The translations under genes and the position numbers were made by a program. DNA of 64,000 nt from Planctomycetia bacterium (GTDB lineage Bacteria; Planctomycetota; Planctomycetia; Pirellulales; UBA1268): NCBI GenBank assembly GCA_046343855.1, contig JBKDMX010000092.1:18214-82213 (forward strand), in the 5' to 3' direction. The notes below the pieces were generated by a model. The model saw only the letters and a program-made list of their open reading frames with translations, had not been told where the DNA came from and searched no databases. Numbering within the stretch: the first letter of the stretch is position 1; every line of letters starts with the position of its first letter. Positions 1 to 64,000 of the stretch are shown here, one piece after another.

Positions 1-1334
<1,334 letters not shown>

Positions 1335-1354
1335 GCCGACTGGACTTTCGGCAA

Positions 1355-3175
1355 TCAGTACTTCACCTCGATGCCGAAGTCGACACCGTTCGTGAAGACA
1401 TACTCGCTGCCACCAGCCGGGTTCGGGCCGATCCGGTTGTAGACCGGGTTGGGACGGAAGTAGGGAGACGTGGGATCACCCGTTCCGGTCGTCTTCACGA
1501 CCCAGGGATTTTCGATGCTCGCCGGCTGCGACGGATCCCTCGGCTCGGCGTATTGCGTCGGCTTCCGATCGCTCTTGTAGCCCGTGCTCGAAGATGCCCG
1601 GGAGATGCCTGCCATCCAGAGACCTGTATAGCCGGCCCGCAGAAGGATCGACTGGCTGAGTCGGTATTGCGTGCCGAACCGCCATTCACCGATCGGCGAG
1701 AAGACAAACTCATGCTCAGCAGAGTTGGTCGCATTCTGCTGGCCAACGCCGTAGACCTGCAGGAAGAGCGGCGGCGGCTGGATTGCCTCTGCGGGCGTCG
1801 TGCCGCCGGCAGACTGCGTCACAGCTGGACTGAAAGTCGCTCGGAGGTAGTCCGCTCCGACCGAGTCGGGGAAGTTCGAACCGCGATAGAGATTGTTTTG
1901 CCAGTTGAAAGCGGCCGTGAACTTCAGTTCGCTCGAGAATGTCCAGCGGCCGGTATGGCTCTCAAGCAGGAGGGCAAATTCGGGGCCGACCATGTTGTTG
2001 TAGGTGTTGGTTTCCCACTCACCGACCTGGAGAGGGCTGCTCCGACCGAGGCCCGTCAGCGTGTCGACGCCACCGATGCCGATCACGTCTCCGGCCGAGG
2101 TCTGGGTGAGGAAGCCGCCGGCACCCAACCCTCCTGTGCCCACACCGCCCACACCGCCCACACCTGGCACGCCGACACCGCCGACACCGCCGACACCGCC
2201 CACGCCGCCTGCACCGCCCACGCCTGCACCGCCCACACCTGCACCGCCCACACCTGGCACGCCTGCACCCGCACCACCCGTGACACCCGTGGGCCCCTGG
2301 TTGAATGCGTACTGATTGCTCTCATACCCGATCTTGTAACTTTCGGCGAACTGCAGAAACCGGGGGCCGACCGAGAAGCGGGCCGACCTCCCGCTCCCAC
2401 GGCGGCCGAGCTCGCGCCGCACCAGTGCGGTCACCGAGGCGCTCTGGATCTCCGTGTTGTTGGTCTGCGTGAGCTTCTGGGAGATGAGATGATCCGGCGG
2501 CGGGCTTCGGGAAATGATCGTCGTGGTGACGAGGGCTTGATTGACATTTCCGACGCCGCCGCCAGTCGCAGCTCCGCCACCGAGCGCCTGCTGCGTGAAG
2601 ATCTGTGTCGGCGAAGACGCAGCGAATTCGCTGTTGGTCTGGAAGCTCTGGCTCAAGACTCCGGTATTGAAATACGAGATCTGGACGCCGTGATTGTCGT
2701 ACATCCAGCCGCCCTCATACCGATTGCCCCAGGTCATCGCCGTTCGCATCCAGCTCGTGTTGAGGTCGAGCTGCAGTGGATCGGCACCGTAGATGAAGAC
2801 ACCGCCGATCACGCTGCCACCAGCGGTGCCGGAAGCCTGAATGCCGCCATTGTTCAACTGCACGATCGCCTGCGGCGAGATCGGATCGACCGGGATCAGG
2901 TAGCCACCGTTCTCGGTCTGGCCCACGCCCGTCACCCGCGGCGGCGTGATGCCCCAGTAGAGGCGGTCGTAGTTGAAGAAGATCCCCTCGCTCTGCTCGG
3001 GGTAGATCTCGTAGTCCTGCAGATCCGGCGGGGCGAAGAGCTGGAAGTCGTAGAAATTCTGGTCCGGGAGCAGAGGCATCCAGTCGCCGGCGCGGGCCGG
3101 GATGACGGCCGCGATGCTCATCGCCGCCGCAAGGAGAAGCCGTCCGAACCGCTGCAAACTCGTTGTCGTAGCCAT
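1355..3175 (-). CDS. Planctomycete outer-membrane beta-barrel protein (BBP7-like) with Gly-rich insert
   Basis: Signal peptide MATTTSLQRFGRLLLAAAMSIAAVIPARA, YDRLYW, WGNRYEGG, TYNNMVGP, C-terminal GVDFGIEVKY beta-signal. Start moved from 3580 to the ATG at 3175. Confidence 0.7.
   Translation of the reverse strand: MATTTSLQRFGRLLLAAAMSIAAVIPARAGDWMPLLPDQNFYDFQLFAPPDLQDYEIYPEQSEGIFFNYDRLYWGITPPRVTGVGQTENGGYLIPVDPISPQAIVQLNNGGIQASGTAGGSVIGGVFIYGADPLQLDLNTSWMRTAMTWGNRYEGGWMYDNHGVQISYFNTGVLSQSFQTNSEFAASSPTQIFTQQALGGGAATGGGVGNVNQALVTTTIISRSPPPDHLISQKLTQTNNTEIQSASVTALVRRELGRRGSGRSARFSVGPRFLQFAESYKIGYESNQYAFNQGPTGVTGGAGAGVPGVGGAGVGGAGVGGAGGVGGVGGVGGVGVPGVGGVGGVGTGGLGAGGFLTQTSAGDVIGIGGVDTLTGLGRSSPLQVGEWETNTYNNMVGPEFALLLESHTGRWTFSSELKFTAAFNWQNNLYRGSNFPDSVGADYLRATFSPAVTQSAGGTTPAEAIQPPPLFLQVYGVGQQNATNSAEHEFVFSPIGEWRFGTQYRLSQSILLRAGYTGLWMAGISRASSSTGYKSDRKPTQYAEPRDPSQPASIENPWVVKTTGTGDPTSPYFRPNPVYNRIGPNPAGGSEYVFTNGVDFGIEVKY
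2131..2290 (-). repeat. Coding low-complexity GGV/GGAGV tandem repeat
   Basis: Repeated 9- and 15-nt units (acaccgccc, cctgcaccgcccaca) encoding GVGGAGVGGAGGVGGVGG. Confidence 0.85.
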
Positions 3176-3419
3176 CGCTTGAGTGTCCTGGGGAGCAGGA
3201 GCCGGTTTTCCGCACATGCGGATTGCTCGTCTGGTATCGGTCGTGCCGGTCGATGGAGTTGACGAATCTTGGAAGACTCTGCGGCCTTCGAAGGATTTGC
3301 AGTGGGCCTGGGGAATCACGGCAGGCTGGGGGAAATCAGCTCTCGTGTTTGAAGGAGGCGAAGCTTCGGTCGCGGCCATAGAATGGCCCGCTGACCCCGG
3401 CCCCGACCCAGAGGTTTCC

Positions 3420-4334
3420 ATGACACTTCCGCGACGGATTGCCATCCAGGCCGCCCCCGCCCTCCTCCTTGCCTGGCTTGCCGGAACTGCCGGAGCGGCC
3501 CATGGACAGGCAGTGGCCGACAAGGTCGAGTTCCTCCGGCTCGTTCGCGACGACCGGGGGGAGCCGCTCTCGCTCGACACGTCGATCGTGCGTTATCGCG
3601 AGGCGGAGCCGAGGCGCGACGGCCGACCGCCACTGGAGGTCGATCTCGTAGGGGCCGTCCACCTGGGAAGCAAAACCTACTACGACACGCTCGACCGTCT
3701 GTTTCGCGACTACGACGCCGTCCTCTACGAGCTCGTCGCTCCCGACAACGCCCGCGTGCCGAAGCCAGGCCGCAAGGCATCGGGGGCGATCGGCTCCGCG
3801 CAGCAGGGGCTCACGAAACTGCTGGGGCTCGAATTCCAGCTCGAGCAGATCGACTACACGGCGCGGAACTTCGTCCACGCCGACCTTTCCCCGAAGGAAT
3901 TCGATGCCGCGATGGCCAAACGGGGCGAATCGTGGTGGACGATGTTCATGAAACTGATGCGCGAGGGCGCGGCCCGGGCGGAGAAGGCCGATGGCAAGGC
4001 CGGGAGCGAGATCGGCCTCGGCGACCTCTATGGCATCTTTTTCGGCTCGAACCGGGAGATCCGGTTGCGGCGGATCATGGCCGAGCAGTTCACCGACATG
4101 GACGTGCTCACCGCCGCTTTCGGCGGCGAGAAAGGCTCGTCGCTGATCACCGACCGCAATGCGGCGGCGCTCGACGTCTTGCGGCAGGAGATCGCCGCAG
4201 GCAGGCGGAAGATCGCGATCTTCTACGGCGCCGCCCACATGGACGACTTCGACGAACGGCTTCGCGAAGACTTTCAGCTGGAGCCGATCGAGACCGACTG
4301 GGTCGAAGCCTGGGATCTCCGGATGGCCCGGTAG
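3420..4334 (+). CDS. Secreted conserved hypothetical protein, possibly TraB/GumN-like
   Basis: Signal peptide, VDLVGAVHLG, VLYELV, IAIFYGAAH; GAGG upstream of the ATG at 3420. Confidence 0.6.
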   Translation: MTLPRRIAIQAAPALLLAWLAGTAGAAHGQAVADKVEFLRLVRDDRGEPLSLDTSIVRYREAEPRRDGRPPLEVDLVGAVHLGSKTYYDTLDRLFRDYDAVLYELVAPDNARVPKPGRKASGAIGSAQQGLTKLLGLEFQLEQIDYTARNFVHADLSPKEFDAAMAKRGESWWTMFMKLMREGAARAEKADGKAGSEIGLGDLYGIFFGSNREIRLRRIMAEQFTDMDVLTAAFGGEKGSSLITDRNAAALDVLRQEIAAGRRKIAIFYGAAHMDDFDERLREDFQLEPIETDWVEAWDLRMAR

Positions 4335-4357
4335 GACAGGCTGAAGCCTGGTCCTAC
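4331..4357. repeat. REP palindrome holding the stop codons of two convergent genes
   Basis: GTAGGACAGGCTGAAGCCTGGTCCTAC; TAG at 4332-4334 (+) and CTA at 4354-4356 (-). Confidence 0.85.
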
Positions 4358-5178
4358 ATGGCGCCTGCGGGAACGCGGCGGCTCCAGGCGTCGGCCGCGA
4401 TGCGGGCTTGGCCGAGCACCTGGTCGTAGCCGAGCGACTCGACCGTCTCGCCGACGAGTTCAAACTCGAAGTCGCCAGCGTAACCGTGCTCAATAAGCGA
4501 CGTCACGAGCGGCCCGAGCCGCAGTTCGCCATGCCCCGGTGGCAGTCGCTCGCGTTCGGCGGACGGCAGGCCGTGACTGTCAGCCACCTGCACGAGCGCC
4601 GTGAGCGGCACGAGGTCGACAAGCAGCGCGGGCAGCGCGGGATCGTGGCCAAACTGCCAGAGATCGACCGAGAGTTTTACGGCAGGATGGTCGAAGCGAC
4701 GCACCCAGCAGGCCGCATGGCCGAGATCGGCGAGGAAGTCGCACCCTGTGGCCGCGGCGGGATGCATCGGTTTGATCGCCAGCGTCACACCGCGGGCAAA
4801 GGCCTCGGGCGCGAGCACGTCGAGCGCTTCGGCGAGCAGTCGGTGGGCATGGCTCCGCGTGTGGCCGCCGCGGCAGCCGCTGTGAAGGACCAGCACGTCG
4901 GCGTCTATCTCGGCAGCCGTCTCGATTGCTTCCAAGGCGTCGGCGACGCTCTCGCGGAAGGAGCGGCCATCGCCGCCGGTAAAGCCCCCCGCCCACTGCA
5001 GGCTGGAAACCCGCATGCCGGCCTGGCGGAGCAGCGTCCGCGCCTGCTCGACGCCGAGGTCGGAGAGCTTGGTCCGCCAGAGCGAGAGGCGGTCGAAGCC
5101 GTGACGGGCCAGATGCTCGATTTCGTCGGCGAGTTCCCAGCGGAACGTCGTCAGTTCACTGATCGCTGCCTGCAGCAT
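4354..5178 (-). CDS. Sugar phosphate isomerase/epimerase family TIM-barrel protein
   Basis: AP-endonuclease-2/xylose-isomerase-like pattern (GVTLAIKPMHP, VQVADS, RLPPGHG, FEFEL). Start at MLQAAISEL. Confidence 0.75.
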   Translation of the reverse strand: MLQAAISELTTFRWELADEIEHLARHGFDRLSLWRTKLSDLGVEQARTLLRQAGMRVSSLQWAGGFTGGDGRSFRESVADALEAIETAAEIDADVLVLHSGCRGGHTRSHAHRLLAEALDVLAPEAFARGVTLAIKPMHPAAATGCDFLADLGHAACWVRRFDHPAVKLSVDLWQFGHDPALPALLVDLVPLTALVQVADSHGLPSAERERLPPGHGELRLGPLVTSLIEHGYAGDFEFELVGETVESLGYDQVLGQARIAADAWSRRVPAGAM

Positions 5179-5396
5179 GCTCTGCCTATCTCCTGGAAAC
5201 GGGGCCGCGGTCAGCCCGCAGCGAAGTGCCCGCCTTGAAGGAGAGGAAGTATGCGGCGATGCTTCGCGGACTGTCCAGACGAAGTTTGCGAGCGCCCTCC
5301 CGTGGTGTACACATGTGCCAATTGCCAAAAAAACGGCCGACTATTCTCCGCTAGACTCATCCGTCCATCGAGGCCATGAATGACGGAGGTGCTTGC

Positions 5397-5840
5397 ATGA
5401 CTGCGTCGACACGAACCAGGGGCCTGCGGGTCGGGAACGGCGCCGTCGTCATCCCCGCCGACGCGATTGCATGGCAGTTCGTGCGGTCGAGCGGCCCCGG
5501 CGGGCAGCACGTCAACCGCACGAGCAGCAAGGCAATCCTGCGGTTCGATGCCCGCCATTCGCCGCATCTGCCGGAGGCGATTCGCGGCCGGCTGCTCGAG
5601 CGGGAAAAAGCCCGGCTTACCAGAGAAGGCGCGCTCGTCATCTCGAGCCAGCGACACCGCGACCAGCCGCAGAATGTCGCCGACTGCCTCGCAAAACTGT
5701 CCGCCATCATCGAGCGGGCGCTCGTGCCCCCGAAGGTGCGCCGGCGGACGAAGAAACCGCGTTCCGCGGTCGCCAAGCGGATCGAGGGGAAACGCCGCCG
5801 AGCGGAGACAAAGCGTCTCCGCGGCCGGCCGCAGGAGTAA
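5397..5840 (+). CDS. arfB: Alternative ribosome rescue peptidyl-tRNA hydrolase ArfB
   Basis: RSSGPGGQHVN (GGQ), SQRHRDQ, basic tail RRRTK...KRRRAETKRLR; GGAGG RBS. Confidence 0.92.
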   Translation: MTASTRTRGLRVGNGAVVIPADAIAWQFVRSSGPGGQHVNRTSSKAILRFDARHSPHLPEAIRGRLLEREKARLTREGALVISSQRHRDQPQNVADCLAKLSAIIERALVPPKVRRRTKKPRSAVAKRIEGKRRRAETKRLRGRPQE

Positions 5841-5939
5841 ACCGACCACAGCCGCTCAGACGGTCAGGAAGGCTGGTATAATTCGCCATGGCCCCGGCCT
5901 GACGCCGGCCATGCCAATCACACCGAGGGACCGAGATCC

Positions 5940-6728
5940 ATGGCGACGCCCCGCGACATCGATTCCGTGCTCAAGGGCTGGGATTTCCAGCCGGGAGAGG
6001 TGAGCGCGCGGCTCTTCAAGGCCCGCAACGGCCGCGAGGTGCTCCAGATGCGGGTCGACATGGGCGTTCTCCAGATGGAGACCGATCACCGTCCCGACGG
6101 CCAGCGGCCCCACGGCGCCGAGACCTACTACGACTATCTCGTCGGCGAGGCGATTCGCGAAGGGGGCTCGTTCCAACTGTCCCGCGAGCAGTGCGCCGAG
6201 GCAGACCGCGAATTCGTGCAGTTTTATCACCGCCGGATCTGCTGGCTCTCGCTCCGCGAATACCGCCGCGCCGCGAAGGACGCCGACCACAGCCTCGGCT
6301 TCATGGACTTCGTGCGCGAGCATTCCCCCGACGACGAGTGGACGCTTTCGCACGAGCAATACAGGCCGTTCGTGCTCTTTCACCGCGTGCAGGCGGGCGC
6401 CCTGGCGATCCTCGAGGAGCAAGGCCCCGAGGCGGCCATCGTGGAGATCAACCGCGGGCTCGACCGCTTTCGCGAGCTCTTCGCCCGCTACGACGCCGCC
6501 GAGCAATACTCCGAGGACGAGCTCGTGAAGCGGCTCGAGGAGATGCGTGAAGGCGTCCGCCGGCGCTACGACGTGGGCCGCACGCTCGACGAACAACTCG
6601 CCGACGCGGTGCACGCCGAAAACTACGAACTGGCCGCGAAGCTCCGCGACCGGATGCGGAAGGCCCAGCCGGCCCAAACCGCCGCCGACGGAACCAGCGG
6701 CTCCGGCATGGCCGACCAAGCCGGCTAA
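5940..6728 (+). CDS. UvrB/UvrC-motif-containing protein
   Basis: C-terminal UVR coiled coil LADAVHAENYELAAKLRDRMR; N-terminal LQMRVDMGVLQME..RPDG.RPHG. Confidence 0.75.
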   Translation: MATPRDIDSVLKGWDFQPGEVSARLFKARNGREVLQMRVDMGVLQMETDHRPDGQRPHGAETYYDYLVGEAIREGGSFQLSREQCAEADREFVQFYHRRICWLSLREYRRAAKDADHSLGFMDFVREHSPDDEWTLSHEQYRPFVLFHRVQAGALAILEEQGPEAAIVEINRGLDRFRELFARYDAAEQYSEDELVKRLEEMREGVRRRYDVGRTLDEQLADAVHAENYELAAKLRDRMRKAQPAQTAADGTSGSGMADQAG

Positions 6729-6747
6729 TCGCCCGCGTCGCCCGCAA

Positions 6748-6765
6748 GACAGGCTTCAGCCTGTC
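6748..6765. repeat. REP core palindrome lacking GTAG
   Basis: GACAGGCTTCAGCCTGTC. Confidence 0.75.
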
Positions 6766-6786
6766 ATGCTTCAACTTGCCCAAGCC

Positions 6787-7102
6787 GGCTTCGGGTGACC
6801 AGTACCCCGTCGCCGGACGCTCGCTACGGACATCCTGTCCTTCGCTCGCTCGGATGCTGACTTCGCTTCGCCATCCTGGCTGCGCTCGTCAGCATACGCC
6901 GGCTCCCGGGGCACGGGTCACCCGAAGCCTCCGTCAGCGGTGCAATTCATAAAGCGGGGAGGCTCGGGCCTGCACATACCCTCTCGGCGGGCTATGGAAG
7001 CGAGCGCAGGCAGGATGCCGAAAGCGAAGCGGACATGCAGTGAGCGGAGGACAGGATGTCCTCCGCGAACGTCCGCAGAGAGGGCATGTGCAGGCCCGGG
7101 CC
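6787..7102. repeat. Two oppositely oriented branched palindromic elements with CA-GGA-TG capped hairpins
   Basis: Outer stems 6787-6800/6916-6929 (14 bp perfect) and 6961-6985/7078-7102 (25 bp, 2 deviations); four internal hairpins around CAGGATG or its complement. Confidence 0.8.
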
Positions 7103-7121
7103 GGCTTGGGCGCGGAAGCGT

Positions 7122-8165
7122 TCAGCTCTTGGCGTATTTTGCGGCCATGTCGGCGAGCGTGATGCACTTCACCTTGCCGGCGTTGCCGGCCTGGCCAAAC
7201 TGCACCATGCGCTCGGCGCAGACCTTCTTCATCGCCTCGCGCGAGGGCTTGAGGTAGTCGCGCGGGTCGAACTTTTCCGGCGTCTCCGCGAGCACCTTGC
7301 GGATCGCGCCGGTGATCGCCATGCGGCAGTCGGTGTCGACGTTGATCTTCCGCACGCCGTGCTTGATGCCCCGCTGGATCTCCTCGACGGGCACGCCCCA
7401 GGTCTGCGGCATCTTGCCGCCGAACTTGTTGATGATGTCCTGCAGGTCCTGCGGCACGCTCGACGAGCCGTGCATCACGAGGTGGCAGTTGGGGAGCTTG
7501 CGATGGATCTCCTCGATCCGCTTCATGGCGAGCACTTCGCCGTCGGGCTTGCGGGTGAACTTGTAGGCGCCGTGGCTCGTGCCGATGGCGACGGCGAGCG
7601 CGTCGACGCCCGTGGCCGCCACGAACCGGGCTGCCTCGTCGGGATCGGTGAGGAGCTGGTCGTGCGAAAGCTTGCCGCTCGCGCCGTGGCCGTCCTCGGC
7701 CTCGCCCTCACCGCTCTCGAGCGATCCCAGGCAGCCGAGCTCGCCCTCGACCGACACTCCCTGCCGGTGGGCCGACTGCACGACCTCCTTCGTCACCTTC
7801 ACGTTGTAATCGAAGTCGGCGGGCGTCTTGCCGTCGTCCTTGAGCGAGCCGTCCATCATCACGCTCGTGAAGCCGTTGTCGATCGCGCTCTGGCAGGTGC
7901 TCGGCGAGTTGCCGTGGTCCTGGTGCATCGCGATCGGGATCTGCGGGTAGAGCTCGGCCGCGGCGAGCATGAGGTGGCGGAGGTAGTTGTCCTGCGAATA
8001 GCTGCGGGCGCCGCGGGAGGCTTGGATGATCACGGGGCTGTCGGTCTCCTTCGCCGCCTCCATGATCGACTGGATCTGCTCCATGTTGTTGACGTTGAAG
8101 GCGGCGAGGCCGTAGCCATGTTCGGCGGCGTGGTCGAGCAGGATGCGCATCGGGACGAGCGGCAT
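7122..8165 (-). CDS. fba: Fructose-bisphosphate aldolase class II
   Basis: [50 protein letters not shown]. Confidence 0.96.
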
Positions 8166-8309
8166 GGAAGATTCTCCTCAGGCAAAGGCGGGAAAACGGT
8201 CGGCGGGAGCCGGAAGCATAGGATTTCAAGGATTTTCACACAAACGCCCCGCCGCAACGCCCGCGTGATACCATGCGGGAGCCGCCTTGGCGGAGCCCGG
8301 ATGCCACGC

Positions 8310-8735
8310 ATGGACCTCAAGCCCACCACCGATCCGCTGAAGAGTTTTCTCTACGTCGTCGGCGGCTGGGCCTGCGTGGCCCTCGCCGTGCTCGGCTCGA
8401 TCCTGCCGCTCTTGCCGACGACGCCCTTCCTGCTCCTGGCAAGCTGGTGCTTTTTTCGCGGCTCGCCGCGGATTCACGCCTGGCTTCACCGCTCGAAGTG
8501 GTTTGGCCCCACGCTCGACGACTGGCAGCACTACCACGGGATCCGCAAGAGCATGAAATACCGCACGATCGTGCTGGTGGCCGCGGTCGTCGCCGGCAGC
8601 CTCGTGCTCAACAGCCTGCCCTGGTGGATGAAATATCTCGTGATCGGCCTCGTGGCGGTCGGCCTCTACACGATCTGGACGGTGCCCACGCTCCCCGACG
8701 ACGCCCCCCGCGCTCCGCGCACGATCCTCGAGTAA
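8310..8735 (+). CDS. YbaN/DUF454 family inner membrane protein
   Basis: LPLLPTTPFLLLA..CF.RGSPR.HAWL signature. Only the 3' part of track ORF 7056-8735 is real; alternative start at 8301. Confidence 0.88.
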   Translation: MDLKPTTDPLKSFLYVVGGWACVALAVLGSILPLLPTTPFLLLASWCFFRGSPRIHAWLHRSKWFGPTLDDWQHYHGIRKSMKYRTIVLVAAVVAGSLVLNSLPWWMKYLVIGLVAVGLYTIWTVPTLPDDAPRAPRTILE

Positions 8736-8777
8736 CAGGCTGAAGCCTTTTGGGCGACAGGCTGAAGCCTGTCCTAC
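8732..8777. repeat. REP pair between convergent genes
   Basis: GTAACAGGCTGAAGCCT (degenerate, holds the TAA stop) and GACAGGCTGAAGCCTGTCCTAC (holds the MFS gene TAG). Confidence 0.8.
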
Positions 8778-10234
8778 CGGAGGGTCGCGTCGGGCTCGGG
8801 GAGCCAGTGCGTGAGGATCGCGCCCACGAGGGCGTAGCCCCCCGCCACGGCGGCGCCGGCCAGCGCGATCCGCACGGGATCGGGAGGCGTGGCCGCCGAG
8901 AACGTGAGCGTGAGCCAGGCCGCGGCCGTGCCGAGCACGCGGCCGCCGATGTTGGCGGCGAAGCTCTCTCCGGTGCCGCGGAGGTGCGTGGGGAAGACGA
9001 GCGGGATGTAGTTGCCCCAGAAGCTGAACTGCGCCACGGTGAACAGGCCGGCCACGAAGATGCCGGCCTTGATCCAGGGGAGCGAGTCGGCCGTCGTAAG
9101 CTGCGTCGAGATCCACCAGAAGAGCGCCGGCACGACGAGGAGCGCCGGCCACTGAAACAGCCGCAGGAGCGCCCGACGGCTCGCAATCCGCACCGCCGCG
9201 AAGGCGAGCAGCACGCGGCCCACGAGGCCGCCAACCTCCTGGAAGATCGTGACCTGCGCCACGGCCTCGTCGGTGGCATTGCCGGCGATCGCCTTGAGAC
9301 GACCGGCCGGCGGCGCGGGCTTGCCCGCCTTCTCGGCGGCGGCGACCGCCTCCTGCTGGGCAGCCTTCGCCGCGGCCACGATCGCCGCATGCCCCTTCGG
9401 CCCGCCGAGGATCTGCGGCAATTGCTGGATCGCGCCAAAGGCAATCCCGTAGCTCGCCGCGAAGACAAGCGTCGTGAGCACCGTCGTGCGGACGAGCGCC
9501 GGGCTGAAGAGTTCGCGGATGCTCGGCCGCTTCAGCGTGCCGGCCGCCTTCTTCTCCGCCCAGACCGGGCTCTCCGGCAAAAACGGCCGAATCATGATGA
9601 GCGGCAGCGCTGGGATCACGCCCGAGATGAGCGTGTAGCGCCAGGCATCGTGGCCACCGTGGATGGCCGGCAGGATGTCGGCAAACCGGGCCGCGAGGAT
9701 GTTGGCCGTGCCCACGAGCAGGCCGCCGAGCGACGAGAATGCCTGCGTCCAGCCGAGCACCCGCTCGCGCTCGTCCCGATTCGGGAAGAGCTCGGCCAGC
9801 CAGGCCACCGCCGCGACGAACTCCACGCACACGCCGATGAAGACGAGGCAGCGGAAGAAGAGCAACTGCGGCAGCGTCGTCGCGAAGCCGGCGGCCATGG
9901 CGGCGAAGGCGTAGAGCAGGATGCTGAACGTGAGCACGCGGCGACGGCCCAGGAGGTCGGTAAGGTAGCCGCCGAGCAGGCCGAAGATGCCGCCGGCGAT
10001 CGCCGGCACGAAGAAGAGCGTCCGCGCCCAGCCGACATAGCTCTTGCCGCCGGGGCTCCAGAGGGCCAGCGCATCGGCCTGCGACATGCCCCCTGCCACG
10101 AGCCCGGCGACCTCGGGCTTCGCAAGGTCCTGGATCGCCGGCTTGATGATCAGCGGCAGCATCAGGAGCTCGTAGATGTCAAACGCGAAGCCGATCGCGG
10201 CGATCGCGCAGACGAGCCAGCCGGTGAGCGACAT
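8774..10234 (-). CDS. MFS transporter
   Basis: GFAFDIYE, GGYLTDLLGRRRVL (MFS motif A), AELFP, PESP, FPTHLRGTG; about 12 hydrophobic segments. Confidence 0.9.
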   Translation of the reverse strand: MSLTGWLVCAIAAIGFAFDIYELLMLPLIIKPAIQDLAKPEVAGLVAGGMSQADALALWSPGGKSYVGWARTLFFVPAIAGGIFGLLGGYLTDLLGRRRVLTFSILLYAFAAMAAGFATTLPQLLFFRCLVFIGVCVEFVAAVAWLAELFPNRDERERVLGWTQAFSSLGGLLVGTANILAARFADILPAIHGGHDAWRYTLISGVIPALPLIMIRPFLPESPVWAEKKAAGTLKRPSIRELFSPALVRTTVLTTLVFAASYGIAFGAIQQLPQILGGPKGHAAIVAAAKAAQQEAVAAAEKAGKPAPPAGRLKAIAGNATDEAVAQVTIFQEVGGLVGRVLLAFAAVRIASRRALLRLFQWPALLVVPALFWWISTQLTTADSLPWIKAGIFVAGLFTVAQFSFWGNYIPLVFPTHLRGTGESFAANIGGRVLGTAAAWLTLTFSAATPPDPVRIALAGAAVAGGYALVGAILTHWLPEPDATLR

Positions 10235-10301
10235 GAAAAAACTCCTCGGGACGAAGGTCCCGAGGAGTGTAGATCACGTATCGCGTTTGCGGGAACGCCC
10301 G

Positions 10302-10742
10302 TTAGGGGCCGATCGAGGGCGGGCACTTCGCGAGGAAGTCACGCGGGCCGCGGGTCGTGTAATACGGATACGCGAAGGCGCCGGTCGGCGGGCCGGCCGG
10401 CTGCGTGGCGCCGTAGTCGGAGGCCGCGAGCGCCGCCTTCTCCTCGGGCGAGAGGTGGTGCTTGGCGAGGCCGCCGTAGCGGCCGACGTGCCGCTGCTTG
10501 CAGGTGCCGTCGGCGCAGTCCTGGCAGCCCGGCTGGCAGCCGCCCGGGCCACACTGGCCGCTCGAGCAGGCGCCGTCCACGCAGGCCCCATCCTGGCAGT
10601 GGCCGCCACCGTGTCGGCCATGGTGGGCATAGGGGCCGTCGGTGTTCAGCAGAAAGAGCCGGTCGATGATCGAGCAGCCGCTCGACGTCGCGACCATGGC
10701 GACGAGGAGAACGAGCCCGCTGGCGCGTGTCATGGCTTTCAT
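10302..10742 (-). CDS. Small Cys/Gly-rich putative lipoprotein
   Basis: Lipobox-like ATSSGC, CxxGxC repeats, C-terminal YPYYTTRGPRDFL..PPSIGP. Confidence 0.6.
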   Translation of the reverse strand: MKAMTRASGLVLLVAMVATSSGCSIIDRLFLLNTDGPYAHHGRHGGGHCQDGACVDGACSSGQCGPGGCQPGCQDCADGTCKQRHVGRYGGLAKHHLSPEEKAALAASDYGATQPAGPPTGAFAYPYYTTRGPRDFLAKCPPSIGP

Positions 10743-10906
10743 GGCAAGGGTTCCTGTGTGCGGCGGGCCACGGTGCGCGTGCACCCCAGGCCTGCGGCAA
10801 GAGGTATCGGCCGTTCCGGTCGTGCCGGTCCAGAAAACCCTGCGGACGCAGACGGAAAACCCTGCCGGCCGCGCTGAAAAACCCTGCCGGCGAGAAGATG
10901 GGCAAA

Positions 10907-12202
10907 TCAGCCGGTATAGCGACCGGCGATCAGCGAGATGTTTTGGCCGCCGAACCCGAAGCTGTTGGACAGGGCACGGTCGCATCGCGCCTCGCGGGCC
11001 TTGTTGGGCACGTAGTCGAGATCGCAGTTGGGGTCGGGCGTCTCGTAGTTGATCGTCGGCGGCAACACGCCGTCGCGGATCGCCAGCAGGCAGACGATCA
11101 GCTCCGTCGCCCCGGCGGCGGCGATCAGGTGGCCCATCATGCTCTTCGTGCTCGAGACCGGGATCTTGTAGGCCTGCTCGCCGAAGACATTCTTGATCGC
11201 GAGCGTCTCGACCTTGTCGTTGACGTCGGTGCTCGTGCCGTGGGCGTTGATGTAATGGATGTCGTTCAAGCCAAGGCCCGCGTCCTGGAGGGCGAGCTTG
11301 ATGCAGGAGGAGGCGCCGCGGCCCTCTGGATGCGTGTCGGTGATCCGGTAGGCGTCGGCCGTGGAGCCGTAGCCGAGAATCTCGCCGTGGATCTTCGCGC
11401 CCCGCTTCTTGGCATGCTCGAGCTCCTCGAGCACCACCATCGCCGCCCCCTCGCCGAGCACGAAGCCGTCGCGATCATTGTCGAAGGGCCGGCTGGCCCG
11501 GGTCGGCTCGTCGTTGCGGGTGGAGAGCGCCGTGAGCAGGTTGAAGCCCGTCACGCCGAAGGGGTGGATCATGCTGTGGGTGCCGCCCGAGAGCATCACG
11601 TCGGCGTCGCCGCGGCGGACGATCTCCACCGCCTCGCCGATCGCCTGGCTCGAGGCGGCGCAGGCCGTGAGGCAGTTGAGGTTTGGGCCCTGGGCGTCGA
11701 ACATCCCCGCCAGGTGGCCGGCCGGCATGTTCGGCTCCTGCTCCACTTCGGACAGCGGATGCAGCGTCTCGAGGCCGAGCTTCGTGAACTTCGCGACGTC
11801 GAGCGTGTCGCCCGAGATCGCGGCCATCATCATGCTCGTGAACGAGTCGAAGTCCTGCTGCCCCTCGCCGCTGCCGAGGTAGACGCCCAGCCGCGTGGGA
11901 TCGGCGGGCAGGCCCTTCTCGAGGCCCGCGTCGCGCATCGCCTGCAGCGCCGCCCCGGCCGCAAACTTCGTGTGCCGCCCGCAGAAGTGCCAGAGTTTCG
12001 CGTCCTGCCCCTCGTCGGAAATGTCCCAGTTGCGAACTTCCGCCGAGATCTTCGTGGGGAATTTCGAGGCGTCGAAGACGGTGGTGAGCCCCACGCCGGA
12101 GGCGCCGGCCATGAGGTTTTTCCAGAGCTCCTCCACGCGCACGCCGAGCGGCGTGACGAGGCCCATTCCGGTGATCACGACCCTGCGCCTGCCGGCCACC
12201 AT
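10907..12202 (-). CDS. fabF: Beta-ketoacyl-ACP synthase II
   Basis: RRVVITGMG, TACAAS (catalytic Cys), INAHGTST, KSMMGHL, SNSFGFGG. Confidence 0.92.
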   Translation of the reverse strand: MVAGRRRVVITGMGLVTPLGVRVEELWKNLMAGASGVGLTTVFDASKFPTKISAEVRNWDISDEGQDAKLWHFCGRHTKFAAGAALQAMRDAGLEKGLPADPTRLGVYLGSGEGQQDFDSFTSMMMAAISGDTLDVAKFTKLGLETLHPLSEVEQEPNMPAGHLAGMFDAQGPNLNCLTACAASSQAIGEAVEIVRRGDADVMLSGGTHSMIHPFGVTGFNLLTALSTRNDEPTRASRPFDNDRDGFVLGEGAAMVVLEELEHAKKRGAKIHGEILGYGSTADAYRITDTHPEGRGASSCIKLALQDAGLGLNDIHYINAHGTSTDVNDKVETLAIKNVFGEQAYKIPVSSTKSMMGHLIAAAGATELIVCLLAIRDGVLPPTINYETPDPNCDLDYVPNKAREARCDRALSNSFGFGGQNISLIAGRYTG

Positions 12203-12228
12203 GCGTTACGGCTCCTGAACCCCTTCGT

Positions 12229-12729
12229 TCACCAGTCGGGCCGCACCAGCGGCTTGCCGTGCTCGTCGCGGCCGACGTCGTAGATGTGCATCTGATCGAG
12301 CCATTGCAAAAGTTCGTGCGGCTCGAAGAGCTTCGGCACGCCCTCGCCCGGCTCGAGGTGGGCGAAGAAGAGCTCGGCCTCGCCCTGGAGCTTGCCATCG
12401 ACGGTGCTCGTCACCTTCGTGAGCGACCCCGTCGGCTTGAGGTCGAGGATCGTCGCCTGGAAGCGGATCGAGTCGCCGGGGACGGCATCGAAGTGAAACT
12501 CGGCGCCGGCCACCTTCGCGAGCACCACGCGGCGGTTGTAGTCGATCGCCTCGGCCACCAGCAGGCCGGCCGTCTGCGCCATCCCCTCGACGATCAGCGA
12601 ATTCGGCATCAGCGCCGCGCCGGGGAAATGATCGTGCATGTGCTCCTCGGCCAGCGACACGTTTTTCACGGCCGTGGCCTGCTTGCCCCGCACGAATTCG
12701 TCGAATCGGTCGATCCAAAACCAGCGCAT
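12229..12729 (-). CDS. FabZ-like 3-hydroxyacyl-ACP dehydratase
   Basis: DRF..AVKNVS..E..DHFPG..MP..LIVEGMAQ hotdog motif. Confidence 0.88.
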   Translation of the reverse strand: MRWFWIDRFDEFVRGKQATAVKNVSLAEEHMHDHFPGAALMPNSLIVEGMAQTAGLLVAEAIDYNRRVVLAKVAGAEFHFDAVPGDSIRFQATILDLKPTGSLTKVTSTVDGKLQGEAELFFAHLEPGEGVPKLFEPHELLQWLDQMHIYDVGRDEHGKPLVRPDW

Positions 12730-12821
12730 GACTGTGTCCAGAGGGATGCCGCCCGGCGGCGCCGCTGCAGGGGCCTAGGGCGTAAGCAACGGAGCCAGGT
12801 CGGACGGTAGAAGGTCGAGGA

Positions 12822-13208
12822 TCAGGCGCCGAGCTTGCTCTGCACGTACCGCACCATGTCTTCCACGGTGAGCGTGTTGGCAAAGTTCTGCACGCTGGGA
12901 TTGGCCTCGAACTTCGTCAGGTCGGCAAACGGCATCCGCGTCTTCAGGGCGGCGATGCCGGCCGCGTTGACCTTGCCGTTGGTGACGAACTCGGTGCTCG
13001 AGAGGACGTCTTCGGGGAAGAGTTCTCCACGCGGGATCTTGATGCCGAACGCCTTCTCCAGGCGGAATACGATGTCGAGGAAGTCGATCGACTCCGCCCC
13101 AAGATCGCCCACCATCGTCGCCGACGGGGAGACTTCATCGTCATCGACGCCGAGCGCATCGACGAGGGCGGACTTGACCTTTTCGAAAATTTCATCGCGG
13201 GACGGCAT
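12822..13208 (-). CDS. Acyl carrier protein, elongated type (128 aa)
   Basis: DLGAESIDFLDIVFRLEKAFGI phosphopantetheine site, an insert of about 45 aa, then TVEDMVRYV. Confidence 0.9.
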   Translation of the reverse strand: MPSRDEIFEKVKSALVDALGVDDDEVSPSATMVGDLGAESIDFLDIVFRLEKAFGIKIPRGELFPEDVLSSTEFVTNGKVNAAGIAALKTRMPFADLTKFEANPSVQNFANTLTVEDMVRYVQSKLGA

Positions 13209-13364
13209 CGACTTGTCACCTTCAAACGGGGATGGGAACTGGGATGGGGACCAATCAACCTAGGAAGGTTTTAATGTCGGCCTGCCAACATGGAAACCCG
13301 AAACCCGATTCCTCGCCGCCATCCGACCTGAAAAACCAGCAAAAACGCCCGTGCCAGCGGATTT

Positions 13365-13943
13365 TCAGCGGGCCAGGGCCGGCGTGCCGACGGCGGGCAG
13401 GGAGGCCGCGGGCGCCATCTGGGCACCGTAGACCATGTGGCGCTGGGCTCCGCCGGCCCGGCCGGCCGGATGGAGGATGGCCCAGAGCTTCCGCATCTCG
13501 GCCCGCACCCGGGCGTCGACGGCATCGCCATAGGGCTGCCGGTCGGCCATATTGTAGCGCTCGAGCACGAGCCGGGCGGTCAGGCTCGTCCGCTCGCCCG
13601 AAGCACTCGACACGGTTCCGCTGGCCTTCACCTTCGTCGTGGTCTCATCCTGGGAGAGCACTTCGGCCGTGACGGTGAGCACCCGGCCCGGCTCCACGAA
13701 ATCGCCATACTTCACGTTCTTCGCCGACCGCAGCACCACGATGCTGTGGGCGAAGTCTTCGCCAAGGCGGATCGTCCAGGCGGCGGCCTGCGTCATCGCC
13801 TCGAGCATCAGCACGCCCGGCATCACGGGAAACCGCGGGAAGTGGTCGGCGAGATACTCTTCCGACAGCGAGAGCGTCTTGATGGCGGTGATGCTTTTGC
13901 CTGGATCGATGGCCACGACACGGTCGAGCAGCGTGAAACGCAT
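13365..13943 (-). CDS. FabZ-like 3-hydroxyacyl-ACP dehydratase
   Basis: MRFTLLDRV, EEYLADHFPRFPVMPGVLMLEAMTQ; start at 13943. Confidence 0.88.
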   Translation of the reverse strand: MRFTLLDRVVAIDPGKSITAIKTLSLSEEYLADHFPRFPVMPGVLMLEAMTQAAAWTIRLGEDFAHSIVVLRSAKNVKYGDFVEPGRVLTVTAEVLSQDETTTKVKASGTVSSASGERTSLTARLVLERYNMADRQPYGDAVDARVRAEMRKLWAILHPAGRAGGAQRHMVYGAQMAPAASLPAVGTPALAR

Positions 13944-14309
13944 GAGACATCCGTTGCGAAGAGAGTGACGTGCTGGCCGGTGGTCCGAGGGGTGCTGCCA
14001 CAAGGCACCGCCCGGATGTGTCCACCTGTCCTCGCCGCGGCGAGTCCGTGCACGTGACCCGCAGTATAGGGATTCCTCCCCCGCCCACAACCGCCGCAAG
14101 CCGGCGGGCCGGGCAAATTCCGCCCTCCCTCGAGCCAACGGCCGCCACGATCGTCGCAACCCCGCAGGCTTCACAAAAATTCGGCGGCTTGCCTCTCGCC
14201 GCAGTGCCCGCGAACGATTTTCCCGAGTTCCAACGTTCGGAGGTCCAGTTTCCAAAGCTCCAGGGACGGCGCCCAGGAAAAGCAGCAGCCACTTTTTCAG
14301 GAGCCTGTC

Positions 14310-14825
14310 ATGCCTACGTCGTATCGTGCGGGTTTCGCGCACCCCTTCGAAATCGCGCCTTCGCTTCACGAACTCCGGGACGAACTGGATCGACTCTGGG
14401 GCAATCTTGCGACCGCACCGCCGCTGCATGGCTGGGGCGTCCGCCCTGAAGGCGGCAGTTTCCCGGCCGTCACCATGCGCGAGACCGACGAATCCCTCGT
14501 CGTGGAGGCCGAATTACCGGGCCTCGACGTCGGCGATGTCGAGATTTCGGTCGCCGGCGACGAGCTTCTTGTGAAGGGCTCGCGGCCGGAGTGCGCGGTG
14601 GGCAAGCAGCCCGGCGGCTCTGGCAACGGCGAGCCGCAGGGGAAGGAATGCGTTACCTGGCACCGGCGCGAGCGCGGCACCGGCGCGTTCGAGCGGCGGA
14701 TCGCGCTGCCCGTTCCGGTCGATGCCACCCGTGTCGATGCCCGGCTCACCAACGGCGTGCTCACGGTCACCTGCCCCAAGGCGCCGGAGGCCCAGCCCCA
14801 CAAGGTGCAGGTGCGCACCGCCTGA
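14310..14825 (+). CDS. Hsp20 small heat shock protein
   Basis: FPAV..RET..AELPGL, RRER..GAFERRIALP, A.L.NGVL.V.CPK. Confidence 0.92.
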   Translation: MPTSYRAGFAHPFEIAPSLHELRDELDRLWGNLATAPPLHGWGVRPEGGSFPAVTMRETDESLVVEAELPGLDVGDVEISVAGDELLVKGSRPECAVGKQPGGSGNGEPQGKECVTWHRRERGTGAFERRIALPVPVDATRVDARLTNGVLTVTCPKAPEAQPHKVQVRTA

Positions 14826-14865
14826 TCCCACGACTCCAATCATCCCCCAGCGAAGGAGACTTTCC

Positions 14866-15252
14866 ATGGTCAGCACCACGGTCACGAAGGCGGAACCCGC
14901 GGCACCGGCGCAGCAGCCGAGCCTCACCTACCAGCCGAACGTCGACATCTGCGACCGCGGCGCGGAGGTGCTGCTCGTGGCAGACATCCCCGGCGCCCGC
15001 GCCGACGGCATCGATGTCTCGTTCGAGGATGGCGTGCTCTCGGTGCACGCCTCCGTGCCGGCGCGGGAAATGCCCGGTCGGGTCGTCCACCAGGAATACG
15101 GAATCGGCGACTACCGCCGGACGTTCCGGCTCGGCGACGAATTCGACGCCTCGCAGATCACGGCCGACTATCGCCGCGGCGTGCTCACGATCCATGTGCC
15201 TCGGCTGGCGGCGGTGAGGCCGCGGAAGGTCGAGGTTCGCAGCGGTTCGTGA
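14866..15252 (+). CDS. Hsp20 small heat shock protein
   Basis: PNVDI, ADIPG, GDYRRTFRL, A.YRRGVLTIHVP; AAGGAG RBS. Confidence 0.9.
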   Translation: MVSTTVTKAEPAAPAQQPSLTYQPNVDICDRGAEVLLVADIPGARADGIDVSFEDGVLSVHASVPAREMPGRVVHQEYGIGDYRRTFRLGDEFDASQITADYRRGVLTIHVPRLAAVRPRKVEVRSGS

Positions 15253-15299
15253 TTGTTTTCCGTCGTCGTTTCCCACCAGTCCCAGAGAAGGAGAGATCC

Positions 15300-15788
15300 A
15301 TGAGTCTGATTCCTTTTCGCACGAAGCGGACCAGCGGCATGGAGACCGGCAACCTGATGAACCTCGCCGAGTTTCGCAACGAGATGAACCGTCTCTTCGA
15401 GGGCTTCATGAGCCGCACGTCGGCGCTCGCGCCCTCGTGGTTCGAGTCGATCGAGCCCGGCCAGTGGATCCCGTCGATCGATCTCTCGGAGACCGACACG
15501 AAGATTCGCGTGCGGGCCGAGCTCCCGGGCATCGACCCGAAGGACGTCGACGTGAGCGTGTCGGGCGACCGACTCGTGATCGCGGGCGAGAAGAAGTCGT
15601 CGACGCAGGAATCAGGGGAGGGCTGGTCGCACTGCGAGAGCCGCTACGGGGCCTTCAGCCGCGCGATCCCGCTCCCCGAGCCGGTCGATCCGGCGAAGGT
15701 CACCGCGCGATACGACAAGGGCGTGCTGATGGTCGAACTCACGAAGTCCCCTTCGGCCGCATCGCGAAAGGTGCCCGTGCTGACGTGA
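15300..15788 (+). CDS. Hsp20 small heat shock protein
   Basis: PSIDLSET, AELPGIDP, ESRYGAFSRAIPLP, A.YDKGVL; AAGGAG RBS. Confidence 0.92.
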   Translation: MSLIPFRTKRTSGMETGNLMNLAEFRNEMNRLFEGFMSRTSALAPSWFESIEPGQWIPSIDLSETDTKIRVRAELPGIDPKDVDVSVSGDRLVIAGEKKSSTQESGEGWSHCESRYGAFSRAIPLPEPVDPAKVTARYDKGVLMVELTKSPSAASRKVPVLT

Positions 15789-15795
15789 CTGCCGA

Positions 15796-15866
15796 GTAGG
15801 ACAGGCCTCCGTGCCTGTCTTGCATGGTCCTCGCGCAGACCAGACAGGCCCAGAGGCCTGTCCTAC
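15796..15866. repeat. Inverted REP doublet (REPIN-like)
   Basis: GTAGGACAGGCCTCCGTGCCTGTC (15796-15819) and GACAGGCCCAGAGGCCTGTCCTAC (15843-15866). Confidence 0.85.
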
Positions 15867-15949
15867 TCCTGGCAAAACGCTTGTTCCCGATATGCTATGT
15901 GGGCCGCGGTGCGATCCCGTCACCGCGGCCCACTCGCTTTTCCGTCGCC

Positions 15950-16780
15950 ATGCCGCTCGTCATCGAACCTGCCGCCCACGACTGCTTGTCGATCGAGGTC
16001 GACGGCCTCGCGCCCGATCGTCTGGCGGATCGCTCCGCGGCCGAGATCGCGCGGCTCGTCGTCCGGGCTGACGCGCGGCCCACGGCCCTCGGCGACCTCT
16101 TCCGCATCGAGGGCAGCTGCGGCGACCAACGCATCGAATGCCGCGGCGACTTTTCCCGGGTGCACGGAATCGGCGCCGGCATGGCCGCAGGCGAGATCGT
16201 GGTCGACGGCCCCGTCGGCCGCCACGCCGGCGAGGGCATGTCGGGCGGACTGCTTGCCGTGTCGGCCGATGCCGGTGATTGGCTTGCCGCAGGCATGACC
16301 GGCGGCACCGTCCGCGTCGGCGGCCGCACCGGCGACAATGCGGCGGCGGCGCTCCCCGGCTGCGAGCACGGCATGCGCGGCGGCATCGTGATTATCGGCG
16401 GCGATGCCGGCTGTCTGGCCGGGGCGCGGATGCGTCGCGGGCTCCTGGCGATCGGCGGCAATACCGGCGAGGCGGCCGCGTTTGAACTGCGAGCGGGCAC
16501 CGTGCTCGTGGCCGGCGACGTCGGCACACGGGCGGGCATGGGCATGCGACGGGGATCGCTCATCGCGGGCGGTTTGGCGCCCGAAGTGCCGCCGACGTTT
16601 CGCCGCGGATCAGCCTGGGCGCCGACGTTTCTGCAGCTGCTCGCCCGCCGGCTGCGGCAGCTCGGTTTCGAGCCTGCCGGCCGGGATTGCGGCGGCTTCC
16701 TGGCCGGGATCTGGCAGCAGTGGCACGGCGACCGGCTGACCGGCGGCCGCGGCGAGATTTTCCACCGGCTGGCGTCCTGA
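15950..16780 (+). CDS. fhcC: Formyltransferase/hydrolase complex subunit C (FhcC/FwdC)
   Basis: GXGXG beta-helix repeats ([31 protein letters not shown]), C-terminal GD..GGRGEI. Confidence 0.85.
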
Positions 16781-16887
16781 CCGCCGGTTTTCGCCCCCCG
16801 CTTTTGTTGGCCTCCGCTTTCGGCTACTCTTTGGGGCTCCCGCCATCCCTGGCGGCGACCGTCCCGTTCCCCAACGAATTCCTCGGT

Positions 16888-17256
<369 letters not shown>

Positions 17257-17274
17257 TCCACAAACAACGAAGCC

Positions 17275-17745
17275 ATGGGAAAGATCACCTCCAGCCGCGA
17301 GCAGCTCATCCCCGACCCCCGTTTTGGGTCGCTCCTCGCCAGCAAGTTCATCAATTGCCTCATGGTCGACGGCAAGAAGAGCGTCGCCCAGCAGGTCTTC
17401 TACAAGGCCATGGACATCGTCGCCCAGAAGGTGACCGACGTCGAGCCGATCGAGGTGTTCAACCGGGCGCTCGACAACGTGAAGCCCTCCGTCGAAGTGC
17501 GTTCGAAGCGCGTCGGTGGTGCCGCCTACCAGGTGCCGATGCAGGTCAACCGCAACCGCCAGCAGTCGCTCGGCATCCGCTGGATGCTCCAGGCCGTTCG
17601 CGAGAAGAAGGGCCGCGCCACGCACGAGAAACTCGCCGAGGAAATCATGGCCGCCTACAAGCGTGAAGGCGCGGCGGTCACCAAGCGCGACAACGTGCAT
17701 CGCATGGCCGACGCCAACAAGGCGTTCGCCCACTTCGCCTGGTAG
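17275..17745 (+). CDS. rpsG: 30S ribosomal protein S7
   Basis: [37 protein letters not shown]. Confidence 0.99.
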
Positions 17746-17810
17746 GACAGGCCTCCGTGCCTGTCACACGAACAGTTCCGCCACACGAGACAGGCACAGA
17801 CCTGTCCTAC
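17742..17810. repeat. Inverted REP doublet starting at the rpsG stop codon
   Basis: GTAGGACAGGCCTCCGTGCCTGTC (17742-17765) and GACAGGCACAGACCTGTCCTAC (17789-17810). Confidence 0.85.
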
Positions 17811-17812
17811 GG

Positions 17813-19675
17813 TCAGCGGACTCTGACCCGCGCGGGCAGCATCATCAGCGGCCGCCCCGAGGCGAGTTGCGCGAGCGCCTGCGTCGATGCGGCGATCGCG
17901 TCCATGCCGGGTGCCTTGCCGAGGCCGGCCAGCACGAGGGCTTCGGCCGCTGGCGCCGTCGGCAGGCCTTTCATGCCAAAGAGGTCGTCGAACAGGCCGC
18001 GCGGCTCGGGGAGCAGCACGCGTTCGATCTCCTCGTCGTCTTCGATGCCCGCCAACTGTTTCGCCTCGTCGATCGCATCGTCGAGGGTGCCGAGCCGGTC
18101 CACGAGGCCGGCCTCCTTCGCCATGCGGCCGGTGTAAACACGGCCCTCGGCGAGCGCGGGCATCTTCTCGATGTCGAGCTTGCGGCCCTCGGCCACCTTC
18201 GTCGTGAAGAGCCGGTAGACATCTTTCATCGTGCCGAGGAATGCCTCCCGCTCGTCGGCGGTGAAGGGCGTCTGCATCGACAGCCAGCCGGCGTTGCGGC
18301 CCTTGCTGACGACGTCGGTGTGCACGCCGTAGCGCTCGAGCGCCCCGCCGACGGCGATCTTGCCGCCCACCACGCCGATCGAGCCCGTGAGCGTGCCGGG
18401 GGCGGCCACGATCTTGTCGGCGGCGACGGCGATGTAGTAGCCGCCGCTGGCGGCGGTGTCGGAGAGGCTCGCCACGACCGGCTTCTTCGTCCGCTGCGCC
18501 TCCCGCCAGATCAGGTCGCTCGCGAGCGCCGAGCCACCCGGCGAATCGATCCGCAGCACGATCGCGGCCACTTGTTCATCCTTCGCGGCGTCGCGGATCG
18601 CCTCGATCACGGTGTCGCTCCCGGCCGAGCCGCCGGCGAGCAGGTCGTCGGTGCCCTTGCCCTCCTTGATCTCGCCGGTCACGTGCACGATCGCGATCTG
18701 CTTCCCCTTGCCCGCCGGTGCGGGCTTCGCCTGCCCGGAAAGCAGTTCGGCGAGTTTCACGAGGCCGCCGAGGCCGGAGAAATCGTTGTCCACCTTGCGC
18801 TCGGCGTAGTCGCGGGCGATCTTCGGATCGTCGAGCTTCACCTTCGCGGCGAGCGCGGCGGCCACCTCGTCTTCGTAGCCCACCGCGTCGATCAGTTTCG
18901 CCTCGCGGGCCGCCTCCGGCGTGAAAACGCCTATGTCCACGAGCTCGCGGACCTTTTCGGCCGCCAGCCCGCGGTCGGCGGCGACCCGCTCCACGAGCTG
19001 CTCGAAGAGGTCGCCGATGAAGTTTTCATACTGCGCCCGTAACTGCGGGCTCATCGAGGTCCGCGTGAGCGGCTCGCCCGCCCCCTTGAATTCGCCCACC
19101 TGCAGAATCTCGGCCTCCACGCCGAGCTTGTCGAGCATGCCCTTGAAGAAGGTCACTTCCGCCCGCACGCCGGCGATCTCGAGCGTGGCGGCCGGCGGCA
19201 TCGTGATCGAGTCGCAGGCGAGGGCCACCAGATAATGGACGGGAGCGGAGCCGACGAGATGGGCGGCAACGGGCTTTCCGGCCTTCCGCACCCGCGCGAT
19301 CGCGGCCCGCAATTCTTCCGCCCGTGCCCGGCCAAGATCGGGCGATTCGATCGAGAGCAGAACCCCCTTCACACGACTGTCTTCGGCGGCCTTGTCGAGC
19401 CGCTCCACGATCCGATGCAGGTGGGGCGACACGTCGGCCAGCAGCCCCCCCTGCCCCACGCCGTCGGGCAGCTTTCCAGCGAGCGAAACATGGGCGATCA
19501 CTGCCGTCGCCTTCTTCTTGGCTGGCTTGGCGGCCGGCTTGGCGGCCGGCTCGGCGGTCGGCTCGGCCACGGCTGCCGGCTCAGCCCCCCCTGGAACCGC
19601 GAACAGAAGGACCGCCACCAGCGACAGCAGCGGGAAAAACCGGGAGAAGAACCGCACACAAGGGCCGCACGACAT
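17813..19675 (-). CDS. sppA: Signal peptide peptidase SppA (long form)
   Basis: GEFKGAGE (Lys), RIDSPGGSALASD, AASGGYY (Ser), TGSIGV, GRVYTG. Start uncertain; 19675 chosen. Confidence 0.92.
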   Translation of the reverse strand: MSCGPCVRFFSRFFPLLSLVAVLLFAVPGGAEPAAVAEPTAEPAAKPAAKPAKKKATAVIAHVSLAGKLPDGVGQGGLLADVSPHLHRIVERLDKAAEDSRVKGVLLSIESPDLGRARAEELRAAIARVRKAGKPVAAHLVGSAPVHYLVALACDSITMPPAATLEIAGVRAEVTFFKGMLDKLGVEAEILQVGEFKGAGEPLTRTSMSPQLRAQYENFIGDLFEQLVERVAADRGLAAEKVRELVDIGVFTPEAAREAKLIDAVGYEDEVAAALAAKVKLDDPKIARDYAERKVDNDFSGLGGLVKLAELLSGQAKPAPAGKGKQIAIVHVTGEIKEGKGTDDLLAGGSAGSDTVIEAIRDAAKDEQVAAIVLRIDSPGGSALASDLIWREAQRTKKPVVASLSDTAASGGYYIAVAADKIVAAPGTLTGSIGVVGGKIAVGGALERYGVHTDVVSKGRNAGWLSMQTPFTADEREAFLGTMKDVYRLFTTKVAEGRKLDIEKMPALAEGRVYTGRMAKEAGLVDRLGTLDDAIDEAKQLAGIEDDEEIERVLLPEPRGLFDDLFGMKGLPTAPAAEALVLAGLGKAPGMDAIAASTQALAQLASGRPLMMLPARVRVR

Positions 19676-19781
19676 GGGCTGGAAAATCTCCGTAGGTGCC
19701 GACGATCGCCGAATCGGTGACGCTGTAGTGTAGCCGCGGCGGGGGCCGGGCCGAATTCCGCACGAAAAAAAACAACGGGGC

Positions 19782-19820
19782 TTGTCATTGAACGGCCGTA
19801 TAGTAAGATACTGGCGTCCA
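19782..19820 (+). promoter_or_regulatory. Putative lexA sigma70 promoter with candidate operators
   Basis: TTGTCA-N16-TAAGAT overlapped by TGAAC-N4-GTATA and GATAC-N4-GTCCA. Confidence 0.4.
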
Positions 19821-19866
19821 GAAGAAATTCGCCCTACACCCCTTGCGAGCGGCCCAGCCGACAAAA

Positions 19867-20625
19867 ATGCCCAAAGCAATCAGTGCCAAGGTGACCACGA
19901 AAACTGCCCCACGGAAAAAGTCTGCCCGTGTCACGCGTGGGCCCGGCCGGCGAGCCAAGGCGGGGGCGCTGCGGGGCAGCCATTCGGCGCTCAACAGCTT
20001 GCTTCCAGCCACGACGATCGCCGAAAGCGAGGGCAGCGACGCCCCGACGGAGCGGCAGCTCGAGATTTATGCCTTCATCCGTGACAAGATCCATTCCCGC
20101 GGGTTTGGCCCGACGGTCCGTGAAATCGGCCATGCCTTCAAAATCCGCTCGCCAAACGGTGTGGTCTGCCATCTGAAGGCCCTTGAGCGTAAGGGGCTGA
20201 TTACCCGCGGCAAAAACATGTCTCGGGCGATCGAACTCGTGACCGAGCCGGCCCATCTTCGCGGCCTGCCTTTGGCGGGCTGGGTAGCCGCCGGCACGCT
20301 GCGGGCCGCCGAGGAGCAGAAGGAGCGGATCGACTTCGAGGAGCTCTTCAATCGCGACAATCACTTCGTGCTGAAGGTGATGGGCGATTCGATGATCGAC
20401 GCTCAGATCGCCGACGGCGACTGGGTGGTGATCCAGAAGAAGCAGTCGGCCCATTCGGGCGACATCGTCGTGGCCCAGACGGAAGACGGCGAGGCGACGC
20501 TCAAGCAATGGTTCCCGGAGCGCGACCGCATCCGGCTCCAGCCTGCCAATTCCTCGATGAAGCCGATCTACGTAAAAAACGCCCGCGTCCTCGGCGTCCT
20601 CGTCGGCGTCGTCCGCAAAACGTAG
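19867..20625 (+). CDS. lexA: SOS repressor LexA
   Basis: TERQ..PTVREIG..SPNGV..HL.ALERKG winged HTH, VAAG cleavage site, GDSM (Ser), ATLK (Lys). Confidence 0.95.
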   Translation: MPKAISAKVTTKTAPRKKSARVTRGPGRRAKAGALRGSHSALNSLLPATTIAESEGSDAPTERQLEIYAFIRDKIHSRGFGPTVREIGHAFKIRSPNGVVCHLKALERKGLITRGKNMSRAIELVTEPAHLRGLPLAGWVAAGTLRAAEEQKERIDFEELFNRDNHFVLKVMGDSMIDAQIADGDWVVIQKKQSAHSGDIVVAQTEDGEATLKQWFPERDRIRLQPANSSMKPIYVKNARVLGVLVGVVRKT

Positions 20626-20643
20626 GATAGGCTTCAGCCTGTC
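20622..20643 (+). repeat. REP at the lexA stop codon
   Basis: GTAGGATAGGCTTCAGCCTGTC. Confidence 0.82.
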
Positions 20644-20665
20644 AAAGTAGACCGCCTGTCCCCCG

Positions 20666-22078
20666 TCACGCCGTCCGGTCAACAGCACCGTCCTGCAACT
20701 GGTGCAGCTTGTTGTAAAGCGTCTTCAGGCTGATCCCCAGTTCCTCGGCGGTGCGTGCCTTGTTGCCGTGGTTCCGCTCGAGCCCCTCGAGAATAGCCTG
20801 CATCTCGATCTCGCGGAGGCTGACCGGCTTCCGCGCCGCAGGCGCTGTCGGCAAGACCGGCGCGGCCGCAGGAGTGGCGACCAGCTTGGGCGGATCCACG
20901 AGCCGCGGTTTCCCGGCGCCGAGCCGGGCCGGGAGGTGCGACACCGTCAACGGAAGCTCATCGCAGAGCACGAGCGCGTGCTCGATCACGTTGGCGAGTT
21001 CGCGGATATTCCCTGGCCACTGGTGCGATTCCAAGACCCTGAAGACCTCGGGCTCCGCCACGACTGCGTCGGGCGGCGCGTGCGGCCGCGCCTTGCGCAC
21101 GAAATGCCGCACCAGTGCCGGGAGGTCGTCGAGCCTTTCGCGAAGCGGCGGGATCGCGACCTCGAACGTGTTGATCCGAAAGAGCAGATCTTCGCGAAAC
21201 CCGCCGACCGCGACCATCTCCTCGAGCGCGCGGTGGGTGGCGCAGACGACCCGCACGTCCACCGTGATCGGATGGCTGTCGCCCACGCGGCGAATCTCGC
21301 CGCTTTCGAGCGCCCGCAGAAGCCGAGGCTGCAGCGACTTCGGCAGTTCGCCGATTTCGTCGAGAAACAGCGTCCCGCCGTCGGCCACCTCGAAGAGCCC
21401 GGCGCGGTGCTCGTCGGCGCCGGTGAAGGCGCCCTTGCGGTGGCCGAAGAGCTCGCTCTCCACGAGGTGCTCCGGCAACGCGCCGCAGTTCACGGCCACG
21501 AGCGGGCCGCCCGCCCGCGGGCTCCCTTCGTGGATCGCCCGCGCCACGAGCTCCTTGCCGGTGCCCGTCTCGCCGCGGATGAGGACGTTGGAATCGCTCG
21601 CCGCGATTCTGGCGACGAGTTGCTTCACACGTCCGAGGCCGGCCGAGCCGCCGACGAGCTGAGTAGCCCCTTCGGCGCGGCGCACGCGGCCCTCGAGCGC
21701 CCGCAGCCGGGCAGTGAGCTCCCGCTTCTTGCGCACCCGCTCGAGCACGGCCTGGATGTCGGCGAGCTTGCAGGGCTTGGTGAGGTAATCAAACACCCCC
21801 TGCCGCACGGCCGCGACGGCGCTTTCGAGCGACGACTTGCCGGTGATGATGACGGCTTCGGTGTCGGGCGAGATCTCGCGCACCCGCGTGATCACCTCGA
21901 GCCCGCCGACGCCGGGCATATCGAGATCGACGATCACACAGTCGTAGGCTGTGCGGTCGAGCGCGGCGAGCGCCACGCGGCCGTCGGGGCAGACAGTGGC
22001 CTCGTGTCCGAGCCGGGGCAGCTCGATCCTCATGAGCTCCTGGATCGAGGTCTCGTCATCGGCGAACAGAATCCGCAT
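20666..22078 (-). CDS. Sigma54-dependent response regulator (NtrC/AtoC type)
   Basis: Receiver (ADDE, DLDMPG), GETGTGKE, GAFTGA, LFLDEIGE, WPGNIREL, Fis-type HTH. Confidence 0.95.
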   Translation of the reverse strand: MRILFADDETSIQELMRIELPRLGHEATVCPDGRVALAALDRTAYDCVIVDLDMPGVGGLEVITRVREISPDTEAVIITGKSSLESAVAAVRQGVFDYLTKPCKLADIQAVLERVRKKRELTARLRALEGRVRRAEGATQLVGGSAGLGRVKQLVARIAASDSNVLIRGETGTGKELVARAIHEGSPRAGGPLVAVNCGALPEHLVESELFGHRKGAFTGADEHRAGLFEVADGGTLFLDEIGELPKSLQPRLLRALESGEIRRVGDSHPITVDVRVVCATHRALEEMVAVGGFREDLLFRINTFEVAIPPLRERLDDLPALVRHFVRKARPHAPPDAVVAEPEVFRVLESHQWPGNIRELANVIEHALVLCDELPLTVSHLPARLGAGKPRLVDPPKLVATPAAAPVLPTAPAARKPVSLREIEMQAILEGLERNHGNKARTAEELGISLKTLYNKLHQLQDGAVDRTA

Positions 22079-22082
22079 CGGC

Positions 22083-23801
22083 CTAGGCTGCTTGCTGGTT
22101 GTGATGATCCACCTCCTTGTCTTGTCGGTCGGCCGGCGGCTGCGATGCGGCCCGCGGCCCCGCCGTCTCCGTGGTGATCTCGGCCACCGGCAACGTCACG
22201 CGGAAGGTGGCGCCGGTCCCGGGGCCGTCGCTGTTGGCCTCGATGCGGCCGCCGTGATCGGCGACGATCCGGTGCACGATCGAGAGGCCGAGCCCGGTGC
22301 CCTGCCCCGTCTTTCGCCGCGTGAAGAAGGGTTCGAAGAGGTGCTCGAGCACCTCCGCCGTCATGCCGCAGCCATTGTCGGTGAACGTGAGCAGGGCCTC
22401 GCTGCCGGTGCGCTTCACGGCCACCTGCACATGCCCGCCGTCTTCGACGCAGTCGAGTGCGTTGACCAGCAGGTTGAGCACCACTTGCTTGATCTCCTGC
22501 GGGTTGACCATCACGAGCACGTCGGGCCCCTCGGCGATCTCGATCGACTTGCCGGAAAAGCGGCCCACGTGCCGCAGCATGTCGGCCACGTCGGCCACCA
22601 GTGCGCCGATCGCGGTCGCCTGCCGCCGCACCTCGCCGAGCCGCGAAAAATCGAGCAGCTTTTCCGTGATGCCCTTGCAGCGGAAGGCCTCGTTTTGGAT
22701 CAACTCGAGATACCGCCGCGCGACCAGCGCGTCGGCGTGGTCGGCCGGCAGCGCCGCAATCCGGCTCTCCAGCGACTCGGCGCACATCGCGATCGATGCC
22801 AGTGGATTGTTGATCTCGTGGGCCACGCCGGCGGCCAGAAACCCAACGCTCGCGAGCTGCTCGTTACGGATCACCTCGCGGGTGCGGAGCTGCACCTGCC
22901 GGTCGAGGTCGTCACGGGTCTCCTCGAATCGCTGCGTCATGTCGTTGAGGGCGGCGGCCAATTCGGCCATCTCGTCGCGGGTGTCGAGCCGGATGCGGAA
23001 GCCGAAATCCCCCTTCGCCACCCGGCGTGAGCCGTGGCCGAGAAGCCGCAGCGGACGAAACACCCAGCGGTAGGTGAGCACACCGAGCGCCGCCAGCAAG
23101 ACCGCCGCCGCCAAGGCGGAAGCCCAGGTGGTGACGATGAGCGTGCGGTAGCCGATCCGCACCTCGTGGGAGAGGTCGTGCAGCCGCTCCTGCAAAAACG
23201 TGGGCAGTTCGGCGCAGAGGGAGGCCAAACGCTCCAGGTGCGGTTCGATCTCGAGGAGCTTCCGCCGCTGATCGGGCACGGAGTCGTCGGCCGGCTCGAG
23301 GAAGGCCGCGCCGCGGGGCTCGGCGATCGAGCGGATCGTCTCCAGGCAGGAGGCGATGTCGCGGGCGGTTTCCCGCTCGCGGCTGCGGTCGCCGAACGGC
23401 ATGTCGTCGAGCTCGTCGGCAGCCAGTTCGACGCAATAGCGGTCGAGCGCCCACGAGGTCTTCTCGACCTGGTCGGCGAAGGAGCCCCCCGCCACGCGGC
23501 GGCCGCCGAGCCGTCGGCCCGTCGGCCCGCGGATCGCGTCGAACCGCGAGGCCACGCCCACGCCGTGAAACTCCTTGAGGTCGCCGGCGAGCGCCCGGGC
23601 ATGCGCCAGCCGCAGGTCGCCCACGCAGTCGTCGAGCTCGCTGGCCAACGGCAGCTCGGCGGCGCGGCAGCTCAGGGCGCGCACGAGCCGGCGATAGGAA
23701 TAGATGCCGAGGAAGCTGCTCGCCGAGAGCGTGGCCACGAGGATGCCCACGAGCAGCCCACCCAGGAGCAGTTTGTCGCGAATCGGTCGCCGCTTGCGCA
23801 C
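22083..23801 (-). CDS. Membrane sensor histidine kinase (HAMP-HisKA-HATPase)
   Basis: Two TM segments, HAMP (DEMAELA), AHEINNPL, NLLVNA, DNGCG, GTGLGL. Confidence 0.93.
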   Translation of the reverse strand: MRKRRPIRDKLLLGGLLVGILVATLSASSFLGIYSYRRLVRALSCRAAELPLASELDDCVGDLRLAHARALAGDLKEFHGVGVASRFDAIRGPTGRRLGGRRVAGGSFADQVEKTSWALDRYCVELAADELDDMPFGDRSRERETARDIASCLETIRSIAEPRGAAFLEPADDSVPDQRRKLLEIEPHLERLASLCAELPTFLQERLHDLSHEVRIGYRTLIVTTWASALAAAVLLAALGVLTYRWVFRPLRLLGHGSRRVAKGDFGFRIRLDTRDEMAELAAALNDMTQRFEETRDDLDRQVQLRTREVIRNEQLASVGFLAAGVAHEINNPLASIAMCAESLESRIAALPADHADALVARRYLELIQNEAFRCKGITEKLLDFSRLGEVRRQATAIGALVADVADMLRHVGRFSGKSIEIAEGPDVLVMVNPQEIKQVVLNLLVNALDCVEDGGHVQVAVKRTGSEALLTFTDNGCGMTAEVLEHLFEPFFTRRKTGQGTGLGLSIVHRIVADHGGRIEANSDGPGTGATFRVTLPVAEITTETAGPRAASQPPADRQDKEVDHHNQQAA

Positions 23802-23922
23802 GTCCGACCTCCATGTCGGCGGATGGATGTCCGTCGAAGAAACGGGCGGGGGAAGGTAGCAAAGCGGCGGAGCCGGACAAAGACGGATTCGGGCGGGCGG
23901 AAAGGGCAGGCTGAACAGGCGC

Positions 23923-23946
23923 GACAGGCACAGAGGCCTGCCCTAC
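23923..23946 (-). repeat. REP holding a stop codon
   Basis: GACAGGCACAGAGGCCTGCCCTAC; CTA at 23943-23945 is the stop. Confidence 0.8.
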
Positions 23947-26249
23947 ACCAAGCCCCAGCGCTTGCGGAGCGTCCACTCAATGCAGAGGCAACCTGCCATC
24001 AGCAGGAACATCGGCCACTTGTCCCACGGCGTGTAGGACCACTGCTCGAGCGTCTCGAACGCTGCCGGCTTGCCGCGGATCTCGTCGAAGATGTCGGGCA
24101 ACTCCTCCGGCGACCGCACGCCGCCACCGGTGGCCTCCGCGAGCTGCCGCATGAGCAGCGGATTGGCACGCGGGTTGGCGAGCTCGAGGTCCTGTCGGAA
24201 GACGGTGAAGCGGGCCGTGCGCTCGAGCTGCTTCGGCTGGCCATCGCGCGCCGCGCGAAGCACGAGCTTCCAGTCGCCCGGTTCGTCGAATGCGGCGACG
24301 GCGCCCGCAAAGGCATCACCCTTGCGCGGCACCCGCACCGCCCGCGGCTTGCCCGCGGGTGAAATGGCGACGGCCTCGATGGCCGTGTCGGTGACGGGCG
24401 TGCCGTCGGCCTTCGTCACCCCCGCGTCGAACGCGAGCGAGGCGCCGGGCGAAAGCCGCCGCTGCGCGAGTCGCACCCAGAGCGAGTCGCCCTCGGCGTC
24501 GTCCTTCCGCGCGAGCCAGAGGACGAGCTGACGCCAAAACCGTCGGTGCTGCTCGCCGGCGCCCTGCATCGCCCAGCGCCAGGTCGAGTCGGCCGCGAAG
24601 GCGAGCACGCGGCCTTCGCCGAATTCGCGGGCCACCAGGAGCGGCCTGCCATCGGCCGTGACCGCCAGCGGCTTGGCGGTGGGCACGAGCCGGCCAAGGT
24701 CGTTGGCACCTTCGAGCGGCGGCATCGCCCGCCAGGCCGCGAGCGTCTCTTGATCGGTCTTGCCCAGCCGCAGGATCGACACGCCGCCAAACTGCCGCTC
24801 GGGAAGCATCTGCAGCGGGCCCGGAATGTGGAGGCTCTCCCGCACGGGCTGGTCGAAGGCCTGCCGCGCGAGGCGATCCGCCTCGAAGGGCACGAGCGGC
24901 GCGAGCGCCGAACTCCCCCAGCCGCCCGCCTCGAAGGCATGAAATCCACCGAGCAGGCCGATTCCCGAGCCCGCCTTCACGCGGCCGAGGATGAGCTCGA
25001 GATCGTGCGGTCTGAGCGCCGACGCATCGAGGTCGCCGATCAGGAAGACGTTGTAGTTGCCCGCCGCCAGGCGGCCGAGATCGACCGGCCAGCGGTCGCG
25101 GCGGCTCGAGTCGATCCATTGGAAGTCAACCTGCATGTCGGGGCTCGCGGCGAGCACGCGCCTGAGAAACCGCTGCTCCACCCGCAAAGCTCCCTCGAGA
25201 TAGAGCACACGCAGGCCGCCATCGACCACGTCGACGAACGTGGAGAGCTCGTTGTTGGTCACGACGGCCTCACCGTCCTGCGGCTCCACGACGAGCGACA
25301 CCTTCCGTTCGCCGAGCTGGCCGTTGGGAGTCCACGCCAACCGCACGGGCTCCTCCACCGACTCCGACTCCGGCCGGCCCTTCACGCTGGTGCGGGCCAC
25401 CTCCTCCATCCCGCCGGCGTCGTTCTCGGCGAGGAGTTTCACGACCACATCTCGGTCGGCGAGGCCATCGAGCCGCACGCGGCCGGCCACCTCGAGGGCG
25501 TTGCCGCGATAGACGGTCTCGCCCACCGCGAGATTCGACACCGCCGCGTCGCGGCCCTGCCCCGTGCCCCGCTGCTGGCCGAACGTGATGCTCCAGAGCG
25601 GCACCCCCGCATCCCCGACCTTGCGGGCAGCCGACTGCGGCGGCAGGTCGCGTGGCGGATAGGCGTGCTGGGCTCCGTCGCTGAGCACGATGACCCCGAC
25701 GAGATGCTTTCCGGCGGCCGCCCGGAGGGCGTCTTCGATCGCGGCGCCGATCGCACTCTCGTCGGCCGAAGGCTCGTCCTTCCAGTCGCCCAATGGCAGC
25801 GGTTCGTCGGCTCCGGCGGCCACGACGCGGGCCTCGCGGTCGAATCGCCAGACGGTGATGTCGAAGTCGCCATCGGCCACGAGCGACCTTGCCGACGGCC
25901 GCGCCGCGGCCAGCGCGGCTCCCAATTCCTGCCAGCGGGTGCCGCCATTGGGGCCATCGGCGATGCTCATGCTCTCCGAAGCGTCGGCCAGCACGAGCAC
26001 GCTCCCGTGCTGCCGCGCCTTGCGACTGGAGACGATCGTCGGCCGCAGCATGCAGGCCACGAGCGCGAGAAACGCGCCCAGCCTGAGGAGCACGAGCACG
26101 AGCCGGCCTGCGGCCGACAGACGCGAGCCATCGGGGCCGACCGCGAAGAGCACGGCGGCCAGCGCCAGCGTGATGATCCCCAGCAACCACCACGACCCCA
26201 CCGGGTCGAGGTTCAGCGCCGTTTCGTTCAGCAGGCTCGCGGCGATCAT
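23943..26249 (-). CDS. Membrane-anchored vWA plus glutamine-amidotransferase-like domain protein
   Basis: N-terminal TMs, DASESM MIDAS, LSDG, GEGRVLA..DSTWRW, C-terminal EW.LRKRWGL. Confidence 0.78.
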   Translation of the reverse strand: MIAASLLNETALNLDPVGSWWLLGIITLALAAVLFAVGPDGSRLSAAGRLVLVLLRLGAFLALVACMLRPTIVSSRKARQHGSVLVLADASESMSIADGPNGGTRWQELGAALAAARPSARSLVADGDFDITVWRFDREARVVAAGADEPLPLGDWKDEPSADESAIGAAIEDALRAAAGKHLVGVIVLSDGAQHAYPPRDLPPQSAARKVGDAGVPLWSITFGQQRGTGQGRDAAVSNLAVGETVYRGNALEVAGRVRLDGLADRDVVVKLLAENDAGGMEEVARTSVKGRPESESVEEPVRLAWTPNGQLGERKVSLVVEPQDGEAVVTNNELSTFVDVVDGGLRVLYLEGALRVEQRFLRRVLAASPDMQVDFQWIDSSRRDRWPVDLGRLAAGNYNVFLIGDLDASALRPHDLELILGRVKAGSGIGLLGGFHAFEAGGWGSSALAPLVPFEADRLARQAFDQPVRESLHIPGPLQMLPERQFGGVSILRLGKTDQETLAAWRAMPPLEGANDLGRLVPTAKPLAVTADGRPLLVAREFGEGRVLAFAADSTWRWAMQGAGEQHRRFWRQLVLWLARKDDAEGDSLWVRLAQRRLSPGASLAFDAGVTKADGTPVTDTAIEAVAISPAGKPRAVRVPRKGDAFAGAVAAFDEPGDWKLVLRAARDGQPKQLERTARFTVFRQDLELANPRANPLLMRQLAEATGGGVRSPEELPDIFDEIRGKPAAFETLEQWSYTPWDKWPMFLLMAGCLCIEWTLRKRWGLV

Positions 26250-28444
26250 GAGGGCGTCTCCGCGAGCATCGCGGGCACGGCTTCCGCCTCGCGCGGCGCG
26301 TAAAATCGATTGGCCACGATCCAATCGCCCGCCATCGCCACCGCCGCCAGGATGATGAGCCAGCCGAAGAGCTCCGCACCGATCCGCTCGAGGTTGACAT
26401 CGCGGACGAGTTCCCGTTCCGAGCGGGCAAGCCGATGCTCCGCGCCGAAGATGGCCGTGAGCGCGTCATCGCCAAGCCGTGCCGTGTCGGTGGCGGCGGC
26501 ATCGAGGTTGGCGCTGAACCCCTTGGCCAGCCCTCCCGCCTCGCCGCCCGAGCGGATCACATAGTTGCCCGCCACCTCGGTGGCCGTGACCGTGATCGTG
26601 CCCCGCTTTGGATCGACCGCTGCTGGAAAGTCGTCACCGGCGGGAGTGCGAACGAAGGCCGCTGGCAGGTCGCGCCGCTCCACGTGCAGCACCGCCGGCC
26701 GGCCGGCGATGATGTTGCGGTCGTCGGCCGTGTCGATCGCGTGCAAGAGCGTCTCGTTGGCGAGCATCACGAACGGCCAGGGCTCGAAGCCCGTCGCCAG
26801 CGTGTTCCAGGCGTCGGGATCGTTCGCCGATTGCGACACGGGCGTCGTCACCGTGATCACGGTGCCGGCGCCGAGCCGATGCTCGAGGATCGCGGGCAGC
26901 CCGTTGCGATAGGCCGCCACGGCAATCGCCCCCCGGGCGGCCCCATCGGCGGCCCCTGCATTCTCGACCGGCTCGAACTCCCAATGCCGCTGCACCGGAA
27001 AATCCTGCCACGGCACGGCATCCCCCACGCGCCGAAAAGGCGCGAGGATCGGGTGGTCGAGCGACTCCGGTGCGAGAAAGTTGCTCCCGTCGGGGCTCCG
27101 CCATACCCGCTTGATCCGACCACAAAGCAACTTTTCCGAGCCCGGCGAATTGAATCTCGCCGCATCACCGGCGCGTGGCCCGAGCCAGACGACGAGACCG
27201 CCCCCCGACGCCACCCACTGCGCGAGCGCGTCCCACGTGGCCGCAGGCAGCGGCGGCGGATCGACCAGCACGATCCCCTTCACACCATCCCACGACGTGC
27301 CGTCGAGCCGCTCGATGTCGACCACCGTGGCATCGAACCGCGCCTTGCCCGCCTTGCGGAGCGCCAAAGGCGCGATCGCCTGCGAGACAAAGATCGCCGT
27401 GCGGTCGGCCGGCGCGGGCGCCGCCACGAGCACGCGCGAGGCCGCGCCCACCTGCACCGTGAAATAGCGCACGTCGTCGGCCTCGAGATCGTCGGAGCCG
27501 TCGATGACCACGCGGCCCTGCCGAACACCCGGCTCGAGCCCCGCCACCTCGAAGGCTACCTCGACGGTGCTGCCCTGCTTCCAGGCCACCGGCTTGACCG
27601 CCCGCCGCGCATAGTGGCCATCGGCGGCGAGGAGTTCCACCGCCACGGCGCGGCTGGCATCGGGGCCGGTGCGGCTGGCCGCCACGGAGAGCGCTAGCGG
27701 CGTTCCCGCCGCCACCACGTCGTTCGCCAGATCGACCGCGTCGAGCGAGAAGTTTTGCGATGATCGAGCGCCCACGTCGACGTAGAGCACGCTCGCGTCG
27801 GGATGCGAGGCCGTCACGTCGAGCGGCGACGCGCCCTCCCAGGCACCGCGCGAGCAGTCGGTGAAGACATACATCTCGTGCCGCGCGAGGCCGGAGGTGT
27901 CGAGCAGCCGCAGGCCCTCCCGCATGGCGTCGGCGAGCGACACGGCGGGATTCGCGGCGGCGAGCCGATCGACCCGCGTGGCGGCGGCGGCGATCGTGGG
28001 CGAAAACGCCGCCGCGCCGCCGGAGGTGTCGAGCACGGCCACCTTGCTCGTCGGCGGCAGCTTGTCGAAGAGCACCTTCGCCATCGCGGCGGCCTGCTCG
28101 AGCCGCGTTCGGTTGGCCTCACGGAGCAGCATCCGCGGCGCGGCGTCGAAGACGAAGACGGCCGCCACCGGCCCCTCGCCGTCGGCGAGCCAGCCGGCCC
28201 CGCGCAACGTCGGCCGCGCGAGGGCCAACGCGAGCAAGGCCAGGGCCGCCATCCGTAAGAGCAACAAGAGCAGGTGATTGAGCCGCAGCCGCCGCCGATT
28301 GGCCGTCGCCCGCGCCTTCAGGAATCGCAGCGCCGGAAACTCCCGCTTCACCGGCTTCCGTCGCATGATGAGGTGCAGCACGAGCGGCACGGCGACGAGC
28401 GCCGCGCCGCCAAGCAGCATCGGAGTGAGAAACGTGAGGCCCAT
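26246..28444 (-). CDS. BatA-domain membrane protein
   Basis: FLTP..L.G...VP.VLHL..RR....FPALRFL...LLLLLR..LALARP N-terminal double-TM (BatA) motif; C-terminal TM. Confidence 0.85.
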   Translation of the reverse strand: MGLTFLTPMLLGGAALVAVPLVLHLIMRRKPVKREFPALRFLKARATANRRRLRLNHLLLLLLRMAALALLALALARPTLRGAGWLADGEGPVAAVFVFDAAPRMLLREANRTRLEQAAAMAKVLFDKLPPTSKVAVLDTSGGAAAFSPTIAAAATRVDRLAAANPAVSLADAMREGLRLLDTSGLARHEMYVFTDCSRGAWEGASPLDVTASHPDASVLYVDVGARSSQNFSLDAVDLANDVVAAGTPLALSVAASRTGPDASRAVAVELLAADGHYARRAVKPVAWKQGSTVEVAFEVAGLEPGVRQGRVVIDGSDDLEADDVRYFTVQVGAASRVLVAAPAPADRTAIFVSQAIAPLALRKAGKARFDATVVDIERLDGTSWDGVKGIVLVDPPPLPAATWDALAQWVASGGGLVVWLGPRAGDAARFNSPGSEKLLCGRIKRVWRSPDGSNFLAPESLDHPILAPFRRVGDAVPWQDFPVQRHWEFEPVENAGAADGAARGAIAVAAYRNGLPAILEHRLGAGTVITVTTPVSQSANDPDAWNTLATGFEPWPFVMLANETLLHAIDTADDRNIIAGRPAVLHVERRDLPAAFVRTPAGDDFPAAVDPKRGTITVTATEVAGNYVIRSGGEAGGLAKGFSANLDAAATDTARLGDDALTAIFGAEHRLARSERELVRDVNLERIGAELFGWLIILAAVAMAGDWIVANRFYAPREAEAVPAMLAETPS

Positions 28445-28463
28445 GATTTTCAGTCTACGACAA

Positions 28464-28660
28464 GACAGGCACGGAGGCCTGTCCTACGAGCCGGCGGAGC
28501 CGGCCAAGCGAAAATCGGCAGGATGCCGATGTCTCGCGTGAAGCAAGACAGGCACGGAGGCCTGTCCTACTTGCATCGCTAGGCCCGGAGGGCCGGGTTC
28601 AAGCCAGCGGGCGGAGCCCGCCAAGCGAAAATCGGCAGGATGCCGATGTTTCGCGTGAAG
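28464..28660. repeat. Composite mosaic: two REPs alternating with two ~54-bp GGA-hairpin units
   Basis: GACAGGCACGGAGGCCTGTCCTAC at 28464 and 28547; near-identical units 28490-28543 and 28607-28660 containing ATCGGCAGGATGCCGAT. Confidence 0.88.
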
Positions 28661-29557
28661 TTAGAATCTATTGCGGCGGCTGACGAGATAGCCCATCAGC
28701 GCGCGGTCGAACTGCATGCTCGTGTCGAGCGGCACGTAATCGATCCCCGAGTGGAAGCAGAACCGGCGGTAGTCGTCGCGGAAGACCTCCACGCCGGCCA
28801 CATACTGCCGGCGGGCGGCGTCGGCATCGACGACGAGCCGGTCGGCCGACTCGGGCTCCGTGAATTCGACCATGCCCTCGAAGGGAAACTTCACCTCCGC
28901 CTCGTCGAGCACGTGGAAGAGGATCACGTCGTGGCCGCGGTGCCGCAACCGCAGAAGCGACTCGCGGATCGGCTCGGGATCGGCCAAGAGGTCGCTGAAA
29001 ATCATCACGAGCGAACGGTGCCGCAGCATCGCCGCCACCTGCACGAGGCTGCGGGCCGCGTCGGTGCGGCCCGAGGGCTTCACCTTCGCGAGCACCGAGA
29101 GCACCTGCGCGATCTGCGACCGCCGCGACCGGGCCGGCAGGCTCGCGTGGAGCTTGTCGTCGAACGTCATCAGGCCGCAGGGATCCTGCTGGTGGACCAT
29201 GAGCCAGCAGAGCGCGGCCGCGAGCGAGATCGAGTAGTCGAGCTTGGTGAGCTCCTGCCGGTAGGTGTAAGCCATCGAGCCGCTCGTGTCGATCACGAGG
29301 TAACCCGTGATGTTGGTCTCGGCCTCGAACTTCTTGACGTAGTGCTTGTCGGTCTTGGCGTAGACGAGCCAGTCGATGTCTTTCGGGTCGTCGCCCGCCG
29401 CATACTTGCGGTGCTCGCTGAACTCCACGGAGAAGCCCTGGTAGGGGCTGGCATGCAGTCCCTGCAGGAACCCGCGCACGATGAACTGCGCCCGCAGGTC
29501 GAGCCGCGCGATCTGCCGCACGACTTCCGGCTTCAGGTATTCCTCGACGGCTCTCAC
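28661..29557 (-). CDS. DUF58 domain protein
   Basis: GLHAS...GFSVEFSEHRKY..GDD.KDIDW, DTSGSM. Confidence 0.92.
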   Translation of the reverse strand: MRAVEEYLKPEVVRQIARLDLRAQFIVRGFLQGLHASPYQGFSVEFSEHRKYAAGDDPKDIDWLVYAKTDKHYVKKFEAETNITGYLVIDTSGSMAYTYRQELTKLDYSISLAAALCWLMVHQQDPCGLMTFDDKLHASLPARSRRSQIAQVLSVLAKVKPSGRTDAARSLVQVAAMLRHRSLVMIFSDLLADPEPIRESLLRLRHRGHDVILFHVLDEAEVKFPFEGMVEFTEPESADRLVVDADAARRQYVAGVEVFRDDYRRFCFHSGIDYVPLDTSMQFDRALMGYLVSRRNRF

Positions 29558-29579
29558 CGTGGTGTCTCCCCTTCGACGC

Positions 29580-30605
<1,026 letters not shown>

Positions 30606-30791
30606 GGGGCGATCCTTCCTTGGGGGGCTGGCGACCTCTCAAGTATCCGCCGTGGCCCACGAAGCGGCAAACGCCACCGCATCCCGACGGGGATTCGCGC
30701 CCCGCCCGCTGCCGCGAACGAAAAAGCGGTAGAATCGCCAAGGTCGTGGATTCCAGGCCATTGGTTCCGATTCCCTGTCGCGAGGCGGGCA

Positions 30792-33170
30792 GTGCGTTCG
30801 AGCGGTCGGTTCATCGCGGTCGCGGCCCTCGTGGCGGCCATCTTTCTCGGACGGCCGGCCCTGCTCGCGGCCGACGAGCCCGCCCTTTCGCCGGAGAAAA
30901 TCCAGCGGGCGATCGAGAAGGCCCGCGACTGGCTGCTCCGCGAGCAGAAGCCCAACGGCACCTGGGAATGCGGCATGCGCACGCAAGACACCCGGGTGGG
31001 CGCCACGGCGCTCGTCGTGCTCGCGCTGGCCAACGCCGGCGTCGAGGCCGAGCATCCGGCGCTGCGCAAGAGCCTCGACTGGCTCCGGCAGCAGAAATCG
31101 GAAGAAACCTACTCGGTGGCGTTGCAAACGATGGCGCTGGCGATGCTCGCCCCCGACACCGACCGACCGATCCTCGAGCGCAACGTGCAATGGCTCGAAG
31201 CGACGCAGGTTACCAACGGCCCCGCGGCCGGCTCCTGGTCGTATGGCAAGGCGAAGGGGACGGGCGACAACTCCAACTCACAGTTCGCGCTGCTCGGCCT
31301 GCACGAGGCCAACCGCGCGGGCATTCAAGTCGATCCGCGGGTCTGGCGGCTGGCCCACCAATACTGGGTGTCGGCCGCCAATGGCGACGGCTCCTGGGGC
31401 TATACGATCGGCAATAGCGGCGGCTCCGGCAGCATGACCTGCGCGGGGATCGCCAGCGTGTGGATCACGGCCGAGCACATCGGGGCCCCGGCGGCGATGG
31501 CCAACCGTGAGACGGTCGCCTGCTGCGGCGGCGGCTCCTCTCCCAAGGTGCTCGACCGCGCACTCGACTGGCTCGGCAAGAAGTTCACGGTGCTGGAAAA
31601 CCCCGGCGGCGGGCGGACGTGGCACTACTACTATCTCTATGGCCTCGAGCGGGTGGGGAGATTCACGGCGCGGCGATTCATCGGCCAGGCCGACTGGTAT
31701 CTCGAGGGCGCGCGGATGTTCGTGAAGACGCAGGATCCCTTCACGGGTTCGTTTCGTGCCGGGCCGATCGAAGACCCCGTCGTGGCGACGAGTTTCGCGC
31801 TGCTCTTTCTCGCCAAGGGCCGCCGCCCCGTGATCGTCGCCAAGAGCAGCCACGATCCCGGCAGCGACTGGAATCGCCACGGCCACGACATCGCCCACCT
31901 CGTCGAGCATGTCGAGGCACAGTGGAAAAAGGATTATCCCGCCGGCCTCTCCTGGCACGTGCTCGACACGCCGAATGCCACGCTCGACGACTTTCAGCAG
32001 GCGCCCGTGCTCTGGCTGTCGGGCAAGAATGCGTTCGATCTCGGCGCCGACGCAGGCCCGCGGCTGCGGCGCTACATCGACGAGGGGGGCTTCATCTTCG
32101 CCGAGGCCTGCTGCCCGTCGAGCGGTGAGTTTGACCGGCGGCTGCGGGAGCTCGTCGGCGAGATCTTTCCCGAGCCGGAATACCGGCTGCACCTGCTGCC
32201 ACCGGAACACCCAGCCTGGCACGCCGAGCAGCTCGTGCCGCCGGAATTGCACCGGCCGCTCCTGGGCATCGACTACGGCTGCCGCACGTGCCTGATCTAT
32301 GCTCCACCGACGGACCTCGACAAAAATGGCCCGTCGATGCCGAGCCTCTCCTGCCTGTGGGAGATCGGCGGCCCCTCCCGCGCGGGCCTGCCGCCGACGA
32401 TCCGCGGCGAGGTCGATGCGGCGCTCGCCATCGGGATGAACGTGCTGGCCTACGCGACGAACCGCGAGCTCAAGCGGAAGGACGAACTCTTCGCGATCGA
32501 ACGCCCGGTGGATGCGCCGCGCGACCGCTTCGAGCGCGGCCAGCTCGCGATCGGCAAGCTCCGCCATGCCGGCATGTGCGACGCGGCGCCCGCGGCGCTC
32601 GCCAATATTCTCCGGGCCGCGGCCCGCGAGCTCGATCTCCGCGTGGACGATTCACCGAGCCAGATCGACCCGGCAGACCCGCGGCTCTACGACTATCACC
32701 TCGTCTTTATGCACGGCCGCCAGGGCTTCACGTTCGACGAAGTCGGCCGCGCGGGCCTCCGGCAGTTTCTCGCCCGCGGCGGCACGCTGCTCGCCGACAG
32801 CGTCTGCGCCTCGAGCGGATTCACCGCCGCCTTCCGCGCGGAGATCGCCGCCGTCCTCCCCGACGGCAGGCTCGAGGAGATTCCCGCCGACGATCCGATC
32901 TTCTCGGCGGGCGAATACGGCGGCTTCGACATCCGCGAGGTGACGCTCCGCGAGCCGTCCGGCGGCGACGGTCCGCTCGCGGCCCGCAAGCGGCGAATCG
33001 CCCCGAAGCTCGAGGGCGTGCGGATCGGCGACCGCTGGGCCGTGATCTTCTCCCCATACGACCTCTCCTGCGCGCTGGAAAAGCAAAACTCGCTCGAGTG
33101 CACCGGCTACGACCGCGACGACGCCGAGAAGATCGCCCTCAACGTGCTCCTCTACTCCTTGAACCACTGA
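30792..33170 (+). CDS. Secreted protein with prenyltransferase-like alpha-toroid repeats and DUF4159-type domains
   Basis: Signal peptide, QxxxGxW-type repeats (QKPNGTW, NGDGSWGY), DNSNSQFALLGL, YYLYGLERVG, two GGFIF/GGTLLAD domains. GTG start inferred; the 5' part of the track ORF is antisense to MoxR. Confidence 0.75.
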   Translation: MRSSGRFIAVAALVAAIFLGRPALLAADEPALSPEKIQRAIEKARDWLLREQKPNGTWECGMRTQDTRVGATALVVLALANAGVEAEHPALRKSLDWLRQQKSEETYSVALQTMALAMLAPDTDRPILERNVQWLEATQVTNGPAAGSWSYGKAKGTGDNSNSQFALLGLHEANRAGIQVDPRVWRLAHQYWVSAANGDGSWGYTIGNSGGSGSMTCAGIASVWITAEHIGAPAAMANRETVACCGGGSSPKVLDRALDWLGKKFTVLENPGGGRTWHYYYLYGLERVGRFTARRFIGQADWYLEGARMFVKTQDPFTGSFRAGPIEDPVVATSFALLFLAKGRRPVIVAKSSHDPGSDWNRHGHDIAHLVEHVEAQWKKDYPAGLSWHVLDTPNATLDDFQQAPVLWLSGKNAFDLGADAGPRLRRYIDEGGFIFAEACCPSSGEFDRRLRELVGEIFPEPEYRLHLLPPEHPAWHAEQLVPPELHRPLLGIDYGCRTCLIYAPPTDLDKNGPSMPSLSCLWEIGGPSRAGLPPTIRGEVDAALAIGMNVLAYATNRELKRKDELFAIERPVDAPRDRFERGQLAIGKLRHAGMCDAAPAALANILRAAARELDLRVDDSPSQIDPADPRLYDYHLVFMHGRQGFTFDEVGRAGLRQFLARGGTLLADSVCASSGFTAAFRAEIAAVLPDGRLEEIPADDPIFSAGEYGGFDIREVTLREPSGGDGPLAARKRRIAPKLEGVRIGDRWAVIFSPYDLSCALEKQNSLECTGYDRDDAEKIALNVLLYSLNH

Positions 33171-33171
33171 T

Positions 33172-33254
33172 GTACGACGGGCCTCCGTGCCTGACGGCTG
33201 TTCGAAGACAGGCAGAGACGCCTGTCCTACGTAGGATAGGCCTCCGTGCCTGTC
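33172..33254. repeat. REP triplet
   Basis: GTACGACGGGCCTCCGTGCCTGAC (33172), GACAGGCAGAGACGCCTGTCCTAC (33207), GTAGGATAGGCCTCCGTGCCTGTC (33231). Confidence 0.85.
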
Positions 33255-33294
33255 CCCGCAGGCACGCACTTCGATACACGCTCCCGGGGGCCGG

Positions 33295-34128
33295 CTACTG
33301 GGAGAGATAGAGGGGCAGCGGGCTGGCGCGGAGCAGTTTCAGGGCCGTCTCTCCGAACAGCTTCCGCAGCAGCAGGTTTTTCGCGCTGTTTCCGGCCACG
33401 ATCAAGTCGGCACCCCATTGCTGCGCATACGGTACGAGCTCGTGCCGCGGGTCACCGTTGACTGCGTCGGTGTCGACCGTGCGGCCGTGCGCCCGGAAGT
33501 AGCCTGCCGCCATTTCGACGCGGCGGGCAGCCGCAGCGGCATCGTCATTGAAGCAGACGATACGCACAGCAGCGTCCGGATAGAGCCCTGAATGCACGAA
33601 CTGCTTGAATGTTTTCGCGCTCTCGAGCGACCCGGAATACGCCACCAGCACCCGGCGGATCGGCCGATCTTCCTCGGGGATCGCGAGGATGGGCCGCACT
33701 CCATCGGCGACGAGCCGCTCGAGGGCATCGGAGGGCTCCGGCACCACGCCATGCTCGAAGAGACCATGCAGGCCGAAGACACAGAGGTCGTGATACCGCA
33801 CGATATCGGCGGCGATGGCGAACGGATCGCCTGTCTCCTCGACGACACGGTGCGTCACCCTCTCGGCGAGGCAGCGCTGGGCGAAGAGTTTCGTGGCCGA
33901 AGCGATCTCGGCGGCGGCCTGCTCGTACCGCTGACGGCGGAGGTCGGCCGCTGCCGCCTCGACCCCCACGCCGATCGGCTTCGGGCCGGTCCAATCAAGC
34001 CGGAGGGGATCGGTCACAGCCAGGCCGACGAGTTCACCGTCATTGGCCTTCGCGATACGGATCGCCTGCGCCGTGACGGCGGCGGCCGTGCGGGTCGTGC
34101 CGAGCCCGACGAGAACTCTCTTGATCAT
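33295..34128 (-). CDS. Universal stress protein (tandem Usp domains)
   Basis: MIKRVLVG, RVLVAYSGS.ES, ADLIVAG, LFGETA..LL...PL. Confidence 0.88.
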   Translation of the reverse strand: MIKRVLVGLGTTRTAAAVTAQAIRIAKANDGELVGLAVTDPLRLDWTGPKPIGVGVEAAAADLRRQRYEQAAAEIASATKLFAQRCLAERVTHRVVEETGDPFAIAADIVRYHDLCVFGLHGLFEHGVVPEPSDALERLVADGVRPILAIPEEDRPIRRVLVAYSGSLESAKTFKQFVHSGLYPDAAVRIVCFNDDAAAAARRVEMAAGYFRAHGRTVDTDAVNGDPRHELVPYAQQWGADLIVAGNSAKNLLLRKLFGETALKLLRASPLPLYLSQ

Positions 34129-34192
34129 CTGCGTCTCCTTCGAAATCGGTCCGGACGAGCCGGGACCTCGAGACGGATTATCCGGCCAGCCT

Positions 34193-35212
34193 TCAGGAAA
34201 GTCGATACACCAGCCAGAGCGCCCCGAAAACGATCAGCAGCACGAGCCAGGCATCCGGCTCGAAGAGCGGCAGCCGTCGTTCGACGCGATAGAGTTGGCC
34301 GAGCACCGCCACCGCCGTCGCGGCGATGACCGCGAGCGCCGTCAGGGCATGGATCGGCGACGCCGCGGAGAAAAGCGAACCAGGATGCGCAGCATCGAGC
34401 GGCGCGAAGAGAACCATATTGAAGGCGTTGCTGCCGAACGTGTTGCCGATCGCCAGATCGACTGCGCCACACCGGATCGCAGCGATCGTGGCGACGCACT
34501 CGGGCAACGACGTGGTCAAGGCAACGAGCGTGGTGCCGATGAATGAACCTCCGAGCCCCGAACGATCGGCAAGTGCGGCGGCCGTCCGAGCCAACATCGG
34601 CCCGGCGACACAAAGCACGGCAGCCGCAGTAGCGAACGAGCCCGCCGCCGGCGCGAGCTCCTTCCACTTCCAAGGCTCGGGCTGTCGGTGTTCCTCCGCG
34701 GGCGCCGCCTCGGCCGCGGCCCGCGCCGAGATTCGCTGATCGATGAAGATCATCCTTGCGCCGAGGATGTAGGCGGCAAGCAGCGACCATGACCAACCAC
34801 CGATGCCGAGCCAGGAAAAGTGCGGAAGCCGACCGGCGGTGAGCAAGGCGGCTCCGGCGATGGCGGTCAGGGCAATCCCGAGCGTTGCCGACAGGGCATG
34901 GGAAGCGGCTTCCCGCGAGAGCATCGGCCGACCGGTCCGTTGCAGAAGATCGGCGACCGCGAGAATGAGCAGGTTCATGAGGCTGCTGCCGAGCAAGTCG
35001 CCCACGGCCAGGTCAGGATGTCCCTGGCGCACGGCTGCGAGATCGACCGTCAGTTCCGGCAGCGACGTAGCGGCCGCCAGGAGCAGGCTGCCGACGAGCA
35101 GTCTGCCAAGCCGCGTGGCGTCGGCGATCGTATCGGCCGACCGCGCGAGGACGATGCCGGCCACCGCAACCACGGCGGCAAGCCCGGCAAAGCTCAGTGC
35201 GAGTGAAGCCAT
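34193..35212 (-). CDS. Sodium:calcium antiporter (CaCA/YrbG-like)
   Basis: Alpha repeats ATSLPE...GDLLGS and TTSLPE...GNTFGSN. Confidence 0.9.
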   Translation of the reverse strand: MASLALSFAGLAAVVAVAGIVLARSADTIADATRLGRLLVGSLLLAAATSLPELTVDLAAVRQGHPDLAVGDLLGSSLMNLLILAVADLLQRTGRPMLSREAASHALSATLGIALTAIAGAALLTAGRLPHFSWLGIGGWSWSLLAAYILGARMIFIDQRISARAAAEAAPAEEHRQPEPWKWKELAPAAGSFATAAAVLCVAGPMLARTAAALADRSGLGGSFIGTTLVALTTSLPECVATIAAIRCGAVDLAIGNTFGSNAFNMVLFAPLDAAHPGSLFSAASPIHALTALAVIAATAVAVLGQLYRVERRLPLFEPDAWLVLLIVFGALWLVYRLS

Positions 35213-35357
35213 TTCATGAGATCTCGGTTTGCGCGAATACCAGCCCACCCACTTTAACAGCCCCACCCAGACAGCCAGCCTGAGGCCGTGACGACTGGGC
35301 AAATCTGATCGATCGAGTCGACCCTGCCGATAAAGAAGGGCGTAGGGTGCGTGCAAC

Positions 35358-36866
35358 GTGCTTCGTGCGAAGCAGTTGCGCTCCCTTGCGCTGCTTCCTC
35401 GCGGGAGTCTCGTGGCTGCCTCAATCGGTTCTCGGTGGATCTGCAGAGCAGCTGCGTGCGCGGCCGTGGTCGCGTTCTGCCTGTGCGGCCCATCGGTGCG
35501 CGGGCAGGCGCCCGTGATCGCGGAGGAGATTCCGCCCCCCGCCGCGGTCGTCGAGGAACTGCAGACAGACCTCCGCCGACTCGAGAAGGAGATCAAGGCC
35601 CTCCGCTCCCAGCAGGACAAGGCCGCCGAAGCCGCCGACAAAAAGAAAAAGGACGAAGCGAAGAAGCCGCTCTTCATCCTCAGCGGCCAGATGCAGGCCG
35701 ACCAGATCTACTTCGGGCAGGATCAGATCAGCCGCGACGCCGTGGGCGACCTGCAGGACGGCGCCCAGTTTCGCCGCCTTCGCATCGGCGGCCGGGGCAC
35801 GGCATTCGACGTCTTCGAATACTCGCTCGGCGTCGACTTCGCGCTCGCCAACCAGCCGAGCTACCTCGACAACTACATCGAGTGGAAGCAACTGCCCTAT
35901 CTGCAGAACGTCCGCGCCGGCCACTACTTCGAGCCCTTCTCGCTCGAACGCGTCACGCAGAACCGCAACAACACGTTCATGGAACGGTCGCTTGTCGACA
36001 CGTTCGCCCCGGCCCGCAACATGGGGATCATGGCCTATGGCAACACGGAAGACGAACTGGCCACCTGGGCGATCGGCACCTTCCGCACCAATAGCGACAA
36101 CACGGGCAACGACTCATTCGACAGCGGCCAGGCGCTGACGATGCGCGGCACCTGGTTGCCGTGGTGGGACGAGGCGAGCGACGGCCGGTATTACCTCCAC
36201 CTCGGAAGCGCCTACAGCTACCGCGACGCCTCCCAGAATCAGGTGCGCTTCCGCAACACGCCGGAAATCCGCAAGCAGCAGCCGGCAAACGTACTCGGCC
36301 CCGTCGGCCCGCCGTCGCCGAGCAATTACCAAAACGGCGTCCCCAGCCCCTTCGCGCCGATCTTCGTCGATACCGGCAACATCAAGGACGTCGACCATTT
36401 CCAGCTCTTCGACCCGGAGTTTGCGCTCATCCTGGGGCCTTTGTCGCTGCAATCAGAGTATGCATTCGCCGCGGTGCATCGCACCGGCCGGCCAGACCTC
36501 TTCTTCAACGGCTACATGGCGCAGGTGAGCTATTTCCTCACCGGTGAGCACCGCCCCTACGACCGGAAGCAGGGCATCCACAAGCGGGTCGAGCCCTTCG
36601 AAGACTTCTTCCGCGTCCGCACGAAGTCGCAGGGCATCCAGACGGGGCTCGGCGCCTGGGAGATCGCGGCCCGGTTCTCGAACATCGTGCTCAACGACAA
36701 AGACATCAAGGGCAACAACCTGACCGACTTCACCGTGGGCCTCAATTGGTATCTGAACCCCTACACCCGCTGGAAGTTCAACTACATCCGCGCGTTTCTC
36801 GAGGACGAGCGGGCTGGCAACAGCCTCACCGATGCCTACGGCATGCGGTTCGACTACGACTTCTAA
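35358..36866 (+). CDS. OprO/OprP-family anion-selective porin
   Basis: FRRLRIG, GHYFEPFSLE, TFMERS, SYFLTGEHRPY, GAWEIAARFS, GLNWYLNP, C-terminal F. Start uncertain. Confidence 0.88.
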   Translation: MLRAKQLRSLALLPRGSLVAASIGSRWICRAAACAAVVAFCLCGPSVRGQAPVIAEEIPPPAAVVEELQTDLRRLEKEIKALRSQQDKAAEAADKKKKDEAKKPLFILSGQMQADQIYFGQDQISRDAVGDLQDGAQFRRLRIGGRGTAFDVFEYSLGVDFALANQPSYLDNYIEWKQLPYLQNVRAGHYFEPFSLERVTQNRNNTFMERSLVDTFAPARNMGIMAYGNTEDELATWAIGTFRTNSDNTGNDSFDSGQALTMRGTWLPWWDEASDGRYYLHLGSAYSYRDASQNQVRFRNTPEIRKQQPANVLGPVGPPSPSNYQNGVPSPFAPIFVDTGNIKDVDHFQLFDPEFALILGPLSLQSEYAFAAVHRTGRPDLFFNGYMAQVSYFLTGEHRPYDRKQGIHKRVEPFEDFFRVRTKSQGIQTGLGAWEIAARFSNIVLNDKDIKGNNLTDFTVGLNWYLNPYTRWKFNYIRAFLEDERAGNSLTDAYGMRFDYDF

Positions 36867-36895
36867 ACGCGATCCGAAAGCCGGAGAATCACGCC

Positions 36896-37501
36896 ATGCA
36901 CAAGCGAATCATCACTGCCATGCTGCTGGCCGCCGTCCTGCTCGCCTGTGGGGCGGCCGACAAACAGAAGGCCACCGACAAACCTGAAGACTTGAGCAAG
37001 CCGAAGGCCTCCGAAAAGGCCAAAGGCAAAGATGACAAGGGCAAGGACGACAAGAAAAAGTCGAAGGAAGACGAAAAGCCCGCCTGCATGCACTGCGGCG
37101 CCACCTGCGGGCTCACTCCCATCTGCGTCTGCGAGCCGGGCACGAAGAAAGAGCCGAAGGTCGAGTTCGACGTGAAGTGCGAGCCGATCTGCGTGGCCGG
37201 CTGTAGCAGCAAGCCCTGGCCGTTCGGGCTGTGCCACAAACACGTCAGCTGCACGAACTGCTGCGAGGAGCCGTGCCGGTGCCCGGGCTGGGTGCAGAAC
37301 GTCAAGAAACTGAAGAAGGAGACGACCGACGAGGAGGTGGCCACGATCAAGCGCAAGGTGGCTTACATCTGCGACTGTTGCGCAGGTGGTGGTCCTATCG
37401 CCTCATGCACGGGAAGTTGCTGCGACGATCGCTGCGAGCACGGGCGCGCAGACTGGTGGTCGCTCCTCACTCGGTGGTGGCCACGAAGGCCCGCGGGATG
37501 A
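36896..37501 (+). CDS. Cys-rich putative lipoprotein
   Basis: Signal with LLAC lipobox, Lys/Asp-rich linker, 22 Cys in 201 aa; GGAG RBS. Confidence 0.65.
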   Translation: MHKRIITAMLLAAVLLACGAADKQKATDKPEDLSKPKASEKAKGKDDKGKDDKKKSKEDEKPACMHCGATCGLTPICVCEPGTKKEPKVEFDVKCEPICVAGCSSKPWPFGLCHKHVSCTNCCEEPCRCPGWVQNVKKLKKETTDEEVATIKRKVAYICDCCAGGGPIASCTGSCCDDRCEHGRADWWSLLTRWWPRRPAG

Positions 37502-37541
37502 AAAAGAACCGGCCGCGCCGCCCGAGGGGCAGCGCGGCCGG
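37501..37541 (-). terminator. Rho-independent terminator of the sulfate/DUF1559 operon
   Basis: Stem CCGGCCGCGC...GCGCGGCCGG (37509-37541) followed on the minus strand by TTCTTTTT. Confidence 0.75.
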
Positions 37542-37574
37542 GTGCGACTGGAATCTCTTCCGGGAGGTGGCAGC

Positions 37575-38756
37575 TTAATACCGTCCCTTATCGCCAGTGA
37601 TGGTCTCTCCGCCGGCTCGCGTCACGAGCGACGAGAAGAGGCGGATCGAGATGTTGGAATTGATGAGCTTCACGCTGCCATCGCCAAAGGCCACGTTGGC
37701 CCCAGAGGGATGAAAGGCATAAACCTCACCGCCGCCGTCCGTGCCGTAGTAGCCGGTCTGAAACGCAGCCGTCTCGATGCTCTCACCATTGGTGGCATTC
37801 ACGACCTTCGTCGGTGACGAGCGGAACGTGGCGCCGTTTGCCGTTGAGCCATCGATCGAGAGGTCACTTGCCGGACGCACCCAGCCGCCCGCATTCACGC
37901 GGCGGGCCGGGAACTGGGCTGTGGTGTCATCGGCCCGCTTGCGGCCGCGGTAGACGAAAGGCCGACCGGCGCTTTCTGCCAACAGAATCGTGTTGGACAG
38001 GCCGTCGGTGGCATCCTTCAGGCTCGGCTTGAACCCGTCGCCGTAGTCCTTGCTCATCAGACCGTCTCCCGGGCTGGCCCGCGTGTTGCCGGCGTTCGTC
38101 GGCGCCGCAGCGGCTGCGACATCGGCAAGATTGTCGTTCGGCGTGCCGGTCGTATTCGCCAAGGCAAAATCGACGTAGACCGTCGGCGAATAGTCGGTCG
38201 GGGCGCAGAACAGGCCGTTCGTCGAAAAGCCGTTGCCAGCCGGATTGACCACTGCCCGCGTTGCCGTCGTGGGATACGCGAAGGGCTGCGTGCTCGACTG
38301 CGGGTCGGCGTCGTAGCGACTATCCGGCCCCGGAGCAGAGCCGCACTCCACGACCCCGAGCCGCGTGTGGGCGAGCACGGCATTGGGGATCGTGAAGCCA
38401 GCAGCCGGCGTCACGGAGCCCCAGTTCGAGTTCTGGTCGTAGCTGTCGAACAGCGCATTCTGCTCGAGAAACGGCAGGATGCGCGTGATCCACGAAATCC
38501 GCACGGTGCCCGGCCTCGCGCTGTTGGGCACCTGGCCGGCGTTGCCATCGGCGAAGGTTTGGCAGGCGAGGGCCAACTGCTTCATGTTGTTGGTGCACGC
38601 TGACCGCCGGGCGGCCTCTCGAGCCGTTTGCACAGCGGGCAAAAGCAGCCCGACGAGCGTGCCGATGATCGCGATCACGACCAGAAGCTCGACGAGCGTG
38701 AAGCCGCGTCGGCTCGGCGGCGGGGATGGCGGAACTGATTTCAGATAGATACGCAT
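37575..38756 (-). CDS. DUF1559 prepilin-type protein
   Basis: RRGFTLVELLVVIAIIG.LV.LLLPAVQ.AREAARR..C.NN.KQ; C-terminal HPSGANVAFGDGSV (H-X9-DG); AAGGAG RBS. Confidence 0.93.
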   Translation of the reverse strand: MRIYLKSVPPSPPPSRRGFTLVELLVVIAIIGTLVGLLLPAVQTAREAARRSACTNNMKQLALACQTFADGNAGQVPNSARPGTVRISWITRILPFLEQNALFDSYDQNSNWGSVTPAAGFTIPNAVLAHTRLGVVECGSAPGPDSRYDADPQSSTQPFAYPTTATRAVVNPAGNGFSTNGLFCAPTDYSPTVYVDFALANTTGTPNDNLADVAAAAAPTNAGNTRASPGDGLMSKDYGDGFKPSLKDATDGLSNTILLAESAGRPFVYRGRKRADDTTAQFPARRVNAGGWVRPASDLSIDGSTANGATFRSSPTKVVNATNGESIETAAFQTGYYGTDGGGEVYAFHPSGANVAFGDGSVKLINSNISIRLFSSLVTRAGGETITGDKGRY

Positions 38757-38814
38757 GACCACTCTCCTTGGGGTGACAACTCACGAAACGAACGAAACGA
38801 ACGAAAAATCAGAG

Positions 38815-39456
38815 TTAGCGCCGCACCAGCACCTTGAGGCCGACGAGATCCTCCGTCACGAGCACGCGCAGCGGTGTCTGGGCCGGATCGGCGTAGATCT
38901 TCGGAACGACAGGGGCTTTCTTGCCGCGGGGCGAAGGCCCACCTTCGACGACGATGGCGTAGCTGCCGGCCGGGATTCCCACCGTTGGATCATTGCTGAA
39001 CGTGCCGTCGGCGGCCGTGAAGACGGCCTGCGTGAAGGCTTCGCCGTCTGGGGCTTTGCCATGAAACACGAGCGTGACCCGCCCGAGCGGCTTGCCGTCG
39101 ATCATCGCGGTGCCCGCGATCGAGTGTCGGGCCACCGGCCGCGCCATGAGCGCGCCGGCGAAGAGCAGCCCGCCGACCGCGAGGACGACGACGACCGTGA
39201 GCCCCCAGCGCACGGCCCCGAGCCGCGATACCGATTCGCCGATCGTGTCGGAGACGGAGCCAATGGCGCCGCCGAGAGCCGACTGCCGACGCTGCGGCTC
39301 CGAGCCATATTTATGGCGGCGACGGCGGTCGTCGATGAGCCGCCGCAGCGCCTCGTCGGCGGCAGCCGACGTCGCGTTGCCGGGATTCTTGCTGCGGCCG
39401 GAGATCGAGATCCGCGCCCGCGGATCAGACGGCATCGAGAATGCTGCGGTGGCCAT
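38815..39456 (-). CDS. Single-TM protein with carboxypeptidase-regulatory-like domain (DUF1559 partner type)
   Basis: TM followed by G...DGKPL....FH, T.ADG.F, G.P.G.Y, VPKIY....TPL. Confidence 0.6.
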   Translation of the reverse strand: MATAAFSMPSDPRARISISGRSKNPGNATSAAADEALRRLIDDRRRRHKYGSEPQRRQSALGGAIGSVSDTIGESVSRLGAVRWGLTVVVVLAVGGLLFAGALMARPVARHSIAGTAMIDGKPLGRVTLVFHGKAPDGEAFTQAVFTAADGTFSNDPTVGIPAGSYAIVVEGGPSPRGKKAPVVPKIYADPAQTPLRVLVTEDLVGLKVLVRR

Positions 39457-39548
39457 GTCGAGGGCTCCTTACGGTGAGCCATCGCGGTCCTCCGGTCATT
39501 CCGGTCAGCGTCGCGGGGGGGGAATCGGAAAAGGTTGTTTCGAAGTTC

Positions 39549-39764
39549 TTATCGTTGACTTCGTGGTGGAGTCGTCTTTTCAAGCCTTGTCTTTTCGGTG
39601 CGTTCGATCTGCACGACCACGCCGTCCTGCACGATGGCCAGCACCGACCCGAATCGCAGGCCGTGCAGGGCATCGCCGATCCGACGCAGCGCCGCATCGG
39701 CCCGCGAAGCCTCGCTCCGTCCGTCGGACGCCAGGGCAGGCGAATTGTGCGTTTCGTGCGTCAT
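39549..39764 (-). CDS. YezD/DUF2292 family small protein
   Basis: I..AL.GLRFGSV...VQDG.VVQIERTEK.RL signature. Confidence 0.85.
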   Translation of the reverse strand: MTHETHNSPALASDGRSEASRADAALRRIGDALHGLRFGSVLAIVQDGVVVQIERTEKTRLEKTTPPRSQR

Positions 39765-39786
39765 GGCGAATCAGACGAATGCGGGG

Positions 39787-40869
39787 TCAGATGACGTATT
39801 CGGGGCCGGGGATGAACACTCGTGCCCGACGCGGTGTGATCGCCACATGCGCGCCTGGCTCCAGATTGATCCGCAAATGCCGTGCCGTTTCCGTCGGAAT
39901 ATCGACGTGCAGCTCCTGCTCGGAGCCGTGGGGCTGGCAGGCCACCCGCGTGATGGCGCCCGATCGGCTCACCCGCAGCACGCTCGCCGGCAGCGAGGTG
40001 CCGAGGCGGTTGGCCACGGCCGACGGCGGCGAAAGCTCGAGCTCGTGCGGCCGCAGGTAGACGCGGGCCTCGCGGGCCTGGGCATGGGGATATTCGGGGT
40101 AGTCGATCGGGATGCCGTGCCAGAAGGCACGGCCATTTTCCACGCGGCCGTGATAGACGTTCACGTTGCCGAGGAAGTCCATCACGAACGGCGTGGCCGG
40201 ATGGTCGAACACGTCGTCGGGCGTACCGTTTTGCTCGATCTGCCCGTGATTCATGACGACGACCCGGTCGGCCAGTTCGAAGGCCTCTTCCTGGTCGTGC
40301 GTGACGAACACGCTCGTCATGCCGATCTCGTCGTGGAGCCGGCGGAGCCACTGCCGCAGTTCGACCCGCACCTTCGCATCGAGCGCCCCGAACGGCTCGT
40401 CGAGCAGGAGGATCTTCGGCCGGATGGCGAGCGCCCGGGCGAGCGCCACCCGCTGCCGTTGTCCGCCGGAAAGCTGCGAGGGCTTCCGACCACCGAGCCC
40501 CTCGAGCCGCACGAGGTGGAGAAGCTCCTCGACGCGGCGGCGAACCTCTTCCGCCGGCGTCTTCCGCAACCGCAGGCCGAAGGCGATGTTTTCAAACACG
40601 CTCATGTGGCGGAAGAGGGCGTAGTGCTGAAACACGAAGCCCACCTCGCGCTCGCGGGCGTGCCGCTCGGTGATGTCTTCGCCGTCCTCCTCGATCAGCC
40701 CTTCGTCGGGGAATTCGAGGCCGGCGATGATCCGCAGGAGCGTGGTCTTGCCCGAGCCAGAGGGCCCCAGCAGGGCCAAGAGCGTGCCGTCTGGCACGTC
40801 GAGCGAGACGCTGTCGAGCGCCCGGAACGAGCCGAAGGATTTCGTGATCTCACGGACATGAATGCTCAT
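39787..40869 (-). CDS. cysA: Sulfate ABC transporter ATP-binding protein
   Basis: [49 protein letters not shown]. Confidence 0.95.
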
Positions 40870-41768
40870 GCGACGGCACCCTCCACGTTTTTGTGGTCAA
40901 GCGAATCGGCCAAGGATCGGGCAGCTTCCAGTTCCCGCGACTCCGCCTCCAGCCGCCGTTCAATGACGAACTTGGCGACGAGCGTGATGAGCGCGAGGCC
41001 GGCGAGCACGCTGGCCACGGCCATCGAGGCGGGCTGCCGGTATTCCTGGAAGAGTTTTTCAACGCGGAGAGGCATCGTGTCGGTGGCGCCGGCGATGTGG
41101 CCGCTGACGACATAGACCGCACCGAATTCACCCATGGCGCGGGCATTGGCGAGCACGATGCCATGAAGCAGCGCCCAGCGGATGTTCGGCAGTGTCACCC
41201 GCCAAAACACCTGCCAGCCGCTGGCGCCCAGGCTCACGGCCGCCATCTCCTCTTCGGGGCCGATCGACTCCATCACCGGAATCAGCTCGCGGACCACCAG
41301 CGGCAGCGTGACAAACGTCGTGGCCAAAACGAGCCCGGGCCACGAGAAGATGATCTTCCAGTCGAGCCAGGCGAGCGTCGGCCCCAGAAGCCCCTGCCGC
41401 CCGAAGATCAAGACGAGCGCGAGGCCCGCCACGACGGGCGACACGGAGAACGGCACGTCGAAGAAGGAAATCAACAGCGAGCGGCCGGGAAACCGGAACC
41501 GGGCCACGAGCCAGGCCGCCGCCACGCCGAAGACGGTGTTGATCGCCACCGCCACCGGGGCCACCGTGAGCGAGAGCCAGATCGCATGCCGCGTGTCGGG
41601 GTCATGGGCCAGCGCCTCCCACCAAGCATTCGCGCCGCGGGCAAAAGCCTCGTAAAACACGCTCGCCAACGGCACGACGATGAGCAGGCCGACGACGCCC
41701 ACGGCGGCGGCGACGAGCGCGACCGTCAGCGGTGTCGAGGCGGCGGTTGTGGTGGGCTTGGCAGGCAT
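40866..41768 (-). CDS. cysW: Sulfate ABC transporter permease
   Basis: [38 protein letters not shown]. Confidence 0.93.
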
Positions 41769-41774
41769 GCGCGT

Positions 41775-42686
41775 TTACTGGGCGTTGCGGGCGAGCCGCT
41801 GCTGGAGGGCGTTGACGACGACGAGCAACGTGATCGACATGGCGAGCAGCACGACCGCGATCGCGGTCGCCTCCGCATAGGCGAATTCCTCGAGCCGCGC
41901 CACGATCAAGACCGGGGCGATCTCCGTCTTGAAAGGCATGTTGCCCGAGATGAAGACGACCGATCCATATTCGCCGAGGGCGCGGGCCAGCGAGAGGGCG
42001 AAGCCGGTGACGACGGCCGGCAGGATCGCCGGCAGCACGACGCGGAGGAACGTCTGCGTCCGCGAGGCCCCGAGGATCCGTGCCGCCTCCTCGGTATCGC
42101 GGTCGAGGCTCTCGATCACCGGCTGCACGACGCGGATCGCAAAGGGCAGGCTCACGAACACGAGCACGAGCACGATGCCGAGATACGAATAGGCCCCCTG
42201 GATGCCGAGCGGCACGAGCCATTGGCCGAGCCACCCCTTCTTCACGTAAAGCGCCGAATAGACGAGCCCCGCCACGGCGGTGGGCAGCGCGAGCGGCACG
42301 TCCACGAGCGCGTCGAGCAGCCGGCGGCCGGGAAACTCGATCCGGGCCAGCACCCAGGCCACGAGCAGACCGAGGAGCGAACTCACGACAGCCGCGATCA
42401 CTGAGGCCGAGAGCGAGACGGCGTAGGCGGCCCGCGAGCGGGGCGTCCAGGCAGCGTCGAAAAAGCCCGCCGGCCCGAGCGACGCCGCCCGCAGGACGAG
42501 CACGGCCAGCGGAAACACGACGAGCGCCAGCACGACGAGCGACGTGATCGCCAGGCTCGCGCCGAAGCCGGGCAGCACCGCGGCATGCCTGCGCCGACGC
42601 GGCGCGGCAGACGCCGCCCGACGCGGGCCGGCGGCGAAGGCTGAGGTGTCGGCGAGCGCGATCATGTCTGCGGTCGAGTTGGGCAT
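41775..42686 (-). CDS. cysT: Sulfate ABC transporter permease
   Basis: VLPGFG, DVPLALPTAVAG, VQPV, ALGEYGSVVFISGNMPFKTEI. Confidence 0.93.
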   Translation of the reverse strand: MPNSTADMIALADTSAFAAGPRRAASAAPRRRRHAAVLPGFGASLAITSLVVLALVVFPLAVLVLRAASLGPAGFFDAAWTPRSRAAYAVSLSASVIAAVVSSLLGLLVAWVLARIEFPGRRLLDALVDVPLALPTAVAGLVYSALYVKKGWLGQWLVPLGIQGAYSYLGIVLVLVFVSLPFAIRVVQPVIESLDRDTEEAARILGASRTQTFLRVVLPAILPAVVTGFALSLARALGEYGSVVFISGNMPFKTEIAPVLIVARLEEFAYAEATAIAVVLLAMSITLLVVVNALQQRLARNAQ

Positions 42687-42735
42687 GAATGGCGAGGTTT
42701 GTTGTCAGGAAGCCCGACGGGCAATCGCGGATGTC

Positions 42736-43758
42736 TCAACGGCCGGGCTGGTAGATGGCGTCAAACACGCCACCTTCGCCGAAGAAATTCTTCGTGGCCG
42801 CCGGCCAGCCGCCGACGGCGTCGATCGTGAATGTCTCGATCTCCGGCCAGGCTTCGTTGGCGGCCGGCGTCGGTGCGTTTTCACCCCAGGGACGGTAGTG
42901 ATGCTTCGCGATGATCGCCCGCCCCTCCGGCGAATAGAGAAAGCCGAGGTAGGCCTCAGCTGCGTGCCGCGTGCCCTTCTTGTCGACGTTTTGATCGACG
43001 ACCGCCACGGGCGGATCGACGCGGATCGACTTCTTCGGATAGACGATCTCCAGTTCGCCGCCGGCCTCGTCTACCTCGAGATGGGCCTCGCTCTCGAACG
43101 TGATGTGCACGTCGCCGAGCCCCTTCTGCGAAAACGTCGCCGTGGCGGCGCGGGCGCCGGTGTCGAGCACGGGCGTCCGCTTGTAGAGCTCCGTGACAAA
43201 CGCCTTGGCATCCTCCTCCGAGCCGCCGCCGGTGATCACGGCGCCCCAAGCCGCCAGAAAGCTGTATTTGCCGTTGCCGCTGGTCTTGGGATTGGGCGTG
43301 ATGATCGAAACGTCACCCTTGACGAGGTCGCTCCAGTCCTTGATTCCCTTCGGATTCCCCTTGCGAACGACGAAGACGACGACGGAGTGATAGGGCACCG
43401 ACTGATTGTCGTAGCGATTCTGCCAGTCGGGCTTCACGAGGCCGGACTTCGCCACGGCCTCGACGTCGGGCCAGACCGCCAGCGTGACGACGTCGGCGTC
43501 GAGGCCGTCGATCACGGCCCGAGCCTGGCTGCCCGACGCGGCGTGCGACTGCTTGATCGAGACTGCGCGGCCGTGCTCCGCCTGATACTTCTTCGCGAAG
43601 GCGTCGTTGATCTCGCGGTAGAGCTCGCGGGTCGGGTCGTAGGAAACGTTGAGCAGCGCCACGGGGCCGGCATCCGCGGCGAGCGCCGCGCTCCCGGCGA
43701 GGGCGACGAGCACGGGGACGGAAAGGGCGACGAACGAACGGCGCGGCAGCATGGGCAT
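42736..43758 (-). CDS. sbp: Sulfate ABC transporter substrate-binding protein
   Basis: LLNVSYDPTRELY, QSH..SG.QARAVIDGL, RKGNPK.IKDW, TPNPKTSG, LDTGAR.AT. Confidence 0.95.
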   Translation of the reverse strand: MPMLPRRSFVALSVPVLVALAGSAALAADAGPVALLNVSYDPTRELYREINDAFAKKYQAEHGRAVSIKQSHAASGSQARAVIDGLDADVVTLAVWPDVEAVAKSGLVKPDWQNRYDNQSVPYHSVVVFVVRKGNPKGIKDWSDLVKGDVSIITPNPKTSGNGKYSFLAAWGAVITGGGSEEDAKAFVTELYKRTPVLDTGARAATATFSQKGLGDVHITFESEAHLEVDEAGGELEIVYPKKSIRVDPPVAVVDQNVDKKGTRHAAEAYLGFLYSPEGRAIIAKHHYRPWGENAPTPAANEAWPEIETFTIDAVGGWPAATKNFFGEGGVFDAIYQPGR

Positions 43759-43812
43759 GGATATCTCGGGAATGACGTGGTTCGGAAAACGAGGATGCGA
43801 CAACCCCTATGG

Positions 43813-43828
43813 GCAAGGGCCGTGCCAA
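43813..43828 (-). promoter_or_regulatory. Sigma54 -24/-12 promoter of the sbp-cysTWA operon
   Basis: Minus strand reads TTGGCACGGCCCTTGC, matching TGGCACG-N4-TTGC. Confidence 0.85.
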
Positions 43829-43917
43829 CCGAACGAGTCCCCCGCACCGGACCCACGCGGCAGAAAAATGCCGCTCTATCCGGCCCAGCTACCCGAAAAT
43901 CCGCCAGGTCTGAAAGA

Positions 43918-43979
43918 GCCGTGCTATGTGCCGGACGAGACGCCGTGACATTTGACGGCGCCCGTGTTTTTTCACGGGC
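43918..43979. promoter_or_regulatory. Tandem palindromes, candidate upstream activator sites
   Basis: CGCCGTGACATTTGACGGCG (43941-43960), GCCCGTGTTTTTTCACGGGC (43960-43979) and a degenerate copy at 43918. Confidence 0.6.
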
Positions 43980-43984
43980 TGCAC

Positions 43985-45694
43985 TCAGCCTTCGCGATAC
44001 GTCCTCTCGACCCGCTGTCGTTCGCGATCGATCTGCTCGCCGGTCGCCCCCAGCCGCTCCAGGATGCGCGCGGTAAACGCCAGCGCCACCTCTCCCTCGC
44101 CAGAAAACACGTCCTCGGCCCCGGCCTTGCGGAGCTTGGGCAGCTCGCGCACGTAATGCGACCGCGCAAGGACGTGAACCTCCGGATTGAGCTCCTTGGC
44201 GCGGCGGACGATCTCCTCGTCCACCGTGCCCGAGCCCGATGTGAGGATCAGGTTCTCGGCGGCTTGAATGCCCGCCTCGACGAGCGTCTCGGGGCGACTG
44301 GCATCGCCGTAGATGGCGTTGACGCCAAACACCTTGAGTCGCCGCACCGTTTCGAGGTTGAGCTCGATCACCGTCGGCTCGATCTCGTTGTCGAGCAGGA
44401 GTTCCGTGACCGTCTGCCCGACCGGGCCGTATCCGACGACCACCGCGCGGTGCCGTGGCGCGGCTTCGGCATCCGCCAACGCCTCGTCGCCGTCCTCCAT
44501 CGGCTCACCCACCCCGCCGCGCGACAGCCATCCGGCCATCGCGTCGCTGGCCCGATAGAAGAGCGGATTGAGCGTGATCGAGACGATCGCCGTGGCCACG
44601 AGGCTGTCGAGCACGACATCGGGAACCGCGCCGAGTTCCTTGCCGAGCGACGCCAACAGGAATGAAAACTCGCCGATCTGTGCCAGCGACACGGCCACCG
44701 GCATCGCCGTCCGCAGCGGATAGCCGAGCGCCGCCATGATTCCCAGCGCCGCCAGCGGCTTGGCGAGCATCACGATCGCCATCGTCGCCGCAAACGCCCC
44801 CGGCGCCTGCACGATCGCAAAGGGGTTGAAGATCATGCCGACCGACACGAAAAAAAGCACCGCAAACGCGTCGCGCATCGGCAACGCCTCCGACGCGGCC
44901 CGCAGACTGAATTCGCTGCGGCCCACGATCATGCCGGCCAGAAACGCGCCCAGCGCCATCGACACGCCGAACACTTTCGTCGCACCGACGGCGATCCCCA
45001 GGGCCACGACGAGCACGGCGAGCGTGAACAGTTCCCGCGACCGCGTGGCCGCCACCCGGTCGAGCAGAAACGGAATCACGCGGCCCCCAATAACGAACGT
45101 GACGGCGATGAGCGCGAGGATTTTTGCGCCGGCAATGCCAAGGGCCCCTGCCACGCCCTCGAGCCCAAGCGCATGGTCGCCGACAAGCGCGGGCAACAGC
45201 ACGAGCGCGACCACGGTGAGCAGGTCTTCCACCACCAGCCAGCCCACGGCGATCCGCCCGGGCCGCGTATGCAGGTCGCGGTTGTCGGAGAGCACACGCA
45301 CGAGCACGACCGTGCTGGCCACGGAAATCGCCCCGCCATACACGAGCCCCGTCGCCCAACCCCAGCCGAGCAGGTGGCCCACCAAGGCCCCGAGCGCCGT
45401 CGCTACGCCGCTTTGCACGAGGGCTCCGGGCACCGCGACGCGGCGCACGTCGAGCAATTCCCGCAGGTGAAACGTCAGCCCCACGCCAAACATGAGCAGG
45501 ATCACGCCCACTTCGGCCAACTGCTGCGCGATCGGGTAGCTGGCCTCGAAGCCGGGCGTGAATGGGCCAATCGCGACGCCGGCCAGGAGATAGCCCACGA
45601 TCGGCGAGAGCCGCATGCGTTGCGTGACATAGCCGAGCACGAGTGCCGCGGCGAGGCCGGCAGTGAGCGTCAGAATGAGGTCGATATCGTGCAT
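43985..45694 (-). CDS. CPA2 cation:proton antiporter with TrkA-N domain (YbaL/Kef-like)
   Basis: SPIVGYLLAG..IGPFTPG, AEVGVILLMFGVGL, SVAST, VVVGYGPVG, YGDA. Confidence 0.92.
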   Translation of the reverse strand: MHDIDLILTLTAGLAAALVLGYVTQRMRLSPIVGYLLAGVAIGPFTPGFEASYPIAQQLAEVGVILLMFGVGLTFHLRELLDVRRVAVPGALVQSGVATALGALVGHLLGWGWATGLVYGGAISVASTVVLVRVLSDNRDLHTRPGRIAVGWLVVEDLLTVVALVLLPALVGDHALGLEGVAGALGIAGAKILALIAVTFVIGGRVIPFLLDRVAATRSRELFTLAVLVVALGIAVGATKVFGVSMALGAFLAGMIVGRSEFSLRAASEALPMRDAFAVLFFVSVGMIFNPFAIVQAPGAFAATMAIVMLAKPLAALGIMAALGYPLRTAMPVAVSLAQIGEFSFLLASLGKELGAVPDVVLDSLVATAIVSITLNPLFYRASDAMAGWLSRGGVGEPMEDGDEALADAEAAPRHRAVVVGYGPVGQTVTELLLDNEIEPTVIELNLETVRRLKVFGVNAIYGDASRPETLVEAGIQAAENLILTSGSGTVDEEIVRRAKELNPEVHVLARSHYVRELPKLRKAGAEDVFSGEGEVALAFTARILERLGATGEQIDRERQRVERTYREG

Positions 45695-45793
45695 GGCCAT
45701 GGCTTCCGGGCGGACCGTTATACCCGTCTTGGGGGAACTGGGCAGGCGGCCGGCCCACGCCCGACCCGCGGACTGGCACATTCCGTCGCGTGA

Positions 45794-46123
45794 TCACGCA
45801 CGTGCAGCCGGCAGGGCTGGGCTGACGCCATGAAGGGGCTTGCGGCGGATGACGCTCAGAAACGCGCGCTCGGCGGAGGTGAGGTCATGCGGATCAAGCA
45901 CGTGCACATCGATCTTTTCGTCGCAGACGCTGCGAAACGCGACGGCTATCCGCAGGGAAAGGCGGAACCGGTCTTCGGCGGTCAGCCCCGGGGCGAACAC
46001 GATGAGGTCGATGTCGCCGCCGCGGGCCGCGTCGTCGACGCGCGAGCCGAAAATCTCGACCGGGTAATCGACGCCTTGCATCGCGTATGCGAGCGCCTGT
46101 CGTTCGAGATCGCTGAGCCGCAT
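45794..46123 (-). CDS. Minimal nucleotidyltransferase (MNT) antitoxin
   Basis: FGSRVDDAARGGDIDL (GS-X10-DXD), KIDV. Confidence 0.85.
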   Translation of the reverse strand: MRLSDLERQALAYAMQGVDYPVEIFGSRVDDAARGGDIDLIVFAPGLTAEDRFRLSLRIAVAFRSVCDEKIDVHVLDPHDLTSAERAFLSVIRRKPLHGVSPALPAARA

Positions 46124-46124
46124 G

Positions 46125-46583
46125 TCATCGCCTCCGGCTGGCATCGACGTAACGGCGAGCCGTCGCGACGGCATCGGCCACCACGGGCCGATACGATTCG
46201 ATCAACAGCGCATAGATGCCCTGCACCTTGTCGGAAAGATAGTCGTGGGCGATGCGGTTGCGGACCTTGCGCATTTCCATCCAACGATCGACCTGGTCGA
46301 TGAGACCAAGCTTGCACATCAACCCCAGACAGTCGCGCACGGTCGAACCGGTGCCCGCCGTCTCGAATGCCTCCACGGTGCGGAAGAACTTTAGAAACAC
46401 CTCGACGCCCCGCTCGAAGCGGGTGACAAGGGCGTCGTAGGGTTCCAATTCGTCCGGTGAATAAGGACGGTTCGGGTCGAACGGGCGAAGTTTCGCTGCC
46501 GAGTGCAGATACAGCGCTGCGCCGCGGTCCACTTTTGCGTGGGCTTCTTCGAGAAGCTCATGAAGATCGGCGTTGCGATTCAT
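46125..46583 (-). CDS. HEPN-domain toxin / nucleotidyltransferase substrate-binding protein
   Basis: DALVTRFER, RNRIAHDY (R-X4-H). Confidence 0.83.
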   Translation of the reverse strand: MNRNADLHELLEEAHAKVDRGAALYLHSAAKLRPFDPNRPYSPDELEPYDALVTRFERGVEVFLKFFRTVEAFETAGTGSTVRDCLGLMCKLGLIDQVDRWMEMRKVRNRIAHDYLSDKVQGIYALLIESYRPVVADAVATARRYVDASRRR

Positions 46584-46667
46584 CCTTCCAGTCTAACAAC
46601 GTGGAACGTGGCAGGCCCGCGAAGCGATGGCTCGCGGGCCGTGGTTGGGGTGCCTGTTCGCCGCGGT

Positions 46668-47639
46668 CTAGAGGCCGAAGTCGTCCTCCGGCAGCGGACC
46701 GGACATCCCGATCAACTGATAGAGCGGCGTAGAGAGATACCGTTCCCCGGTGCTGCAGGCGAACGTGACGATCGTCTTGCCCGCGTTCTCGGGACGCGAG
46801 GCCAGGCGGTGCGCGACGGCCACGTTCGCCCCGCTGCTCACGCCCACGAGCAGCCCCTCCTCGCGGGCCAGCCGGCGGGCCCAGTCCATCGCCTCGGCGG
46901 TGGTCACGGTCTCGACCGCATCGACGACCCCGCGGTCGAAATTCCTGGGCACAAAGCCAGCACCGATGCCCTGGATGCCGTGCTGCCCGGGAGGACCGCC
47001 GGAGAGTACCGCCGACTCGGCCGGCTCGACCGCGATCGACCGTACGTTGGGATTGCGCATCTTGAGAAAACGGCTCACGCCCGTGATCGTGCCGCCCGTG
47101 CCGACGCCGGCGACGATGATGTCGACCTGGCCGGCGGTCGCCGCCCAGATCTCCGGGCCGGTCGTTTCTTCATGGATCGCAGGATTGGCTGGGTTTTCAA
47201 ACTGCCGTGGCATCCAGCCGCCGCGCGTCGCGGCGAGAAGCTCCTCAGCCCGCTCGATGGCGCCCCGCATGCCGGCCTTCGCGGGCGTGAGGATGAAATC
47301 GGCGCCGAGGCCCAGGAGCAGCGCGCGGCGCTCAGTGCTCATCGAGTCGGGCATCGTGAGCGTGACCGGATAGCCCTTGGCCGCGGCGACGAATGCCAGC
47401 GCGATGCCGGTGTTGCCACTGGTGGGCTCGATGATGCGGCCGCCTGGCTCGATCGCCCCATCCGCTTCGGCCGCCTCGATCATTGCCAGGCCAATGCGAT
47501 CCTTGACACTGCCGAGCGGGTTACGGTTTTCCGCTTTTACGAGCACCGCCGCGTGATGCCTGCCGAGCACCCGCGTGAGACGCAACAGGGGCGTTCGGCC
47601 GACGGTCTCGAGCAGGCCCTTGGGGCCACTGGCTTGCAT
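46668..47639 (-). CDS. cysK: Cysteine synthase A
   Basis: [49 protein letters not shown]. Confidence 0.95.
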   Translation of the reverse strand: MQASGPKGLLETVGRTPLLRLTRVLGRHHAAVLVKAENRNPLGSVKDRIGLAMIEAAEADGAIEPGGRIIEPTSGNTGIALAFVAAAKGYPVTLTMPDSMSTERRALLLGLGADFILTPAKAGMRGAIERAEELLAATRGGWMPRQFENPANPAIHEETTGPEIWAATAGQVDIIVAGVGTGGTITGVSRFLKMRNPNVRSIAVEPAESAVLSGGPPGQHGIQGIGAGFVPRNFDRGVVDAVETVTTAEAMDWARRLAREEGLLVGVSSGANVAVAHRLASRPENAGKTIVTFACSTGERYLSTPLYQLIGMSGPLPEDDFGL

Positions 47640-47701
47640 GACTGGTGTTCGTCCGTGATCGATGGCTCAACAGGAAACGTTGACGACCAGGACTTGCAGG
47701 G

Positions 47702-47718
47702 TGCAAAGGCCGTGCCGA
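47702..47718 (-). promoter_or_regulatory. Sigma54 -24/-12 promoter of the left cysK
   Basis: Minus strand reads TCGGCACGGCCTTTGCA. Confidence 0.8.
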
Positions 47719-47863
47719 CGAAGGACACGACCAGCACGCCAAGACGAATCCGAGAAACTGCCTTTTTCTGTTGGAATTCCGAGATAAACGGGGGCGTTCG
47801 CCGAAGCGGGGAACGAGAAGTATGATAAATGACTCATTTTTTAAAAATAGGTCATAATCGGTC

Positions 47864-48865
47864 ATGCGCCCCGATCCGTCCGATGCACTAGTGTCTCATG
47901 CGAGGGCCGAGGGGGCAGTCTCGACCGATGAGGCGATGAGACTGCTTGGTGTGTCGCGGGCGACCGCCCAGCGCCGGCTCCGGGAACTCGTCGCGCAACA
48001 GCGGCTGGCCCGCGAGGGAGCCGGACGCGGGGCGCGGTATGTGCTTCCGAGCAACCGTTGGGAGCGGCAGCTCGCGGGCCTCGAGGAAGACTCGCTGTGG
48101 CGCGAGGTGCGGACAACACTTGTTGACCTGGGCCTTTCGGACCGGGAGCTCGGCACGGTGGGCTACACGTTCACCGAGATGGTAAACAACGCGATCGACC
48201 ACAGCCGAGGCGACACGTTGCTGGTGACCGCCACCGCATCGCCATCCGGTGTGGTCATCGAGATTTGCGACGACGGCATCGGCGTCTTTCGCTCCGTGCG
48301 AGAATCACAGCGATTGCCCGACGACGTCGAGGCTGTTTTCGTGCTCGAAAAAGGCCGATTCACGACGCAGCCGGAACGCCACAGCGGGGAGGGAATCTTC
48401 TTTGCGTCGAAGGCCGCAAATCGCTACCTGCTTGCGTCTGGCAGGGTGGCATGGATCACCGACAACGAAGCTCACGACACGACGATCCAACTCCAGCCCG
48501 AACCGCGGCGAGGCACCCAGGTTGTCCTCACGTTCATTCCTGGGAGGGTGTTCGCGCTCGCGGACGTGTTTCGGCGTTGGACCGATCCCGACACGCTTGC
48601 ATTCGATCGCACCCGCACGACCGTGCGGCTCGCCGGCTTCGGCGTGCAGCTTTTGTCACGCTCCGAAGCCCGGCGGGTGACGATTGGCCTCGAGCCGTTC
48701 CGCCACGTCACGATCGACTTCGCGGGCGTGGACATGGTCGGGCAGGGATTCTGCGACGAGGTGTTTCGCGTTTTCGCCGCCGCCCACCCCCAGATCGAGC
48801 TTGCCACGGTGGGCATGAATGAAAGCGTGGCGTTTATGGTCGAACGGGCCCGTCGCAAAGCATAG
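47864..48865 (+). CDS. HTH + HATPase_c + STAS-like (DUF4325-type) protein
   Basis: N-terminal HTH (LGVSRATAQRRL), TEMVNNAIDHS, DDGIG, HSGEGIFF, C-terminal SRSEARR, DF.GV..VGQGFCDEVFRVF. Confidence 0.82.
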   Translation: MRPDPSDALVSHARAEGAVSTDEAMRLLGVSRATAQRRLRELVAQQRLAREGAGRGARYVLPSNRWERQLAGLEEDSLWREVRTTLVDLGLSDRELGTVGYTFTEMVNNAIDHSRGDTLLVTATASPSGVVIEICDDGIGVFRSVRESQRLPDDVEAVFVLEKGRFTTQPERHSGEGIFFASKAANRYLLASGRVAWITDNEAHDTTIQLQPEPRRGTQVVLTFIPGRVFALADVFRRWTDPDTLAFDRTRTTVRLAGFGVQLLSRSEARRVTIGLEPFRHVTIDFAGVDMVGQGFCDEVFRVFAAAHPQIELATVGMNESVAFMVERARRKA

Positions 48866-48883
48866 ATTGCTTGTTATGCAGAT

Positions 48884-48950
48884 TTGACGGCGGAAAAACC
48901 TGTAAATAAGATCGACGAACTGGGATATATGGCCGTGTCATTTCACGGCC
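48884..48950 (+). promoter_or_regulatory. Sigma70 promoter of the activator gene plus palindromic operator
   Basis: TTGACG(48884)-N17-TAAGAT(48907); GGCCGTGTCATTTCACGGCC at 48931-48950. Confidence 0.65.
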
Positions 48951-48993
48951 TGATCTTCATTCCTTTCCGATCGCAGCTCCCCGGAAAGCCGCC

Positions 48994-50601
<1,608 letters not shown>

Positions 50602-50750
50602 CGAGACACCCGCGGTGAAAAATCATCCGGCGACGCTTCCCAAAAGGCGGCTGTCTCGCTAAAGTGCGCAAACTTTGCGTGCATCGAGTGCAGCCAGTCT
50701 GCTTCGATGTGATCTTCGAAAAACAGTTTCCGCGTTGCTGACCGGTCCTC

Positions 50751-50767
50751 TTGGAGGCGCGCTTGCT
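50751..50767 (+). promoter_or_regulatory. Candidate sigma54 promoter of cysK-encapsulin-desulfurase
   Basis: TTGGAGGCGCGCTTGCT has GG-N10-GC spacing and TTGC but a weak -24 half. Confidence 0.5.
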
Positions 50768-50789
50768 CGATCTGGAGCAGGAGGCCCCT

Positions 50790-51713
50790 ATGCCGGTCTA
50801 TGCAGACAATGTCGACGCGATCGGGCGGACGCCGCTCGTGCAGATCAACCGCCTGACGCAGGGCCTCGATGCCCGCGTGCTCGCGAAGATCGAAGGCCGC
50901 AATCCGGCCTACAGCGTGAAGTGCCGCATCGGCGCGGCGATGATCTGGGATGCGGAGCGGTCCGGCCGGCTCAAGCCGGGACAGCACGTCGTCGAGCCGA
51001 CGAGCGGCAACACCGGGATCGCGCTCGCCTTCGTCTGCGCCGCCAAGGGCTATCCGCTCACGCTCCTGATGCCGGAGTCGATGTCGATCGAACGGCGGCA
51101 GTTGCTCAAGGGTCTCGGCGCGAATCTCGTGCTCACGCCTGCGGCCGAAGGGATGCGCGGCGCGGTCGCGCGGGCCGAGGAGATGGCCCAAGACCCGGCC
51201 TATTTCATGCCGCAGCAGTTCAAGAACCCCGCCAATCCCGAGATCCATTTCAAGACGACGGGTCCCGAGATCTGGAACGACACCGAAGGCAAGGTCGACG
51301 TGTTCGTGGCGGGTGTCGGCACCGGCGGCACGATCACGGGCGTGTCGCGGTTCTTCAAGCACGGCCAGGGGCAGAAGCTCCATACCGTGGCCGTCGAACC
51401 GGAGGCGAGCCCGGTGCTCTCCGGCGGCAAGCCGGGGCCGCACAAGATCCAGGGCATCGGCGCGGGCTTCGTGCCCGACGTCGTCGATCGCTCGCTCATC
51501 GACGAGATCCTCACCGTCAGCAATGAGGAGGCCTACGCGGTGGCCCGTCGGCTCGCGAAGGAGGAAGGCATCCTCTGCGGCATCAGCTGCGGCGCGGCGA
51601 TGCACGCGGCCCTGCGGGTGGCCGCCCGCCCCGAATCGGCAGGCAAGACGATCGTCGTCGTGCTCCCCGACTCCGGCGAGCGCTACCTCTCCACCGGCCT
51701 CTACGAATCCTGA
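50790..51713 (+). CDS. cysK: Cysteine synthase A
   Basis: [48 protein letters not shown]; GGAGG RBS. Confidence 0.95.
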
Positions 51714-51849
51714 ATCGAATGACTGAAAACGAGCGAAGGGATCGGCGGAAGCTCGACGAGCCCAAACCTCACGATGGCGCCGCTTCGGCCCACCGCGAGG
51801 AGACTTCTGCCGTCCCGAAGCGAAAGACTCGATCAATGGAGACACTTCA

Positions 51850-53307
51850 ATGAGTGACAGCCTTCTGCAGCGCAGCGTGACGACGGCGGTGGCCCGCAAT
51901 CTGGCCACGACGTCGAAGACCCGGCCGAGGATGATGTCGATCACGCCTCGGCATCTGCTCCATCTCCTGCCCTGGGTGCAGGTGGAGGGGGGCACCTACC
52001 GCGTCAATCGCACGAAGGTGGAGCTCTCGAAGGCGGAGCGGATCGAGATCAGCCCGGCGCCGGACGGACTGTCGTTTGCGCCTGGGGCGCTGCGGAGCGT
52101 GCCCCTCCTCGCGAAGCTGCCCGACTCGGTGCTCGAGCGGATGCAGCAGCGGTTTCGCACGGAGGAGGTGCCGCTCGGCAGCGACCTGCTCATCGAGGGG
52201 CAGGATCGCAGCACGTTCTTCGTGATCGCGCAGGGGCAGGTGGAGATTCTCTCGAAGGGGGCCCATGGCCGTGATCTGCGGGCGGCCCTGCTCACGGAAG
52301 GGGAGTTTTTCGGCGAGGTCGATCTGGTGAGCGACCGGCCGAGCGACATCACCGTGCGCACGATCACGCCCTGCGTGCTGCTCACGTTCTCGCGACGCGA
52401 TCTCGATGCCGTGCTCGATGAACTGCCGAACCTCCGCGACGATTTCAAGAAGGCGATCGACGAGCACCTCGAGCTGCGAAGCACCGTGAATCGCTATGGC
52501 GAGCGCAACATCGACCTCGTCAGCGGCTTCGCGGAAAACGTCGAGATCCCCGAGACGTTCGTCGATTACGCGGCCAACCCCCGGGAATATTCGCTCTCGG
52601 CGATCCAGACCGTGGTCCGCGTCCACACGCGGGTGTCGGACCTCTACAACGGGCCCTACGACCAGCTCGAGGAGCAGATTCGGCTCACGATCGAGGGGAT
52701 CAAGGAACGGCAGGAGTGGGATCTCATCAACAGCCAGCGGTTTGGGCTGTTGCATTCGGTCGATCCCGCGATGCGGATCAGCACGCGGTATGGGGCGCCC
52801 ACGCCCGACGATCTCGACGAACTGCTCGCGCTCGTCTGGAAGAAGCCGGCCTTCTTCCTGGCCCATCCCAAGGCGATCGCCGCCTTCGAGCGGGAGTGCA
52901 CGCGGCGCGGCGTTCCCCCCGTCACCACCATGCTCCACGGCACGCCCGTGATCATGTGGCGGGGAGTGCCGCTCGTGCCCTGCGACAAGCTCGAGGTGAA
53001 GAGCCGGTCGGGCTACAGCCAGTCGTTCGGCACGACGAGCATCCTGCTCTTGCGGGTGGGCGAGGCCGATCAGGGCGTGGTCGGCCTGCATCAGACGGGC
53101 ATTCCTGGCGAGATCATGCCGAGCCTGTCGGCGCGGCTGATGGGGCTCGACAGCCTGGGCGTGGCGTCATACCTGCTCACCAACTACTTCTCACTCGCCG
53201 TGCTCACCGACGACGCGCTCGGCGTGCTCGAGAACGTGGAGGTGGGCTATTACCACGACTACCGTTCCGATGGCCGTACGGCCTACGTCGAGGGATCGGG
53301 CATCTGA
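51850..53307 (+). CDS. Family 2B encapsulin shell protein (SrpI-like, with cNMP-binding-domain insertion)
   Basis: [31 protein letters not shown], inserted CBD (EGEFFGE), IPETFVDY...[43 protein letters not shown]. Confidence 0.92.
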
Positions 53308-54809
53308 TGCACGGCGCGGACGACATCACGAAGGCGGCCCGACAGCTGCTCGCCGACGCGGTCGCCGAGGGGAGTGCTGATCCGCCTTGCTTCCCCACGC
53401 CGGAGCCGCTCGCCCCGGCAGGGCCGCCATCGACCGACCTCTCGGGCGTGCGGGCATTCGTCAGCCGGATCCGCGGCCTTGATCATCTGCAACTCCCGCC
53501 GGTGCGGTTCGATCGGCCGCTCGCGCCCTCGACCGCCGCTGTGCCGCTTGGCCTGGTGGATGTCGGTGTCATCCGCCGCGATTTCCCGATCCTCCGCGAA
53601 CGGGTGCACGGCAAGCCGCTCGCCTGGTTCGACAATGCGGCCACGACGCAAAAACCGCAGGCGGTGATCGATGCCATCGCACACTTCTACACCCATGACA
53701 ACTCCAACATCCACCGCGGCGCCCACACGCTGGCCGCCCGGGCGACCGATGCCTACGAACACGCCCGCCAGACGGTGGCGACGTTTCTGGGCGCGAATGC
53801 CCCTGACGAGATTCTCTTCGTGCGTGGCTGCACCGAGGGGATCAACCTTGTGGCCAACATCCTCGCGCCGAGCCTCTCCCGCGGCGATGAGATCGTGCTC
53901 ACGGAACTCGAGCATCATGCCAACATCGTGCCCTGGCAGATGGTGGCGGAGCGGACCGGCGCGGTGATCCGCGTGGCCCCAATCGACGATCATGGCGACG
54001 TCGTCCTCGAGGCCTACGAGGGCCTGCTCTCGCCCCGCACGAAAGTCGTGTCGCTCTCACATGCCTCGAACAGCCTGGGGACGATCCTGCCGGTGGAGAT
54101 CATGACGGGGCTGGCGAAGGCCCGCGGCGCCCGCGTGCTCGTGGACGGCGCCCAGAGCGTGTCGCACTTCCCGGTGGACGTGCGCAGGATCGGCTGCGAT
54201 TTCTACGTCTTCTCCGGGCACAAGATCTTCGGGCCCACCGGCATCGGCGCCGTCTTCATGACGCAGGAGGCGCAAAGGGCGCTCCCGCCCTGGCAGGGTG
54301 GCGGCAACATGATCAAGGATGTCACCTTCGCCCACACGACCTACGCCGAGCCGCCGGCCAAGTTCGAGGCGGGCACGCCCAACATCGCCGACGCGATCGG
54401 CCTGGGAGCGGCGCTCGACTATGTCACGCGGCTCGGCCGCGAACAGATCGCCGCCTACGAGCACCACCTGCTCGACTACGCCACGGGAAAACTCACGGCG
54501 ATCGACGGCCTCCGGCTCATCGGCACGGCCCGGGAGAAGGTGGGCGTGCTGTCATTCGTGATTCCCGGTCTCGACCCGGTCGAGATCGGCAAGGCGCTCG
54601 ATCGCGAGGGGATCGCGGTGCGCGCCGGCCATCACTGTGCCCAGCCGTCGCTGCGGCACTTCGGCCTCGAGGCCACGGTGCGGCCGTCGCTGGCGTTTTA
54701 CAACACCACCGCCGAGATCGACCGGCTCGCCGATGCCGTGGCCGGGCTCGCCCGCGCGCCGCGGCGCCGCTACGACCGTTCGGAATCGCTGCTGCCGCCC
54801 GTCAGGTAG
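53307..54809 (+). CDS. SufS-type cysteine desulfurase with N-terminal extension (likely encapsulin cargo)
   Basis: FDNAATTQKP, SNIHRGAH, FSGHK (PLP Lys), FEAGTPNI, RAGHHCAQP; about 85-aa Pro/Ala-rich N-terminus; TGATG overlap with the shell gene. Confidence 0.93.
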   Translation: MHGADDITKAARQLLADAVAEGSADPPCFPTPEPLAPAGPPSTDLSGVRAFVSRIRGLDHLQLPPVRFDRPLAPSTAAVPLGLVDVGVIRRDFPILRERVHGKPLAWFDNAATTQKPQAVIDAIAHFYTHDNSNIHRGAHTLAARATDAYEHARQTVATFLGANAPDEILFVRGCTEGINLVANILAPSLSRGDEIVLTELEHHANIVPWQMVAERTGAVIRVAPIDDHGDVVLEAYEGLLSPRTKVVSLSHASNSLGTILPVEIMTGLAKARGARVLVDGAQSVSHFPVDVRRIGCDFYVFSGHKIFGPTGIGAVFMTQEAQRALPPWQGGGNMIKDVTFAHTTYAEPPAKFEAGTPNIADAIGLGAALDYVTRLGREQIAAYEHHLLDYATGKLTAIDGLRLIGTAREKVGVLSFVIPGLDPVEIGKALDREGIAVRAGHHCAQPSLRHFGLEATVRPSLAFYNTTAEIDRLADAVAGLARAPRRRYDRSESLLPPVR

Positions 54810-55468
54810 CTGGCGTAGTAGAGCAGCGTCAGCACACTCTGGAGCGTCGCGGCCACGTAGGTCCAAGCGGCTGCATTGAGCACGTTGTTGACGGCCGGCA
54901 TCTCATTCTGCGGCACGATGCCCAGGCTCACGAGCTGGGCCTTCGCTCGGTTGCTCGCGTCGATCTCCACCGGCAGGTTCACGAGTTGGAAGAAGACCGT
55001 GCCGGCGAAGAGCGCGATGCCTGCCCAGGCGAGGGCGGGAAACTGCATCATCAGGCCGATGACAAAAATCGTGATCCCGAATCCACTGCCGAGATTGGCG
55101 AGGTTTACCGCCGCATTGCGGACGGTCATGAGCGAGAAGCTCTGCGCGTCTTGCAGCGCGTGGCCGGCCTCGTGGGCCGCGATGCCCACGGCGGCGAGCG
55201 AACGGCTGCCGTAGACCGCCTCCGAAAGCCGCAGCACCTTCTTCTGCGGATCGTAGTGGTCGTTGAGCTTGCCCGGAATCGGCTCGATCTCGATATCGGT
55301 GGCGCCGGCCGAGTCGAGAATATGCCGCGCGGCCGCGGCGCCTGTCAGCGGCGCCGGCTCGTGCGAGGCGGCGGCAAACGCCGAATGCACCCGCCACTGG
55401 GCCCACATCGCCAGCAGCAGGGCGGGGGCAACGGCGATAAAGTAACCAGGGTCGAAAAAAATCGGCAT
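54770..55468 (-). CDS. Membrane zinc metallopeptidase (YugP-like)
   Basis: DHYDP..KVLRLS, AAHEAGHALQ (HExxH), LPVE.DAS.RA, VL.AAA.TYVAA. Confidence 0.9.
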   Translation of the reverse strand: MPIFFDPGYFIAVAPALLLAMWAQWRVHSAFAAASHEPAPLTGAAAARHILDSAGATDIEIEPIPGKLNDHYDPQKKVLRLSEAVYGSRSLAAVGIAAHEAGHALQDAQSFSLMTVRNAAVNLANLGSGFGITIFVIGLMMQFPALAWAGIALFAGTVFFQLVNLPVEIDASNRAKAQLVSLGIVPQNEMPAVNNVLNAAAWTYVAATLQSVLTLLYYASYLTGGSSDSERS

Positions 55469-55601
55469 CGGTTTTCGAAATACTCCTGCGAGAAAGTTCG
55501 TAGGTATTCTAGCAGTGGGCGGGTCCCCGGGGACCGATCCCCAATCCCCCGCCCCCCGGCGGTCCTCCCGCCTGACTGTCACCCGCACCCATCAACCAGA
55601 C

Positions 55602-56678
55602 ATGCCCTTCTACGTCGCCGCCGCCGGAACGGTTCGCCTCGCCGCGACGCTCTTTGTGTGGGTGGCGACGGCGGGAGGCCTGGCCGCCGCGGAGGCCACT
55701 GCCCTCTGTGACCGGATCGACCGTGCCCTCGCGCATGCCCGCGACAGCCGGCGGCTCGACGCGGGCGTTCATGGGGCCTGGCAGGTGGTGCACGGCATCC
55801 TCGCCTTCGGCCCCGAGTTTCCGCTGGCCGTCGATGGCAAGACGGTGCCCGCGCTCGACCACCTGCTCGGCGGCGGCGCGATCACCGGCTGGCGGCTGCG
55901 GCCCGGCGACCATGGCGTGATCGCGATCGTCGAGGAGGGGAGCACGACCGGCCAGGGGCATCCCGATCAATGGCTCGGCTATCTGTCGCAGTGTGGCACG
56001 ACCGGCATCCCGCTCGATACGACGCTCCACGTGGCCGGCCGCGACTTCACCGTGAAGGATCTGCTCACGCAGGCGCAGGCCGACATCCGCCCCGGCCAGG
56101 AGGCCACGTGGACGCTGATGGCGCTGGCCACCTATCTGCCGCCTGACGCGGCGTGGACGGCACGCGACGGCACGAAGTGGACGACCGAGCGAGTCGTGCG
56201 GATGGAGGCGGAGAACGATCTTTCCGCAAGTGCCTGCGGCGGCGCCCATCGGCTCTACGGTCTCGTGCTCGCACTGAAGAAACATCTGGCCGCGACCGGC
56301 ACGCCGCGCGAGCGGCTCACCGGTGGCTGGGCGATCGCAGCCGACGTGGTCGACGACGCGGTCGAGCGGGCGCGGGAATTCCAACAGGCCGACGGCAGCT
56401 TCTCGATCCATTCGTTCGATCGACCCGGCACGTCGGCCGACGTGTTTGCGAAAGTGAGCGCGACGGGGCATGTCTTCGAGGTGATCGTGGCAGCCCTCGA
56501 CGACCGGCGACTCGCCGAGCCCTGGGTGACGCGGGCGGCCGACCGGCTCGTCGGATTGCTGGAGCAGACCGCCGACATCGACCTGGAATGTGGCGGTCTG
56601 TACCACGCCGCCCACGGGCTCTTGCTTTACCGGCAGCGGGTGTGCCAAAACCCTGAAATATCCGCTCCGCCCCGTTGA
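55602..56678 (+). CDS. Conserved secreted hypothetical protein
   Basis: Signal-like N-terminus, WQVVHGILA.G, GQGHPDQWL, ACGG.H.L.G, LYHAAHGL; function unknown. Confidence 0.6.
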   Translation: MPFYVAAAGTVRLAATLFVWVATAGGLAAAEATALCDRIDRALAHARDSRRLDAGVHGAWQVVHGILAFGPEFPLAVDGKTVPALDHLLGGGAITGWRLRPGDHGVIAIVEEGSTTGQGHPDQWLGYLSQCGTTGIPLDTTLHVAGRDFTVKDLLTQAQADIRPGQEATWTLMALATYLPPDAAWTARDGTKWTTERVVRMEAENDLSASACGGAHRLYGLVLALKKHLAATGTPRERLTGGWAIAADVVDDAVERAREFQQADGSFSIHSFDRPGTSADVFAKVSATGHVFEVIVAALDDRRLAEPWVTRAADRLVGLLEQTADIDLECGGLYHAAHGLLLYRQRVCQNPEISAPPR

Positions 56679-56689
56679 GCCCGGGTTCC

Positions 56690-58192
56690 GTGCACGGCCT
56701 GATTTTTTTCTACATCCAGAAGTTTGCCGATGAGGCGTCCAAGGGCAACGCATCCTGGGATCCCCTGCGTTCGTCGGTCGCCACGACTTCAAAAAAGTAT
56801 CTGCCATCCGGCGTCTATCCCGACGCCGATGCCGTCCATCTCCTCCAGTCGATCGCCCAGTCAGCCGGCCGCCCGCTGCCGAACATCCTCGAACAGTTTG
56901 GCGAGTTTCTGGCGCCCCACCTCGTGAAGGTGGCCGGGACCCACATCGATCCTTCGTGGCGCACGCTCGACCTGATCGAGCACACCGAGGCGATCATCCA
57001 CGACATGATCCGCTCGGCAAACCCCGGGGCCGCGCCGCCGGTGCTCGAGACCGTCCGCCAGTCGCCCAACGAACTGCACCTCGTCTATACATCGGCCCGC
57101 CGGCTCTGCCCGCTGGCCCTTGGCCTGATGCGAGGGATGGCGAAGCACTACGGCGAGGAGATCGCGATCGAGGAGCCGTCGTGCATGCTCCGCGGCGACC
57201 CCTTCTGCTCGTTCGTGGTGCAGAGCCACGGGCACGAGACCCACACCGCGCGGTCGCCGATGTCAGAGACGATCCAGTTCCTCCAGCCCGACGACTCCGT
57301 GATGCCCACGCTCGCGGGACCACCGCTCCCGTCGGAACCCGCTCCTCGGCTGATGGCCCCGGATGAATCGATGCCGGCCACGATCGGCGGCTATACGGTT
57401 TTGAAGGTGATCGGCCAGGGGGGCATGGGCCGGGTCTATCTTGCCCGCGACGAGCGGCTCGACCGCGATGTCGCCATCAAGGTGCTGCACGTCACGAGAG
57501 CGGGTGATCGGGCCGCTCGCATGCGGTTTCTGCGGGAGGGACGGGCCGCGGCGGCGGTCGAGCACCCGCACGTGATGACGATCCATCAGGTGGGGGAAGA
57601 AAACGACCTGCCGTTCATCGTCATGCAGCGGCTCGAGGGCCAGACGCTCGGGCAATACCACGAACGGCTCGGCAGCGTCGCGCTGCCCGAGGTGCTCCGG
57701 ATCGGCCGGGAAGCGGCCGAGGGGCTCGCTGCCGCCCACAGTCTTGGACTCGTGCACCGCGACATCAAGCCCGACAACATCTTCCTCGCCGGCCCGACGC
57801 GGCAGGTAAAGATCATCGACTTCGGGCTCGCCCGCGATGCCGCCGAGCCCGGGGCGAAACTCACGCTGGAGGGCGCCGTGGTGGGCACGCCCGCCTACAT
57901 GTCGCCCGAGCGGATCGCCGAGCAGGAGATCGACGCCCGCGGCGACATCTTCGGTCTGGGAGTGATCCTCTACGAACTGCTCTCGAACCGGCTCCCCTTC
58001 GAGGGCAAGTCGATGGTGACGGTGCTGGCCGCAATCTCCCGCGGCACGCCCCCCAGGCTCCACGACATCGCCCCGACCGTGCCCGAGGCCGTCTGCAATC
58101 TCGTCATGCGGATGATCGCGCACGACAAGAACGACCGGCCCCAGACCGCCGCCGACGTGGCCGAAGAACTGGCCGCCCTCGCCCACCGGTAG
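56690..58192 (+). CDS. H-NOX (heme NO/O2-binding) domain fused to Hanks-type Ser/Thr kinase
   Basis: MHGLIF start, Y.D, FGEF, IH..IR...P.A.PP, YTSAR (YxSxR), C...GD..C; kinase GQGGMGRVY, VAIK, HRDIKPDN, DFG, GTPAYMSPE. Confidence 0.85.
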   Translation: MHGLIFFYIQKFADEASKGNASWDPLRSSVATTSKKYLPSGVYPDADAVHLLQSIAQSAGRPLPNILEQFGEFLAPHLVKVAGTHIDPSWRTLDLIEHTEAIIHDMIRSANPGAAPPVLETVRQSPNELHLVYTSARRLCPLALGLMRGMAKHYGEEIAIEEPSCMLRGDPFCSFVVQSHGHETHTARSPMSETIQFLQPDDSVMPTLAGPPLPSEPAPRLMAPDESMPATIGGYTVLKVIGQGGMGRVYLARDERLDRDVAIKVLHVTRAGDRAARMRFLREGRAAAAVEHPHVMTIHQVGEENDLPFIVMQRLEGQTLGQYHERLGSVALPEVLRIGREAAEGLAAAHSLGLVHRDIKPDNIFLAGPTRQVKIIDFGLARDAAEPGAKLTLEGAVVGTPAYMSPERIAEQEIDARGDIFGLGVILYELLSNRLPFEGKSMVTVLAAISRGTPPRLHDIAPTVPEAVCNLVMRMIAHDKNDRPQTAADVAEELAALAHR

Positions 58193-58210
58193 GGTAGGCT
58201 TCAGCCTGCC
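58189..58210. repeat. REP holding the stop codons of two convergent genes
   Basis: GTAGGGTAGGCTTCAGCCTGCC; TAG at 58190-58192 (+) and TCA at 58201-58203 (hisS stop, -). Confidence 0.78.
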
Positions 58211-59544
58211 AGCGGTGCGCCTGCCACCAGCAGCGACCGCACCGCGTCCACGAGCACGCGCAGGTCGCCGTGCCAATCGATCGTGGTGCTCGCCTGCGTC
58301 GCGAGGTTCTTGAACTGCGCCGTGCCGGCGGCGAATTCATCGCTGCCGATCACGAGCGCCGCCGGGAAGCCCCGCTTGGCGGCGAGCTTCAGCTGCTGCC
58401 CCACCCGCTTCGCCTCGGGGAAAAACTCGACGGCGATTCCGGACTGCCGCAGCGCCGCGGCGATCCGCAGGTAGTCGGCGAGGTGGGCCTCGTCGAAATG
58501 CACGAGAAACACGTTGGCCGGCGTCTCCACCAGTTCGAGCCGGCCGAGCTCCTCGAGGCCTGCGAGCAACCGGTCGATGCCGAGCGACGCCCCGACGCCC
58601 GGCAGCGATTGCTTCGTGTAGAGGCCGGCCAGGTTGTCATAGCGGCCGCCCGAGCAGATGCTGCCGAGCGACGGCAATTCGTCGAGAAAACTCTCGAGCA
58701 CGATGCCGGTGTAGTAGTCGAGCCCGCGGGCGATCGACGGATCGATGACCACGCGGCCCTCGGCCACGCCGGCCTGTGCGACACCGTCGAGCAACTGCCG
58801 CAGCGCAGCAACACCGGCCCGCCCCGCTTCCGAATCGCCCGCGATCCGCTCGAGCGCCGCGAGCACGTCGGCCGGCGGGCCGGCCAGCTGCGCGAGCGCC
58901 AGGAGCTTCGCGGCGGCCTCCGGCGCGACGCCGTGCGCCTCGAGTTCCGCCCGCACCGCGTCGGGCGTCGCCTTGCCGAGCTTGTCGAGCGACCGCAAGA
59001 CATCGGTGGAACGGCCGGCCAGGCCGAGCGCCGCGAGCACGCCGGAGAGCACGCGGCGGTCGTTGACACGAATCGTAAACCGCTCGATGCCGATCGCGCG
59101 GAGCAGGTCGTGCACGACGAGCACCATCTCGAGATCGGCCACGGGGCTCGTCGTGCCGATCGTGTCGAAGTCGCACTGCATGAACTCGCGAGACCGGCCG
59201 CGCTGCGTGTTTTCACCGCGCCAGACCGTGGCCATGTGGTAGCGCTTGAAGGGCGTGCCGAGCGTGGCGATGTGCTGCGCGCAAAACCGCGCGAAGGGCA
59301 CCGTCAGGTCGAACCGCATGCCCACGTCGCGGCCGCCGTGGTCGGTGAAGCGGTAGAGTTGCTTGTCGGTCTCCTCGCTCCCCTTCCCCGTGAGAATCTC
59401 GAGGTATTCCAGCGCCGGCGTGTCGATCGGCGCGAAGCCGTAGGAGCGGTAGACGCGGCGGGCCGTGTCGAGGATTTTTTCGCGGGCGAGCGCCTGCGCC
59501 GGCAGGTGGTCGCGAAAGCCCTTGAGCGTGCGCGGTTCGATCAT
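58201..59544 (-). CDS. hisS: Histidine--tRNA ligase
   Basis: LKGFRD, RFDLTVPFAR, GR.REF.QCDFD, ARGLDYYTG, GGRYD.L, G.S.G.DRL. Confidence 0.96.
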   Translation of the reverse strand: MIEPRTLKGFRDHLPAQALAREKILDTARRVYRSYGFAPIDTPALEYLEILTGKGSEETDKQLYRFTDHGGRDVGMRFDLTVPFARFCAQHIATLGTPFKRYHMATVWRGENTQRGRSREFMQCDFDTIGTTSPVADLEMVLVVHDLLRAIGIERFTIRVNDRRVLSGVLAALGLAGRSTDVLRSLDKLGKATPDAVRAELEAHGVAPEAAAKLLALAQLAGPPADVLAALERIAGDSEAGRAGVAALRQLLDGVAQAGVAEGRVVIDPSIARGLDYYTGIVLESFLDELPSLGSICSGGRYDNLAGLYTKQSLPGVGASLGIDRLLAGLEELGRLELVETPANVFLVHFDEAHLADYLRIAAALRQSGIAVEFFPEAKRVGQQLKLAAKRGFPAALVIGSDEFAAGTAQFKNLATQASTTIDWHGDLRVLVDAVRSLLVAGAPLAG

Positions 59545-60038
59545 GAGACGATCGGCAAAAGCGCCGGCTTCGGGCCGCGGATCGATGTGGTGCGGTTTTT
59601 CTTTTTGCGGCCGTCGCCGACGTACTCGCCACCGGGGCCGAGGACGGCGTCCATGTATTCCTCGACCTGCTCGGCGGTCTCGAAATATTGGTCGTAGACC
59701 CAGTCGTCTTCGTATTCGCAGTCTTTCGTCGTGTAGTCGCGGCAGATCTGCGGGCGGGTCTCGTAGATGCCGCAGCGGTGGTCGTCCTGGAGGTGCTTGC
59801 AGACGGTGTGGACACAGACATACCAATCGCCGTCTTCGGTGAAGACGGTGGCATGGTCGTGGACCAGAAACCAGCGGATGTATTCAAACTCCTCGCGGGT
59901 GGTCGGCGTCTCGAGCGGCAGCGCGAAGTAGCGGCAGCACTTTGCCGTGCAGTATTCGCAGAGCACCTTGTCTTTCGGCACGTCGTCCCGCTTGGGCTTC
60001 TTGGGGAGCGGCGGGAACGTGATCTCGGCGACCGACAT
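59541..60038 (-). CDS. YkgJ family cysteine-cluster protein
   Basis: CEYCTAKCC, CKHL, CGIYETRPQICRDY. Confidence 0.88.
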   Translation of the reverse strand: MSVAEITFPPLPKKPKRDDVPKDKVLCEYCTAKCCRYFALPLETPTTREEFEYIRWFLVHDHATVFTEDGDWYVCVHTVCKHLQDDHRCGIYETRPQICRDYTTKDCEYEDDWVYDQYFETAEQVEEYMDAVLGPGGEYVGDGRKKKNRTTSIRGPKPALLPIVS

Positions 60039-60156
60039 GCAAATCTCCTTGCTGAAAACCGGCACGGCTCGTGCTGGGCGAGCAATATACCAACCCCGGC
60101 GCACCCCGCCCGCGATGCCATATACTGCCCCGACTTTTCCGAAGGGATTCGGCCCC

Positions 60157-61947
60157 ATGCCCAAACGCTGGCACATTCAGCCGCACGACCAGGCCGCCGT
60201 CGCCGGTCTCGAGCGATCCGCCGGCGTGTCGAGCATCGTCGCCCGACTCCTGGCGGCCCGCGGCATCACCGACGCAGCCGCCGTCAAGTCGTTCCTGGCC
60301 GGCAGCATGTCGGATCTCCGCGATCCCGACCTCCTGCCGGGCGTCGCCGCGGCGGCCGACCGGATCCTCGCCGCCGCGAAGGCCGGCCGAAAGATCGTGG
60401 TCTACGGCGATTACGACGCCGACGGCATGTGCGCCACCGCGATCCTCATGCACTGCCTCGACGCGATCGACGCGCAGGCGAGCTGGTATGTGCCCGACCG
60501 GTTCGAGGAGGGCTACGGCCTCAATGCGGATGCGCTCGAGACGCTCGCCCGCCGGGGTGAACAGCTCGTCGTCACCGTCGACTGCGGGATCGCGAGCGTT
60601 GCCGAGGCCCGCCGGGCGAAGGAACTCGGGCTCGAGCTGATCGTCACCGACCACCATTCCTTCGCCGACACGCTCCCTGAGGCCGACGTGCTCGTGCATC
60701 CGCGGCTGCCGGGCGCGGCCTATCCCTTCGGCGAGCTCTGCGGCGCCGGCGTGGCCTTCAAGCTCGCCTGGGCGATCGCGACGCGGGCCAGCGGCGCGAA
60801 GCAGGTGACGCCGCGGCTCCGCGAGATGTTGCTCAAGTCGATCGGCTTTGCGGCACTCGGCACGGTCGCCGACGTGGTGCCGCTGCTCGACGAAAACCGG
60901 ATCTACGTGAAGCACGGCCTCGAGTGCCTCAGGCAGCGCGGCGGCCCGGGGATCGAGCGGCTGATGGAGCTCGCGAAGCTCAACGAGAAGTCGCAGCTCG
61001 ACAGCGAAGACATCGCCTTTCGACTGGCGCCACGGCTCAACGCGGCCGGCCGGCTCGGCAAGGCGGCCAGTGGCATCGAGCTGTTGACGACGGCCGACCC
61101 CGCGCGGGCCGCGAGCCTCGCCGACTATGTGCACGAGCTCAATGCCCAGCGCGACACGCTCGAGCGGAGCATCCAGCTGGCCGCGGCCAAGCAGGCCCGC
61201 GAGCGATTCGACCCGGAGGCGGATGCGGCGCTCGTGCTCGCGGAGCGCGGCTGGCATCCGGGGGTGATCGGGATCGTGGCCGGCCGGCTCGCCGAGAAGC
61301 ACCATCGGCCCGTCGTGATGCTCGCCCGCGACGAGCACCAGGGGCGGCCCGCGATCGGCAGCGTGCGGAGCGTGCCGGGCTTCGACGTGCATGCGGCGCT
61401 CGTCGCCTGCCGCGATCTGCTCGTCACCTGCGGCGGCCACGCGGCGGCGGCCGGCCTGCGGATTGAAGACGCGCAGATCGACGCCTTCCGCGAGCGGTTC
61501 TTGGGCGAGGTTGAGGCGCGGATGCCCGCCGCCCTGAGGCAGGCCCAGATCGCGATCGACGGCGAGGCCACGCTCGCCGGCCTCACGCTCGACACCGTGT
61601 CGCAGATGGAGCGGCTCGCACCGTTCGGGCAGGCGAATCGCCGGCCGGTGCTCTGCGCCTCGGGCGTGCGGCTCGCGGAGCCTCCGCGAACGATCGGCGG
61701 AGGCGCCCGCCACATTTCGATGAACCTCGTGCAGCATGGCGCGAAGGTCCGCGGCGTGGCGTTTGGCGGCGCGGAGTGGCTCGACCACCTTCCCGCGCCG
61801 GGTCAGCCCTTTCACGTCGCCTTCAAGCCGAAGATCAACGAGTTTCGCGGCCGCCGCACGGCCGAGATGGAGATCATCGACTGGCGGCCCGACGGCATCG
61901 ACGTGGCCGTGGAGTTGTCCGCCCAGGCGCCAGCTCAATCCTGCTGA
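60157..61947 (+). CDS. recJ: ssDNA-specific exonuclease RecJ
   Basis: YGDYDADG, EGYG, TVDCG, TDHH, GTVADVVPL..ENR, PRLNAAGR, GGHAAAAG. Confidence 0.96.
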   Translation: MPKRWHIQPHDQAAVAGLERSAGVSSIVARLLAARGITDAAAVKSFLAGSMSDLRDPDLLPGVAAAADRILAAAKAGRKIVVYGDYDADGMCATAILMHCLDAIDAQASWYVPDRFEEGYGLNADALETLARRGEQLVVTVDCGIASVAEARRAKELGLELIVTDHHSFADTLPEADVLVHPRLPGAAYPFGELCGAGVAFKLAWAIATRASGAKQVTPRLREMLLKSIGFAALGTVADVVPLLDENRIYVKHGLECLRQRGGPGIERLMELAKLNEKSQLDSEDIAFRLAPRLNAAGRLGKAASGIELLTTADPARAASLADYVHELNAQRDTLERSIQLAAAKQARERFDPEADAALVLAERGWHPGVIGIVAGRLAEKHHRPVVMLARDEHQGRPAIGSVRSVPGFDVHAALVACRDLLVTCGGHAAAAGLRIEDAQIDAFRERFLGEVEARMPAALRQAQIAIDGEATLAGLTLDTVSQMERLAPFGQANRRPVLCASGVRLAEPPRTIGGGARHISMNLVQHGAKVRGVAFGGAEWLDHLPAPGQPFHVAFKPKINEFRGRRTAEMEIIDWRPDGIDVAVELSAQAPAQSC

Positions 61948-61962
61948 GCGTGGCGAATATGC

Positions 61963-61997
61963 TTGACCAAACCGCCTGTTATGACGATAGTTATAAC
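61963..61997 (+). promoter_or_regulatory. TA operon promoter with tandem palindromic operators
   Basis: TTGACC at 61963; GTTATGAC (61978-61985) and GTTATAAC (61990-61997). Confidence 0.55.
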
Positions 61998-62017
61998 GTG
62001 GAGTGGAGGCCTGAAAA

Positions 62018-62248
62018 ATGACACTCGAACTGAAAATTCGTCGCGTGGGCAACTCGCTTGGCGTGATCATCCCGACCGAAGCGCTGGCGCTCCTGAACGT
62101 GCGGGAGGGCGACGCTCTGTTCCTGACGGAGGCCTCCGAAGGCTCGGTTCGGCTGTCCGCACAGCGACCGGGTTTTGCGGAGAAGGCGGCGATCGCCGAC
62201 GACCTCATCCAGCGTTATCGCAACGCCCTGAACGAACTCGCGAAGTAA
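62018..62248 (+). CDS. AbrB/MazE-type antitoxin
   Basis: LKIRRVGNSLGVIIP, L.V.EGD.L, RYRNAL.ELAK. Confidence 0.9.
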   Translation: MTLELKIRRVGNSLGVIIPTEALALLNVREGDALFLTEASEGSVRLSAQRPGFAEKAAIADDLIQRYRNALNELAK

Positions 62249-62260
62249 CGGGCCGGATCG

Positions 62261-62656
62261 ATGCGCGAACCGGTCTGGATCACGGAAGAAGACTGCTTGT
62301 CTTTTCATGAAAAACTCTTGGCCCGTTTCGGGGGATCCAGCGGCGTGCGCGACCACGGGCTCCTCGCGTCTGCACTCGCGCGGCCGCAGCATCTCTTTTC
62401 GTACGAACGCCCCACCCTCTTCGACATGGCCGCCGCGTATGCCCATGGGATCGTGAAGAACCATCCATTCGTCGATGGCAACAAGCGGAGCGGGCTTCTC
62501 GCAGCGGCCGTTTTCCTGGAAGCCAATGGGATTCGTTTCGCCGCGACCGAGGAGGACGCTGTCGTGCAGACGCTGGCGCTGGCCGCCGGGGCGATCACAG
62601 CGAAAGATTTCGCGTCCTGGCTGGAGAAAGTGTGCGGGCCGGAAGGAGCCGCCTGA
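62261..62656 (+). CDS. doc: Death-on-curing (Doc/Fic) toxin
   Basis: GG..GVRD.GLL.SAL.RP, NHPFVDGNKR. Confidence 0.92.
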   Translation: MREPVWITEEDCLSFHEKLLARFGGSSGVRDHGLLASALARPQHLFSYERPTLFDMAAAYAHGIVKNHPFVDGNKRSGLLAAAVFLEANGIRFAATEEDAVVQTLALAAGAITAKDFASWLEKVCGPEGAA

Positions 62657-62658
62657 CC

Positions 62659-64000
62659 ATGCTGCGGATCCAGAGTGCGATCGCCCTGATCCTGGGAGGC
62701 CTGATGCTGGGAGGCCCGATCCTGGGAAGCGTCATCGCCCGCGCCGACGACTGGCCGCAGTGGATGGGGCCGCGGCGTGACGCAGTGTGGCGCGAGAACG
62801 GAATCGCGAAGGCGATACCGGCGGCGGGCCTGCCGGTGAAGTGGCGGGTGCCCGTGAAGGGTGGCTATGCCGGCCCGGCCGTCGCGGATGGCCGCGTCTA
62901 TCTTTGCGACTACGACCACGGCGCCGGCGAAATCGCCAACAGTCCCAACGACCGCACCGAACTCGCCGGCCGCGAGCGGATCCTCTGCCTCGACGCGGCC
63001 ACGGGCCGATTGCTCTGGAAGCACGAATACGAATGCCCGTATGCAATCTCGTATGCGTCGGGCCCGCGGTGCACGCCGACGGTGCATGGCGGCAAGGTCT
63101 ACGCGCTCGGCGCCGAAGGGAATCTTTTCTGCCTCGACGCCACAACCGGCGCTGTCGTCTGGTCGAAGGATTTCAAGAAGGATTACGCCGCGCCGACGCC
63201 GATCTGGGGCTTCTGCGGCCATCCGCTGATCGATGGTGAAAAGCTCGTCTGCCTGGTGGGTGGCGAGGGGAGCGTGGCCGTCGCGTTCGACAAAGACACC
63301 GGCAAGGAACTCTGGCGGGCGATTTCGGCGAGCGAGCAGGGCTATTGTCCGCCAACCTTGATCGAGGCCGCGGGCGTGCGGCAACTCATGATCTGGGATG
63401 CCGACAAGCTCAATGCGCTCGATCCTGTGAACGGACGCCTGCTCTGGTCGCAGCCGCTCAAGCCCGCCTACGGGATGTCGATCATGGCGCCGCTGGTGGC
63501 GGAGACGAAGCAAGGCCGCGTGCTCTATGCGAGCGGCATCGGCCGCGTGGGTGCGCTGTTCACGTTGGCCGGCGACAAGCCCGGTGCAAGTGTCGCCTGG
63601 CGCGGCCAGCCGAAGACGGCGGTCTACTGCGCCAATAGCACGCCCTTCATCGAAGGCGACACGCTCTACGGCTGCGATTGTGAAACAGGTTTTTTGACGG
63701 CGGTCGACCTCGCCACGGGCGACCGGCTCTGGGAGACGGGCGCGCCGACGATGGGCGACCGCCGCGGGCGGCACGGCACGGCCTTTCTCATCCGCCACCG
63801 GCCAACTAGCGGCGCGGGTGACGGCCGCACCTGGCTCTTCAGCGAGACGGGCGACCTGATCCTCGCTAGTCTCACGCGCGAGGCGTATCGCGAACTGGGC
63901 CGGATGCACCTGCTCGACCCCACGAACGAGTGCTTCGGCCGCGAGGTGGTCTGGAGCCACCCGGCCTTCGCCGACCGCTGCGTGTTCGCGAGAAACGACC
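62659..64000 (+). CDS. PQQ-like beta-propeller protein (3'-truncated; absent from the ORF track)
   Basis: Hand translation: signal peptide, ADDWPQWMGPRRD, GGYAGPAVADGRVY, CLDAATGRLLW, WSHPAFADR; runs off the window end. Confidence 0.85.
   Translation, partial: MLRIQSAIALILGGLMLGGPILGSVIARADDWPQWMGPRRDAVWRENGIAKAIPAAGLPVKWRVPVKGGYAGPAVADGRVYLCDYDHGAGEIANSPNDRTELAGRERILCLDAATGRLLWKHEYECPYAISYASGPRCTPTVHGGKVYALGAEGNLFCLDATTGAVVWSKDFKKDYAAPTPIWGFCGHPLIDGEKLVCLVGGEGSVAVAFDKDTGKELWRAISASEQGYCPPTLIEAAGVRQLMIWDADKLNALDPVNGRLLWSQPLKPAYGMSIMAPLVAETKQGRVLYASGIGRVGALFTLAGDKPGASVAWRGQPKTAVYCANSTPFIEGDTLYGCDCETGFLTAVDLATGDRLWETGAPTMGDRRGRHGTAFLIRHRPTSGAGDGRTWLFSETGDLILASLTREAYRELGRMHLLDPTNECFGREVVWSHPAFADRCVFARND

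What the first reader, a model, noticed from the sequence alone, without database searches (positions are those of the whole stretch)
56690..58192. H-NOX gas sensor fused to a eukaryotic-like Ser/Thr kinase
Seen: the N-terminal ~180 aa carry the H-NOX hallmarks in order (MHGLIF start, proximal His in IIHDMIRSANPGAAPP, heme-propionate motif YxSxR = YTSAR), then a Pro-rich linker and an intact Hanks kinase with no TM segment. Established: characterised bacterial H-NOX domains signal through His kinases, c-di-GMP enzymes or chemoreceptors, and the animal domain sits in soluble guanylate cyclase. I know of no characterised H-NOX-Ser/Thr kinase. Inference: by eye, YTSARRLCPLALGL has Leu where O2-binding H-NOX proteins carry the distal Tyr, predicting NO selectivity; the LCP Cys and C-x7-C resemble the Zn/redox site of gammaproteobacterial H-NOX. 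This would be a one-component NO-to-Ser/Thr-phosphorylation switch.
Basis: partly seen in the sequence, partly recalled or inferred. Interest (0 to 1): 0.85.

Follow-up and report, generated by a model that had tools for sequence, protein, structure and literature searches.

The report
H-NOX gas sensor fused to Ser/Thr kinase
A freshwater planctomycete gene joins a haem-type nitric-oxide sensor domain directly to a eukaryote-like protein kinase, a conserved but so far unstudied way of wiring this gas sensor to its output.

Summary
Window 56690-58192 (+, GTG start) encodes a 500-aa soluble protein. Residues 3-161 match Pfam HNOB (94 bits, cut-off 25.5; V4R is sub-threshold). A Pro-rich linker follows, then a complete Hanks kinase (Pkinase, E 4e-48).

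All H-NOX hallmarks are present and invariant in 47 of 47 orthologues: proximal His104, Pro117, Tyr133-x-Ser135-x-Arg137. Leu142 sits where O2-binding H-NOX proteins carry Tyr. Cys140, Cys165 and Cys173 align with the Shewanella zinc ligands, but the fourth ligand is Glu162, not His or Gln. A domain model (pLDDT 93) superposes on Shewanella H-NOX (TM 0.87).

The fusion is not a one-off. I found 118 of 120 listed metagenomic relatives with both domains, 57 species-level loci, and 22 fused clusters among the 150 nearest 50%-identity representatives. In the same phylum some stand-alone hnox genes lie beside Ser/Thr kinase genes, although 24 of 29 downstream neighbours are histidine kinases.

Eight searches that paired H-NOX or HNOB with kinase or planctomycete terms found no paper on this architecture.

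Best reading: a cytoplasmic one-component sensor of NO, and possibly thiol redox, that controls Ser/Thr phosphorylation. Haem binding, ligand response and substrates are untested. This is a new variant of a known kind.

The parts
56690..58192 (+). Complete CDS of the H-NOX-Ser/Thr kinase (500 aa, GTG start, TAG stop)
   Evidence: The start is fixed by 57 related loci that all begin (V/M)(H/Y)G(L/I)I, with upstream stops close by.
56690..57232 (+). H-NOX (HNOB) domain, residues 1-181
   Evidence: Pfam HNOB 94.2 bits, E 1e-26. PDB sequence match to S. oneidensis H-NOX, E 1.8e-15. AF2 domain model pLDDT 93.3. Foldseek best hit 4u9b, TM 0.87.
56999..57001 (+). His104, predicted proximal haem ligand
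   Evidence: Aligned with S. oneidensis His103. Present in 47 of 47 orthologues and 102 of 108 wider relatives.
57086..57100 (+). Tyr133-x-Ser135-x-Arg137, the haem-propionate motif
   Evidence: Each residue is present in 47 of 47 orthologues.
57113..57115 (+). Leu142, at the position of the distal Tyr of O2-binding H-NOX
   Evidence: the match to 1u4h has offset 2. Residue number 140 for the Tyr is recalled. Leu in 46 of 47, Met in 1. No Tyr in 108 relatives.
57107..57208 (+). Putative Zn/thiol site: Cys140, Glu162, Cys165, Cys173
   Evidence: Aligned with S. oneidensis Cys139, His161, Cys164, Cys172 (ligand list from PMC7108781). The Cys residues are present in 47 of 47. Position 162 is Glu in 44, Gln in 2, Asp in 1.
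57233..57376 (+). Linker, residues 182-229: Pro-rich, predicted disordered, variable in its second half
   Evidence: 10 Pro in 48 residues. pLDDT is under 50 for residues 182-190 and 194-225 in the full-length model.
57236..57280 (+). Conserved motif at the start of the linker, residues 183-197: (D/E)-T-H-x-x-x-S-P-L-x-(E/D)-T194-x-x-F
   Evidence: In 70 aligned family members: T194 70 of 70, E/D193 70 of 70, T184 68 of 70, S189 61 of 70, F197 51 plus Leu 13. A looser [DEN]-T-x(0-2)-hydrophobic motif occurs in 14 of 22 other fused clusters, against a shuffle mean of 4.6. That pattern was chosen after seeing the data.
57392..58147 (+). Hanks-type Ser/Thr kinase domain (Pfam residues 235-486)
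   Evidence: Pkinase E 4e-48. PknB is the best PDB match by sequence (E 9e-50) and by fold (5u94, TMt 0.92).
57479..57481 (+). Lys264 (VAIK), the ATP-anchoring lysine
   Evidence: Invariant in 70 of 70.
57755..57778 (+). Catalytic loop H356-R-D358-x-K-x-x-N363
   Evidence: H356, R357, D358, K360 and N363 are invariant in 70 of 70.
57818..57910 (+). Activation segment, DFG377-379 to P406-E407, with Thr392
   Evidence: D377, F378, G379, T400, P401, P406 and E407 are invariant. T392 is at least 90% conserved. T392 aligns with the first Thr of the PknB 'vtqtaavigt' stretch.
55515..56678 (+). Upstream neighbour, ending 11 nt before the GTG. Secreted-looking protein of unknown family. Probably co-transcribed, but not shown to be a functional partner.
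   Evidence: No Pfam hit. The Atlas holds it from residue 30 on, and the nearest clusters are planctomycete proteins with no common Pfam family. Directly upstream in 47 of 57 related loci, but not in the distant fused members L051 and L052.

Best explanation
The gene encodes a soluble, cytoplasmic, single-chain sensor kinase.

Proposed mechanism:
1. The N-terminal H-NOX domain binds haem b through His104. Tyr133, Ser135 and Arg137 hold the haem propionates.
2. The distal pocket is apolar (Leu142, no Tyr), so ferrous haem should bind NO and exclude O2.
3. By analogy with characterised H-NOX proteins, NO binding shifts the two H-NOX subdomains about a glycine hinge. Gly71 and Gly145 are invariant here.
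4. In this protein the movement would pass in cis, through a linker that begins with a conserved Thr-containing motif, to a PknB-like Hanks kinase.
5. That would change the kinase's autophosphorylation (activation-loop Thr392) and so its phosphorylation of unknown substrates.

A Cys3 plus Glu site next to the haem pocket probably binds zinc. It may give a second, thiol-oxidation input.

Shown here: domain identities, fold, residue conservation, the distribution of the fusion, and split hnox-kinase gene pairs.

Inferred: haem and zinc binding, NO as the ligand, coupling to kinase activity and its direction, and the substrates.
For: Domain identity
- HNOB 94 bits and Pkinase E 4e-48 lie in one ORF.
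- The H-NOX domain model has pLDDT 93.3. Its best structural matches are all H-NOX proteins: 4u9b TM 0.87, then Nostoc, Tt and sGC beta.
- The kinase resembles PknB by sequence and by fold.

Ligand-site residues
- His104, Pro116, Pro117, Tyr133, Ser135, Arg137, Cys140, Cys165, Cys173 and Gly145 are each present in 47 of 47 orthologues. Leu142 is present in 46 of 47.
- No Tyr occurs at position 142 in 108 relatives.
- The rule that a distal Tyr is required for O2 binding, and the glycine-hinge mechanism, come from PMC8738867 section 5.
- The Zn ligands of S. oneidensis H-NOX come from PMC7108781.

Kinase competence
- K264, HRD, N363, DFG and the TP...PE motif are invariant in 70 of 70.
- Leu257 aligns with PknB Leu33 and is invariant.

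Selection on the fusion
- 118 of the 120 listed relatives carry both domains.
- Of 57 related loci, 46 have complete two-domain ORFs.
- 22 of the 150 nearest 50%-identity representatives are fused. Together with the query, 18 of these fall in one clade of 22 rows (SH-aLRT 93).
- 9 of 15 sampled genomes of the organism's own family have an HNOB match in a frame of about 500 aa.

Independent linkage of H-NOX and Ser/Thr kinases
- In a sample of 401 genomes of the phylum, 6 stand-alone hnox genes have a Ser/Thr kinase gene within the fetched flanks. In 3 of them the kinase gene is the overlapping downstream gene (L064, L103, L104).
- These belong to different H-NOX sequence types.

Other support
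- The genome has a ferrochelatase, so it can make haem.
- It has 18 Pkinase and 16 FHA matches, so Ser/Thr signalling is well developed.
Against: - No experiment shows haem, zinc or NO binding, or kinase regulation.
- The fourth zinc ligand differs from the characterised His or Gln.
- The full-length model gives no confident domain arrangement. pTM is 0.59, the linker has pLDDT under 50, and the H-NOX part is modelled less well in that context.
- No NirK, NirS or NO synthase was found in this 95.5%-complete genome. Any NO would have to come from outside the cell.
- No conserved partner or substrate gene stands out. The syntenic neighbours (an unknown secreted protein, HisRS, a Zn peptidase) look like general synteny among relatives and are missing around the distant fused members.
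- 6 of 15 sampled genomes of the family gave no HNOB match, so the gene is dispensable.
- In the phylum the usual downstream neighbour of hnox is a histidine kinase (24 of 29).
- RNA evidence is weak.
Confidence: 0.55

Rival explanations
1. The domain works mainly as a haem-independent thiol/zinc redox sensor, as reported for haem-free Vibrio cholerae H-NOX. Oxidants would form disulfides among Cys140, Cys165 and Cys173, rearrange the zinc site and switch the kinase. NO at the haem would be secondary or irrelevant.
For: - The three Cys are present in 47 of 47 orthologues. In 108 wider relatives they are present in 108, 108 and 105.
- They align with the S. oneidensis Zn ligands.
- PMC7108781 reports that oxidation of these Cys in haem-free Vc H-NOX mimics NO activation (abstract and passages read).
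- The organism has no NO-generating enzyme that I could find.
Against: - The haem ligands (His104, YxSxR, Pro117) are equally invariant. That conservation would not be expected if haem were dispensable.
- The fourth ligand is Glu rather than His or Gln.
- The two inputs need not exclude each other.
Confidence: 0.2
2. The haem domain reports something other than NO: CO, the haem iron redox state, or cellular haem supply. The last would resemble the eukaryotic haem-regulated eIF2-alpha kinase (an analogy recalled, not tested here).
For: - An apolar distal pocket also admits CO.
- No endogenous NO source was found.
- H-NOX structures with CO exist (2kii).
Against: - Characterised H-NOX proteins from non-anaerobes that lack the distal Tyr are described as NO-specific sensors (PMC8738867 section 5).
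- Nothing in the sequence points to another ligand.
Confidence: 0.12
3. The H-NOX domain is a passive scaffold or dimerisation module. The kinase would be constitutive, or regulated elsewhere, with no ligand-dependent switching.
For: - No confident interdomain arrangement in the full-length model.
- A degenerate HNOB-like domain without His or YxSxR is fused to kinases in two other genomes (L065, L066). So such fusions can persist without the haem residues.
Against: - Strict conservation of every haem-pocket, hinge and Cys residue over orthologues that are only 52-88% identical overall.
- A conserved linker motif.
- Repeated, independent H-NOX/kinase pairings.
Confidence: 0.08
4. The fusion is an artefact: two adjacent genes joined by an assembly or frameshift error in this metagenome-assembled genome.
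For: - The genome is a draft of 134 contigs.
- One related locus (L057) does show a frame break between the domains.
Against: - 46 of 57 related loci from many separate assemblies have the same uninterrupted two-domain ORF.
- 118 of 120 listed database relatives have both domains.
- A DNA run that is not flagged as a possible source carries a 1693-base contig over 56087-57779 with 2 differences.
Confidence: 0.01

Closest known systems
Shewanella oneidensis H-NOX (SO2144; PDB 4u9b, 4u99, 2kii) with its histidine kinase HnoK
   Same: - Best sequence match (E 1.8e-15) and best fold match (TM 0.87).
- Shares the proximal His, the YxSxR motif, the lack of a distal Tyr, and the three Zn-binding Cys.
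- A kinase is the regulated output.
   Different: - The Shewanella protein stands alone and acts in trans on a histidine kinase of a phosphorelay (PMC8738867).
- Here the domain is fused in cis to a Hanks Ser/Thr kinase.
- The fourth Zn ligand is Glu162 instead of His161.
- Identity is only about 25%.
Animal soluble guanylate cyclase beta subunit
   Same: - An NO-type H-NOX domain at the N-terminus of a multidomain enzyme, so the signal passes in cis.
- Structural match to sGC beta chains, TMq 0.73-0.80.
   Different: - The output is a cyclase reached through PAS and coiled-coil domains in a heterodimer.
- Here a disordered linker of about 50 aa leads to a protein kinase.
- No HNOBA domain was found in this protein.
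Tt H-NOX (Caldanaerobacter/Thermoanaerobacter), fused to a methyl-accepting chemotaxis protein
   Same: A bacterial H-NOX fused in cis to its output. Fold match 1u4h, TMq 0.75.
   Different: - Membrane-bound, and binds O2 through a distal Tyr (PMC8738867).
- The present protein has Leu142 and no TM segment.
PknB-type Hanks kinases (M. tuberculosis PknB/PknA, S. aureus Stk1, S. pneumoniae StkP)
   Same: - The kinase domain is 33-34% identical to PknB, with TMt up to 0.93.
- It has the same catalytic motifs and an activation-loop Thr.
- Leu257 lies at the position of PknB Leu33.
   Different: - Those kinases are membrane proteins with extracellular PASTA sensors on the C-terminal side.
- Here the sensor is cytoplasmic, N-terminal and haem-type.
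- The NCBIfam PknB_PASTA model scores 274 bits, below its cut-off of 450.
Split hnox / Ser-Thr kinase gene pairs in other Planctomycetota (loci L064, L103, L104; also L060, L093, L096)
   Same: The same two modules are linked. In three loci the hnox gene is followed by an overlapping Ser/Thr kinase gene. In two the kinase gene is a divergent neighbour. In one it lies three genes downstream.
   Different: - The modules are separate polypeptides.
- Their H-NOX domains are of other sequence types. Several lack the Cys triad, and L064, L103 and L104 have Asn for Arg137.
- These pairs are also uncharacterised.
Haem-regulated eIF2-alpha kinase (HRI) and M. tuberculosis PknG (both recalled; neither examined here)
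   Same: Ser/Thr kinases whose activity is set by a haem-binding region (HRI) or by a Cys-metal redox motif (PknG). They are functional analogues only.
   Different: The sensor folds are unrelated and neither has an H-NOX domain.

Membership tests
H-NOX / HNOB (PF07700) | Profile match above the curated threshold over the whole domain | tested here: met
   94.2 bits against a cut-off of 25.5, covering profile positions 2-162 of 163. In the genome search, 97.6 bits.
H-NOX / HNOB (PF07700) | H-NOX fold: N-terminal helical subdomain plus C-terminal alpha/beta subdomain | tested here: met
   Predicted model only, pLDDT 93.3. Foldseek ranks 1-46 of those listed are all H-NOX or sGC beta chains, best TM 0.87.
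H-NOX / HNOB (PF07700) | Proximal His that ligates the haem iron | tested here: met
   His104 aligns with S. oneidensis His103. Present in 47 of 47 orthologues.
H-NOX / HNOB (PF07700) | Y-x-S-x-R motif that binds the haem propionates | tested here: met
   Y133-T-S135-A-R137. Each residue present in 47 of 47.
H-NOX / HNOB (PF07700) | Actually binds haem b | not testable with these tools
   Needs purified protein and spectra. The genome does encode ferrochelatase.
NO-selective (non-O2-binding) H-NOX subclass | No Tyr hydrogen-bond donor in the distal pocket | tested here: met
   Leu142 lies at the Tt Tyr140 position (offset; residue number recalled). Leu in 46 of 47. No Tyr in 108 relatives. The rule is from PMC8738867. 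Ligand selectivity itself was not tested.
Zn-site H-NOX subgroup (S. oneidensis / V. cholerae type) | Three Cys plus a His or Gln as zinc ligands | tested here: inconclusive
   The three Cys are met (C140, C165, C173, each 47 of 47). The fourth position is Glu162 (44 of 47), not His or Gln as described in PMC7108781. Among 108 relatives it is E 70, Q 23, D 7, H 7, M 1. Zinc binding was not tested.
Hanks-type (eukaryote-like) Ser/Thr protein kinase (PF00069) | Profile match above threshold | tested here: met
   164.5 bits against a cut-off of 31.7, covering profile positions 1-254 of 263.
Hanks-type (eukaryote-like) Ser/Thr protein kinase (PF00069) | Catalytic residues: Gly loop, VAIK Lys, alpha-C Glu, HRD Asp, Asn, DFG Asp, APE-like Glu | tested here: met
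   G242, G244, G247, K264, E283, H356-R357-D358, N363, D377-F378-G379 and P406-E407 are present and invariant in 70 of 70.
Hanks-type (eukaryote-like) Ser/Thr protein kinase (PF00069) | Phosphotransfer activity and autophosphorylation | not testable with these tools
   Needs an enzyme assay.
V4R small-molecule-binding domain (PF02830) | Profile match above the curated threshold | tested here: not met
   27.4 bits against a cut-off of 31, on residues 135-178 only, inside the HNOB match.
PknB/Stk1 PASTA kinases (NF033483) | Equivalog score, with TM segment and PASTA repeats | tested here: not met
   274 bits against a cut-off of 450. Only the kinase part matches. No TM segment.
H-NOX-associated histidine kinase systems (HnoK type) | HisKA/HATPase_c kinase fused or adjacent | tested here: not met
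   No HisKA or HATPase_c in the protein. The neighbours are an unknown protein, HisRS and a Zn peptidase. This is the only HNOB match in the genome.

The most novel reading that the evidence does not exclude
The family is a dual-input (haem-NO and Zn-thiolate redox) single-chain switch. In this reading the invariant linker motif around Thr194 (acidic residue at -1, hydrophobic residue at +3) acts as an autoinhibitory pseudosubstrate or autophosphorylation site. The H-NOX subdomain rotation would expose or hide it. This would give planktonic Planctomycetota a direct route from NO to phospho-Thr and FHA signalling, running alongside the classical H-NOX/histidine-kinase route. Because sensor and effector share one polypeptide, it could also yield the first high-resolution view of how a bacterial H-NOX talks to its effector.
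Probability: 0.2. Interest if true: 0.85.

Novelty: new variant of a known kind. Interest (0 to 1): 0.68.

Why it matters
Characterised bacterial H-NOX proteins signal through histidine kinases, c-di-GMP enzymes or chemoreceptors (PMC8738867). A conserved family that wires the same sensor to a Hanks kinase would link NO, and possibly oxidant, sensing to Ser/Thr phosphorylation in bacteria. It would do so in abundant freshwater and marine Planctomycetota that appear to lack their own NO-forming enzymes. That points to sensing of NO made by neighbouring organisms or by chemistry in the water.

The same review states that no high-resolution structure exists of an H-NOX protein bound to its signalling partner. 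A natural single-chain sensor-effector, with natural two-gene versions for comparison, makes that long-standing question more tractable.

It also gives a rare case of a bacterial Ser/Thr kinase whose input signal can be predicted from sequence.

Tried and rejected
- TTG 56675 as the start codon. Rejected, because all related loci start at the (V/M)HG position and many have stops just upstream.
- Fusion by assembly error. Rejected.
- A generic V4R domain. Rejected.
- The upstream 387-aa gene as a dedicated partner. It ends 11 nt before the start and is syntenic in 47 of 57 loci. But HisRS (41 of 57) and the Zn peptidase (31 of 57) are syntenic too, and the gene is absent beside the distant fused members L051 and L052. 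I treat this as general synteny. Its family stays unknown.
- Complex prediction with the kinase domain, haem and the H-NOX domain. It returned 'no answer' (score 0.00, controls not run). This is evidence neither for nor against binding.
- Fold search with the full-length model. It returned only kinases, so I made a domain-only model.
- RNA evidence. One metatranscriptome run holds one exact 265-base contig inside the kinase part. Another holds 90-95% identical contigs, from a relative, over parts of the upstream gene, the H-NOX part and the kinase part. Libraries may contain DNA, and uncovered parts prove nothing. No claim of expression or co-transcription is made.
- Linker-motif enrichment. 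The pattern was chosen after seeing the sequences, and the sequences are related, so the shuffle count is only a hint.
- My simple gene caller missed the hnox gene in 11 loci. I relocated the domains by frame-wise HMM search. One locus (L100) still gave no H-NOX at 40 bits or more. Only 29 of the 38 stand-alone places had a same-strand downstream ORF that passed my filters and went into the Pfam tally.
- For the order sample I checked the kinase domain only for G555, G553 and G533. The other frames of about 500 aa are presumed fused.
- The taxonomic range outside Planctomycetota was not surveyed. The 22 fused cluster representatives carry no names.
- Literature. Eight of them paired H-NOX or HNOB with kinase or planctomycete terms: searches returned 0 papers; one search returned 72 (20 listed, none relevant by title or abstract); one search returned 2 (passages read, both about HNOBA only); one search returned 9 (none relevant by listing; passages of 2 read). 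The other two were, which looked for Zn-site papers, which paired haem-based gas-sensor terms with 'threonine kinase' (2 papers; passages of one read, not relevant). Subscription journals and supplements were not searchable, so an existing mention cannot be excluded.
Full report
**1. What is there**

The window is GC-rich (about 0.67). It lies on contig C92 of a draft genome of 3.27 Mb in 134 contigs, 95.5% complete.

The ORF from 56690 (GTG) to 58192 (TAG) encodes 500 residues. A longer TTG start at 56675 is possible on paper. However, all 57 related loci start at the homologous (V/M)(H/Y)G(L/I)I position, and many have a stop codon 1-3 codons upstream.

Pfam results:
- HNOB, residues 3-161: E 1e-26, 94.2 bits, cut-off 25.5, covering 161 of 163 profile positions.
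- Pkinase, residues 235-486: E 4e-48.
- V4R: 27.4 bits, below its cut-off of 31, on residues 135-178 within the HNOB match.

The highest 19-residue hydropathy mean is 1.01, so there is no TM segment. The linker (residues 182-229) has 10 Pro in 48 residues.

**2. The H-NOX domain**

The best solved relative by sequence is Shewanella oneidensis H-NOX (4u9b, 2kii; E 1.8e-15). Nostoc, Shewanella woodyi, Kordia and Tt H-NOX follow.

That alignment gives these correspondences with the S. oneidensis protein:

| This protein | S. oneidensis |
|---|---|
| His104 | His103 (proximal ligand) |
| Y133-T-S-A-R137 | Y-S-S-P-R |
| Cys140 | Cys139 |
| Glu162 | His161 |
| Cys165 | Cys164 |
| Cys173 | Cys172 |

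PMC7108781 (abstract and passages read) names Cys139, Cys164, Cys172 and His161 (His or Gln in relatives) as the zinc ligands. It reports that oxidation of these Cys in haem-free V. cholerae H-NOX mimics NO activation.

The match to Tt H-NOX (query 103-163 against chain 101-161) puts Leu142 at the position of the distal Tyr. The residue number 140 is from my memory. The rule that this Tyr is needed for O2 binding is in PMC8738867, section 5.

A domain-only AlphaFold model, built on 108 sequences, has pLDDT 93.3 and pTM 0.89. Its Foldseek matches at listed ranks 1-46 are all H-NOX domains or sGC beta chains. The best is 4u9b, with TM 0.87.

**3. The kinase domain**

All Hanks motifs are present and invariant in 70 aligned family members: G242, G244, G247, K264, E283, H356-R357-D358, K360, N363, D377-F378-G379, T400-P401 and P406-E407.

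The nearest solved kinases are M. tuberculosis PknB by sequence (E 9e-50) and by fold (TMt up to 0.93, 33-34% identity).

Two details of the PknB alignment stand out:
- Thr392, which is at least 90% conserved, aligns with the first Thr of the PknB activation-loop stretch.
- Leu257, which is invariant, aligns with PknB Leu33. That is the residue altered in the L33D and L33E crystal forms listed. Its role in N-lobe dimerisation is recalled, not tested here.

**4. Conservation**

In 47 complete orthologues (46 loci plus the window), each of these is present in 47 of 47: His104, Arg108, Pro112, Pro116, Pro117, Tyr133, Ser135, Arg137, Cys140, Gly145, Cys165 and Cys173. Leu142 is present in 46 of 47 (Met in 1). 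Glu162 is present in 44 of 47 (Gln in 2, Asp in 1). Overall identity to the query ranges from about 52% to 88%.

In the wider set of 108 H-NOX domains, mostly stand-alone proteins 32-45% identical:
- Cys140 and Cys165 are present in 108 of 108, and Cys173 in 105 of 108.
- Position 142 is never Tyr (L 63, F 20, V 18, I 3, M 3, T 1).
- Position 162 is E 70, Q 23, D 7, H 7, M 1.

This H-NOX therefore belongs to a large Cys-triad subgroup in which Glu is the commonest fourth residue.

**5. The linker**

The second half of the linker is variable. It is predicted disordered, with pLDDT under 50 for residues 182-190 and 194-225.

The first 15 residues after the domain form a conserved motif. In 70 sequences, T184 is present in 68, H185 in 60, S189 in 61, E/D193 in 70, T194 in 70, and F197 in 51 (plus Leu in 13).

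A looser [DEN]-T-x(0-2)-hydrophobic motif occurs within 35 residues after the H-NOX domain in 14 of 22 other fused cluster representatives. The shuffle mean is 4.6, and 0 of 2000 shuffles reached 14. I chose this pattern after seeing the data, and the sequences are related, so it is only a hint.

An acidic residue before the Thr and a hydrophobic residue at +3 resemble the recalled preference of mycobacterial Ser/Thr kinases. I therefore propose Thr194 as a candidate autophosphorylation or pseudosubstrate site. This is inference.

**6. How widespread is the fusion**

- *Word-indexed search with the H-NOX part* (candidates 275-875 aa). It gave 333 proteins at E up to 0.001 among 798 candidates. 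Of the 120 listed, 118 carry both PF07700 and PF00069. The two exceptions are 281 and 291 aa long.
- *GTDB species genomes.* 57 loci encode a relative. Of these, 46 are complete two-domain ORFs of 466-589 aa (one, L045, contains masked bases). Eight are cut by contig ends. One has a frame break (L057). Two are stand-alone H-NOX genes of 181 and 179 aa, L053 from an unclassified 'bacterium' MAG and L054 from a Thermoanaerobaculia MAG.
- *Record labels.* Most titles read Pirellulales, Planctomycetaceae, Planctomycetia or Planctomycetota MAGs. A few read 'Kuenenia' or 'Chitinophagaceae' but share the same neighbourhood, so I take those labels to be binning or naming errors.
- *Distant fused members.* These are L051 (a Fimbriiglobus MAG, 40% identical) and L052 (589 aa).
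- *Exhaustive search of 1.84 billion cluster representatives.* It gave 1616 hits at E up to 0.001 and 110 at E up to 1e-30. Among the best 150, 22 contain the kinase domain, 2 are fused to Pyr_redox_2 plus Fer2_BFD, and about 100 are stand-alone.
- *Quick maximum-likelihood tree of 132 complete H-NOX domains.* 18 fused rows (query included) fall in one group of 22 rows with SH-aLRT 93. The 4 short rows inside that group are close sisters of fused rows and may be fragments. Five further fused rows sit elsewhere, three of them as a starred clade. So there is one main fused lineage and probably a few further fusions. The resolution is modest.

**7. Distribution in genomes**

- HNOB matched in 40 of 401 evenly sampled genomes of the phylum.
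- It matched in 18 of 201 genomes of the order. Within the organism's own family it matched in 9 of 15, all in open frames of about 500 aa.
- I confirmed the kinase domain in the order-level loci G555, G553 and G533.
- In the phylum sample I fetched 44 of the 47 matched places. I left out the window's own place, one partial match at a contig end (G346) and one weak match (G182).
- H-NOX was relocated in 43 of the 44. Of these, 5 are fused to a kinase (three in G104, one each in G008 and G176). Six stand-alone genes have a Ser/Thr kinase domain within the fetched flanks.
- In L064, L103 and L104 the kinase gene is the overlapping downstream gene. In L060 and L096 it is a divergent neighbour. 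In L093 it lies three genes downstream.
- Of 29 same-strand downstream neighbours of stand-alone hnox genes, 24 carry HATPase_c. The other counts are HisKA 22, Response_reg 14, HNOBA 10, Pkinase 3, MCPsignal 1 and SpoIIE 1.

The classical histidine-kinase pairing therefore dominates in this phylum. The Ser/Thr kinase pairing is a recurrent minority.

The kinase-linked H-NOX domains are of several sequence types:
- Cys-triad type, fused.
- L064, with the triad but Asn for Arg137.
- L060, L093 and L096, without the triad.
- L103 and L104, with Cys140 only and Asn for Arg137.
- G008 and G176, where an HNOB-like domain without His104 or YxSxR is fused to a kinase.

Repeated pairing across these types is the strongest comparative argument that the two modules work together.

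**8. Context in this genome**

- This is the only HNOB match in the genome.
- There are 18 Pkinase matches and 16 FHA matches.
- Ferrochelatase is present.
- Searches for copper nitrite reductase, cytochrome cd1 nitrite reductase and NO synthase found nothing. At 95.5% completeness, absence is not proven.
- Neighbours: an unknown secreted-looking protein ends 11 nt upstream. HisRS lies convergent, 8 nt downstream. A Zn metallopeptidase, a cysteine desulfurase, a CxxCxxCC protein and RecJ are also nearby.
- The same neighbours recur in related loci (upstream gene 47 of 57, HisRS 41 of 57, peptidase 31 of 57). They are not found beside the distant fused members. I read this as general synteny.
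- The DNA is held by runs labelled as freshwater, lake-water and plankton metagenomes, and by two labelled 'fungus metagenome'. Twenty runs from 9 studies hold it or part of it, and several may be the source of this DNA.

**9. Mechanism and comparison**

The most likely mechanism is a single-chain version of H-NOX/kinase signalling. Ligand binding at the haem, or oxidation at the Cys/Zn site, would re-orient the H-NOX subdomains about the conserved glycines. The review describes a two-Gly hinge. Here Gly71 and Gly145 are present in 108 of 108. The movement would pass through the conserved linker motif to a PknB-like kinase.

The direction of the effect is unknown. For comparison, NO-bound H-NOX inhibits HnoK in Shewanella and Vibrio.

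This protein works like the H-NOX/HnoK pair and like sGC. It meets the sequence and fold criteria of both the H-NOX and the Hanks kinase families. It is not a member of the HnoK-type, MCP-type or PASTA-kinase systems.

**10. Novelty and verdict**

Automated pipelines label these proteins only generically. Examples are 'protein kinase domain-containing protein' and 'Bud32/predicted hydrocarbon binding protein'.

Eight full-text searches that paired H-NOX or HNOB with kinase or planctomycete terms found no description of an H-NOX-Ser/Thr kinase. The 2022 review lists only HK, DGC/PDE and MCP partners. Subscription journals and supplements were not searchable.

I rate this as a new variant of a known kind: a known sensor and a known output joined in a new, conserved combination. 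Interest is 0.68.

The biochemical claims remain open.

Noticed in passing
window 51850-53304 (+) and 52716-54809 (+): There is an SrpI-like type 2A encapsulin shell protein with an N-terminal cNMP-binding domain (E 5.8e-116). A class-V aminotransferase/cysteine desulfurase follows it; its long ORF has the enzyme part at residues 304-671. This looks like a family-2 encapsulin with a desulfurase cargo.
   Followed up: no
window 55515-56678 (+): A 387-aa ORF with a hydrophobic N-terminus and no Pfam hit. The Atlas holds it from residue 30 on. Its nearest clusters are planctomycete proteins auto-named 'prenyltransferase and squalene oxidase repeat' or 'ARF-directed GTPase activating protein'. It lies directly upstream of the kinase gene in 47 of 57 related loci.
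   Followed up: partly
proteins P0208 (861 aa) and P0238 (865 aa): An N-terminal H-NOX domain of the same Cys-triad subgroup is fused to Pyr_redox_2 and a BFD-like [2Fe-2S] domain. This is another unusual H-NOX output, an oxidoreductase.
   Followed up: no
L065:2980-4962 (+) and L066:2493-4478 (-) (genomes G008, G176; GC 0.37-0.42): HNOB-like domains (Pfam 44-47 bits) are fused to Ser/Thr kinases. In my alignment they lack the proximal His, the YxSxR motif and the Cys triad. They may be haem-free derivatives of the same architecture.
   Followed up: partly
L064, L103, L104 (hnox followed by an overlapping kinase gene); L060, L096 (divergent); L093 (three genes apart): These are two-gene versions of the H-NOX / Ser-Thr kinase pairing in other Planctomycetota. 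L064, L103 and L104 have Asn in place of the YxSxR Arg.
   Followed up: partly
alignment A4 (downstream neighbours of stand-alone hnox genes in the phylum sample): One neighbour carries a SpoIIE/PP2C-type phosphatase domain and one an MCP signalling domain. Ten of the histidine kinases carry HNOBA. I did not resolve which loci these are.
   Followed up: no
G104 (L061-L063) and G486: One 12.3-Mb planctomycete genome holds three separate H-NOX-kinase fusion genes. One genome of the window's own family holds two HNOB matches in frames of about 500 aa.
   Followed up: partly
L008, L023, L034, L039 and L004, L021, L028, L032, L035: The record titles read 'uncultured Chitinophagaceae' or 'Candidatus Kuenenia'. 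Yet most of these loci share, where their contigs reach, the upstream gene, the H-NOX-kinase gene and HisRS at 60-83% identity with the Pirellulales loci. The labels are probably binning or naming errors.
   Followed up: no
L057:6001-7465: The orthologue in this MAG has a frame break near residue 297, between two in-frame halves. This is either a pseudogene or a sequencing error.
   Followed up: no
window 47864-48862 (+) and 48994-50598 (+): A HATPase_c/HATPase_c_2 protein with a STAS-like DUF4325 domain lies next to a sigma-54 activator (AAA+) gene.
   Followed up: no
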